Origin: Selaginella moellendorffii
Taxonomy: Eukaryota > Plantae > Lycopodiophyta
Direction: 5' to 3'
NCBI RefSeq assembly: GCF_000143415.4
Contig: NW_003314300.1
Location: 1,161,014 to 1,225,013, forward strand
DNA length: 64,000 bases
The notes beneath the pieces were generated by a model. It saw only the letters and a list, made by a program, of their open reading frames with translations, was not told the origin of the DNA and made no database searches. The first letter of the stretch is position 1; the number at the start of each line of letters is the position of its first letter. Position numbers and translations under genes: made by a program. Shown here in pieces: positions 1 through 64,000 of this stretch.

Positions 1-1395
1 CAAAAAACTTCAAGGATTCAAGCACAGCTATAAAAAATATTCATAGTACTGTAATATCTTTTGAACAAACAACAATCACAATAAATTAATTATATGAACT
101 GAAAGATGAAATCTATTTAATGCAATTAATAGTATATTTGTTATGGATAGGATTTTAAACATATGTCACAATAGAAAACCTATGAGATTCTTTTTCTTTT
201 TATAAGATCTGAAAGCCTAAAAGTTTAATAGCTATACTGTAATCTCTTTATTATATTGATATTAATATAGTTTTTAATCAGTATTTTATTAAAATATTTG
301 CACCTCATCTCTAGATTATTGTCTCTTGATCGTTATCTTTTCTACCATAAAGATACTGAAATAGTTTGTTGCTTCTTTCAGGACACTGTATGGGAAGATG
401 GTTGCTCCCTGATGAATGCTGGCTTGCAAGTCTGGATCTGTCCTCGTCCGAAGGAAAAACAGCTTCGAGGTAATAGTTCGATCTTTTACATAACTTTGTC
501 GACGTTTGTTCGTCCAGGATTAATGCATCGGCGCTTGATCAGACTATGATAATTCCCAGTGTGACACCTGTGCCGACACCGAGCACCAGCTTATCCTCTT
601 CCTTCTCCCTCGGGATCCGCGACAGAAGCTACTGTTCTGTTTGATCTATCTTGTCAAGAACAAGAACAAGAAGATCTATATTTCGCAAGGAATCAGGGAT
701 TTTCTAGAATTCGGTGCTGGATCAAGACGTTCATGTGAAATGCTGGCGAAGAACTGGCTGGAATTGAGGCACCGATCAGAAATGCTGGCGGCATCGTATA
801 CCAGGAACCTTAATCCTTGGCTGAAATCTCTAGAGGCTGCGCCTTTCGACTACTCTTGGCTGCTCCGGCGATGTGGCAATGGCAGGGCTCTGGTGGAAGG
901 CACGCTGCTCTATGGACAGCAATGGTGGAGGCATTCACTCATCACGGGCAGTTTGATGAATCCTTCTAGACTTTCAAAGCCATGCTCCAGTTAGGGGGTC
1001 TGAGTAATACATTAATGTTCTTAAATCTTGGTTATATAGTTCTTCTTTATGAGTTTGGTAATATTTTAGGATTATAAATTTTTTTATATCCCAAATAAAA
1101 AAATACTTTACATGGAACATCTAATTAATAAAATTTAGTTTTAGTAATTCTTCTTTTATTGTTTTTTGTCTGGCTAAATTTAATTATTCTTATAACTATA
1201 AAAAAATTATTCTTAGAAATTTTTATTTAAATTTTTCTTGGTTAAGTATTAAGTTTTTTAAAATCTTAGTATTTTAAATATATTTATATTCCCAAGTAAT
1301 ACTGCATATAATATCTTTATCAATAATATTTACTTAGTAATTCTTCTTTTTCACCTTGGGAATATATTAGTGTTCTAAATAGTCTATACTATTTT

Positions 1396-1428
1396 TTGTG
1401 TGTGTGTGTGTGTCTATATATATATATA
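1396..1428. repeat. (TG)n(TA)n microsatellite
   Basis: tgtgtgtgtgtgtgtgtgtctatatatatatata read directly. Confidence 0.9.
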
Positions 1429-3699
1429 GTCAAAGGCTAGAGTGAACATAAATGGATATATATCAAAATGTATAAAATTATTGATTTTTATACTCATCCA
1501 ACATTTGCTAGGCAATATTAGGAGGTTGCAGATGAGGAGGGAAAAACTCTTCTTTTACCACAGCCTCTTTCCTTTGCCCTTGCAGCCAGGTAAATTTTCT
1601 TTATCACAACTCCTCCTCAACACCAAAGTTTTGTTCACTCCAGGTTTCTCTTCTTTATTGGAGCTCCTTAGCCTCAGAGTTTGTGGAAGAAGAGAGCACT
1701 GGGTGCTAGAGATGGATGCCCAGGAGCTTGCATTGCTTGAGCATAGGGTTTGTGGGTGGGCATGTTGAGTTATCGTCCTCTTTAGTGTTGGATATACAAA
1801 GCTTGGCTCATGCATATGCTGTGTGTAGGGTCTTATCCATCCTGTTTTTCGCAAAAAGTTCTCCCTTCTATCTTTAGGGCTGGATTAGCAATGGAGTGCT
1901 ATGGCTGGTGCTTATAGAACTAGAGAGCCTGCTTGGATCTCTCATACACTGCACAAGAATTTTCCACTCATTTTTGTAGGACGCCCCAGCTAGGAATTTT
2001 CGTTCTTGCAGAGGAAATTTAATTTTCAGGTTTTGCGCTGGGTTTCAACATGCGAGAAGCTGGCTCTCACAATGGTAGCCATATGACCATGGCTGGGCAA
2101 GTGCAATTGAAAGTGTTCATTTTACTAGCAGTGGATGACTTTGAACTCTTGATTGTGTGTAAATACCTCTGGGTTTGATGCTGTCCCAGCCATAGTCACT
2201 GCAGGAGAATTGGAGCTGTGCTTCAAGCTGTCACCATATGGATCAATGACCCCACTAATTCACAAATGTTAAAGGAGAAGCCACTTAAGGACATTGAGGA
2301 TCACAATTATATGTCTCTGCTGGTAGCTAAATTTGGGTGTTTTACATGTTGCTTCAAGTATGTGTCCTTTATATGATGCCAATAGCAACACATTCTGAGC
2401 ATGGTGAGGTGCTAGAATTCTAGTTGCTAGATGGCTTCTTTTGAATTTTTTCCCCATAATACTCTTGGCCAATATATTTGTTTTTTTGGCTCAGATTTAA
2501 AGTTTTATGAGAACTTCACCTTGCCAACCCGCCAGCTTTTTTCTGGGAAATTTCTAGTTATAAATATAATGTTATTAGCTATTACCCAGCATATACTGCC
2601 CAATTAACAAACACTGTATTGATTTACATTTAAAACTAAATTGAAATAATATCAAATCAATAAATATTATATTCCACTTAATTGAGGAAGTAACTATAAG
2701 CATGTATTTCCTTAAAGGAAACTATCAAATTCCTTAAAGGAAATTATAAAATCCTACTACAAAGAGTCTCCACTACAAACAGTTGAGCATCAATGCCACT
2801 CAACACATTACATGTGACATGTTATTCTGTCACCCAGGAAATTTACAACCTCCCAAGTGGGAAAAGGAAAATTAAAAATGAAACAAAGAAAAGAGAAGAA
2901 AAAGAGAATAAAGGAAAAATAGAAAAGAAAGATGGAAGAGAGTGGTCTAATAGATGAATGGCAGTGATGGCTGATCTGAATACAGTGATAGTGGAGGGGA
3001 TCTAGTAGCCTGTGAATATGTGAAGTGGTTGGTAGCATGTGTGCTCGTCGTGGGAGAAGAAAAAGCTTGCAATCTTTGCAAGCATCTACTGGGATCACTA
3101 TGTTCTATTGCTATAGGGTGTAGGATTGGGTAAAATGTCCACCTAAAGTAATTTCTAGTCTCCTGTGCACATTAGGTCCAACAGGCTCTCAAAAATTAAC
3201 TGCTAAGTGTCTTAGATTTGCCTATACTTCCTAAATCAAGATAATCATGTCAGATTTTGCTGCTTCTTACTGCATCTACTGCATATAGTTATGATGAATA
3301 GAGTGATGTAATAGGATCCCCAAGATCATATGTGCATAGTAAGAAAAGTGAAGAAATATGGATTGGGCAACTGTAGTGACTAGTAAATAGTGGTGAGTAG
3401 AGGAATGAATAAATTATAACTATGAGTGATGGAGAGTGATATTGATGATAAATGGAGTGAAATCATGTGAAGAAAACTTAAGAATTGTGAGAGGTAAATT
3501 ATGAAATGGATGAGCTCTCAAATGAGAGGAGTTAAGGTGAAGGTCCAGGCTCATGCTTCTCCACTTATGGGATCATGTCTTGGAAGAGAGAAGAAAAGAG
3601 GTGAAAGAAAAGAAAAAGAAAGAAAAACCAAGGGATAGAAAGAATGACAAAAAAGAAGTCACTACAAAAATGTGTCAATGAAACTTTAAACTGCTGTAG

Positions 3700-6031
3700 G
3701 TAATATAGAAGGAAGTGTCTCCAAAGTAATGAATTCAGTTTGAAGTGCTCATAAGAATTTGGTGGTCGAGTGAAGTGTTAGTGGACACAAAAGATGCCAT
3801 GCATGCTATGGCTGATGCTAGCATCTGACATCCCAAGGCTAGAGAGGCTTCTGAAAAGAGCTGGCTTGTGGTGGAGAAAAAGTGCTACTATTGCCACTTT
3901 TGGTTAGTAGATAATTTGCAAGTTTCTAGCTTGTAAGCTTTTGGCCTGTATGCATTTTGTCCATTTGCTATGTCATAGTGTTGTGGATCATGTTGGAGGG
4001 CTAGAGAAGGTGTAGAGAAAAAGTCATGGTTGGAACTAATTTTGAATTGTTGCAAATGTGTTCTCATCATTGCTCACAAGGTCATATGGTAAAGTACATA
4101 TGCCTTGAAGACTTCTATGTAAAGGCATAATTAGTACAATATCACAAACTTTTTGGTGGATATCAACTCCAAGGGAGGAAGAGAAATCATGCTCCATGGT
4201 TGCAAACTACCTTAACAAAGTGAATGTGGGTAATGCTAGGTCAGTCTCAAGTGAAGTGGCCTCATCTGATGGTCAAAGCTGCATCTCTACCCCTTGTGCT
4301 CCACAAGCTCAAGATTCACTACTTCTACTTGAAAACTCATATGGATATCACCTCTGTTGATAGAGTTGTGTGGAATCTCTGAGCTGGGAAAAATTAGATT
4401 TGGCACCTCTAGTTGTATGAGAAAGTGTTGTAGAGTGTCCTCTTGTGTCCTTGCAAGGATCTGTCTCAAGAAAGTTGCTCTCTAAAGGCACCACGAAAAT
4501 TGTGTTCTCTTCCAAGTTGGGCATTTTTGGAATCTTGAGGATCTTTTACCTCCTTCAGCCCAAATGATGTAGAGTGGGTGGTGGAGAAGTTAAGGGACAA
4601 AGTTGTTTAATACATATGCAAAAAATCAATCATGTTGCATCGCAAAGATTGAGACTCCATCATCATATTAGCAATTGACAAAGAAGCAATATATTGTTGT
4701 GGAGAGGAGCTTAGTGGTGGTATCTTGGGATGCCAAGGCTTTTCCTTTAGAATTGAGAATTATAACCTGGCTATCACTTCTCCCAATTTGTAGTTGCCCA
4801 TGCTTGAAGTTGAAGATGCAAAGCCTTGCATCTAACCATGGCCATCCCAAGATGACAAACTTCTTCTATGAGAAGGCTCTTAAAGCAATATAGTCAATGA
4901 CAAGGAAGTTGGCTGTGGACTCATGACCATAGATAAGAATGCAAACACTTTGGCAAATTCTTGTGGGTGCTATATTGTGATCCACAAAGGTTTTCACCAT
5001 GACTTTGGAATACTCCTAGATCTGGAAGCTTGTTTGTTGAGCAAGAGTGGAGGAGAGAATGTTTATGGTTGAGCTAAAGTCAGTAAGAGCCTCCGTATCA
5101 ATGCCCATAATAGTTTTTGGAACTATTCCATTAAGAGCTCATATTGAGATCTCAAGCTGTTGAAGCAAAACTGAAAAAGAGCACCAAGTGTTGTCATGAT
5201 TGGAGTTGTCATGACCTGGTCAATAAGATTGCTTGAGTGACCACTTGACATCAAAGGAAACCCTCTTGGATGTGTGCTGGTGAAATTTGGCACACATGTA
5301 GAAGCTAGAACCTGAGATATCGGTAAGGACATTGGCACTGCTGCAAATGCCATCGGGAAGGGCAACTTGGAAACAGTGAGAATTGGAGGGGAAATGATTG
5401 TTGGAGCTGGTGCTAGTGTGGCGTCCAACTCATCTACTATTGTTTGTGCCTTCCACTAAGCTTGGGTAACCAACTTTACTGTCAGCTCTTCTGCCATGTG
5501 CACTAAGAATTTGCCATGATAATTTGTTGGTGGTGCTTTAGTGGCATGCTGATGGAGTGTCTCATAGTACTCTGTGGAGGCATCTAAGGCCATATTTTTT
5601 GTAAATGGTTGGTGCTTGACTCTCTACTCATGAGGTGTTTGTCTCTGTGGATGCAGCTCCAAGTGTAGTTGCCAACAATGAACTGTGCTATATGACTAGA
5701 CCTTACACTCCTCATACCAACGAAGCTGTCACATGAGGGTGGTCTTGTACAGCTATCTTCAATGCTTAGATCTCCTTTATGAGTTTTCTTTGCTACTCCT
5801 GCTACTGCTAAAGGATCACCTTGTATTCGATGAACTTGGCCAAGGTAGACTTGACTATAGCAGGCATCTTCTCAGTGACTTGCTGAGGTGCCATGAATTG
5901 AGTAGAGGCATAGGGACGAGCTGATAGGGGTCCTTGGATGAGCTTCTCAATGAATGAGACACCAAGTTTATGGAACATCTCTAACTCAAGCATTGTGACA
6001 TATGTGTAGAAATTGTGACATCACTAGTGGT
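3700..6031 (-). mobile_element. Degenerate Ty3/gypsy-like LTR retrotransposon internal region (gag/protease/RT remnants)
   Basis: Minus-strand fragments GIDTEALTDFSSTINILS (decayed retropepsin), VILGWPWL and ISLPPLGVDIH; many stops; CpG-depleted. Boundaries approximate. Confidence 0.6.
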
Positions 6032-6131
6032 NNNNNNNNNNNNNNNNNNNNNNNNNNNNNNNNNNNNNNNNNNNNNNNNNNNNNNNNNNNNNNNNNNNNN
6101 NNNNNNNNNNNNNNNNNNNNNNNNNNNNNNN
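6032..6131. other. Assembly gap (100 N)
   Basis: Run of N. Confidence 1.
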
Positions 6132-9100
6132 TGAAAGTGGCTCGATATCACCTAAGAAGCTAGGTCATCCTCTTCATGCAAAAGATTTGCAAAAATCAAG
6201 TGCAAGATGGGAGAAAATATCTCAGAAACAAAGATCATACTCAAATAAGGATATGCACTAAATTGGATGATTTAACACAAAAATTCAAGATCACAAAGGA
6301 ATTTACAATCCTAATATAAGAAATTATGAGAAAGGTAAAAACTTTATGTGTTAGAGAGGCATGCAACTTCGTTCATCATACAACACTAGAAAAAATGACT
6401 TGGATCTAGCTTAAAACTCCATTAAAGTTATGACTCAAAAGAAATAGCAAAACATGGGGTGCATGATGCAATAAACAACAGTGAAAATAAATTTTAGACA
6501 CTTGAGAATTAATGCTCAAAGATTGCTATGGCATGGGGAAAGAAAGAATTAAAGTGTGATTGGCAAGAAACAATGGAAATGCACAAATCTAGATGATGGG
6601 TAGCTCTGTCCATGTTTTAGGACCACTCAGACGTAAGATCTTACAAAGATGCATAAAATGGAGAGAGTTCTCACCATGCAAAGCTTCCACACTTGTTAGA
6701 AAGAGGAGCCTAAATTCTACACACTCAAAGAAAGTGTTCCAAAGCTAACTTTAGCTCCCTTGGGAAATTGGATGGTGGATGCTCCCAATCCAAGTGGGGG
6801 TGGCATTACCCATTTAGGATACCTTGTGTGGCTCATCAAAACCTAACTTTAGCCACATAGCTGGAACACCCTAGTGGTAGAAGGTGGTGGGAGTATTTAT
6901 AAAGCTCACATTGAATCACAGTGTTTCAAAATGTCATCCCAAAATCCTAAACCATGGAAAAAAAGAGGAGTGGTCCTCTTGATGACTAAGGGTATAGTTA
7001 TGTGGTGAAGAAGTCTCAAAGGCTAGTGGGGCTTAATAGATAGGCTTTTGGACCCTATACTAGTGGTGGTGATAGCAAGTATTATCATAAATGAAAAGGG
7101 ATTTGGTGGGGACTGAAGGAGGGATATCAAAGGATGGTGTTTGTCATGTTTTAGGGCATCCTAAGGCTGCTAAAGTGTGGTTATAAAATGACCACTTATG
7201 GATGGATGGCCCAATCTCGAATAGATGGGACCATGTTGCAAATGGTCTAGGATTACTAATGAGACAAGGGGGAATGAATATAGCATTAATATAATATACT
7301 GAAATGTTAATGGTATCTTTGGGTGTCAGAAGTGAAATTAGACACATGGAGCACTTGGACTAAGTGCGAAGCTAATATGGTATTGAGATTGCATTTAGGG
7401 GTAAACAAGTACTCCAAGATGGATGAGGACCTACAAAAGTTGTGAGTGAAACTCCTCCAAGAAGTCAAAGGCATAATTAAGTGATTAAAGTAGAATGGAA
7501 AATTTAATCATTTACACTACCCACTATCCCTACTATATATTTGGAACCCCTCCCACAAACACAGTAAGCTATCATCTAGCAATATTAAGAGATTAGTCTC
7601 AATACAAGGATTTTTAACAAGCTAATACAAAACATAGAAATTCATTCCTTATATGCATCCAATGAAATATAGATATTAAGTTTAGTTTAGTAACACTTGA
7701 ACAAGAGGGATTGAAAAGGGAACAAGCAATATTGATCTCCTACCATCATGACAATAAAAGAAGAATATATTAAAGGACTCTTTAACATATAACTTTTGAT
7801 ATCCACAATCATATTTACAACACCCTTGGGCCACGAAAGTGCCTGAGATTGAGCTTATGTGGCCACCTTAGGCACTTTTGCAGCCCAAAGGGCTAAAGTT
7901 ATTTAACTAACCTTGGCTCTCTAGGCTGCAAAAGTGTATAGAAATCTTTATATTCATCCAACCAAGTACAGATGCTAAATCTAATTTAGTAACACTAACA
8001 AAATATTTGTGAATGTATCATCCAATGGAAATAACATTTTAATCTAACAGAATGAACTTTAGTAACAATCAGCAGAACAAAATGAATATCACAAATGCCA
8101 ATAAACACTTGTTAATGCCAATTATCACACTAGGCAATTAGAATAAATCATAATCAACAATACTAAAGAACTAGAGTTGCTAAAACAAGAGTTAATGACA
8201 TCCTATTGATATCATAAACCCAAAAGACCAATTCAAAATAAACTATAAAAAATATATGGTAATGCATAAAACCAAAAGCTACCAAGATAACAATTAACCA
8301 TCACAAAATATTATTAATCATCCCATAATTAAATATGCACAATCACTATTCGAAGAAGAATCTACAAATTCAAAAAATGACAAACTAACCATCACTAATA
8401 GTAATCAAGTAAGATGTTTAATAAGGATGATCAACTATCCTAAATAACATCAATGATTGCCAAATGCAAACACTAAGGTTTTGGCTCATTGGTTCCAATG
8501 TTCAAGTTTACCCTAACAACTCCTAACAAATGAAATATTAACTATGATAACTTAAATAACTAAAAACTCAAAAAAGTCTTATAACCAAATCACATATAAC
8601 AATGATCACACATCTTGCATCAACCAACATCAATGCCAAAGAAGAATTCATGGTAAAATCACAACATCCTTCTATAAGCCTAAGTTTATAATGCAAAAGT
8701 TAATAAAGAGTATATTTGCATCAATTCAAAAGTTAAACATAACAAAATTATGCTCAACAAATGATCTCTAAATAATTCATCAATTCATAACAAGATATAA
8801 CTTACTTTATAACACATTGTTTATAATCACATGGATATGATATAAGTATCATAATGATTAATCATCAATTGAGTAATACCACAAGTAATACCTATACCAC
8901 TATTATAAAGATTTATGTGAATATTAAATGTCAACTTGATTTGAAAAAATACAACATAAATACCACTCCTTTTATAGAAGTTACAACATCTAACACCACT
9001 AAATTTTTTCACAATATAGACAAGCTTATATCACTCTCTTAATGACCAAATTCAAAAATAATCCAACACCAAACTACTCAAGGAATAATAATAAGGTTTC

Positions 9101-9405
9101 CCAAGAGCCTTATAACTTAGATTTTTTATTAGCAAGCCTAAGCACAATGATTTAGCACTTTATTGTTATCCATCCCATATCACCACTTGTAAGTCCATCA
9201 TACCCAACATGCATTGATAGAGACCACTTGATTGTATGATTTGAATAAGAGTAATAGGATTACACTTTGTTGCAAATCATCTCTTGAAGACAAAAAAATG
9301 ATTTACATGTTTGATCTTTTGTCTTTGATGACTTTCTTTTTGGACTTAACTTGACTAAACCTCAACCTTGCATTTACAAGAGTTTGGACATAACTCTCCT
9401 AAAAG

Positions 9406-9530
9406 CCTTGCTCTCTTGACACCCTACTTAGGATATGCCATATGTCAATTAACATATGGTGCAATTCCCTTGCTCTCTTGACACCCTACTTAGGATATGC
9501 CATATGTCAATTAACATATGGTGCAATTCC
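9406..9530. repeat. Perfect 62-bp tandem duplication
   Basis: ccttgctctcttgacaccctacttaggatatgccatatgtcaattaacatatggtgcaattc occurs twice, starting at 9406 and 9468. Confidence 0.95.
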
Positions 9531-9597
9531 TCTAAACCAACCAATAGAGTCATGCAATTCCTTTAAGCCAATCAATAGAGTTGGACCCGAGATCCAT

Positions 9598-9835
9598 GCT
9601 GATACCAAATGTAAACTTTTAAGTTTGAATTTCTCGGGAGGTCACCCAGCCCAGTACTACTCAAACCCAAGGACATTTAACCCCAAATATCCCAAGACTT
9701 TTAACTGATTGGAAAAGAGGGTGCACTCTTATTCATAAGCCATTTCTTTATATATTTGAACCCTTATGGATTGTCTCTCGAGTCGTTCCTTTTGGTTGCT
9801 TACATCCATCTTATGAGCCCAAGCAAAAGCTCACA
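9598..9835 (-). mobile_element. LTR (9610-9835) containing a 5S-rRNA-derived segment, followed by Met-tRNAi primer-binding site (Cassandra-like element, truncated)
   Basis: Minus strand reads TGTGAG...TATATAA...GGTTAAATGTCCTTGGGTTTGAGTAGTACTGGGCTGGGTGACCTCCCGAGAA (5S A-box/IE/C-box region)...TTTACA-TT-TGGTATCAGC. Confidence 0.75.
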
Positions 9836-12232
9836 ATATAATACAAAAAGGTGACAAAATCCATTTTTAAAAGACATATGCGAAGTTATAACAACCAAAT
9901 ATGTACTCATTCAAATCATCATTTTCATCTCTACATATGCAATAATACTAATTGCCCTCACTAAAATGTTATCCTTTGATATATAGCTAGCATCTGTCTG
10001 GAGCTGGCCATGAAAATGCCTGAGGTGGCCACCTCTTTTGTCTTGTTTGCTTGAAATTTGAATTTTTTATTTTCTATGTTTAGTTTGACTAACTAAAATT
10101 CCTTACTTGGAAAAAAGGAAAATAATACCATTTAAAAAAGATATCAGAACCAAGAGGGCACGAGAAGTTGAATTTGGCATTTATGAAAACTTTATATTTG
10201 ACATGTCCATCGACACATTAATGAAGATGTTGTTGTTTAAAGATCACACTACCACATTACTCTAGCCATCTCCTACACACTCAGATGCATCAGCTTTATT
10301 TACTCTATCACTAGTTCAAGACTCACAATTGCGGATACTAGATAGAATCCAACTTCAATCATGCTAATAGATCAAAACATTGTGCTATTGATACATGATC
10401 AAGATCTTCCACTACTATCACCGCCACCACCACCACTATCACCACCACCCCTACCACCACCTTTGCCATTACTACAACCATTGGTGCCACCTCCACCTTT
10501 ACTCTTCATTAGCCCACCACTAGCATAAATCCCTAAAGTTGGGTAATCTAGCAATGTTTGTGATAAAGAACCTGGCAAACACCCTAGAGCCAAAAGAATT
10601 GCAGACCTTCTTAATAATATGGTGGACAAGCACTTCCAAAAAATTGTTATGTAGACAAGTGAAAAAAAAATTCACCAAACGCTTGAGGCACTCAAGTGCC
10701 AAGCCCTAATGACTTGATTGGAAATCCCCCTTTGCCATTTACAAGAAATAAATCTTGTGTGCATAACATCCAAGTATGTAACTTAGACATATACAACTTG
10801 TTCAAACGGAATGGTATTGATATGTTTTTAGTCTCTTTCTACAAGCCAGGAACAATGGAGATCGTTACTGTCACACTTGAGATCATAAACAGTTAGGATC
10901 CTATTTGAAAGAGGAAATCTTTTGAATTCGATAACATGCTTATTAGCCATTATAAGACTTAACAACTTGTGGGGACAATGTTCTAAATTTATGACAATAA
11001 TCATCAATATAAACCTTCAATAAAGTGTATTAACAGTTATTTTTTGTAGTGATCCCATCTACCATATCAACATTACAGTTAACCATGTATATGGAAGGGG
11101 ACACCTAAATATCAATATGCTTATCTTAACTTGTCAAAAGATCATTTAAAATTTCACCTTTATTTCCACTTTAACTTGCTTTGCTATATTTGAATGCAAG
11201 CTTAGGCAATTTGCTGTAAAAAAAAACCTTATCCATAATATTGAGCAACTCCATTTTATGGCAGACTTAAGTGAGGATGGTATTTGAAAATATTATAATA
11301 ATGATTTCAAACACTTGTTTGGCACTTGCACACTTAAAATGACAGTACAACATGGTTTAATAACCCAATTAGTTTTATGTTTGTGGTGTGGTGCAAAATA
11401 TATCTTTCCTTTCACTTTATAAAGGCCTCTTTTATTATTTTGGTTTTTAGTCTTTAGTGAAGGTTAAGTAAGATGCTTATAAACTTGTGCATTTGGAGAA
11501 CTCATAGCTAAGCTTGTACAAATTGACCAAATTCAACATGTAAAGTCTTTAAAGTTAAAAAAATTAATATGCATTATAGACAAGCCAAAGGAGTGGCTAA
11601 AGATTATAGTTGAAATTCCTACTCATGAATATAAGTTTCTTATCACATGTTTCAATTACACATATATTACTTTTGCAGTGAACAAAACTCCAGATGACAC
11701 AATTTACAATATTGCAAAATTCAAAGCTTCCATACAAGCAATAAATAGAAACTCTAGAGTCCCTCGATATCTATTTGATAAATAGTTATCTACATCATGC
11801 AAACCATATGCAAAGGTGAAAAGTTCTTGGCACTACACATTTGTGATAATTCATATGGCACATTCACGTCCTTTAATAACAAGCTTTGGAAAGAAAACTC
11901 AAGTTATGCTGAGAATCATGATCAAAAAGCTATCTTATCCATTGTTACACCTCAATGGCATCCTTTGGAAGACAACAAGTAGTAACCATGCTCCACCATA
12001 GCTGAAATTAGAGCATGCAACCACTAGAGATATCCTATTGAAGGCATCCCATGGATGACAAGTTTCCAACTCTAGAAAACATCTCAAACAAAGCTGTTCC
12101 TACTACCACATTGGTGTCAAAGCAACACTCACATACCAAGTCGTGAACCACTTTAGCTCGATCAAGCATCAACCCAGAATGATTTTGTCAGTGTTAGTTT
12201 TCTAGTGAAACGAAATACTCTATTTCCCCTAA

Positions 12233-13500
12233 CTAACCACGTAAATATATGTGTCTGCTCATTTTATCCACATAAATCTTTTGCCAATGTTGTTGAAACT
12301 TGTCTTTGCTCAAGCTCCTGTCATAATGTCTACTGTCATCTGCTTCATCAAAACATATCCCAGCTGCACTCTGTTCGCTAGAACCTACCTTTATCTCAAA
12401 GCGTTTGGTGTGGCTGTGGAACTTCGGATTCTTCGACAACTTGATCACACTTCAATTGTCACAAAAAAAAGTCACTGACTGCTACACTAGAACGCCAATC
12501 TGCTCCAGAAAATCTGTAAACCACCTCACTTCTTGAGCTGCTGTTGTTGCACCAATATATACAGCCTCAGTGGATGAAAGTGCTGTGATTGCTTGTCACT
12601 TGCTGCTCCAGCTGACAAGTCCACCATCCAGAATGAAAAGATATCCTGAAGTTGATCTTCTTGTATCTTTGTCACCAGCCCAATCTGAGTCTGTAAAGCC
12701 AACAAGTTGTATACTTATGGAGCTCCCATTGCTGCTAGACATGCTGCTGCTGCTTCTGTAGCTCAATTGATGTGTTGCTGTACCTCACAAATACCTGAAA
12801 ATTCGTTTAACAACACTCCAATGAACTTCTCTTGGATTCTCAAGAAATCTTGAGACTGCTCCAACTACAAATCCCATGTCTGGTCTGGTACTGATGGCTA
12901 GATAAATAAGGCATCCAACTGCTTGTCAATACGGAACTCTCGCCATTACTGGTTTCTCCTCCTCGGAGTTGGGACTTTGCTCAATAGACAATAGAACACC
13001 TGGATCCATGGGTTTGCAATCTTGCATGTGGAACTTATGCAAGATTTCTTCAACATAATGTGCTTGAGAGAGCTTGATGACTGCTGCTTCTCTGTCCTGA
13101 AGCACCTGGATCCCAAGGCAATAAGAAAGACGTCCAGTTGCTGAAATCTTGAATTGGGATAAAACCTGTCATGCAAATAGCTGATGATTGTTGGCACAAT
13201 ATTATTGTCAACATATAGAACTACAATAGAAAACACATCTCTAGAGCTAAAAATATACATATTGCATCTTCTTATAAAGCCAATGGACCTGAGAAATATA
13301 GACTTCCTCCTTAAGCTTGCCATATAAAAATGCTGTCTTGATATCAAGCTGACGGACTTCTAGATCCCAATATGCTCCAAGACAGAGAATAATTCTTATA
13401 AAAGGCATTTTAGCCACCGGCAAAAAAGTCTCAGAAAAATTCACACCAGGTACTTGACTTAATCCTCTTGCTACAAAGTGAGCTCGTCACCACTCCACTG
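12233..13500 (-). mobile_element. Degenerate Ty1/copia reverse transcriptase-RNase H
   Basis: GVNFSETFLPVAK, VRQLDIKTAFLYGKLKEEVY, VLYVDN (YVDD), GFTDSDWAGDKDTRRSTSGY, ALSSTEAVY, KNPKFHSHTK; frameshifts and stops. Confidence 0.92.
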
Positions 13501-13852
13501 GCATCCAATTTGTGCTTGAATATCCACCTGGAATTGATGATTTTCCTGCCTGGTGGGAGAGAAACAAGCTCCTAAACGTTGTTATGTATCAAAGAGTTGT
13601 ATTCCTTGTTTTGCTTCTAGTGATTGGAGAGCTGCACAAACTGTGCATGGTTCAGGAGGAAGCTGCTCCATCACTAATAGCCAGAGTCTTGAGCATCATG
13701 AGCTACTTGCGATAAATAGCTAACTCTCCCACTGTGTGTGACAGTCCTTGCCGGGAATAAGTGGATCAGCTTTTTGCTGAGATCTTGTAGCCACGGGAGT
13801 ACTAGGCTCTGCTTGTGGCTGCCTTGGTGGAGACTCCTCCTCCTCTGGTTTA

Positions 13853-14610
13853 TCAAACAAACCTGAAAAATGAAGCCGTCATCAAATGGCATAGTTGTTT
13901 GATCTTTTTATCAGCTACAACTTTATGGCCATTTGAGATTAAATGAGTTGCCAGGAACAAATGTAAAACTTTGCCACAAGTTTCACATTCCAAACAAAAA
14001 TTCTTGTCTGTGAATCCTTGGATTGAAGTAGCATAATGCAAAAATTTGACACCACTTTCTTCCTCAAATGGATTTATAATTTTTAAGATCTCTGCCTCTA
14101 CCATTTCTTTCATATCTTGCTTTTGAAGCACTAGCTGCTGAAGTTCTTCCACAGGAATTAGATCATTTTCTTCTTGATATGACTTCTCCTCTTTAGCCAA
14201 TCTTTTCTTATAGTTCTCATCATGTTGCCTACCAAGAACTACGAAATTCTAGCAAGTGTCACTTAGTCATTTCCTCTATGCAATACCATATTCGTGAGGA
14301 ATTGCACTTTATTGTCTTTGTTAAATGAAATCAGCTCACACTTGTCTTTTTGCCCTAGCTTTTTGATCTTCACCAAAGCTTTCCTATAAGATCTTGTCCA
14401 AGCATTAAACTGATCCTTGGTGGCCAATTTAGGTATAAACAAGCTGGTGTGGCCCAAGAAATGCCCATTGTCTCCCTTCCAATCCAGGGATCTCATCCCT
14501 CTCAATCAGCTGCCTCACAAACTCAAATAAACATTGCTCTAGCACCCTAATAAAGCGAAGCAACTCACCACTATCTTTAGCAATCAGCACATCACACTCA
14601 GCCATAGCTC
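13853..14610 (-). pseudogene. Decayed gene fragment with U1/matrin-type C2H2 zinc-finger-like motif
   Basis: CLECETCGKVLHLFLATHLISNGHK in ORF 13853-14200; flanking frames interrupted. Confidence 0.35.
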
Positions 14611-15245
14611 ATTGCTTCCTCCTCACAACTGTGCTATTAACCCTAATTCTATATATTATAGATTTTCCAAGTGAATGTACAGAACCCTATTTTGTTCCTG
14701 TTTAGGGTAGTGGACAGTGACTTTGTGTTTTTTAAAATGACAATGATGTAGTAGTCTTGTGTCATGCCCATGTATAATGTTTCAATTGTTTATGTAGCAA
14801 TTAAAAAGTGATTGTGTGCATAATATTTTTGCATATATATCAAAACAAAAAATAAATCCACACATGTATAATGTAATATATGCAATCACATATTCATTAC
14901 CATCCATGAATGGGTGAAAACTGTATTGTAAATAGAAATTACACAAAGACAGTGCCACCTTGAATGGATTGGATGAATAGCTATGATTGGTAATATTGTT
15001 TCATTTCAGAAAGAATATATTATAAAAATTAAACATAGAAATATTTACCGGAATATGCTCTGCAGACCAATGGGAGCTTACATGTGACGCATGCAATGTG
15101 CGGTCTGATTTACATTTTGAATCAGACCGATTTTCGTGAAGCAAAGATGCCTTGTTACTCGCCAATACAATTGCCTCAGGAATGTTCAAGATAGCACAAA
15201 AATTTGAGAAAAATTGAAACAGAGATCAATGTTTCCAGATCCAGA

Positions 15246-15410
15246 CTCCTTTGATACAAGTGACACACCGGTCTCAGGATCTATCACTTTCGCAGTGGCA
15301 TTTCTCACAATCGTTCCACAAGATCCAGCCAGCTTCAGTCATCCCATATCCCTGGAAGAATAAACACAAATTAGAATTCTATGCAAATCTAAGATTGTAC
15401 CTGGTACAAG
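15246..15410 (-). pseudogene. 4CL: 4CL pseudogene fragment (exon 2 and intron boundary copy)
   Basis: Colinear with 17309-17500 (ctcctttgataca.../cagtggcatttctcacaatcgttccacaagatccag/ccagcttcagtcatcccatatccctggaagaa) with two internal deletions. Confidence 0.85.
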
Positions 15411-16118
15411 AACTCTCCTGGCAGAGCGTTTGGAGAAAGACTTCGGTGTGATTGCTGTTCCAGAGGTATACTGGACAAATTTGTGCTAGCCACAGAGATA
15501 GTAATGGTTATCATCACTTCTCATGAGTTTTATTTCTAGTCTTTCACCAACAGGTATGGGATGCAATGAGGAAGTTGTCAACGTCATCCCATCACACTTG
15601 ATAAGAAGCAAGCCAGCGCCAAAATCGACTGTGCAGTGGCGTGCCTGTTCTTAGACACCATCATGGTTTGTCAGGCCTCGAATGGAGACAACGAAACCAA
15701 GACGATAGTCTTACCTCAGACAGGAGACGAGAAAGAATCGAGAGATGACGCGACGAGTAAAACTGGTGAGGAAGAGTCCTCCAAGTCGGATATTGAAGGG
15801 TGAATTCGCTGCTAAGGTTTTTGCTGGGGGACAAACTCCAAGAGGAGGTGCTAGAGTAGCAGGGAATCAAAGAGACCATTCCCATACATAGCTCTTGATC
15901 ATCACGTTCCAGGCCTCGGCACTCTTCCTTAGCAGATTCACAAACAGCTTTCTTGGCATCTCTCCACACTGGAAGAGCTCGATTGGAGTGCTCAGCCGGA
16001 CGATTTTCGTCAGAAGTACATGATTATGTGATATGGAAGAAATTAAGGCTATTATTCTATGCAGCAGTGAAGTTATGCAAGGAAACTTGAATAGTTACCA
16101 AGTTAAACTGCTGCTAAT

Positions 16119-16179
16119 GTAGACGTAGTGGTTAATGGGGCACGACTAGAAATCGCAGGTTCGAATCCTGCCGTCTACG
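16119..16179 (+). pseudogene. Internally deleted tRNA-Ser(AGA)-derived gene
   Basis: Acceptor stem GTAGACG/CGTCTAC, T-arm GCAGG-TTCGAAT-CCTGC, anticodon loop CTAGAAA, discriminator G, downstream TTTT; lacks 5' D-stem and variable arm. Confidence 0.8.
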
Positions 16180-16516
16180 TATACACCTCGTTTTAGCACT
16201 GCTTGAATTGTTTTGCGTTTGGACTTATCTCAAAGAAAGTGATAGCTCTTTGGTCGATTTTTTCTTTTTGATCCATTTTTGTAGTCCTGAAAAGAACCAA
16301 ACTTTGCGTTTCAAGGTGCGTGGCGAATGGATCAATCATCAAGCGTTAATAATCTGCTGTACATTTTCTTTTGATCTTTTCTTTTTTCTCTCTTTCCCAT
16401 TTATCGCTCTCGTGTGAAAATTGATGTTTATCCCTGAAGAACACACAAGTTTGGTCACTAAAGTTTCAGTGAATCTCCTTTGCACCAACCTTGTGTGTGT
16501 GTGAGTGTGTGGAAAC

Positions 16517-18717
16517 TTAGTTTAGCTCCAGCTTGCTTCTCAGATCCTTTCTCAGGATTTTTCCTGCCGGTGACTTGGGTATGGAGTCCACGAAGTAAAC
16601 TTTGTGGATTTTCTTGTAGAAGACAACCTGTATGGCAGAAGTAAGTTCGCATTCAAAGAGAGAGCTGGCTGCGTGTCATGCTTCATTTAACGCCGCACTG
16701 CTGCGATCACTGCTGCGATGGGAATGGAAGAGCAGAGAAGAGATTGGAAACTTGCCTGTTGTGATACGAACAGCTTGAGCTCCTCTTCCGATACTTTAAA
16801 GCCATTTGCAATCACCACGAATGCTACGGGCAGTTCTCCGGCGGTTTCGTCCTTTTTCCTGCAAGAAAAATTTAGATTTTGAGTTGCTTGATTCGATCAA
16901 AGCTCCAGCATTCCTGGAGGGAGAGTTATATGATTAGTTTCCGCTACTTACGGGATCACTGCAGCATCAGCAACGCACGGATGCGACGTGAGAATCGCTT
17001 CAACCTCAGCCGGTGCCACCTACAAAATACGAGCTTGTAAGAAAAATGAATACTTGCAAGTCGAAATACACCAAAAGTGACAAAGAACCAACCTGGAAAC
17101 CTTTGAATTTGATGATCTCCTTGACACGATCCACCAGGAAAACCTCGTCATTGTCATCGATGTATCCGACATCTCCGGTGTGAAGCCAGCCCTCCTTGTC
17201 GATCGTCAGTGCAGTTGCCTCTGGATCATTCAGATAGCCTGCCAGTGAATCAAAAGTTAGAACACAAAAGAATCACAAAGAAGAAGTTTTTCCACCTTTC
17301 ATGATCTGGGCTCCTTTGATACAAATCTCTCCAGCTTGGTTGTGTGGAAGTGACACTCCAGTCTCGGGATCCACCACTTTGGCAGTGGCGTTTCTCACGA
17401 TCGTTCCGCAAGATCCAGGCTTGACTGGAAAAACTTCTTTCGCGAATGCCAGATTCATGGCGATCACAGGCCCAGCTTCAGTCATCCCATACCCCTGGAA
17501 GAAGAAAAAAAATCCACGAATCAAAAACCCCCATTCTAGGCAAATGCTGCAAAGCTCGAAAACTCTACCTGACCGAGTACCGCCAGCGGTAGCCGAGCCC
17601 GAAACGCGTCCTCGAGCTCCTTCCCCAGCGGCGCGGCGCCGGACAGCACCATCCGGACGCTGGAAAGATCATACTTGTCCACGATCGGGTTCTTGGCGAT
17701 GGCGAGAACGATGGGTGGCACGAACGGCGCGATGGTGACGCGGTGGCGCTGGATGAGCTCCAGGAGCTCCGCGATCTCGAACTTGGGCATGATGAGAATG
17801 GTGGCTCCGACGCGCAGCGAGCACAGGAACACCGAATTCATGCAGTAGATGTGGAAGAGCGGCAGCACGCACAGCACGACGTCGTCGGGCGTCCAGTAGA
17901 TGTTTGGATTGGCGCCGTCCACCTGCTGGGCGATGCTGGTGACGAGCCCGCGGTGCGTGAGCATCACCCCTTTGGGCAATCCGGTGGTGCCGCTCGAGTA
18001 GGGGAGTGCCGCCACGTCGTCCGGCTGTACCACCTCGGGCTCCAGCTCAGGCTCCACCTCGGGCTCCTCGAGCAGCGTGGAGAATGGAAGGACCAGCTTT
18101 CTCCTTGGCGAGTTCTCTCCATCTTGGCGAGAGTTTTCTCCATCTTGGGGCGGTGGTGGAGCATCGATCGTGAAGATCACCACGTCCGGATCGAGCTCCG
18201 CGAGCTTGGGGACGTAAGGCGAGAGCGTGATGACGATCCGGGCGTTACAAGCACGGGCCTGCTCGCACACCTCGCGGGCGGTGTAGAAGGGATTGGCGGT
18301 GGTGGCGACGGCGCCGCGGCGGAGGATGCCCAGGAAGGCGAGCACGAACTCGATGCAGTTGGGGAGGAGGAGCATGACAACGTCGCCGCGGCGGAGGCCG
18401 TGACGCGCGGCGAGTGACGCCGAGAGCCGCGCGGACTGTACGGCCACCTGGCCGTACGTGAGGGTCGTGCCCGACTTACCGTCGATGACGCACGGACGGG
18501 CCGAGAAGCGCGCCGCGCGCTCCAGGACGTAGTCGACCAAGGGGGTGTCGTTGGCGATGGCGATGTCGGGCAGCTTGGATCTGTAGAGGTACTCGCGGGT
18601 TTGCGATTCAGGGGAGGGATTGCGCAAATGTGGCATTGTCTTGGCGGTGGTGGTGGCGCTTCGCTGTTGCTGTTGCTGCTGCTGCTGCTGCTGCTGGGTC
18701 TCGATTGTGGGCGCCAT
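16517..18717 (-). CDS. 4CL: 4-coumarate:CoA ligase, 6 exons
   Basis: Box [12 protein letters not shown], box [38 protein letters not shown]. Exons ~18717-17569, 17494-17296, 17238-17093, 17019-16952, 16858-16756, 16627-16517; last intron GC-AG; N-terminal polyQ. The ORF-track start at 18807 is GTG, so ATG 18717 is used. Confidence 0.96.
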
Positions 18718-19134
18718 TGGAGCGAGCTTCTCTTCTCCTCCTTTTTGGCTTCTCTTCTTGGATCGATCGATCAATTCGGCAATGGGAGTCGATAGAGCAT
18801 CGCCCACTAGCGAAGAACAAATGCTAGAACTTCTTCTTTGTGTTCTCGATCACGCTTTCCCCTGGCTTGGCTACAAAGAAAGAAGGAAAGAAGGGAAACA
18901 AAAAAAGAACCAAAACAAGCTCCTCCCTCCTCGTTTTCCTTCTCCAAATTTCCAAAAGCGATTAGTGTGGCAGCGTCTTCCTCGGATCTCCCGATTGCAC
19001 ACACCTTCGTGCTTCGATTCCAGCCGCACAAAAAGATGCTCCCACTGCCACCACCACCACCAAGCAATAGCAGCGCGCAGTAGCAGCAGTGTAAGATCAA
19101 TCAAACCGCAAAGAAAAAGGATTTTAAGCTCCAC

Positions 19135-19135
<1 letters not shown>

Positions 19136-19168
<33 letters not shown>
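19136..19168. repeat. (GA)n microsatellite upstream of 4CL
   Basis: agagagagagagagagagagagagcgagagag. Confidence 0.9.
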
Positions 19169-19281
19169 CCAAGAACAAGGTGTGGAACTGTTTTAGGTTT
19201 TTGATGGGCGCTCGAGAAAGGTGGTCCCGAAATTTTCCATCCCCAGGACCACCTCTCCAATGGCTGCTGCGCGCACGATTT

Positions 19282-19423
19282 CACCTACGACACCAGTTGC
19301 CGTGAAGCGGTATTTTGTGACTTAAGAAGAATTACATCTTTTAAGTTTGGAGAATGGAATTACAGTTTGTGTTTTTCTTGAGACCAGTAGGTGAGGTTGG
19401 TGTGGAGAGAAAACAGTTTGGTG
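19282..19423 (-). promoter_or_regulatory. Cluster of AC-type (R2R3-MYB) elements in 4CL promoter
   Basis: CACCTAC 19282-19288; on the gene strand CACCTAC 19387-19393, CACCAACC 19395-19402, CACCAAAC 19416-19423. Confidence 0.55.
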
Positions 19424-20720
19424 ACGAAGGTTTTGAATGGTTGCTTAAAAGAGTATCAATGTGGGGACAAATAGCTTTTTTCTTTTCTTTTTCTTTTGCT
19501 TGACGCCCTTTCTTTTTCTCTAGTTTTGATGATTTCAACGCAAATGATGACAAGTTCAACAATAGGCTGAAGAGCTGAAGAAAAATTCTTCGTGGCAGCA
19601 GCAGGGGCAACAGGAGGGAGAGTTTGAACAAAGAGAAAAAGTCTTCGGGAGGCTACCAAACTCCAAACTCGTGTTCAGATGGTTTGATCTGTTTGGACTT
19701 TGAGTGTTTTGTTTTCTGCGGAATTTTCCTTCCGCGGACCGGGCATCTTGGCGTTGAAGTCAGTTGCTGCAAGTACGCAGAGATCATGTTCTTTCGCCAT
19801 GCATAGCTCATGCACACACACACAAATTTGGCTTTGGGCGAGGCAAAGATGGTGAATTTGCACACAGAGAAGTGTTATAGTCGAGTGCGGGAGCAAGGTA
19901 AAGAAAGTGGGCGATTGCGAAAGTTGATGAACAAATTAAAAAAACGTACTTTGCAAATCAAAATTAGCACACACACAAAAGAAAAAAACCGCATGCTGTA
20001 CAGTGAATCCATGGCGGTACCGTGCGGTCCTCAGATCACAATCTAGAAAGAACATCGTGTTTCATGTGGACGACGCGGGAATCCTCTCAAGTTCTTACAA
20101 AATCCTGTGAATAAATTTTGGTAACCTCTGTCAACAGGCATAAATGCCAAGCCACATCACATTTTCGATATTTGTTTTTTTTAATCTACAACCAGCTTTC
20201 ACCACCTTTTCTTTGAACGGGTGTTCGCTTGTTGGATTTGCATCATGCGGGGCAACTCACTCCACTCTGGCCAAGTTGGAATTTGAGATCATCCCCACCA
20301 CTCTGGATGACGAGAAGAAGCGCTACGTGTATCACGTAAGGACCCACTACGGGTTTCTATCAGACGTGGAGAAAGTTATGAAAGTGGCTGCAAAGGAATA
20401 AAGATCACAGAGATAAAACCTTGGACTTCTTCTCGCAACAAGTCAAGAAACCATGAAGATCTTCTGTGAAAACGCTTTGGGTTCCTAAGCAAGAAATCGA
20501 TCAAGCTATAAACAAGATTATTTGGTCAGGGAAACCAGAAAGAAAAAAGATGAGCTCGCCCGCCTAGTACTTGCCGCACACGGGATTTCTCTGGCCTGGC
20601 CTCTCAGGTGAATACTCCGCGGGCAGGCTTCCTAAAACTGAAATATAGCTGCAAACGCGTGAAATAGCTTACCTCCTAGAGTAGTATACAAAACTGAGAA
20701 TCGGATTTGCGTGTGCGTGC

Positions 20721-22137
20721 TCAGTCGACCCTGTAGAGGACCACTTCCTGCTGCTTGAAGTAGCGTCTGTCTTCTTCGTCCACCAGAACGAGGTTGAGGA
20801 AGTACTTGACGCTGAACTTGTTGTTGATGTTTCGGTAAGTCGGGGTCAGCTCGTAGGGGCTCAGGAAGAGCCGAATGGGAATGGATTCACCTGAGGAAAA
20901 GCATTGTTAGATCTGAAAGGAGAGGGGAACAAAAGACTTGAAGTTCTCACCGCGGACAGGCGCTCCATCCATGATTTCGAACTTTGCAAGTGTTTCGCTT
21001 TCGTTGTAAGCGTTGGCACCTGAGCCGGTCGACTCTCGCTTTCTAATCTCGATCTCCATATGCTTTATCTTGATGCGGACCAGAAGAAAGTAAATCTTCC
21101 CGACGATTACATCCTTTAAGTGGAATCTGGCACAGAAAAAGCACTCACGCTCAGTTGACACAAAGCATGTTTCCACGTATTCAAAACGCACTTGCTCTTA
21201 TTGTACTCGAATTCGATATGCAAGCAATCCTCGATGCCGACCTCCATCTACAAAGAGAAAAAGCTTTTTTCAAAAGCAAACTATCGATGTTTTCACCTTG
21301 ATGCTGTTGTTCACGTCGGGGTGCGTTTGAAAGTTTCGAACCTGGAAAAACGAATTGTAAGAGCGATGAAAATGTTTCTCCACAAGTATCAAGTTACCCA
21401 GAAATCCTTATATTCCACAATCTTAGGTACGTAGCTGCGAGTTATAGTCACCTTAAGAACATATCTAGCAAAACAATCCATTACAAAAAATATCCAAGCC
21501 GTGAATTTCTACCTGAGCCTCACGTTGACACCATTGTACGAGTCATATTGCATTTCCACTGACGAAAACTCGAAAGGATAGATTTTCCTCTCGTGAATCA
21601 CACCCGGAACATCGAGCTCCCTCACTGTAGAACACGAAACGGAAGTATCAGATGACAATCTAGAGCAAAAAACAAACTCACACACCCAAGGAAGTGAAGT
21701 CGTAGAAATTCCCTCGGTCGAAGTAAAACTCTGGCAATCCACAAACCAAAATCAGCGAAACAAGAGAAACGCAAAAACTAACGCACCTATTTGGCCAAGA
21801 AGCTCAATTTTCACTCCTTGATGCTCGATCTTCCGGCCAGGAAGAGGATCGATACGCACCTAAACAGAAAAAAAAATTACTAAAAATTGGGAAACAAGGA
21901 TGATCCAACCGACCTCGCCAGTAACACTCTCCTGGCCCTGGAAAAGAGGCACCATCCCCATCTGGCCATTCTCCTTCTTGATGCTCGCCTGGGAAAGACC
22001 AACGATTGCTAAGCTAACCCCGCTAGGTCAAGAAAGAGCGAAGGCACAGTCCAGACCTGCTTGCGCGACTCCATGTCCGAGAGATCGATCGAGATGACAC
22101 ACGGCTGACCAAAGGCTCCCGCGAAGAGGCTCTGCAT
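20721..22137 (-). CDS. VPS26: Retromer subunit VPS26 (intact, multi-exon)
   Basis: MQSLFAGAFGQPC..., IEHQGVKIELLGQI, FDRGNFYDFTSL, YPFEFSSVEMQYDSYNGVNVRLR, MEVGIEDCLHIEFEYNKS, LAKFEIMDGAPVRGESIP, LVDEEDRRYFKQQEV. Confidence 0.96.
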
Positions 22138-22339
22138 TGCTGCCGCCCTCTCGTGCCCTTGCTCTTTCGCGCTCTAGCTCACAGAAATAGAGAATATTCG
22201 AAGCATCTAGGGCTAATGTACGTCCATGCCAGATCAGAACATTAAGGTTTGTCTTTCTAGGAAGTACAGAGTTTCACTCTTTGATATACTCGTCTCCGCC
22301 ACCTCTGCATGGAACGAATTTTCAATATACGTTGTTATA

Positions 22340-23508
22340 TCACTTCCAAGATCGTGCCATTATAGCTAGACACTGTTGACAGTAGAAGATGACCTCATCA
22401 GGTGCTTCATCGTCGGAAAACCCAGCACAATCCATATGGTACCATCCAACCTTACACTGCAAAAACCAAAGAATTAGTTCTAGCGATTATAATGAAAACT
22501 TACTTCAGCATTGTCACAGAGAATCATTTTTCTCCCATCATCTCTCCCCTGGCAGCTACAATAAAGCTTGTCATCGATCTCAGGGTTCAGTGGCAACCTG
22601 TCAACAATGATCCTGTTCCTCTGGTACTCTCTGAAGAGGAGATCCATAATGTGCTTTTGGAGTTCATAAAGATCCCACTCCACGAGAAAGTCATGCTTCA
22701 GTTCAACATTTGAAGACAACCAGCTCAAAGGAAACCTCAAGCAGAATTTGTCCCTATTATCCTCAGAGCACACCTTTGGACTAAAATTGAGGTCTTTACA
22801 CCTCTTCCCATCTTCTTTCCAGAAACAGTTAAGTTTGACATGTAGAGTATCCAAGGTTCTTTTCGACTCAATTTTAATCTCAACCGCTAAACGGCACCTA
22901 GTTTGTTCTCATCCTTTAACCTCTGCTTTGAGTGTTTCCACATCCTCATTTTTGTATGCGACTTCAATAGTGCACTTTGGGTATTCTTCATCGTCAATAC
23001 TTGAAAAGGAAGCATCTGATTCTTTGTAAGATCCATTTGTTAGTTTGAAAATGGTACTGCCCTTAGTGTGAACTAATTTGTGGAACCTTGGCACATCCTT
23101 TGTTGGAAAGTGAGTCGCAAAAAAGTTAGTTGCTTGTTCCACCACTTCAACAACAAACCACAAAGTTGTCACCTCATGCACTTCAGAAGGGTCACCAAAG
23201 AGATAAATTGTCCCAAACTCTCCTCCCTCGAGCTCGTAAAAGAATCCCAATCTCCAACAAGTCTCAATTGAAAGAGACCAGATCTCCCAGGTGCCGCTAG
23301 ACACAGTCTCTGCAATGACAAAGGGCCCATGGCCAATCCCTGATGCACTTACTTGTAAGTACTTTGCAACAGCATGCTTAAATCCTTCATTCAGTCGCTT
23401 CAATTCCTGCTGTGCCTCCATTTGTTTGTTGTCTTTGAACTTGAAAAGCTGGACAATCTGTTTTTTTTCTAAGCTTTTCCTTTTTCCTAACACCCTAGCC
23501 TCTGCCAC
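22340..23508 (-). pseudogene. Uma2-like PD-(D/E)xK nuclease domain fused to C-terminal PHD finger, copy 1 (one in-frame TGA at 22909-22911)
   Basis: GDPSEVH..., KESDASF, YPKCTIEVAYKNE..L..EVKG*; then LYCSCQGRDDGRKMILCDNAE / 47-bp GT-AG intron 22457-22503 / CKVGWYHMDC...FYCQQC. Confidence 0.7.
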
Positions 23509-23554
23509 CCTTCAAACCCTAATGTGTTTTAATATACGATATTATTTCAACGTG

Positions 23555-24727
23555 GGTCAACGGAGAAGATTGAGAAAAACAAACAGGAGGATCCACAAGA
23601 CTAACCTACTCTTTTCAAATCTAATGCTTCGCAAAGCCCCTGATTTCTCTCCATCTTTTGGTCCCGGAAATGGTGGAGGTACACTTTCCCGATCAAGCGC
23701 CTGAACAAGAACGAAAATCACATCAATCGCTCACGAATGTATAAACAAAGCAAGAACGAACTTGCCTGTGCTGGAGAGCACCGCATCGCTATCAAAACTT
23801 GCCGTCCAGAAGAAAAACCCACGCATCTCTTTGCTCTTGAGAAACTCCACCTTCTTCTCGATCGATGCCTGGTTATCGAATCCCACCCACAAATCCCCAG
23901 CAAACGCGTACGCGCTGCTCGTCTCGCCATCGTCTACCACTGTCGCGTTCTTCGACCGGATGAACTCCTGGATCTCGCTGTAGAACAAGACCCCCGTCTC
24001 GGCACTTCCACCCGGCATAGCCGGCCCGGGCCCCCGCGCAGCAGCACCGACGCCGTGATCCAGCGACGAGTTTTCCAGCAGCCACGATCGCCCATACGCG
24101 GCCAAGCCCATCACCGCCTTGTGAGGAGGAAGCCCGCTATCCAGCCACGATTGGATGCCATAGCTGGAGCTTAGATTTGACGAGAGATCTGTGAGAGCCG
24201 AGTGCTCGCCGGTGAGAGATGGCTCCCAGGCCGTGGTAGTCGTAGCACATGATGTTCGCCCAGTCGAGTGTTCTAGCCATGGTTTGTACTGGGTACTCGT
24301 AGCGCATGCCCGGAATCGAAGGGTCCATGGCCATGGTGCTGTAGTACACCGCTGCAGTGAGTAGCAATCGGTTGCGATACGTCGACTGTGCCTCGAAGAC
24401 GATTTCTTTGGCGGAGCTCGGAGAAGAGCGAAGCTATGTTGGTCATATCGGCTGGCGAGTGAGGGAATTCCAAGTCCACGTCGATGCCATCAAACCTGGA
24501 AAGTGATCACACAAAGTTAGATCTATTCTTCCAAGAACTCCGGAAGATAGTGTTAACTTACCCGTAACTTCGTAATGCTACTCCGCACGAATTCGCCCCT
24601 GCTGGAACTGTTGCTCGCCATCTGCGAGAAGAACGTCGTGTTGGCCCCGGCGCCACCTATCGAGAGGAGGGCCTTGACCAGGCTCGTACACTCTCGCGCG
24701 ATATCGATGTTCTCCACCGGGATTTCC
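23555..24727 (-). pseudogene. GH18 chitinase 3' duplicate (no signal peptide, frameshifted)
   Basis: Near-identical to 27312-28513 with small deletions (e.g. at ~24230) that split the ORF. Confidence 0.88.
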
Positions 24728-25805
24728 CCTGAGCCGGTCGACTCGCACTTTCTAATCTCCATCTCCATATGCTTTATCTTGATGCGGACCAGAAGAAAGT
24801 AAATCTTCCCGACGATTACATCCTTTAAGTGGAATCTGGCACAGAAAAAGCACTCACGCCCAGTTGACACAAAGCATGTTTCCACGTATTCGAAACGCAC
24901 TTGCTCTTACTGTATTCGAATTCGATATGCAAGCAATCCTCGATGCCGACCTCCATCTACAAAGAGAAAAAGCTTTTTTAAAAAGAAAACTATCGATGTT
25001 TTCACCTTGATACTGTTGTTCACGTCGGGGTGCACTAGAAGTTTTCGAACCTGGTAAAAACAAAGCGTAAGAGCGATGAATGTTTCTCCACAAGTATCTC
25101 ATTACCCAGTATTCCACAATCTTAGGTACGTAGCTGCGAGTTATAGTCACCTTAAGAACATATCTGGCAAAACAATCCATTACAAAAAATATCCAAGCCG
25201 TGAATTTCTACCTAAGCCTCACGTTGACACCATTGTTACGAGTCATATTGCATTTCCACTGACGAAAACTCAAAAGGATAGATTTTCCTCTCGTGAATCA
25301 CACCCGGAACATCGAGCTCCCTCACTGTAAAACACGAAACGGAAGTATCAGATGACAATCTAGAGCAAGAAACAAACTCACACACCCAAGGAAGTGAAGT
25401 CGTAGAAATTCCCTCGGTCGAAGTGAAGTCGTAGAAACTCTGGCAATCCACAAACCAAAATCAGCGAAACAAGAGAAACGCAAAAACTCACCTATTTGGC
25501 CAAGAAGCTCAATTTTCACTCCTTGATGCTCGATCTTCCGGCCGGGAAGGGGATCGATACACACCTAAACAGAAAAAAAAATTACTAAAAATTGGGAAAC
25601 AAGGATGATCCAACCGACCGCGCCAGTAACACTCTCCTGGCCCTGGAAAAGAGGCACCATCCCCATCTGGCTATTCTCCTTCTTGATGCTCTCCTGGGAA
25701 AGACGAAAGATTGCTAACCCCGCTAGGTCCAGACCTGCTTGCGCGACTCCATGTCGGAGAGATCGATCGAGATGACACACGGCTGACCAAATGCTCCCGC
25801 GAATT
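24726..25805 (-). pseudogene. VPS26: VPS26 5' duplicate (start codon deleted, 3'-truncated, fused to chitinase)
   Basis: Colinear with 21017-22137; gcaatgcagagcctcttcgcg became gcaattcgcg; short duplication in the FYDFTS exon; ends at STGSG. Confidence 0.9.
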
Positions 25806-25989
25806 GCTGTGCTCTTTCGCACAGAAATAGAGAATATTCTAAGCATCTAGGGCATTAAGGTTTGAACATTAACATTAACATGAACATTAAGGTTTGTCTT
25901 TCTAGGAAGAAGTACAGAGTTTCACTCTTTGATCATATCTTGTCTCTGCATGGAACGAATTTTCAGTGTATTTTGAGTCCTTGCCTTGC

Positions 25990-27184
25990 TTTGTATCACT
26001 TCCACATTATAGCTAGACACAGAAGATGATGTCATCAAGTGGTTCATCGTCTGCAAACCCAGCACAATCCAAATGGTACCATCCAACCTTACACTGCAAA
26101 AACCAAAGAATTAGTTCAAGCAATTATAATGAAAGCTTACCTCGGCATTGTCACAGAGAATCATTTTTCTCCCATCGTCTCTGCTACAATAAAGCATATC
26201 ATCGATCTTGGGGTTCGATCTCGGGGTTCACTGGCAACCTGTCAACAACGATCCCGTTCCCCTGGTACTCTCTGAAGAGGGCAGTCATAATGTGCTTTTG
26301 GAGTTCATAGAGATCCCACTCCACAAGAAAGTCATGCTTTGGCTCAACATTTGTAGACAACCAGCTCAACAGAAACTTCAAACAGAATTTGTCTCTATTA
26401 TCCTTGGAGCACACCTTCGGACTAAAATCAATGTCTTTGCGCCTCTTCCCAGCTTCTTTCCAGAAGCAGTTGAGTTTGACATGCAGAGCATTTGAGGTTT
26501 TTTTTTACTTGATTTTAATTCCGATCGCTAAACGGCATCTAGCCTGTTCCCATCCCTTAACCTCTGCTTTAAGTGTTTTTATATCTTCATTTTTGTACGC
26601 GACTTCGATGGCACACCTTGAGTACTCTGCATAATCAATACTCGAGAATGAAGCATTTGGTTCTTTGCGAGATCCATTTGCTAACTTGAAAGTGGTGCTG
26701 CCTGCAACAAATACCAATTCACAGAACCTTGGCACATCCTTTGCTGGAAAGTGAGTTGTGAAGAAGTTAGCCGCTTGTTCTGACACTTCTAGAACAAACC
26801 ATGAAGCTGTTGCCTCGTGCAAACTGGAAGGGTCACCAAAGAGATAAACTGTCCCAAACTCTCCTCCCTCAAGCTCGTAAAAGAATCCCAATCTCCAAGA
26901 AGTCTCCATTGAAAGAGACCAGATCTCCCAAGAGTCGTAGGACACAGTCTCTATGACAACAAAAGGCCCATGGCCAACCCCTGATGCACTTACTTCTAGG
27001 TATCTTGCAATTGCGTGCTTGAATCCTTCATTCAGTTGCTTCAATTCTTGTTTCACCTCCATTTTCTTGTCGTCTTCAAGCTTGAAGCCACCGAGAAGTT
27101 GGACAATCTGCTTTTCTTCTACCTCTGAGCTTTTCATCTTTTCTAGCGCCCTTGCTACTACATCTGACCTCACACACACGCCAT
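25990..27184 (-). pseudogene. Uma2-like nuclease-PHD gene, copy 2
   Basis: KEPNASF, AIEVAYKNE..L..EVKGW; in-frame TAA at 26505-26507; PHD lost Cys residues by deletions; same intron retained. Confidence 0.7.
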
Positions 27185-27311
27185 TTCCCACTGCCCAAGA
27201 ACTCTTCAAACCCTAATGTGCCACCTTAACCCTAATCTGTGATGACTTGTCGCTACTAATATGGTTTGTATACATGTACGAATTAATATTGAGAATATCA
27301 ACGCCATTCCG

Positions 27312-28824
27312 TCAACGGAGAAGATTGGGAAAAGCAAACAGGAGGATCCACAAGACTAGCCTACTCTTTTCGAATCTAATGCTTCGCAAAGCCCCTGATT
27401 TCTCTCCATCTTTTGGTCCAGGAAATGGTGGAGGTACACTTTCCCGATCAAGCGTCTGGGAGGCTGTGCAACAAGAACGAAAATCACATCGAATGTATAA
27501 ACAAAGCAAGAAAGAACTTGCCTGTGGTGGTGAGCACCGCGCCGCTATCAAAACTTGCCGTCCAGAAGAAAAACCCACGCATCTCTTTGCTCTTGAGAAA
27601 CTCCACCTTCTTCTCGATCGATGCCTGGTTATCAAATCCCACCCACAAATCCCCAGCAAACGCGTACGCGCTGCTCGTCTCGCTATCGTCTACCACTGTC
27701 GCGTTCTTCGACCGGATGAACTCCTGGATCTCGCTGTAGAACAGGACCCCCGTCTCGGCACTTCCACCCGGCATCGCCGGCCCGGGCCCCCGCGCAGCAG
27801 CACCGACGCCGTGATCCAGCGACGAGTTTGCCAGCAGCCACGATCGCCCATACGCGGCCAAGCCCATCACCGCCTTGTGAGGAGGAAGCCCGCCATCCAG
27901 CCACGATTGGATGCCATAGCTGGAGCTTAGATTTGACGAGAGATCTGTGAGAGCCGAGTGCTCGCCGGTGAGAGATGGCTCCCAGGTGCCGTGGTAGTCG
28001 TAGCACATGATGTTCGCCCAGTCGAGTGTTCTAGCCATGGTTTGTACTGGGTACTCGTAGCGCATGCCCGGAATCGAAGGGTCCCTGGCCATGTTGCTGT
28101 AGTACACCGCTGCAGTGAGTAACAGTCGGCTGCGATACGTCGACTGCGCCTCGGAATCGATTTGTTGGCGGAGCTCGGAGAAGAGCGAAGCTATGTTGGT
28201 CATGTCGGCTGCCGAGTGAGGGAATTCCCAGTCCACGTCGATGCCATCAAACCTGGAAAGCGATCACACAAAGTCAGATCTATTGTTCCAAGAACTACGG
28301 AAGATAGTGTTAACTTACCCGTAAGTTCGTGCCAAGGAGATGCTACTCCGCACGAATTCGCCCCTGCTGGAACTGCTGCTCGCCATCTGCGAGAAGACCG
28401 TCGTGTTGGCCCCGGCGCCACCTATCGAGACGAGGGTCTTGATGAGCGGATTCTTGCTCTTGGCCAGGCTCGTAAACTCTCGCGCGACATCCATCGTCTC
28501 CACCGGGATTTCCACCCGGAAAGTTGTGCTGTTGACGTTCGCGAACGCGAAGCAGAGGTGCGTGTACACGTCTGTGCTGAGATCCGATGCTGGGAACATC
28601 TGCGAGGCGTAGGATGGCCAGTAACCAACCTTGACTTTGTCCCATTTCTCATCTCCAGGTGGTGAGCTCCGCGGTGCTCTCGCTGGTGCTCCTACGGGTG
28701 CTCCTACGGGTGCTACCGCGGGTGCTCTCGCAGGTGCTTGTTGAGCTTCCGCTAAACCGGGATCAAAACGAAAGAATGCGACGCTCAGAACTGCAAAACA
28801 TATTACAAGCGAGTTGATCATCAT
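27312..28824 (-). CDS. GH18 (class V) chitinase with Ala/Pro-rich N-terminal linker and hydrophobic C-terminal tail, 3 exons
   Basis: Signal peptide, YTHLCFAFA, SIGGAG, FDGIDVDWEFP (DxDxE), IMCYDYHG, GFFFW. Exons 28824-28319, 28252-27522 (GC donor), 27463-27312. Confidence 0.93.
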
Positions 28825-29089
28825 CTTGATCCGCGTTTGGAAAGAATGGACAACAGAAAGTCACACTTATGCTGTTTACCTCGTGGGGACCAGGATGAAG
28901 ACGAACACAGGGGTTCCCGATGGCCTGCCGGTTTGTCACTAGGAGACAATAACTAGAATCCAAAAGACAACGCCGCAGCAACAGTAGGAAGTTCTTAATA
29001 AGAAATCGAAACTCAAAACAGTTGTTACTCGTCTGTAGCTGATACCTTTTCTGAAACAACAAATTGTCTTCCAATTTGGAGAGGAGACT

Positions 29090-31109
29090 TCAATCTTCTG
29101 TCAAAACTATTTGTACCTGTGACAAAGAACAGAAAAGCTTAGCTATCGCACTGTGCTTGATTGAAGAACGCTCACCTTCTTTTTTCTGGCCATGGAATTT
29201 TTACTTTCAAGTTGAACGTCTTGAAGACCTTTCATAGGTCTGATCCGAGAGTAGCGCTTGAGTTTTAGAGTCTCAAACCACATCCCCCAGAAAGTCACTG
29301 ACCATCCCTGGAAACAAACACAGACAAAAAGCTAAAGCCAAAAGAAAGAACAGGCAAGAGAAAGAACAGACCTCGTCAAAGAGATCCACCACAGCTTCCA
29401 AGCACTTCTTCGTGATGTCGCTCGAGAAGGCCTTCATCGGTCCGGATATGTGAAGAGTGCCGTCCTCCCTCACCTGCGAGTAAGGCTCCGTTATCTCGTC
29501 GCCCCTCAAGCACCAGAAGACGATCGCGAACGCCCTCTTCACCTTCGCGATCACGGCGTTCTCAATGTCGGGCACGGACGCTCCGCGAGCAAAGGCAATG
29601 TCCTGCGCTGAGATCTGCCAGCGAAACGAGACCTGGGCCTCCACCATCATCTCGTCTCTCGAGCACGCAACCAGGTCGGACGCAGTCGTCTTGCGGATCT
29701 TGAGCGACTCGAATCCAGCGAAAACTTCCACCTTGGATATGTCAATCAAATGCCTACACGCATCTGTCACAAACGTAAGACTAGAAACTGGAAAGAACAC
29801 ACAGACGAACGAACCTGCCGGCGTAGAGCAAGTGTGGCTTGCGGTTGCAGTACTTGATGCCAACCTCGTCTTCTCTCACGGTGACCACTCGGTACGGCCC
29901 CAGCGCCACCTCTTTGTGAGAAGAATCCCGGTCATCGGCAGTGGTATACGCAAAGGACGAGCAGGAAAGTACGTGAACTCCGGGTTCCAACACCTTGGCT
30001 TGTCCGTCAATCCATGCCACTCCAAGCTTTCCTTCCAGGATGGAAACTCTGTGGAGATAGCCGTGATGGAGGACTCTGGTGCTCTCCAACGCGAGCTCTT
30101 GGAGCGAGAACGAGGACGTCGCTGGAAAGGTGTACGACTTGGACGTTAGCAGCAGGGGCTCGGTGTCGAGCCAGGCGAGGCCGATCATCCCAGGAGGAAC
30201 GTGAACCGAGAGCTCGTCCGAGGAAGAGAGCTTGAAAGATCTTAATGGCGTAGCTCCGGATCTTCTACCACCGTTGCTCACACAGCAAGGGCCCGGGGTG
30301 GCGGGTGTAGCAGTAGTGGCAGCCAGTGACTCTCTCTTCGAGAACGAGGAAGAATGTTCTGGGTGGTGCTGCCGCAGTGGAGAAAGCGTGGATTTCTTCG
30401 CGCAGCAATTGGACGAGTTGGAATTCGTCGAGGCAGTGGTGTCTTGCGAGAGTTTCCGAGAGTGACCACCAGGACTTTTTGGAGATCCAGTGGAATGGTG
30501 GCAGCAATTCGCTGGCCTGTGACAGCACCCACGGCAAGCCAGCCATCCAGACATCCTCGCCACCATCCTCCAGTTGTGGACGCCCTTCCTCACCACGTCG
30601 AGAACATCGCAGTGGCGATCAATGTCGTCGCAAGTCCCAATGAGCTGCCCCAAAATTCCATGGCCGTGGCGCGCAGACTCGGCCCTGGCGGGCAAAGATC
30701 TGTCCTCCCCCTCCTCCTTGCGCGAGGGCGAGCCATTGCTCGACGGAGACGCAGATTTCTCCTCGCCGGAGCCTCGATCCGGCCCGGGACTGTCCCCGCT
30801 CGCTGCCTCCTCTTGCAAATTACATCCGGTTTCCACTAGTTCTACGATCTCCGAAATGGAGCTAGAGCTAGTCGAATCGACCTCCCAGCATTTCGTTACC
30901 TCCGGCATGGGGAGCTCCAGAACCTCTTGCTGCTGCGAATCTCCTCGATCCACCACGTCGAAGCTGAAACCAGATCCGGCGCTGCAGAGACGCAGTGGCA
31001 TCGGATGCAAATCCGCGCTCGGCGCGCAGGGAAACGAGAATGTAGGTGATGCATCGCACTCGGAGGAAGAATCTGGCAGCGCCTGCAGAGGATCATCCTC
31101 GAGCGCCAT
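29090..31109 (-). CDS. SPFH/band-7 domain protein with repeated N-terminal beta units (vacuolin-like) and long Ser-rich N-terminus
   Basis: Repeats HHGYLHRVSILEGKLGVAWIDGQAKVLEPGVH and LGPYRVVTVREDEVGIKYCNRKPHLLYAGRH; SRDEMMVEAQVSFRWQI...DIENAV...; GWSVTFWGMWFETLKL; GT-AG introns keep the frame to stop at 29090. Start could be 31211. Confidence 0.65.
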
Positions 31110-31318
31110 CGACGAAACGAAGAACCCTAAAATCTCACTATCCCGAGATCGGGCGGTCAAAAGACCTGACAGCAAGGCCATCGGTGTCTGGCCAGTGACA
31201 CCGCGGCACATCAGCCTTTCCAGTCCGCCACGTCCCCAAAAGATTCATAGACCACGTGGCACCATCTGGGTCGGACAAGCTTCATTACTACGGCAAAAAT
31301 CTCAGCCGTTGGCTCAAC

Positions 31319-32335
31319 TCAAACACAAAGCTTGGCATCCATCATTGCGCTGGACACGATTCCCTCGAGATTTTCCTTCTTCATAAGGCGCTCGTCCCGT
31401 ACCTGCCAAAATAAGCGATAAAAATGGCGTGGCTTGATAGCTATAGCGCTAACCTTGGCCATGCACGTGGTGAAGATTTGGCCCTGGAAGGTGTTGACGC
31501 TAGCGCCCAGCACCTCCAAATCTAGCGACTCTAGGGCGCCAACGATGTCCGCTAGTACGGTCGGGCAGCACCGGAATCGAACCAGGCACATCCTGTTACA
31601 TTCGTCCAGTTTCTCCACGTCTATCTGTGTGTGATCACGACACTTTTAAATGCGATGATAAGGGCATCGTCTTTGATGCCGAAGAGATTCTCTTGTTCTC
31701 TTACCTGGAGGCTCGCTAGTTTGTGATCTCGCCGATCGCCGCTGTGATGATCGTCCTCGAGCGATGGCGAGGGCGACGCCGGGGACGCGGTCGTCAGCGA
31801 TGAATTGGGGGAGCGGTGATCCTCTTCGATGGCACTGATCTCTCTCCGCATCGCCGAGACCTGCGATTTGAGCTCCTCGACATAGCCGATGGCGTCGGCC
31901 ATGATGGATGCCTTATCCATCTGTAAGAAATCCCCAAAGATCGTCATTCCATCCATCAATCAATCGAGAGAGAGAGAAAGAGAGGATAGAAATGTAAGAG
32001 ATTTCCCTCACCTTTGTGATCTTTGGGACGAGAGCGCGAAGCGAGTAGAGCTTCTCGTTGAGCTTCTGCCGGCGCTTGCGCTCCGAGAGGAGATTCTTGG
32101 AGAACTTCCTCTTGTTCCTCGAGGAACCGCGGCTGTCGTGCGTCGTCTCGTCATCGCTCAGGCTCTGCTCGAACATCTCCGGGGATCCCGCATTGGCCTC
32201 GCCGCCGCGATCGCCCTTCTCCACTTCCGCCCCCGGATTGCTCATCTGATCCTCAAACATTTGCTCCAGCAGCTGATCCGAGGAACCCGACTCCACATCG
32301 AACAGATCGAGGTCATAAGATTCCAGCGAGCTCAT
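31319..32335 (-). CDS. bHLH transcription factor with C-terminal ACT-like domain (FIT/AMS/DYT1-like, subfamily III)
   Basis: SKNLLSERKRRQKLNEKLYSLRALVPKITK/MDKASIMADAIGYVEELK; VLADIVGALESLDLEVLGASV. Confidence 0.92.
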
Positions 32336-32845
32336 TAGCCACAAGAAAAGAAGAAATCCACTGGAAGGACCTCCTACCTTGCAGAGCAGCACCCAAAAAC
32401 CCTAGAGCCGAGGAGGAAAAAAGAAAAACCCACCCTGCATTACGGCATATCCTCGCGGAATTTCTCCCATTCTTTTTTTCATTTTCTTAACTGCAAAGTT
32501 GACTATGTGGCCAATAGCGTTTAAATGTCGACAATACAACTGTACAATTTTACATGCGCCATCCCCATGCACCACACTGCCTTTAAAAAAGGTGGTACAA
32601 ACTAGGCGACAAAAAAGTGTGAATCACGTTCTTTCAACACTAAATTTAGTCAAATTTTGCCACACTAGCCCTTTTCGTTGACCTGATCGACCCCACATGG
32701 AAATAGATTTTTGCCGGTTTAGGGTTTAGGGTGAACAGTGGCAATGGATCATCACCATCATTCTCACCAAAGAAAAGCGTTCAAAATCATTCACACCATA
32801 GTAAGTTAGTTACATGGCAATAATTTTTCCCCCTCCTATGAAACC

Positions 32846-33172
32846 ATGAACAATCCCCAAAAACACCACAGCACTGTTTGTCATCACAAGGCAATCAAGG
32901 GCGGCAGTGTCCCTGTTTACGTTGGCCATGGCAACACGGAGCACTTCCTCGTCAAGCTCAAGCACATCAATCACCCCCTATTTCGAAAGCTCCTGGAGCT
33001 GACCGAGGAAGAGCTGGGCTTTTGCGACAACTGCCGCCTCGTCGTTCCCTGCGACACTCACGTCTTCCAGAGTGTTATCGCTCGCATCGATGCCGAGGAG
33101 AGCGGGAGAAAGCTGCGGCCCGCTGAGGAGGAACTCCTCGGCCTCTTTGATGCCATCCCCGGCTCCTCGTAA
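32846..33172 (+). CDS. SAUR: Small auxin-up RNA family protein
   Basis: KGGSVPVYVG..HFLVKLKHINHPLFRKLLELTEEELGF...LVVPCD..F; intronless. Confidence 0.92.
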   Translation: MNNPQKHHSTVCHHKAIKGGSVPVYVGHGNTEHFLVKLKHINHPLFRKLLELTEEELGFCDNCRLVVPCDTHVFQSVIARIDAEESGRKLRPAEEELLGLFDAIPGSS

Positions 33173-33296
33173 TTAGCTCGTTGGAGTAACGCTTCTGGAA
33201 CTTGAAAGGCTCGTTCTCCTGTGTTGTCACTGATGGGAGAACGATGAAAAGAAAGTAGAATGCAAATAGACTTACTTGTCTTGTATAAACATAAGA

Positions 33297-35939
33297 TTAG
33301 TCTTGTGTGTGCCGTGTTGTATTTTTGTTATACTTCTTAAAAGCCAGAGCTTGAGTGGCAGCAGGGTTCAAAGGGCTCCCTGCGTTGGAGCTTGATCGGC
33401 TGCTGTGTTGAGTTCTGCTGAAACTCTTTAGTACGCTTGAAGCACTGCTGCTCCTACTGCTGCTACTGTCTTGGGAGAGATCTCCTATCAATAGAATACT
33501 AACTGGAGAACCATTGAGAAGTCCACTGCTGCTAGAGCTTAAGCTTGTGTCTGAGAGCGAGTCTCCTTCCAAAAGACGAAGAACCTGGTGAAAAAGACAC
33601 GTCAAGCTGTGAAGCACACAGCATGTAAAGATCTGACCTGAGACATTCGAGGACGAATCAAAGGATCGGGGTCAATACAAAGAGTGGCCGCAAGGAGCAT
33701 GTTTTCCACCTCGTTTACACAAAATCTTCCCCGAAGCCGCTGATCAATCAGTTTCTCATACTTCTGCTCTCGAAGAAATGGTCGTGCCTGCATTCAACAA
33801 GATTAGATGCAGCAAACTTCATTGCTTATGGACTTACCCATTCCGACAAGCACATCTCTCCTTTGTTGCGAGATAAATCCACAGCCTTCCGACCACTTAC
33901 AAGCTCCAGGAGCACGATGCCAAAAGAGTACACATCGGCTTTCTCTGTGATTTGTCCTGTTTGAGTATACTCAGGTGCCAAGTACCTACAGCTCCAGTGT
34001 CACCAAGGAAAAAAAACACAGCAAGAGTTACCCAAAAGCGCCAATGACTCTTGTCTCTACTCCGAGTTCTCCATTGGGTTGCCATCTTGCAAGTCCAAAA
34101 TCTCCCACCTGATGCTCAGACAAGTGAGCCGGACTATCATATCGAATAGAAATTAAAACAAGAACTTACCATTGGCTCGAAGTCGTGAGTTAACAGAATG
34201 TTGTTTGGTCGCATGTCACGATGAACAATACACCCCACTCGGCACTCTTCATGTAAGTACCTCAAAGCTCGCGCGGCACCTAGCGCGATTTTCTGGCGAG
34301 CCGGCCATTCCAGAGTCACTGTTTTAGACCGCCTGCCATACAGGTGCGAATCCAGTGAGCCATTGCAAACGAACTCGTAAACGAGCAGCCTCTTCTTGTC
34401 TTCAGCGCAGTAGCCGATCAGCATCACCAAGTTTCGCTGCTGAGCACAGCTGAGAACTTCGACTTCCGCGCAGAATTCTTTGTCGCCCTGTGTGCTAGCC
34501 AGCTTATGCTGTTTGACAGCAACGGCTTGGCCATCAGGGAGCCTGCCCCTGTAAACTGAACCGTATCCACCTTCTGCGAGAAAGTTCACGTCCGAAAAGC
34601 CACCGGTTGCAAGTTGCAGCTCTGCGAAAGTGAATTTCCTGGGCGGCTTGCCGAAGACAGGCGTTTTGTGCTGGCAAATGGAGCATAAAGGAGGAGGCTG
34701 CGGAGACGACTGCTTTCTCAGATGGATCTGCTTTCGGACGCTGGACACTCGATCTACTGGCCTCGATACGTTTCTTTGCGTATCCGTTTCCTCGGTATAC
34801 TCCCGGCTTTCCTTCATTCGCAAGAAGTCATTAAGAACTTGTGGCTTATGGCTAGCTGGTGATGAAGTTGTGCTGTTTAGCACTTCTGATGGCGATGGAC
34901 CTGCAAAGCAATGGTTAAAACGGAATAAGAGCGAGCGAGCGTCCTACCTTTTCTACGGGTTTCATTTTTCAGCAACTCTTCTAAAACTGAAAGCTCGAAT
35001 TTCGGTGCCGTCACAAGTCGTGAATCCGGGCTACTGGCCTCTGAGCTGGATGTCGAGCTCTCCCAGTACAGCTGATCGAAGCCCTTGGGCATCACAGACA
35101 AGCTCAGTCCATTCAGAAGAACGGATGACGAGTCGATGGATTCTTCTTCATCGTACGGCAAATCACGTCTTTTGAGATTCAGCCTCAGGATTTTTGGATT
35201 GCTGCGATGCACAACGACGATATTGCTGTTAAGCTCTTGCAGGCAAAGTTTACCCTCGCTCTTTAGATTCCTGGCGTGAAAAGGACTGTCACAGTAAACA
35301 CCATCATACTTCCAACTTAGAAGACGTACCTATCAAGCACCACCCAAGTTGCCCGGAATCTCTTGGCCTCCGATGGAATGACTCCTCTACGAGCAAACTG
35401 GAGGATTTCTAGTGTCGTATGCACCTATGCTCGCGAGATAGAATCTATAACTTAGCTCGACCACACCGAAATATAAAAAACAAGCTTACCTTTTTAAGAT
35501 CGTGGATTTTTCGGAGCTTCTCCATCACCATAGAGCATTTGTTCCGAATTTCTTCGAGCTCTTCCTTCCTAGTGGCTTTGAGCGACGCAGCCGCTGCTGC
35601 TGCGCATTCTCCACCAAGCGCAGGAAATCCCCAGCTCTTCCAAACTGGAAAGCATCGAATGAAACTTTAAATCTAAGCGTATGGACGACTGTTACCAGAA
35701 TCTGAGGAGTTGCTAGTGCTGCTGGCGGGCGCAATCGCCTGGAACACGATCCTATCGCCTGGATGAACCACGACATTTGCTAGAGCCCAGTTTAGAGCAT
35801 AGTCGGTCATCTTCTTGCTCGCGTCAACCGCGACGAGCACGACTTCTCGCTGAGACTCTTCGTCTGAGCTTTCCTGTGAAGCACTGGTCACATCCATGAC
35901 CTTGACTCGATTTAGCGGAAGGAGCTGAAATCTCTCCAT
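33297..35939 (-). CDS. USP-like domain + receptor-like cytoplasmic protein kinase
   Basis: [15 protein letters not shown] (USP-like), [57 protein letters not shown]; multi-exon. Confidence 0.93.
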
Positions 35940-36695
35940 TGCTCCAGCCGTGACAAGAAGAAGAAGAGGAAAGGAGGATGCAAAGACTGGATCTTCACTG
36001 GAGCCCGGAATGCATGCGAGAGATCACAAAGCCCTAAGGGATCGATGCAAGGCATCTCTCATCCAGCTGCCGATCGACCGCTGCGAAATCGAAATGCCGC
36101 CGATCGATCCCGAAATATTTCGCGCACAATCCCCTAGAACCAGGAGCCGATCGATGTGCGATCGATCGGGCGGGCCAAGAACCGATAGCAATGCGATGGA
36201 TCGATCGAGGAAGATGCCGGCGCCTCCTTTCTCCCCAATGCTTGCCCTCGCCACAACAAAGGAAGAGCGCAAAAGAAAAACCAAAAAGCTTGTCGTTTGA
36301 GCTATAGCTGTGCCGGCCCGCGCGATTGGGCACACGCGGTCAAGCGCACGGTTTGAGTGAAAGAGAAAACCTCGCGGCGCCAAACGCGCGCTAAATCATG
36401 CGTCGCCATCGCCGGCCGTGCCGTGCGGCACGACCCAATGGCACTGCCGGCACCGAGCGCCACCGCGCGGTATGCCACCCGTTAAGCGTAGCGTCAAAGC
36501 ACAGCAAACTGTTAGGTGGTCAATCACTCTCTGCCGATGACGAAAGTAACAACAAATTTCCTTGACAAATTCACACTGCTTTGTCCGATTTCCATGAACA
36601 GTTCTTCCGGGAAGAACTTTCCATCGAGAAACTTCTCTCATCACACGACTCAAGAGCTTATTCGCTGGAACGCGATGATCCATCGCCCACAAGAT

Positions 36696-37007
36696 TTAAT
36701 GGATTGTGCCCACTCTCACTTTCCACTCCTCGGCACTCCTCTCTTGCTCTTCCCGCAAGATGGGATTAGTCCTCAATTGCTCCTCTCTCATTCGCTTCTT
36801 CTCTTGCCGGAGCTGCCTCGCCTTCTCGATCTGTTCTTCCTGGAGAAGACCCACAAGAAAAATTTCTCTTGGGCGATCCAAATTTCACTCGCTTACCCTC
36901 GTGTACTTCAATTCCCTGACCCAATCTTTGTGGGCGATGTAGTAAGTGAGCGCAAAGTATGTGCCAATCGTGAGCCCAGCATACTGGTACAGCCTGATCA
37001 TCACCAT
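36696..37007 (-). CDS. Small (~84 aa) single-pass membrane protein, 2 exons, unknown function
   Basis: MVMIRLYQYAGLTIGTYFALTYYIAHKDWVRELKYTR|gtaagc..ag|EEQIEKARQLRQEKKRMREEQLRTNP...; phase-0 intron 36840-36896; telobox-like motifs upstream. Confidence 0.6.
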
Positions 37008-37079
37008 CTTGCCCAAGCGCGAGAGAAATCGAAGAACCCTAAAATTTCCTGCCCCACAAAACTTAGGGTTCTTGGGCGA

Positions 37080-37917
37080 CTATTTGGACAAGTCGAGCTT
37101 GCTTCTCTTTCCCTTGCTCGATTCGCCGCCTTCGGATTGTGATCGTTTCTTGGACAAAGATTTGCTGCGCTTGCTAGATTCTCTGGTGATCCCGCTCCTT
37201 TCCTGATCGGATACAGCACCCACAGACGCGATCTCTGCTCGAAAGTGTTCGTGACATCTTCGTTCTGGGAGAAAAAATCTCGTACCTTCCGCGGGATTTG
37301 GAGCAGCATCCACGTTCTCGGCAGCAACAGGATGAGCAATTGTCGGCTCGACGCTCCTCACAATGCTCACTTCCACCGGCACTGGCCTCACTAAAATCCA
37401 TAGCAAAAGCTTTAGAAACTCAAAAGAAACTCTGCGAGATCTATCTCACCTTCGATCTTGTCTTGAGTTGGAACATAGGCGTACTTGCTGCTCCCTTGAA
37501 TGTCGTGTCTTTGAAAGCTATACTTCACTCCTGCCGATGATCCGCGAGAACTTCTCATCAAGAACAAAGAAAAACTATGAATTTCTATCTACCATTGCAT
37601 ACCAAATGCCCCATATTGCCATCGGCGGCCTCGAGCTTCAATCTCCAGCTCGTATTCGACAGCTCCTCGAGATCTAGCTGCCACGAAACAATCAGACCTC
37701 ACTCACGCATTCGCGATTTCGACTCACATCGGGGAGCCGGAGCAGCCACAGCTCCTTGTTAGGATCCAAGGCCTCGTCCAGCAGCGGCTGCATTGCCTCC
37801 ACGCGCTGGAACGACCGCGGCGCCTCGTAGCTGCAAGACAAGTGGCCGAATCAATCGCGAGTGAGAGCCAAAGATCAACACTCACGGCGCCGGCGCAGTG
37901 TCCATAGCTCTTTCCAT
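37080..37917 (-). CDS. RPA34-like / Mediator-associated protein 2-like, multi-exon
   Basis: YEAPRSFQ..., KELWLLRLP motif, Lys/Ser-rich C-terminus; short exons join in frame through GT-AG introns. Confidence 0.6.
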
Positions 37918-37980
37918 CACTCAAGAGCCCTAAAACTTTCAAAACCCAAGAACCCTAAAACACTTTCCCAATTCAACTAT

Positions 37981-39186
37981 TTACATCTCGGCGGATAACT
38001 TTTCTTTCTCGCGCGCCGCTTGCTGCTGGATCCCATAGAGCCGGAAGAGATGATACGCCGAAATGCCCACCACCACGAAAGAAACGAGAGCAGCGATGAA
38101 GCAAATTACAACCGAGATCGCGTAAACCGTGCAGAAGTAGCCGAAAGCGTTGCAAACTTTTCTCCACAGCACCGCCGGAGCTCCTTCCTCGGCCAGGTAT
38201 CCAATCTCGGTTGCCACTGCGGCGCTGCTGAGCAGGAGATAACCCATCATCTGGAAGAAGAAAAACAGAGTGAGAGATTGTCTCAAACACGATCAAAGTA
38301 AGAGTGGATGATCAAACACGATCCTGGAGGAACTTTAAGAAACATGGATCAATGAAAAGGAATTCTTCTAGCAGCAGCGATTAAAGAACGAGAAATCTTC
38401 CGAGTAGCAGCGATTTGACAGGCAGAGAAGAAAAAAGATATCTGTTCGATCACAGCCGAGGATGATAATCAAATCAAAGGAAAGAAATCCTTTTGATCAT
38501 TTGCAGCCCAGCAGAGAAGCATGGAAACACGACAAAAGCACTCATTAACATTTCACGCGATTCACAGGACTATCAAACTTCAATCACGGGCTCGGGAAGG
38601 ACTACGGAGATACCGAGCAACTTGGGACGATCGACAGAGTAGCAAACTTCAAGAACACCGGAAGAACGTACACAAGAACTTACGAAAGCAAAAAGCGAAC
38701 ATTAAATTCTAGAAACTGACCGAGTCTGCGATGAAAGAGATCCAGGCAACGCTTTTGCAATCCACCACTGTTCCCTTGGTCGCGACGAGGCCGATGTTGA
38801 AAAGAAGATGGAGCACCGTGTAGCCGATCACTACTCCCAGCGCATCCACATAGAACCTGGGAGAGAATCAAAATCGAGGAAACAGAGCTCTCGCGGCAGA
38901 GAAAGAGGGAAAAGAGGAGCACTTACTTGAGACCAGTGACGAGCTCATACTTCGCGGTTTTAGTGACGAAGACGGGCCTTGGGAGGCCGAAGAACGGAAG
39001 AGGGACTGAGCCGGTCTCTCGATCGGTGACCATGAGAGCCTCCGAGATGATCACCAGAACCAGCAAGAAGCTCCTCAGCAGGATGATGCTAATCCGGAAC
39101 TCGTGCTCATGATCGCCCATTTTCCTCTCGTCGCCCACTGGACTGCCGCCGGCACTCCCATTCATCGGCTTGCTCGAAGAATCCAT
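37981..39186 (-). CDS. CASPL: CASP-like (MARVEL/DUF588) protein, 3 exons
   Basis: [67 protein letters not shown]. Confidence 0.92.
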
Positions 39187-39835
39187 CGCGGCGAGTAAAA
39201 CAAAAGCTTCTCTTCTCGCGATCGGCAGCCACTGGTAAATGCGGAGACTGGAGCCGTGCTGCTAGAGGGTCATGTCGATCGATTGATATGATAGATATTT
39301 TCCTCCCAGAAATTCCACGCGACAAGCGGACGGTAACCTCAAGAGTGATGAGCAAAGAGAATGAGGAACACCGGAAAGCGAGCGATCGCTCGCCTACGGC
39401 TCGATCGTGCGGCGGAGGATTGGGAACAAGAAAATCCATGTGGAGCAATGAATTCGCGCGCTCGTCCAGCTCGTCCTGCCATTCAATGCTGTCGCCCATC
39501 TGTCGCGAGCACAAAACAAAAAGAAGACGAAGACCTAAAAAGAGGAAAAGATTCGATAGCACATTCTTTTGGCGCGAGCCGCCAGGTAATATACCGGCAG
39601 TCAAATCACGGCCGTTAGCTGCCGGGATATTCGCTAGGCTTTTCTCTCCTCCTCGATAAGGGGCGCTTGCGTGTCGAAGATCCGAGGCGCCAGCCCTAGG
39701 GCGTCACTGCGCGCTCCTCCATCGATCCGCGCCATGGTAAGACGCTCCCAGGGGAGTGGGATCATCCCGGGGTTAGGGTTCTTGTAGGATGGACAGCGCG
39801 ATCTAGAGAGATCTCCGGGGCAGCGGCAGTGAGAA

Positions 39836-41400
39836 ATGGGAGCTGTGACGTCCACTGTGGCTGCCAAGTTCGCGTTTTTTCCCCCGAATCCGCCATCGTA
39901 TAGGGTAGTCAAGGACGAGGTGACTGGGAATTTGATGCTCTCGGATGTGCCGCGCAGCGATTCCGTGGATGTGAGAATTTTGAGAACCAAGAGGGGGCAG
40001 GATATCGTGTCCCTCTATATCAAAAACCAGGAGGCTCGTCTCACACTTTTATACTCCCATGGCAACGCTGCAGACTTGGGCCAAATGTATGAGCTCTTCC
40101 TCGAGCTAAGCCGTCACCTACGAGTAAATCTCATGGGGTAAGCTTCTTCTCTTCTCTTGCATTGTTTTTCTTTTTCCTTTCTGTTCTTCATGGTTTTGAG
40201 CTCATAGTTTTACTTCTGGAATGTGTGCGTTTTCTTGTTCGTTTTCGTGCCATGGTTAAAGCTCTGGTTTTTTCTTTGCACTTTACCATTGGATTGAGTG
40301 GATTGTGTCTGTGGCAGCTATGATTATACAGGGTATGGAGCGTCCACTGGAAAGGTAAATGTCCCAGGCAGGTTTTGTCCGAAGAACTTTGTCTTTTGAC
40401 AGTTTCTCTTTTGTGAGCTCGCAGCCAACGGAGTTTAACACGTATGCTGACATTGAGGCGGTCTACGAGTGCCTGGAGCGCGACTATGGTGTCAAACAGG
40501 AGGACCTTGTCCTGTATGGACAGTCCGTTGGGAGTGGACCGACACTCGACTTGGCAGCGCGACTGCCAAGGCTCCGGGCTGTAGTTCTTCACAGCCCGAT
40601 TCTATCTGGACTGCGAGTAATGTATCCCGTGAAGCGCACGTACTGGTTTGACATCTACAAGGTACTTTGTTGTTTTCTCTTTTCACTTTTCCCAGCACGC
40701 AAGCTCCGCTCACTGCTTTTTTTGTTTTCGCGCAGAATATCGACAAGATAGGCCAAGTTAACTGTCCAGTTCTCGTGATTCATGTAGGTGATGGGATGGA
40801 AGGGATTAGTTCCACTCCATTCCCTCTGAGAGTTTTCTTTGTCCTCTTTTGATTCTCTTTGCGTGTTTCGGCAGGGAACCTCGGATGACGTTGTGGATTG
40901 CTCGCATGGAAAGCAGCTCTGGGACCTCTGCAAAGAGAAGTACGAGCCGCTGTGGCTCAAGGGCGGTGGCCACTGCAATCTGGAGCTTTATCCGGAGTAC
41001 ATCCGGCACCTCAGGAAATTCATCTCCACGCAGGAGAAGGCGGCGCTGGGGAGGAACCGATCGAGCAGGAAGAGCACAGATCAACAAAGTGAGCGAACAC
41101 TGACTTGCTAAAAGAGCCAGACGATCGAAACCAAACGGAAAGCAAAAGAGAATACCATGCTAACTTTTTAAGTGCGGGTGTGTTCATTCGTTCATTTGTT
41201 TGTGTAAATACATAGCTTGTGATACACTTATTATTCCAGAGCTATTCTTTGTGTCTTTTGGGAAAGCTGACGAGATGGATAAAGAGAGGAATCCACGGCC
41301 CAAAACTTTAGTCCTTGTCTCTATAGGAGAAAAATTCTCCCCGTGCTTCACAGTATCACAGAGGAGAGAGAGAGAGAGTCTCGCACACACTTGTGGATGA
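39836..41400 (+). CDS. ABHD17: ABHD17-like alpha/beta hydrolase (protein depalmitoylase)
   Basis: [61 protein letters not shown]; last exon/stop uncertain. Confidence 0.93.
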
Positions 41401-41469
41401 AGACCACTCGACTTTAGCTCAACATCGCAGCAAGAAGAGGTTGAAAAGTTGTGAGACGATTTGGAAACC

Positions 41470-42213
41470 ATGCTCGAGTTGTATGAGAAGCGCAGGGCGC
41501 TGCTGCTGCTGAGGCTTGCAGCTATGTTCTTGAGCCTCGCTGCCTTGCTCATCACAGTTCTCAATCGAGAGGATGGTTTCTTTTCTATCAATGTCTTTGG
41601 ATCGCCACAGCCAATTCTCGCCAAAGCTACCGCCGATTTCACGCTCGTCAAGGGACTTAAGTCAGTGCAATCATTGAAAATCTTTGAAAGCCTGCTGATC
41701 TGATGGTTCTTTGTAAAGGTTTTTCGCGGGAGCAATGGGCATTGTGGCTGGCTACTCTTTCCTGCAGCTAGCAATCGCAATGGCATCAATTTTCTCAGGA
41801 GCTCCAAGCATCTTGGGAGGGAAACGTATGGCATGGCTATGCTTCGTGGGAGACATGGTATGTGTGTTAGAACAACTCTTTTTCTTTCTCAAAAAAAAAA
41901 AGAAAATACCAAGGAATTTTTCTGAATTCTGCAGACAGCGTCGCACCTGTGTGCGGCTGCAGCTGCGGTTTCTGCACAGCTGGCGTACTTGGGCAAGCGA
42001 GGCGCACCAATGTGGAGTGCGGTGTGCACATATTTCAGTCACTACTGCCTTGTGTTTGGTTTGGCCGTGATTTTGGCCTTCTTGGCCACTCTGGCAGCAC
42101 TTCTGGTGGCTTCAATCTCTTCGTACCACCTGTTCCGGCTGTATGGCATTCTGCAGCAGCAGCAGCAGCAGCAGCGGCGACAGCAGCAAGAGCATGTTCA
42201 AGACAAGCCATAA
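41470..42213 (+). CDS. CASPL: CASP-like protein, 3 exons, C-terminal polyQ
   Basis: LLLRLAAMFLSLAALLITV, YSFLQL, AWLCFVGDM, WSAVCTYFSHYC, SYHLFRLY. Confidence 0.92.
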
Positions 42214-42714
42214 CACAAACAATGGCCTCTAGTCTTAAGATTGAAAATTAAATCAACTAATGTATAATTTAAGTAAATATATCATTTTTCTTATTACTTT
42301 TTAATTTCATTTTCTTATTACTTTTTACTAATACTTGGGATCCCTTTAGGGCGTATGATGTGTTTTGTGCCCTATACGCAATGTACAAGGAGCTCGTAGT
42401 GGATGAAGTTTGCAGCCGATCGATGAAGAAGACGATCCCTCGTATTATCAAGAGTGGCCACCAGCAGCGCCACCATCACAGGAAGCCTCCGCTCGCGCCC
42501 CACTGCCATGGGGCGACGAGTTGCAAGCTTTGCATCCTCCAGCAGCAGCAATGGGCGGATCTCGAGCTCCATCTCTCTCGAGCGATCACTCTCTCCGCCC
42601 CTAGCGCCGTGGAGATGAAGATCCCACCACCACCATCAGTTCCAAGTGTGGTGGAGATGGAGATGGAGATTCCATCAGTTTCAAGAGTGTTGGAGATGGA
42701 GACTCCTTGCAAGT

Positions 42715-43070
42715 GATCATTGACATTCTTATGCCACAACTGTTGTATAAAAGTGTTGTAAGAAATGTTCTATGGACAAGGTTAAGCTTTCACAAGAAAC
42801 AATCCTTTTACCACAATATTTTTAAAACTTAGGGCTCTTTCATTTCGCCTCTCCGTGCATTTGATCATTGACATTCTTATGCTCTTCTTTCACAACTTGT
42901 ACCTTCCATGAGAACATAATCATAGGAAAATTTCATGGAACGATCTGACCAACAATTCCAATTGATGTATGGATTAAAGTGATGTAAGAAATAAGCTTTT
43001 CAAACAATCCTTTTACGACAAATCTAAAAGATATTTTTAAAAATTAGGGCTCTTCCATTTCGCCTTTTTG
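42715..43070. repeat. Imperfect local direct duplication upstream of the rolling-stone-like gene
   Basis: gatcattgacattcttatgc at ~42716 and ~42863; aagtg.tgtaagaaat...caatcctttta...atatttttaaaa.ttagggctctt.catttcgcct at ~42750 and ~42978. Confidence 0.75.
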
Positions 43071-43087
43071 CTTCCTCGTTCTCGGGG

Positions 43088-44475
43088 ATGACCTCTCTCC
43101 TCCAATTCCTCGAAGTGGAATGGCCCTTCTTGCTCTGCATCCTCGAGGTCGGCCTCTGCGTCGCCGCTGCCATCGCCGTCGTCGTCAAATTCGAAGCCCG
43201 GCCCTCCACGAAGCGGATCGATAGTAGCGGGAATGGCGGCGACGCGGCGGCGCTCGCATCGATCCAGCTCTTCCGCTGCTCCTCCGGCGTCCTCCACCCG
43301 GCCTGGCTCGCCGGGATCCGGGCAATCTCTTTCATCTACTTGCTTAGCATTTGGATTATCAGCTTCGTCGCCAACGGCCCATTGTCGCTCGTCTTTTACA
43401 CGCAGTGAGTTACTATTAGCGCGAATTTCTCGTTGATCTCCTTCCTTGCTTCTCCAGATGGACTTTCACATTGCTCGTGATCTACTTCGGGGTAAGAAAG
43501 TTCCACCTCTCGATTCTTCTCATCGTGTTTGTTCTTTGATTTTCAGCTAGCCAGTTATATAAGCATCGCCAAGCTCGTTTCCGGCGCCGCCAAGGAAAAG
43601 AAGATAGTTCTGCTCGAGGAGAGCTTGGGCGACGAGGAAACTGGGAATTTCATCGAGCAGGAAAGCATTGCTGACGCTACCGAGGACGAAACGGATGCTT
43701 CGGCTGGATTCATCGGCTATGCAACGCTTGTTATCTTCCAGGTACTTCGAAGAACTTGGATGGAAAATCTGATGGTGGTTTCTTTAGACGGCTACCGCGG
43801 CATCGGTTTTGACTGACACTGTCTACTGGTTCATCCTCGTCCCGTATGTTCTAGCCAGTCCTTTCTTCGACTTAAACTTCGTAAGCAAGAACAAGAGAAA
43901 AAAGATATCTTCGTTCGCTCACAATTCCTTCAAGTTCTCCACCCGCAGGTAAATATCAACATGCATGGCGCCAATGCGATCTTTTTGCTCGTGGAGCTCT
44001 TCCTCAATGACTTGGTACTCATCAAGCTTTTGTTTCTCATCCCGCGGGTTCTATAGTTTTGATTCCACAGCCTTTTCCATGGTTCCGTGGCGCTTATTTC
44101 GTGTTTTGGACCGCTGCATACGTTGTTTTTCAATGGTTCATCCACGGGACAAGGCTCCTAACATGGTAACGAACGATCCTTCCAAGATTTCCATCGGTTT
44201 TTAATAATCTCTCGTCCTTCTCTCAGGTGGCCATATCCTTTTCTCGAGGTCTCAACGCATTATGCTCCGGCGTGGTAAGTCTAGACGAGAAAGAACAAAC
44301 TGGAGGGAGTTAATATTTTTTTTCCTCTGTTTTCATTCTGCTGGATTCGTTTCTTTACAGGTACTTTGGCCTCGCCTTCGCCCATTTGATTTGCTTCCTC
44401 ATTTGTTTAGCACTGGCAAGAACCAAACAGCCAGTGATCAGCTATTTTGTCAGCAGGAGTGCTCGTCAGAAGTAA
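43088..44475 (+). CDS. Rolling-stone-like multi-pass membrane protein
   Basis: FYTQWTFTLLVIYF, LTDTVYW, NMHGANAIFLLVELFLN, WPYPFL, APAWY; multi-exon. Confidence 0.85.
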
Positions 44476-45486
44476 CAGCCGAGGCTGCCTCGTCGTAAGG
44501 GACAAACCCCTGGAGCTCCGGACCATTGAGACGGGGATTGTTATCAAAGCTGCGCAAGGAAGAGACAAACAAAATTCTATGAGCTACTTTCAAAGAAAAA
44601 CAAAACTCTTCTTGTACCTCTTTGGTGAGAACTGAGCGAATGATCCGGAGGTCGGGATTGTGCCACACAAATCGTTGTCAGAGAGATCCCTGTAGAGATT
44701 AAGAAAGAGAGGTTGCTCCAAAACTGCAAACATCGGAGCTTTTCCGACCGACTTACACTATTTTCAGGCTCGAGATTGACGACAGTTCCCTTGGGATTTG
44801 TCCCGAAAGTCGATTCTTGTTGAGACGCCTGTAAGCATCAGGCATTAGTTTAAAGAAAAACAAAGGAGAAAGTCAGGCTGCTTACAGGAAAGCAAGAGAC
44901 TTGAGTTTTCCAAGTGATCGAGGAATGGGGCCAGTCAAGTTGTTCATGTACAAGTCCAAGCTCACGAGCTTCTTCAAGTTGCCGAGCTCCTGGGGGATGT
45001 GCCCAGCAATATTGTTCTTGTAGAGCTCCCTAGAAATCAAAGAATTCATGCTCAAAAGCACTGAAGCTACAAGAAACTTACAGATGACGAAGGTTTTCTA
45101 GCTTTCCCAGCTCTGGGATCAGCACTCCGGAAAGCTTAGCGTTCCCAAGATCCCTGGAAACAAAGAGGCATGATCAGTGAGCTCAGGGGAAAGGAAAAAA
45201 AAAAAACAAACAAACAATCACTCTAGTTCTTACACTCTTATCACTCGATTCTGGTTGTCACAAGTGATATGAAACCAAGTACAAGGATCCACCAGCGTTG
45301 GATCCCAGCTCTGGAGCACATTCTCTGGATCGACCAAGCTCCTCCTCAGGGAATGGAGAATATCGCCTAGAAAAGAAAATATGACAAGCTCAAACAAGCT
45401 GCGCTCCTACCTTCGACATTTCCAGCCGCGATCCACAGCCCCAGCGCCAGGATCACTGCCGCGAGCGCTCCTACCGCCGACGCCAT
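44450..45486 (-). CDS. LRR1: Extracellular LRR protein (SERK-ectodomain-like, LRR1/LRP)
   Basis: Signal peptide, [65 protein letters not shown]; no TM or kinase. Confidence 0.92.
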
Positions 45487-47418
45487 AGCAGTGCGTGCCC
45501 TAGGCAAGAGATCCCTGGGCGCGCATGGGAGAGATTAGACCTATCAAGCCAAAAAAGATTTGGGGGCGCTCTTGTCCGTGTGAGGGGAGCGTTTTCCAAG
45601 CACGATGATCCCTCCTGGTACGCCTGGGGTCAGGCCAATGATGTAATGACACGTGTCTAGTCGCCTGTCAGAGCTGACGTCACAGCACTTACTTAAACGG
45701 ACGGTGACGATTGTTTTTAGGTTATTCAACATTAATCAAGATTCTGTTGACTTTCATTGACTAAAGGTTTCTAACATTTACTCATACTTAACACACTGGA
45801 GCCACGGGCGTTTGTTTACCTGGCGTTTGTGTTCTTCGTCTTTGCCGCTAATCACCTCTCGCCTGAGCTAATTCCAGCTTCAACGCACCCTAACACCTTT
45901 TGATCGATTAAAGTATGATCATCTTGCACCTTTCTTCGAGGAAATCTTTGTTGCGCCGCTCAAAAGTGCTAGAGACACAAAGCCTTTAGATCCACAACTC
46001 AACATTTTAAACATTATAAACCTCATTAAAAGAAGGTAAATCTTGTTCTGAGTATTATGAAGGGGTTCATTCGACACCATTTCATTTAGTGTTTATTTGC
46101 CAAATTTTTTTATATAACAAGAAGTCTTCACCCAAGGTTTCACCATTTTCTCATCACCCATCGCATTCATGTGGCAAACCTGGAGTGCACATGACAAGAG
46201 CTCTGAGAAGACCTGTGTCAAGCCGAGCAGCCCAGCTGCTTTCTTCATGCTCGGCGCCGTTTTCTCAAAATTCTGGAAGCCCTTTACTTTCTGCTCAGGG
46301 AACTTCTCATCCAGAGCGCAAGAGCTATCAATTTCCCAGTGAAAGATCTCCTCGAGGCTAGCATCTTTGATAAAGCTCTTCCTTGCGAAGGCGATTGCAG
46401 CACCGCAAACTCTGCCAGAAACATCGGAGCTTTTCCTTTGTTTCACTGGGTGATGGTTTAAAGTTGTAAGTCAACCCACATCGTCCATACTGCGGCTGCT
46501 CACGCGCTTCTGTTTGTTTTGTTCATGAATCCTCGTACATTTTCGGCTTCTTCTCCCAAAACTCTTCGATGCGAGGAAGCTGTTCTGTCCCCACTTCTCA
46601 CCAAGTTGCTGGCGGAAAACCCAGAAACCTCGGATGCCATGCTCACAGTCTTCCATGTCTCCTCCTCACGACTACTCTCGACAGAAAAAGCCCAGCAAAT
46701 GTTCTAAGAACTTGTGGCTCTAGCAAACTTGATCCTCGCCCAGCAGCTTCTCTGCGAAAATCACAGCCCTCTTAGATGCTCGGCAAAGCTTAGAACATCA
46801 GGCTGCTTATCTTTCTCTCCCAACAGCCCCGGCTCAATAGCATTCGTCCCATCCATACTTCTTTACCGTAGCCTGTGCTGTTTCCACGAGATCCAGTTCC
46901 GCGTCTTGAAAGTCGTGCTCGAGACAAAACTCGTCAAAAGATTCTGTCTAATTGCGTTCATATGTATTTCTAAATTCCCGCTCGCTCGCCTTCGTGCTAC
47001 TCCTCGAGCCAGGCCACTACACATCTGTCCTGCACGGCGCATCCATTCTGCGCTCCTTCGGCCACACCACCAGAGCCGCAGTGTGATAAACGAGTCTGTG
47101 TCACCACCATCATTCCCACTGTATGGTTCCTTTTGAATCGCAGAAGTGGCACATTACTACCAGCCTAGATCCAAACTATAGTCATCCAAGTGCTCGAGTT
47201 TTCCATCGTCTATGCTCTCCAGTTCTGGATGCTGTAGCTTGTCTCCTCCTCGGTGTCAAACGTATCTTTCAAGGTGGTTTGCTTTGATGGACGCAGCTCA
47301 TGCTTGAAGCTTATAAACCTTAACAAATGTGAAAAATTAACCACTTACGCAAATAAAAAACATTGAAAAAAAAATTGCCGCGATTTACAGAGAATCTGAA
47401 ACAAGAAATTTGTTTCCC

Positions 47419-48410
47419 TTAGTACTGTGGCCGCCGGCGCAACCTCAAAGGTGGAACTTGTGGCAATGCATGGTTTCTAATGGGGGGAACTTGTTCTTCC
47501 CAGCCCTTCTTAGAGCCTTGGCTTCCTCTTCCTGCAGGGAAGAGAATTCACTTTAAGTCTTGGAGAAAGACTGAAAAGCTTTGGTACTTACCGAAATACT
47601 TGTACTGATCATACTTTATCGGATTGGGTTTTCCTCGGGAGCTCCTCAAGTAATCTAGATGACGAGCTGGAGCAGTCTTCGGACGAGACAAACGATCAAA
47701 TGCGTCTTGCCTACACAAAGATTTTCGATAAAAGAAGTGCGAGTAATAAATAACAAGCTTACTTGAGCAATAGATTTCTTGATGGCCCTTTGTGCTTGGC
47801 AGATTTGATAGTTACTCTGTTCTTGGAATCCTTGTTGGTGGCTTCCGTGGCGTTGACCTGTTGCTGCTGTGTCGATGTTTCATTTAGTAGATCCGACAGC
47901 CTTGGAGATGGAGTGGAGGCAGCTTTTCTAGAATTTTGCTGGTGCTCTTGTTCTTCGCAAGACACGTCCGATCGATGCGAAGGAGGCCCATCATCTGTCC
48001 AGGGAAGAAAACAGTAACAGATAATGGTCTATCATCAATGAAAAGAAAAAATTTCGTTAACCATGATTTGATTCGCTTGTGATGATGAATGATAGAAATC
48101 AAAGTGCCAAACCAGTAGCTGAGTTGTGAGCTCGAAGCTGATCCAACTGCGCCTTGCACTCCATGAGCTCTTTCAAGAGCATATCATATTTCTTCTCGCA
48201 ATCTGCGTGTACTGTCGAAGGCCGCTTGACGAAATCCTTGGAGAAAAAAACCAAACCAACGCTGATTTCCAAGCTAGAAAATTCTCACTTACCGGCTTGT
48301 AGAAGCTATAGAATTTCCCATAATCCATGTTCGTCGTCGCCCATGGCTCGAAATTGGCCTCTCCAGGCTCAGCATCGTAGCCCACTAGACGAAATCCACG
48401 CCAAGGATAA
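47419..48410 (-). CDS. Unknown multi-exon protein with coiled coil
   Basis: Five exons join in frame via GT-AG introns: ...WATTNMDYGKFYSFYKP|DFVKRPS...LDQLRAHNSAT|...|QDAFDRLSRPKTAP...|...RRRPQY*; start not resolved. Confidence 0.6.
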
Positions 48411-49117
48411 GCGCTGGCGAAGATAGGAAGATTTTAGCTGCTTACTCTCTCGGATCGGAGCGCCAAGCTCACGCCATCTCAGCCCCGATGAACCCTAGCC
48501 CCTGGGCACCTAGCCCTAGAGCCGTTAAGATGCTTTTCAAAATTGTCGATCTGAACCGTCGGATCGGAAAGTGAATCGGACCGCTAGGAATTGCTTAAAT
48601 TCATATGAGAAGTTCCAAAATATTAACCAAGGGAGTACTTTCATTGCTTGTCCCAGCAATCTCTTTCCACAATGCCACCAACTAACCCTCAGCTAGCCCA
48701 CTCCTAGAGTCTATCTCCAACACACTACCACTCACACTATATCTCATATTAGCCAGTATGAGTAATTTGATAATTTAGCTTTTATAGAAGGTGTGAAAAA
48801 CATTTTTGTACCATAAAAATTATATGAAAAACATCCATGCAACCAAAATTTATAACTTGGAACAAAGGATGGTTAAGAATTTTTTAAACCATAAAAAAAA
48901 ACACTTGAAGCCCATTCACAGTAAACATAAGTGCTATGTCTATTTACCATAACTATTTTATAGATGCCTGAGTTCTTTTCCATAAGCAAAATAAATTTCT
49001 TCACCACCTTAAAACTCAAAGAATTGTGTGTAATGTAAGGAACCAATTCCCCAAGGTGTCGTAGGCTAAAAAATCCCTAAAAGCATGACCGAAATGATAA
49101 AAAGTTTATTGGATGGG

Positions 49118-49310
49118 ACTGAGTCTGAGATCGAGTTCAAGACCAACTTTGAGATCGAGTTCGAGACAGTCCGGGATCAAGTTCGAGGCTGACTCCGAGA
49201 CCGAGTTCGAGACAAAGTCCGAGATCCGAGATTGGGTCCGAGGTCGAGTCCGAGGTCGAGTCCAAGATCGAGTCCGAGATCGAGTCCAAGGTTAATCGAG
49301 TCCAAGACTA
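49118..49310. repeat. 12-bp minisatellite (ccgagatcgagt-like)
   Basis: Repeated ccgag[ag]tcgagt units with variants. Confidence 0.9.
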
Positions 49311-50895
49311 AATCTGACTACTAATACAGGTCAAAGGGTGAAAGCTTAAAGCATGTGTCACTAAGGGGGAGGGGAGGATGCAGAGGGTTCCAAAAGTATA
49401 GTAGGGATAGTGAGGTTTAGGAACTAGTCTTAAAGGAACTCTCTAGTAGTGCTTTCAAACTAACTTGAGGTTGAGACTGGGGCCGAAGAGCCTTAGGTGG
49501 GAGTGAGCATGGACTCAGGTGGTGCCACCCAAAGAAGTGCTTAAAAGTAGCTTTCACTCCTAGAAGGGTAACTGACTATGGTGCTCTGGAATGGTGCCCC
49601 ACTTGAGTACCTTGCAACTCATTAATCCTCACCCTTCCTAAAAGTTTGGGCCTTCCCTTCATGATGGAAGTGGGGGGGGTAGAGGTACCTATACTGGGCC
49701 ATTAAGCCACGGTGTTTCCTTTTGATATTTCGAAACAAGTGTTGCATCCAAGGCTTGGGATTTGAAGGGTCCCATGATCAAATCTTGTTGTACTAAGGGA
49801 TGTTAAGAATCTGGAGGCTTGGTGTGCTTGCCTGCTTGTGCCTACGGGGAGTGTAGCTGAACCTTAAGTCTAATTTAACTTAGGGAAGGGGATGGGGAGA
49901 GATTAAAAATTTGTGGATGGATGGTTAATGCTTCATTGCTCGTGCAATGAGTAGTTGAAACCAAGACCAAGTAGGAGCTAGTATAATAGGCAAGAACTTT
50001 GGCGAGGGAACTTAGCTAAGGCCAAAGTAGTGTTAATTAGATAGACGAGATAAGCTTGTAAATTGGAAAGGAAAAATTTATAACTTACAATAATACATAG
50101 ATTGAAAATAATGTTAAACCACTACCCTAAATGTTCTTGATATAAACTAAAAACTTTGGTTTTTGAATTTTCACTATAAGATGTAGAAAAGCCACTATAG
50201 TATACATTTGAGTTGTATCCATGATAAAGTCTATCACATTTATGTTATCATTAACCCCTTCACAAGAGGATAATCTTTGTTATGATACCTAGCCTTGTGG
50301 CAATAAATAAATTGTTGCCTTTCTTTCATTGGTCCAAATGAAGTTTTTTAGCCTTATTTCGATCTCCATTTTTTAAATACTGATGCAACAACAATCATTT
50401 CTTTCCCAAATATGAAGCATTAGCTAATTAACCATTATATTGACTTCCTTGTTGACCATTTTCTTGACCAATATTGATCTAGATGACTTTTGGCAAAAAT
50501 ATTTAAATCTTAATAATAACATCAATCAATGTTGTTAGAAAATCCTTCTTGACTTTTTTTCCACATCCATTGAGCTCAAACTTTTGGTGAAATATTACAC
50601 CTTTAGTAGCTTGTTATAGATGCTTAAGGTCACAAAACTTACAAGCATATGCAAGTCCTTATATAATCTTTAGTAACTAGTTCACAAGATCAACCTCTCC
50701 AAACTTTTTAACATATAAACCTTCTTGAAATCACTCCAAAAATTTGGCTTTGAATTTTTAAAGCCAAAAGATGACATCATTATTTTTCTTTTCTTATTTA
50801 GTTTCCTCTAGATGAGGATCATATTTATGCAGACCTGTGCATCCCTGCTCATGTGAATTTTATGGCAAAACAGGAGCAACATGAGTAGTTTGCTC

Positions 50896-51001
50896 CAGAG
50901 TTCATGGGCATGGAAATCAAGATGAAGATGATCAAGGTATAATTCCCAAAAGAAAAGCAAGAAGAGATTTTGATCCCAACCCTTTTCCAAACCTCCCATA
51001 A
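50896..51001 (+). pseudogene. Inverted, mutated copy of part of the secreted-peptide gene at 54200-54508
   Basis: RVHGHGNQDEDDQGIIPKRKARRDFDPNPFPN vs LVRGRGNQEEDDQAVVPGRRARRDFDASPFPS. Confidence 0.8.
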
Positions 51002-52933
51002 AATCAATATTAATTTTAGAATATGGATAAAAGAACTATTTGGCCCGGAATAGAAGCTTACACATGCTATTAACACATATTCAATCACACACTTGCTATT
51101 TAAAAGGGAATTCTAGGTTATAGAGGAAACAAAAAATCACACTCAATACATTGAATTATTTAAGTCTCACTTGGGTCCACTATTGTCAGATATTGTAGGT
51201 ATATTAGACCCACCAAGAGACTTTACTCCACCTTCAACTGGACAAATTTTCCTGGGACAAAGGGTGCTATGACGTATTCACCTTTAGAATTAAACAATAT
51301 GTTAATGATGGGCACTAAACCATTGATAGAACATATCTCTTCAATAGATGGTTTAGACTCCAAATTCATTTATTGAAGTGGGCAATCCTTAACATGATTT
51401 CATGAATTTGGGCACTAAAACAAGTATTTCTCACCTACCTTAGAAGGATTTAGTTCCACATTGTGGTAATTATCACCATCCATTTGTGAAGAGAGTTTTT
51501 ATGTCCCTAATCTTTGGAAAAATTTTACTTCTATAGCCACTATATACATAAAGTCTAAATCAAATAAAATTTTCAAATCCATGGATCTATAAAAATAAGA
51601 CAAGTAGGCTATAATTAGGTTGGAGCTTAGGAATTAGCTCATAGGTGTGCAATAGAGAAACTGATAGGCTAAATTCTAAAAACACATGGCAGTAGAAGTT
51701 TATAAAAAGACCTAATCAAACTAAAATGAATATACTATAAATAGTTGGCTGCCAGATTCCCACAACTGAATAGAAAAACCCTTACATTGCACCATATTGG
51801 AATGTAATTTAAAGGGTTCTATTGGAACAAATAGATCAAATAGCATTAAATAGATTTGACAAGACAAAAACATTTAGTTTGGTTCAATCAGTTTTTGTGT
51901 TTGCTCAATGGCTTTTATGCATAGGCACCATAAACAGACACAAACCAGCAGGGCTCTTTTTAAATGGAGCAAACAAATGCCCATTGCTCATGTTGGCAAG
52001 AGAAGGCTCCTATCTGTTCAGGGCTTTGTGCTTATGTCCTGTGGGCATGAGAAACTGCTTTATCCCATCAACTGCTAGTTGGCAGTCAGCACAATTTCTT
52101 CCATTGGACAGCATTGGCTGCGAACTCATGAAAGGGATGGAGCAAATGGAACCTACATATAGGTGGAAACTACTCACTAGAGCTGGAGCAAGCCATGCCC
52201 TAGAGCCCTAAGGCTGCAATTCTTGTTCTTACATACTTATACTTGGATAATTATTTGCAACCCCTATAAGATTTAAGTTCTTGGTGAAGCTGTTCACCAC
52301 TTTTGTGCCCACATGGCAGTTTTGTTCAGGGAATCAGGGCAAAAATCACAAATGGCGAGTATTCACACAGAAGGGTGAGATTACCCAGACAATGCAACCA
52401 TGCATGCTTCTACCAGAGCACGAGCTCTAAATTAAAAGAACAACACCATGGTGACGTTTGTAACAACATAAAATGGCTGGTAAGGTTTTCTTTTTATTTT
52501 CTATTTATGTATCAGTTTTAAGAGAAGGTGCTTGCAAACTTGATACTAGACAACAAACCTTTGGGTTCAATGGCGACCCTTGGCAACAATGATTAGGCCA
52601 GCAAAGCTTAGAAGTGTTGGACTGGGAGCACGCAATATGCACGAGCGGAGACAATTTGTAGTGGAGGTAGACATGTTTTAGGTAGAGGATGCAATCACAA
52701 TATAAGGGGACCCTGATGATGACTGGGGCGGATCAAGCCGTGACCTTGGGTTTCAGTTCTTAGGCTGCATTTGCTCGTATGAAGATTCCTTGCAATCACT
52801 TGCTGAAGAGATATTCTATGCCAGCAGCGGCCGAGGAGAGAGCAGGGGAGCAAGGTTTCTGAGCACTCTGAGGTGATTTTGGGACAGTCAGTTTTGGGTC
52901 TCCACGGACAACTATCGAAAGAGGCGGAAAGCG

Positions 52934-54141
52934 ATGAGTGACCTTTCGTGGTCACATAAGTGCTCACACGATGAGCCCATTCGTAGAGGAGATAGTGCGG
53001 TGTTCACCATTGTAGACGACGCTCACCCGGATGAAGAGGAGAAACCACAAGTCAACCTCATGAGCTTCGTTGTCGTGTCTGCTCCAGGAGAGGGGAGCGG
53101 CGGCAACGAGCTAGTGCAGCTTCACGCGAAGTCGGTGACCATCGCTCTGGTTTTTCCAAGTCCTTGCGCTCTTGTCTAGGACCACCAAGGCAAGGAGCTA
53201 TTTGCGCTCGAGTCACCAACGTGGGAGCGGTCGTTCCTCGCCTACCAGGCTTCAGGCTCATCTTGTCGCAGCTGTGCGGTCGACAAGCCATTACGGAGTC
53301 AGACTTGGAAACTGCGTACGCAGCCATAGATCTCGTAGACAGCTTGAACATGCTGGTCCCAGGCGAGAACAGAGAGGCCCTATCGAATTAGGGCCACTAT
53401 TGCAGCAGTGAAGTGGCACCATCGACTGGGTGCCTCTTGGTGATGGATTTGTCCAGTATCTTTTGGAAAACGGGGCAGACCCAGACTTTCCATCGCCGGA
53501 TGAGATTTTTCACTGGTCAGGTAACATTTCTTTCTTGTCACAACCTTTACATTCTCACTCGTATGGTTGGTTCTCTTTCCAGGCGTACCCACCTGGCCGT
53601 TCCTGTATGCCAGCGCCCATCAAAGGATGACTTGGTCACGCTCTTCAAGCCCATGGCGCGGCCTGTCGAGACTCTCACCAGCAAGCACTTGTGCAACGCT
53701 CGCGATCCCGAGCATCTGGAGCTCTTGCTCTTGCTCCCGCATATGGATCCCAACCGGACCTCGCCGGAGGGCTGGCTCCCTCTCATCGCTGCGCTGAATC
53801 GAATAGAATTGGAGAATGTCAAACTGCTGATAGCCGCTGGGGCCGATCCAACGCTGCCGACTTATGATGGGTTTTGCCCGCTCGCCAGAGCGGCGTTCTC
53901 GAATGAGGACGAAGAGATCTTGCGAATTATGGCTAAGGTGGCCAGCAATATCAACGTGAAACCAGGGGAGTATACGGTTCTCCGCAGTGATGCAGAGGCT
54001 GGAGTGTGTCGAATTTTACTTGAGTGCGGGGCGTCGATGGGCGATGACGATGGATTACCGGACTTGAGGTCTGCTTTGAGAGATCTCTTCCACTCGTCCA
54101 ACACGCCCATGCCGGATTGCTTGCAATCCATGGTAATCTAA
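52934..54141 (+). pseudogene. Disrupted ankyrin-repeat gene
   Basis: VQYLLENGADPD, GWLPLIAA...VKLLIAAGADP, GFCPLARAA, CRILLECGA; stops/frameshifts at ~53390-53600. Confidence 0.6.
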
Positions 54142-54199
54142 GTTCTTGCTTATTCAATTTTGTTCTATGCACTTGAAGTGTAAGCAGAAGTAGTTAAAT

Positions 54200-54508
54200 T
54201 CATATGAGAAGACCAACTGCTAGAACGGTAGCTACTGCCCCAAAAATGGGCACTTGCAATCCAACAGCAGCGCCCTCTTGCAAGAAATCTGGGCTTGGAA
54301 ATGGGCTGGCATCAAAATCCCTCCTCGCTCTTCTTCCGGGAACTACGGCTTGATCATCCTCTTCTTGATTTCCACGCCCACGAACTAGGCCTCTTAACGA
54401 GCTCTCCAGCACCAATGCCGGATCGAATGTCTCCTCTCCTTGGATTGAGACCGCCAGCAGCAAAACCAGGAGGAAGATCGACGCCACCAAATTCGCACGA
54501 ATCGCCAT
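54200..54508 (-). CDS. Small secreted precursor with RRARR site and GPI-like tail
   Basis: MAIRANLVASIFLLVLLLAVSIQG signal peptide; GRRARRDFDASPFPSPDF; hydrophobic C-terminus; TATATAAAAA ~60 bp upstream. Confidence 0.75.
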   Translation of the reverse strand: MAIRANLVASIFLLVLLLAVSIQGEETFDPALVLESSLRGLVRGRGNQEEDDQAVVPGRRARRDFDASPFPSPDFLQEGAAVGLQVPIFGAVATVLAVGLLI

Positions 54509-54565
54509 TCCTTTCCTTCTTTTTGCGATCGAAGCAATGCTATTGCTATCTAATTGATCCAACCC

Positions 54566-54681
54566 TTTTTATATATCGGGAGGGGAGATCTTGACCCTGT
54601 CAAGAAGGAAAGTTCCTTGGGAGCGCATTTGACCGTGTGTACGCGAAACCTAATTTCACACATCACTGTACTTTCTTGACT
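54566..54681. promoter_or_regulatory. Bidirectional promoter with TATA box and three W-boxes
   Basis: TTGACC 54591-54596, TTGACC 54629-54634, TTGACT 54676-54681; TATA-like 54566-54576. Confidence 0.6.
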
Positions 54682-54808
54682 ACGCCACGATATCCTTTTC
54701 GTGTCTCCCGGTCTACTCATTCTTCGAAAGTGGCCTTGGATTTGGACGCGACAAGGATCGCTACTTAGGTCGAAAGAAGGGCATTTTCATCCCAAAAGAT
54801 CATTGGCA

Positions 54809-55039
54809 ATGAAGCCTTCGATCCTTGTTTTGGCATTGGTTTTGATCTTGGTAGCTCTCGAGGCATGGACGATTCGAGCGGAGCAACAAGCCCACACTCC
54901 AGAATCCAATCCAGTCCAATTGCAGCGCCGATCTAGACCACGAGCTAGAGGCGCGGGCACTAGCGGCAGCGCTGAAGTGGAGGTGTCGGCGCTTGGGATA
55001 ATCGGAATTGTCACTGCCGCCATAGCCGCGATTGCGTAA
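54809..55039 (+). CDS. Small secreted protein with Arg-rich core and GPI-like tail
   Basis: MKPSILVLALVLILVALEAWTIRA signal peptide; QRRSRPRARG; SGSA omega-like site followed by ALGIIGIVTAAIAAIA. Confidence 0.72.
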   Translation: MKPSILVLALVLILVALEAWTIRAEQQAHTPESNPVQLQRRSRPRARGAGTSGSAEVEVSALGIIGIVTAAIAAIA

Positions 55040-55101
55040 AGATTCTTTGTATATTCTTTGGCAATGTAAAGCACTCTTTTTTCTTTTCCTTGGAAGCCCT
55101 G

Positions 55102-55878
55102 ATGGGTCGTGTGTTACCAGCGAGTGAAGAGCCGCCGCCAGCGCAGGAGTGTGAGTTTGATGTAGATGATCTTCTCCAGGTAAAAATCCCCGGGGTTCTT
55201 GGAATGGGTGTCTCCAGATTTTCAATCTCTAGGCTGCAAGGTATGGAGAACTCGAGGAAGTCAAGCTCGTTGCTCCTCTTTTGCCGCAGAATTCACATAA
55301 CGAGCAGGGATGCACAGGTAGAACATTTCTCGCTTTGATTTTTTCTCGCCTATGATCTTACTACTCTAAAGCATTGCATATGGCTTCTGCCAATGGTCAC
55401 TTGAGCATTGTTAAGTATCTCATCGAACGAGGAGAAGTAAGTCGCGTAGCGAAGGAGATCTTAGAGAATGTTTTTGATCGCTCGTGTTCACAGAATGTTA
55501 ATGCTTGCAATGCCGAGAACAATACCCCTCTTCATTGGGCTGCTCTAAATGGCCAAGTTCAGGCATGTTTTTCTTCTTGCTATTCTTTCGTGATTCGCGA
55601 AGTGTTCTTCATTTCGATTTCTTTTCTTTTTCCCAGGTTGTGGAGGAGCTTATTGCTTCGGGAGCTAGCGCCTCAGCTTTGAACCGGTCTGATCATGAAC
55701 TTTAAGCTCGAAAGTGTATCGGGTTTCAATTGCTCTTGCTTTTCCATTTTCCAGTTACGATCGGACGCCGGTAGACGAGGCCCTGTCTCGGGGAAAACAA
55801 GAAGTCGTGAACGCCATAGCAATTCTCACAGCCGCGGCATCCATGGACGACACAAGTATACAAGAAGAGATTAACTAG
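55102..55878 (+). CDS. Small ankyrin-repeat protein, YAR1-like
   Basis: DDLLQAARYGELEEVK, ALHMASANGHLSIVKYLI, NNTPLHWAALNG, RTPVDEA; one GC-AG intron (55563). Confidence 0.85.
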
Positions 55879-56854
55879 TAATTTAGTTGAAGAAGCTGGT
55901 TAGCCTCCTCACAGCCTGGGGCTTGAGGCCATGGTGGATATTAGATAAGCTCGCGTCTATTTCCTAACAATCGATCGCTCCATTGTAGATCAAGCTTTCC
56001 CAGACCATTCAAATTAAATTATGCTTTATGCTTTACTTTCATAGGTTCCTTAAGAATAGAATGTTTTTTTAATGGAAAGTGATATTTTAATTATAGTTTT
56101 ACCTATTCATTTAACTTATATTCTTTTCAAACAGAAAACCCAAACATTTGAAATAGATGATTGAATCATATATTTTTAACACTTCTAAAAAGAATTATAT
56201 TTTCTTCTTAGGTAGAGATTATAAATTTTATTTTTAATAAGTAAAATGAATTATATAAATAAAGAAAATACTAATATATGTTTAAGAACTTATAATAGAT
56301 GAAAAATACTAGTAAAATTCTAAAAGATGTACATGGCCATTTAAGGATTTAGCATTATCAATATTATTTTTAAAATAGAATAATTAGAAGTCTAATTATT
56401 TGTAAAATTTAATACATATGTTTTAAATATTAATAGAAAATATAATTTATATTTATTCTAATTTTATAAAAATAATATTGTTGACATAAATTTTATAAAT
56501 AATCAAATAGAAAAACTTTATTATAAATAAAAATCTATTATAAATTAGCACTTTATTTTGAGAAACATGTAAGTTATTTATTTATAAAAATATTTTAAAA
56601 TATTATTATTTATATTGTGTTGGAAAAAATATTTGGCATGCTTTGTTATAATGTTTACTTAGCAGTCCACTGTAACAATAACATAGTGATTGTAACAATA
56701 AAAACAATAATTATGTTAAAGTATTCTGGACAACAATGTTATAATTAAGACACGACGCTAAATAAATAAATTTAAGTTATGGCACACAGTTATAATCTAT
56801 ACTACTTTTAATAATTTATAAGGTTTATTTAAAAATTTTATCTCAGCCAACTTA

Positions 56855-56859
<5 letters not shown>

Positions 56860-56932
<73 letters not shown>
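56860..56932. repeat. (AT)n microsatellite within a very AT-rich insertion (~56000-57750)
   Basis: Long atatat run. Confidence 0.95.
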
Positions 56933-56934
<2 letters not shown>

Positions 56935-58675
56935 CTATTATAAACAAGTAAAATCTGATGGCTTATTTAGTTAGATAATTAAATAATATTTGATAGACAA
57001 ATACTTTTAACATATAATGCTAAATAAAATATTTAATAAAAAGTAATATTTTATTTCCCCTATATAATTCCTATAAAAAATTATTACAAAATATTGTACT
57101 GAATTACAATCATTTTGAATTGTAAATATGGTTGACATACTATAATATTTTTTATTAATACAATATTTTTCAAATTATAAATTTATTATCATGATAGAAA
57201 CTAAATTAATATTATTTATTTTTAATAATAATTATATATGTAGTAATATACCTAAGCACATTTAGCTATATAAAAAAATGGATACAGTCTTAGTCATATT
57301 TTCTATATGTTATACTGCTATAATCACATATTTACCTTATAGTATTATATATATAGGTGTACTATGATGCAAGTTATAATGCTGTTGTTATCCCATTTTG
57401 TACATGGCTCAAGTGTTCAACAAACTCCAACTTTAACTAATGTTAAAATACTCATTAAATATTGATTTGAAGACTTAGCATATGACAACCTCAAAGGTAA
57501 ACTCAACTTTATTAACAATATTAAATCATGACCCTACAAGAATTTATGAGGTGAAACACCAATAAAAATTTGTACATTTTAACATTTACTATGCGTCTAG
57601 TTGGGCACCAAAGGATTTAAATCATGTAATAATATTATGAGAGGGAGAAATAAAAAACAAAATCACTTTAATTTAATACCGAAAAAAATGCGAAATACAA
57701 ATACCATTATTAAAAACCTTAAATTTAAATGTAAATTCTCATTAGATCGCTCTATAATGGATAGCATTAGCAATAACCTTCAGTGCATGGTCATAATCAA
57801 GAGCTTGAGCAGTCGGTTCTTAAGATGGAGATTGATCTCTTATTTTCTTGGACTTCCTGACATTACAAGCTACACCTGTTAAATAGTGAATTTGTAATTT
57901 TGAGAGTTCTGAGTTCCTCTTTTTTGAAAATGGAGAAACGCATTGAGTTGTCAATATAAAATGATATATTGCGGCAAGACTATAAATTCTCAAGATTGAC
58001 TCTCACCAAGCACCTCGGCGGTGAGGGAGCTGAGAGCTACTGAACTCAGAGCCCAAGAGCTGGTGCCTGGAGGGGTCTTATCCTTGCTCTTGGCAGGAAG
58101 ATCTTCTGAGGACCCCATTTTATGGAAGCTTCACTTCCAAGCTGCATGGGAGCATTTTAAAGAGGTGACTATGATTATACAAGGTTTAACATCAACCTTC
58201 CACTGTACGTGGAAAAGGCTGTGGAAACCACTCAGTGTTTCAAGGTGCTGCATAAGTTGTGCAAGAAGGACCCACGGTACCATGAAACATTCGATTCTGG
58301 AGAAAGTGACCATGCCAGGAAAATAGAGTGCTACACAAAAGCCATAAGCCAAGCAAACGTGGAGCTACTATATAAGAAAATGGAGTTCAGAGTCTTATAC
58401 TGACCAGGCATGTGTGACTGTTATCCTCAAGCGCTTATGAAATTGTTTCTGTGTGACACTTCAATACATGGATCTATAACCTTGCTGCATAGTTTAGCAA
58501 TAGATCTATAAGTACCAGCTGGGCCTCATGAAGACTGAAGTTCCTGAATCCGGAGCTTTGCTCAGGTTTGCCATAAGTTGAAGCTCGAAACTTAAGTCCC
58601 ACTTCTATTGTTTATCAGTCGCTTTTGCTTTTGGTTCCTAGCTAGTTAAGCAGAAGAACCTGGTGTTTCGAAACT

Positions 58676-60249
58676 CTAGGCACGGTTTGTTCGTTTGCCG
58701 ACTGCAAGGGCCAGATCAATGTCAACTTTGCAAGAGATGTCCAATGCTGAGACCGAGTGTGTCAAAGCGCCACTATTTTGTTTCACATCAATCAGAAAAG
58801 AAGAAGAAGAAAACTTGATGATACCTCGAAATGTAAGTCACACCAGTGCTCCCAATCTTTCCGACTGTGCTTAAAGTAACGTTTCCAGAAGCCTGTTTGA
58901 TCTTGCAGTAAGATAAGAGTCAAGAAAATCTTGCGAGGCATACCTCCGTTTGTACTCGGCCGCCCACGATTTCAACAGCTTCTCGTAGTAAACCCACATC
59001 AATATCTCCATTTGCTTGTGTACTCACCATATTGTCCAACATTATCCGTGTGACTTTGCCTTTGTCTAAGATGGCAAGAACGCGCCTCACTTCATCTAGC
59101 GTTCTCGTCTCCACCTGTTAGATTTCCAAATGAATCAGAGACCAGGCAAACAATTCAAGGACTTGCGAATCACCTCGACGCCAATATCAAGTCCTTTCTC
59201 TTCCAAATACTTCGTCACTGCAAAGATGGCATTCTCTATACCGCCAGCGACTGCTATGTGATTGTCCTTCACCATAACCATATCGTAAAGTCCCATTCGA
59301 TGGTTCTCTCCTCCTCCAATCAAAACCTGAATTGAACACCCCATTACCGTGGAAAAAATCCATTTTGAATCACTTACGGCCCACTTATCAATCAGACGAA
59401 GGCCTGGTGCAGTCTTTCTCGTCTCCAGTATTCTCGCTGGTTTAGCAGCATCAGCCATTTTCTAAGAAAGCACAAGATGGAAACAATTAGGAAAAGCGAC
59501 TGTTCAAGAAGCTTATTCTTGCCTTTGTTGCAGTGGCGATGCCACTCATGCGTTGCATGAAATTTAAAACGACCCTTTCAGCTGTCAAGATACTCCTCGC
59601 ATTGCCTGAAGGACCAAAAAGAAAAACGTAAAGGATTACAAACAAGGCTGGCTGGATCAACAGTTTGGACTTACATTGTGATACATACCACATACTTTCC
59701 CAAAAACTTGGCCTTTCTCCACGGTGCTCCCATCCTCGACTGCCCAATCAGTCTAGAAAAAAATACTTAAAATAGAAAGAGCTTTGATCTGCATACTTTC
59801 AGCGAAGGATCGAGTTCTTGAAAAACCATATCCGCCAGAGCAATGCCAGCGATCACGCCATTTTCTTTGGCAAGAAATCTAGCCTCCGCTGTCATCTCCG
59901 CGGGAATAGTCGCCAAACAGGAGACATCCCCTGACAAAAGAAGCAAAAATTGTGACAAACGCAATTCCCAGCAATCGTAGTTTCACTGACCTCGATCTCC
60001 TGCGTCTTCCGAGAGCGCGAGCTGAATCACTTCCCTCAAATTGTAGGTCGGATGCACCGGCGGCGGCACTGCTCCAGCTCCATTGACACTCTTGCTCACT
60101 CCCGCCATCGCCTGGCGCCTAAAGAGAGATTTTCAGATGCGCGCCACGGCAGTGATCTCACCTCCACCCGACGCTAGAGCTCAACCCGCTGGAATTCGAC
60201 CTCCCGGGAGAGAAACCCTTCGCAATGCGGGGCAAGGCGGGGACTCCAT
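58676..60249 (-). CDS. QPT: Quinolinate phosphoribosyltransferase (NadC), multi-exon
   Basis: [79 protein letters not shown]; GC donor at 59522. Confidence 0.96.
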
Positions 60250-61181
60250 AGCCACGCAACATAGCAATTATTTAGGGCTAGGGCTTTGGCTAGGGCTTAT
60301 TGGAGATATCCCACATGCCCTAGCGTGGATTCGCGCCATGGTCATGATATAAAAGAAACGTATCGTAAATGATCAAATTTAAAAAGGGTCGGTTGGCTAA
60401 ATATGCCACATGCACCATTTAGCGTGCGTGCCGTATGGATATCAAGACATATGGCCGACATAATTTTTGGACCACCGTAGAGGGTTTGGCAGCGCTTTGC
60501 CAGACCCTACAAATTTAAACCCCAACAAGGCATAAATTTTCAAACTAAACAAAACCGTTAGTGGGTATATGCCCCGAATCTTGTCAGAATTGCCGCCAAA
60601 ATATAGGCTTTTAAAAACTCACGGTGGAAAGAGATAGAGGCATTTGATGCTGGGGGGCGTGGGATTCGTAAGCTAGGGCTTTGTGGGGGGAGGTGGAAGA
60701 GCCCTACACTGGCGCTGCGAGCTCGGCTATGGCGCCCGATCGATCGAGCGGCCAGTCGCGGTCATTTCAGGTAGTGGCTGCCATGACGACGACTGGAGCG
60801 CGCCAGTGCGCAAAGCTGCTCCATCGGTAGTGCTCCTCGCTTTTTTCCCCGCTTTCCTCTCTCGCCACTGTTCTTGGGGAGACCGGCCGATCTGTCGCAC
60901 ACTGTGGCATCATATCTGCGCTGGCGGGCCGACCACTGGATCCAATCGAGGTACTTCGCTTTGGATCTAAGAAATTTCCGCCATGGATTAGGGTTTCTGT
61001 GTAGTCGCAGGTCCCCTGTTCGTCGCGAAAGCTCCGTGTTTTTGACCCAGCTCTCCTCTCGCGACTGCAAGCCCTAGGCTGGGCCGGGCTGGGCTAGGCT
61101 GGAAAAGCGCGTTTGGGCAGTTTTTGGATGAGAGTTTTGGGGGGTTTCTGGGCAGATCCGATTGTTTAGGGAGGCAGGAGG

Positions 61182-62794
61182 ATGTCGCAGCTTTCGGCAG
61201 AGGAGGCTCATGTCTACTCGCAGAGCCCAGCGCATTACGCAGTCGCCAGATGCGACTATGGCCTCCTCCGATCGGTGCTCTCCCGGCTGCCGCGATTGCC
61301 AACCGCGGGAGAGGTGAGCTCCGAGGTGGACTCGCTTCTAGCGGAGCAAAAGGCCGATATAGTTTCGTCGGTGATCGACAACAGGGAAGTTCCTGGGAGG
61401 GAGACTCCATTGCATTTGGCGGTGAGGCTCGGGAATGCGAGGGCGGTGGAGATGCTAGCGGCAGCCGGGGCGGACTGTAGTTTGCAGAATGGTCGGGGAT
61501 GGAGTGCGCTCCAGGAGGCCGTGTGTGCTCGCAAGGAAGCTATTGCGATGGTCATCACCAAGTACTATCAGCCCATGGCGTGGTCGAAGTGGTGTCGGCG
61601 GCTGCCACGGATTGTAGCGGAGCTCAACAGGATGAAGGATTTCTACATGGAGCTCACGTTTCATTTCGAGAGCTCGGTCATCCCGTTTATCGGGAGGATT
61701 GCTCCGTCGGACACTTACAAGATATGGAAGCGTGGTTCCAATCTGAGAGCGGACATGACACTGGCTGGCTTCGACTCGTTCAAGATCCAGAGGTCGGATC
61801 GGAGCTACTTGTTCTTGGGAAAAGAGAATATGGGATCTGGAGAGCTCTTGGTGCTGATGCACAAGAAGAAGGAGGTGGTGAATGCGTTTGAAGATGCCGC
61901 GGTACAGCCGTCGGACGCAGAGGTGGCCCACGAGGTGGCTGTGATGTCTCGGGCGAATGTCTATCGGCCAGGTTTGGATGTAACTCAAGCGCAGCTGGTT
62001 CCGCAGTTGACGTGGAGGAAACACGAGAAGGCGGAGACAGTGGGGAACTGGAAGTGCAAGGTGTATGACATGCAAAACGTGTCCGTTAGTATCAGATCTA
62101 GAAAGGTGCTGGGGGCAGTGGAGGAAGACGAAGAAGAGGAAACTTTAGATTATGCCAACTTGCTAACGGAGGAGGAGAAACATCAGCTGGAGATGGTTTT
62201 GAGTGGCGATTGCGAGAACTTAGAAGAACAGAAAGAGAACTCGGCTTGTGTCAATGGTCGAGGTGGGAGGCCGAAAGCCGAAAAGTCCAGGCCTATAAGC
62301 GGTAAGGAAGAGGACGATTCCAAAAAGTCTAGCGCAAAGGAAGAGGAGAGCGAGTTCAAGAAGGGACTTAGACCCACTCTTTGGGTGACAGATAATTTTC
62401 CTCTCAAGATCGAGGAGCTTCTTCCACTGCTTGACATTTTGTCAAGCAAAGTCAAGGCCGTCCGGAGGCTTAGAGAGTTGCTGACTACGAAACTGCCAGC
62501 GGGAACTTTTCCTGTCAAGGTTCGCTTCTTTTTCTTTTTCTTTTTCTTTTTCCAGTCTTAAGTTTCATTGCGTGTCAACAGATGTCCATTCCGGTGGTGC
62601 CGACGATTAGAGTCATCGTCACGTTTTCCAAGTTCCAAGAGCGGCACGCGATGCAGAACAACCTGAAACCCGAGCATACTGGATCCTGGTTTTCTTGGAT
62701 GAAAAGTTCGAATCCTAGTTCCGAGCATGCGGACCCGTTCCTGGTTCCAGGCGATTATACGTGGAAGAAAGGGAAGCAAGTGATCGTCCCATAG
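61182..62794 (+). CDS. ANKRD13: Ankyrin repeat domain-containing protein 13-like
   Basis: ETPLHLAV, GWSALQEA, DFYMELTFHFESSVIP, APSDTYKIWKRGSNLRADMTLAGF, LPAGTFPVK|MSIPVVPTIRVIVTF, DPFLVPGDY. Confidence 0.92.
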
Positions 62795-63270
62795 AAGAAT
62801 GGTACGTGTAATGCATATGGTTTGGCTGAAACACTCCTGCGACTGTTTTATAGGTCGTTTTCAGGCACACTACTAATACATATATAAGAAATTGTAAATC
62901 AGGTGAGAGATGTTTCGATTCCTTAAGTGAATACACAATTTTTTGGTAGACAAAATGAAAAACTGGCACCATCGACATAAGACTCTTGCCTGGAAGAGCC
63001 TAAGTTACCGCAATGCTTTCTTGGATTGCAGAGTTGACGTTACGCTCATCTCAGTTTAATGGCTTCAGTTCGAAAACTAGACCACTAACAGGTATCCTTA
63101 CTTCATTTTTACTGTTCTCATATCTTTGCTGGTTTGAATGATATACAGGATGATGATGGCGAAGAAAGTGTTGCCGTTCCCTGGAAGTTTTGCTGTACTC
63201 GAGTAACGTAAGTAATTAGAGCATCGAGACTATAGATGTAGGTTCGTTCGTCAGCCTTTTAAGTAGACCT

Positions 63271-63995
63271 TTATATATTATCTTTCAGATCTCCGCAGTA
63301 CTTCCTCGCCAAACTTTTCTGGTTGCGGTTGGAAACACCGAGAAGCAAATGACGGAGCTTCACCCTTTTTCCTCTTCGCCTCGTAAGTGCATTGTCTTTA
63401 AGTGAAACTCTTATAACTGCTGGAAATTTTGTCCTCCTAGATCTCTTCCGGAAATTCTCTGCTCGAGCTGACAGGCCAATAAAAAAAGCATGGAACAGAA
63501 AAAGAAAGCAAATCCAAGCAACAAGCAGCTCGCTCTCAGATGCCCAGCAACAGACAGAATTTGTCCATTTAAACAGGCACGCACCAAACATCCTGCCCCA
63601 CGGATTTCGCTCTCATCTTCTCATAATGCGTGTCTCTTTTTTTTCTTCCTTTTCCACTGTAGCCGGACGAACAAAAGGCCCGACTTACATGAGAGTCTTC
63701 ATGTTCATCGTAAGCGATGCATCACCTGCGCACCCAAGGTATGTATGATCCCCTTTGTTTAATCGTATCTATCCGTTATCTAATCCAGGAAAACAAATAA
63801 TTCGACTCGATCTCCTTGGCAGCGGCTTTCTCTATCTGTAAACATCGAGATCGTCTCGAAAGGCTGGCCGGCTGGCCCTTGGTTCATTAAAATTCCAACC
63901 TGAAACGCACCAACATCATGATTGCGCGCCTCGGAGCTTATTTTTTTGTCTAGCCAGCCACCGCCACAGCGAGCCGACGAAATGATCCGATCCAT
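63271..63995 (-). other. Possible spliced gene of unknown function near window end
   Basis: Short open frames with splice-like signals; no recognisable domain. Confidence 0.25.
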
Positions 63996-64000
63996 CGCGG

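Follow-up and report, generated by a model that had tools for sequence, protein, structure and literature searches.

The window analyzed here is a 64,000-nucleotide stretch of the Selaginella moellendorffii genome that contains two copies of a gene predicted to join a Uma2/DUF820-type restriction-endonuclease fold to a C-terminal PHD finger. A tblastn search of the window found just two copies, the number proposed by an earlier, sequence-only reading of this DNA. As that reading had also noted, the adjoining gene encodes a chitinase, which belongs to the GH18 family. The features of the locus are as follows.

20861-21191, minus strand: Vps26 exon sequence downstream of copy 1, with a duplicate at approximately 24728-25027
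22340-23421, minus strand: copy 1 (X1) of the Uma2-fold and PHD gene; ATG at 23421, exon 1 to 22504, exon 2 from 22456, stop codon at 22340-22342
22370-22566, minus strand: PHD finger of copy 1, of the C4HC3 type, with eight of eight ligands once the intron is removed
22457-22503, minus strand: intron of copy 1, 47 nt, phase 0, GTAAGT...TTGCAG, interrupting the PHD finger
22600-23330, minus strand: Uma2/DUF820-type restriction-endonuclease-fold domain of copy 1
22909-22911, minus strand: in-frame TGA of copy 1, at a position that is Trp in most of the family (consensus L..E...W)
23731-24479, minus strand: truncated, frameshifted chitinase fragment, part of tandem unit 1
24553-24900, minus strand: chimeric Vps26/GH18 ORF, marking the junction of a 3.7-kb tandem duplication
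25996-27062, minus strand: copy 2 (X2), with TGG at the site of copy 1's stop and dead by other lesions
26094-26140, minus strand: intron of copy 2, 47 nt, GT..AG
27484-28824, minus strand: class V (GH18) chitinase gene, split into two ORF pieces; an annotated S. moellendorffii protein matches it with 100% identity

Reading frame, splicing, and decay of the fused copies

The two minus-strand ORFs of copy 1 (22909-23508 and 22480-22854) share one frame, and their sole separator is the TGA at 22909-22911. The translation, of approximately 344 codons, shows this single internal stop, in agreement with the sequence-only reading, and copy 2 indeed carries TGG at the aligned position. Judging from the alignment, in which the ATG at 23421 coincides with Met1 of the intact paralogue P0002 (D8QR95), this ATG is the likely start codon, rather than the GTG at 23508. 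The TGA lies upstream of the nuclease fold's fourth core strand (IKI), and a stop there would remove that strand together with the entire C-terminal half of the fold. Just one sequencing run was found to contain the locus, in a single contig of 936 nt that covers 22615-23550 and stops short of the splice junction; this contig has the same TGA and no differences, though it may derive from the sample used for the assembly. Separately, a 48-nt GT..AG-like stretch at approximately 23307-23354 was considered as a second intron. We rejected this reading, as the stretch codes for the conserved GPF motif and the run contig is colinear across it.

Removing the 47-nt intron completes the PHD finger as predicted, joining ...MILCDNAE to CKVGWYHMDC...FYCQQC. 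The intron of copy 1 contains an in-frame TAG, and thus the frame is kept by splicing only. The same 47-nt gap occurs in four paralogous copies, among which the intron is nearly invariant; we found no RNA structure in it that would explain this invariance (z 0.26), and no Rfam family matched.

Copy 2 is interrupted by a TAA at 26505-26507, and its PHD finger was destroyed by a 13-nt insertion before the finger, a 9-nt deletion in which the second Cys region was lost, and a 10-nt deletion that removed the last Cys pair. After splicing, neither copy retains an uninterrupted frame, given the TGA of copy 1 and the TAA, frameshift, and deletions of copy 2. Two further fused copies are readable elsewhere in S. 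moellendorffii. The one at L001:10400-11545 is interrupted by three TAG stops and has lost part of PHD exon 2 to a deletion, and the one at L006:6768-8124 (minus strand) has several frameshifts and a Tyr in place of the third zinc-ligand Cys. All four fused copies are therefore broken. No homologue with nuclease and PHD finger in one open transcript was found among these four copies or among 20 database homologues, none of which (0/20) has a PHD finger; the sequence-only reading had itself named such an absence as evidence against its proposal. One such pseudogene is absorbed by the published S. moellendorffii gene model P0001 (D8TAR8, 1242 residues), which calls for an annotation correction.

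The nuclease-fold domain and the PHD finger

The motifs that the sequence-only reading had listed upstream of the finger (GDPSxVHE, KE(P/S)DASF, IEVAYKNE, and IKI) all occur here and are conserved in approximately 25 homologues. Copy 1 keeps the family's D (GDPS), H and E (VHE), D (KESD), E (IEVAY), NE, and K (IKI); the conserved Pro of KEPD is Ser in this copy. The proposed Uma2 fold was borne out by structure but not by the family profile. The predicted model of the paralogue P0002, which is approximately 40% identical to the window's own protein, has the three-dimensional fold of the solved Uma2 members (1wdj, 3ot2), whereas PF05685 matched none of the window pieces and nothing above threshold among 30 homologues (best of 25 alignment members, E 0.049). 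A single-sequence AF2 model of the first piece of copy 1 alone was unusable (pLDDT 34). Comparing the family profile with PDB sequences returned only the HGF N-terminal domain, against the C-terminal region (E 0.4), a chance-level match that we rejected because that region belongs to the Uma2 fold. By its modeled fold, the domain may have nuclease activity.

Once spliced, copy 1 has the C4HC3 zinc ligands with canonical spacing; the fingers of copy 2, L001, and L006 are each short of ligands. The two halves of the copy 1 finger, scanned separately against the Pfam PHD profile (PF00628), matched profile positions 1-25 (E 0.019, 15.5 bits) and 22-47 (E 8e-4, 19.8 bits), each half falling below the gathering score of 24 bits. 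The best PDB sequence matches of the second half were PHF2 (E 1e-4), CFP1, PHF8, ING3, PHF23, and ING1, and those of the first half were DIDO1, PPS, and Spp1 (E 0.4-0.6, not significant alone). Together, these matches place the intron-split C-terminus in the sequence class of H3K4me-reading PHD fingers, as had been suggested. The narrower label “ING-type” is loosely right at most: ING3 and ING1 rank below PHF2, so the finger is not specifically ING-type, and no ING domain was matched by Pfam, the region upstream of the finger being the Uma2 fold. The finger carries Tyr (YC), Met (KMI), and Trp (GWYH) at what we take to be the H3K4me3 cage positions. By sequence, it is a putative H3K4me3 reader.

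Family distribution and past constraint

An exhaustive phmmer search recovered 20 homologues (E 8e-54 to 1e-4) from S. moellendorffii, Adiantum ferns, and metagenome and sequencing-run contigs; it gave no significant match in fungi. A word-indexed protein search returned no match for copy 2 and eight proteins for the family alignment, none of them with a PHD finger (0/8). Our literature search found no paper with both Uma2 and a PHD finger, consistent with the earlier statement that no characterized plant protein is known to combine the two.

The fused copies show dN/dS values of 0.24-0.36 at dS 0.28-0.50 (NG86, an estimate that is biased downward at the transition/transversion ratio of near 3 found here). 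Differences between copies are also unevenly distributed over the three codon positions (53/31/74, p 1.6e-4; 56/26/62, p 4e-4). This signal is strongest where copy 1 is one of the pair and weak between copy 2 and L001 (49/33/50, p 0.13). The codon-position bias and the dN/dS values indicate that the fused gene was under constraint before it decayed.

The sequence-only reading had likened the nuclease domain to Crinkler-type effectors. What defines Crinklers (CRN) is an N-terminal LxLFLAK/Ubl header for translocation, approximately 130 residues long (PMC12957317). The window copies have no such header; approximately 35 residues precede their fold, with no ubiquitin match in Pfam, and the comparison is not supported for them. 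An N-terminal ubiquitin domain (PF00240) is carried by the paralogues P0009 and P0011 alone.

Interpretation and comparison with known systems

We consider it highly probable that the window holds two tandem pseudogenes of a lineage-specific Selaginella gene, which encoded a PD-(D/E)xK-like fold of the Uma2/DUF820 type, approximately 300 residues long, and, C-terminal to it, a PHD finger of the H3K4me3-reader class, split by a 47-nt intron. The locus presumably makes no full-length protein now. In the ancestral protein, the PHD finger would have docked on methylated H3K4 tails, delivering the nuclease-fold domain to DNA in marked chromatin; there the domain might have cut or bound the DNA. Since no open homologue with both domains was found, we infer the proposed chromatin-targeted nuclease for the ancestral gene; as a description of the present locus, where all fused copies are broken, the proposal fails. 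The family appears to undergo fast turnover, with many dispersed and partly decayed copies, and it may have arisen from a mobile element or a virus.

Could copy 1 still be functional? Its TGA might be an assembly error or a polymorphism, might be read through, or might leave a truncated 170-residue product with a role of its own. The TGA is the sole lesion, the PHD finger and all the conserved nuclease-fold residues are intact, and comparisons involving copy 1 carry the strongest constraint signal. However, the run contig shows the same stop (though possibly from the assembly's source sample), truncation would cost the product its fourth core strand and everything in the C-terminal half of the fold, and the Pro of KEPD is replaced; to our knowledge, plants have no selenocysteine decoding. 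We regard a functional copy 1 as very improbable. A better case, although still a minority one, exists for a Uma2-fold domain that was a catalytically inert DNA- or protein-binding module, in which case the ancestral fusion would have read chromatin or served as an adaptor and would not have been a histone-guided DNase. The third core strand reads E-V-A, with Ala where the canonical Lys of (D/E)xK is expected and a conserved Lys on the next strand (IKI). Both copy 2 and L001 carry Asn for the conserved Asp of KEPD while some coding constraint remains, and catalysis may therefore not be the selected function. Moreover, Uma2 is listed as bacterial and merely as a “predicted endonuclease” (PMC3424549), and the Pfam profile found no match. 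On the other hand, the D of GDPS, the invariant H, the D of (E)PD, the E of EV, and the NE are kept across approximately 25 members, including distant ones, as would be expected for a metal site, and copy 1 retains all of them.

The remaining alternative concerns the 1.35-kb X block that contains each copy. In this view the block is DNA of mobile or viral origin, either a selfish nuclease gene or the relic of a giant virus; it would move or undergo conversion separately from its flanks, and the host would silence it. The flanks of the two tandem units are 97-99% identical, against just 76-89% for the X blocks, and the CpG observed/expected ratio is 0.41-0.46 in the X blocks versus 1.05-1.11 in the adjacent flanks. 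L001 lies in a different genomic context and has only the X block (10331-11700) in common with the window. One family member resides on a giant-virus-like metagenome contig that also encodes TFIIB, TFIIS, a C962R-type primase, and DUF5755, and NCLDV-like insertions in S. moellendorffii have been published (PMC4083422). Yet the L006 X block is accompanied by the Vps26/chitinase flanks also seen in the window, resembling a segmental duplication, and we found no convincing terminal inverted repeats, only one 14-nt inverted pair in copy 2 and none in L001. The plant members form one clade, apart from a clade of unassigned and virus-like sequences; scans of IMG/VR found no viral relative, and a BFVD fold search gave just generic weak nuclease matches. 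The spliceosomal intron and a telo-box-like promoter motif also look host-like. Overall, a mobile or viral X block seems unlikely, though worth keeping in view. Downstream of L001 lies a stretch that resembles a tRNA, but ARAGORN did not score it as one.

With the window copies dead, the value of the pseudogene pair is evolutionary: it records the birth and death of a putative chromatin-targeted nuclease family, besides the annotation correction. The Uma2/DUF820 fold, treated as bacterial, is here a multi-copy land-plant family overlooked by profile databases, and one branch of it was fused to a chromatin-reader finger, a pairing that we did not find described in the literature. Should there be an intact member that cuts DNA, it would be a natural, single-chain nuclease guided by histone marks, with a bearing on genome defense, selfish elements, and chromatin-targeting tools. 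It is a speculative and rather doubtful extension that lycophytes once had, and in an unsampled intact copy may still have, nucleases of bacterial or viral Uma2 type aimed at H3K4-methylated chromatin by their own PHD finger, acting as a selfish element or a defense/cell-death factor, sharing ancestry with giant-virus and protist genes, and held in check by host methylation.

Among known systems, Uma2/DUF820/TT1808 (PF05685; PDB 1wdj, 3ot2, 6okh, 9y1l) shares its fold with the Selaginella family, undetected by the profile. The Selaginella proteins differ in being longer (approximately 260-300 residues), in an extra N-terminal helix, a spliceosomal intron, and the PHD fusion, and in occurring in land plants. 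Fungal Uma2-like hypothetical proteins (ESM Atlas clusters from Mucoromycota and Ascomycota), which were also the top matches of a feature search, have the same extended fold and size (TM 0.71-0.73 over 222-238 aligned residues); the likeness is one of fold, and no PHD finger is reported for them. Crinkler effectors with REase C-terminal domains are likewise eukaryotic, multi-copy, and rapidly diversifying, with a restriction-endonuclease-fold module, and the ubiquitin domain of P0009 and P0011 is reminiscent of their Ubl header, but the Selaginella family consists of the plant's own nuclear genes rather than pathogen effectors. The copy 1 finger resembles the H3K4me3-reading PHD fingers (PHF2, PHF8, CFP1/Spp1, DIDO1, ING1/3, BPTF, TAF3) in its C4HC3 spacing, and its best matches are all of this class, but it is attached to a nuclease fold and not to a demethylase, an ING domain, or a COMPASS subunit. 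A functional parallel is the RAG1/RAG2 V(D)J recombinase, in which an H3K4me3-reading PHD finger directs a DNA-cleaving enzyme to marked chromatin. This is an analogy of function only and not homology, as the RAG catalytic domain has an RNase-H fold and its reader and nuclease reside on separate subunits.

Two broken copies at a tandem duplication

The frame of gene copy X1 runs from an ATG at 23421 to 22504 with a single break, a TGA at 22909-22911. A 47-nt phase 0 intron follows (22503-22457, GTAAGT...TTGCAG, with an in-frame TAG inside), and splicing the exons forms a complete C4HC3 PHD finger, whose two halves matched complementary stretches of the PHD profile of Pfam (E 0.019 for positions 1-25, E 8e-4 for positions 22-47). 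The sequence-only reading had thus placed and described this copy correctly, as a single TGA-split frame with a 47-bp intron and a C4HC3 finger; copy X2 indeed has TGG at the aligned position of the TGA, and the chitinase said to lie beside the gene is a GH18 chitinase on the same strand.

Features of the locus, in minus-strand order
28824-27484, minus strand: GH18 chitinase
27062-25996, minus strand: gene copy X2
Minus strand, between copy X2 and the chimeric ORF: Vps26 fragment
24900-24553, minus strand: chimeric Vps26/GH18 ORF (Vps26 PF03643, E 1e-15; GH18 chitinase, E 1e-5)
24479-23731, minus strand: truncated chitinase fragment
23421-22340, minus strand: gene copy X1, followed by Vps26 exons
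22456-22340, minus strand: exon 2 of copy X1, downstream of the 47-nt intron

Both copies are pseudogenes. Copy X2 has a stop codon (TAA) at 26505-26507, and a 13-nt insertion throws it out of frame ahead of the finger. Of its two deletions, one of 9 nt lies in the region of the first ligand pair and one of 10 nt takes out the last Cys pair; Asn replaces the conserved Asp of the KEPD motif. The single lesion of copy X1 is likely recent. The sole public sequencing run with this locus contains a contig of 936 nt that matches 22615-23550 at 100% identity, TGA included; its start lies ~130 nt 5' of the ATG, and it may be part of a transcript.

The two copies belong to a 3.7-kb tandem duplication with breakpoints inside two host genes, Vps26 and the chitinase, and the chimeric ORF marks its junction. 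Within the chitinase, the ORF at 27487-28236 matches an annotated class V chitinase of S. moellendorffii at 100% identity. The flanks of the tandem unit are 97-99% identical (21063-21950, 23601-24400), whereas the X block between them, the 1.35-kb gene block at 22150-23540, reaches only 76-89%, which indicates that block and flanks have had separate histories. Either ectopic conversion from a diverged paralogue replaced one X block, or the flanks were homogenised. A relative on another S. moellendorffii contig (L001) has the X block alone in common with the window. In the X blocks (22180-23540, 25820-27220) the observed/expected ratio of CpG is 0.41-0.46, against 1.05-1.11 in the adjacent flanks and 0.78 in the whole window, a strong depletion that may point to methylation over a long period or to a foreign composition or origin.

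Just upstream of each copy lies a telo-box-like motif (AAACCCTAAT or its complement), at ~23525 for copy X1. In copy X2 the motif and the 3' end make up an inverted pair of 14 nt (25853-25866, 27205-27218). The motif could serve as a promoter element or have arisen by chance.

Fold of the upstream domain and class of the finger

Neither Pfam nor a word-indexed protein search matched the upstream domain of the window copies. Run exhaustively against 1.84 billion representatives, phmmer recovered 20 homologues, from S. moellendorffii, two Adiantum ferns, and metagenome or sequencing-run contigs; each bears the annotation "hypothetical", and Pfam gave no Uma2 or PHD match for any of them. Their alignment conserves the motifs GDPSxVHE (His invariant), KEPD, xEVAYxNE, L..E...W and IGIKI, as well as a C-terminal part (F.P..C ... 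FDL..LQ).

With this alignment as input, AlphaFold modelled the intact 266-residue paralogue P0002 at pLDDT 89 and pTM 0.83. The best seven Foldseek chains for the model were all Uma2/DUF820 or "putative restriction endonuclease" (1wdj, 3ot2, 6okh and 9y1l; E 1e-6 to 3e-4), with 3ijm next. Since the match covers residues 27-250, the upstream domain of the sequence-only reading and the sequence beyond the stop are a single Uma2 domain, split mid-way by the TGA. ESM Atlas feature and shape searches led to clusters of similarly sized fungal proteins, one of which is in part annotated as Uma2. A Uma2 fold is well supported by these comparisons of the predicted structure, as had been proposed; the expected profile-level membership of PF05685 is not supported for the family by Pfam. 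Copy X1 keeps the conserved Asp and Glu of the second and third core strands, the canonical Lys position of the nuclease motif is Ala, and the L001 copy, like copy X2, has Asn for the conserved Asp. Nuclease activity of the domain is putative.

Compared with PDB sequences, the second half of the finger matched PHF2 best (E 1e-4), then CFP1, PHF8, ING3, PHF23 and ING1; the first half, not significant alone, matched DIDO1, PPS and Spp1 (E 0.4-0.6). All of these are H3K4me3 readers, and by sequence the finger belongs to that class; it is a putative histone binder. The narrower label "ING-type" was too specific; no ING N-terminal domain is present.

Further fused copies and past selection

A third fused copy (L001:10400-11545) underlies gene model P0001 (D8TAR8, 74% identical). 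It shares the intron and PHD exons with the window copies, but its frame holds three TAG stops and PHD exon 2 has suffered a deletion. The P0001 model (L001:6001-11281, 1242 residues) joins Pro/Ala-rich repeats to this pseudogene, skipping its stops, and is likely an annotation artefact. A fourth (L006:6768-8124, minus strand, S. moellendorffii GL377743.1), with multiple frameshifts and a zinc-ligand Cys changed to Tyr, adjoins the intact-looking paralogue P0020. The same Vps26/chitinase chimera flanks it at 87-93% identity, indicating that the composite unit was copied more than once. In these four copies, diverged 14-20% elsewhere, the 47-nt intron and ~35 nt of exon on either side show only 0-3 differences, and this region gave no RNA-structure signal or Rfam match.

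Near-invariant intron regions
22420-22540: window, copy X1
26057-26177: window, copy X2
L001:11365-11485: third copy
L006:6836-6956: fourth copy

Immediately 3' of the annotated stop of a distant paralogue, P0005, lies a PHD relic (L005:5115-5261, S. moellendorffii GL377670.1; PF00628 positions 10-47, E 8.6e-4) that lacks the first Cys pair and would be in frame if splicing used an acceptor 17 nt beyond the annotated site. The relic is a hint that the fusion could predate the X1/X2 subfamily. No PHD lies downstream of P0002, and a search for a homologue with nuclease and PHD in one open frame, as the sequence-only reading proposed, found no intact fusion among the copies examined. In two plant paralogues, P0009 (S. 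moellendorffii) and P0011 (Adiantum nelumboides), the Uma2-fold domain is preceded by ubiquitin at the N-terminus (E 1e-16 to 1e-18). SMP and C2 domains are also present in P0009, whose model is possibly two genes fused.

With stops in the broken frames skipped or read through as X, dN/dS among copies X1, X2 and L001 was 0.24-0.36 (dS 0.28-0.50), values that NG86 makes too low at the observed transition/transversion ratio of ~3, so constraint was only moderate. Differences by codon position were 53/31/74 (p 1.6e-4) and 56/26/62 (p 4e-4) in the pairs with copy X1, and 49/33/50 (p 0.13) between copy X2 and L001. Together, these values indicate that purifying selection acted on the fused gene over much of the time in which the copies diverged. 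Copy X2 and the L001 copy have drifted longer than copy X1.

Distribution and comparison with known systems

Maximum-likelihood phylogeny grouped the plant sequences in a single clade (100/100) and the metagenome and sequencing-run sequences in a second. Within the latter, P0015 (L003:5512-6339, ENA ERZ22827514 NODE_529) shares a densely packed contig with TFIIB, TFIIS, thioredoxin, DUF5755 and a C962R-type AEP primase, a gene content resembling that of a giant virus (Nucleocytoviricota), and P0014 is on a eukaryotic contig with CEP76 fragments. NCLDV-like insertions have been reported in S. moellendorffii (PMC4083422). No relatives were found in IMG/VR or BFVD, so the viral link depends on the P0015 contig.

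Uma2 has been listed as a predicted endonuclease from bacteria (PMC3424549). Crinklers, to which the domain had been likened, require a Ubl/LxLFLAK header (PMC12957317), whereas the window copies are without one, and that comparison is not supported. Our literature search found no paper combining Uma2 with a PHD finger; the architecture appears undescribed, in line with the initial impression that no such protein had been characterised. The fusion may have served in defence or as a selfish element. The PHD finger of RAG2 guides cleavage by RAG1, and the RAG1/RAG2 pair is the nearest functional analogy to a Uma2-fold domain fused to a PHD finger.
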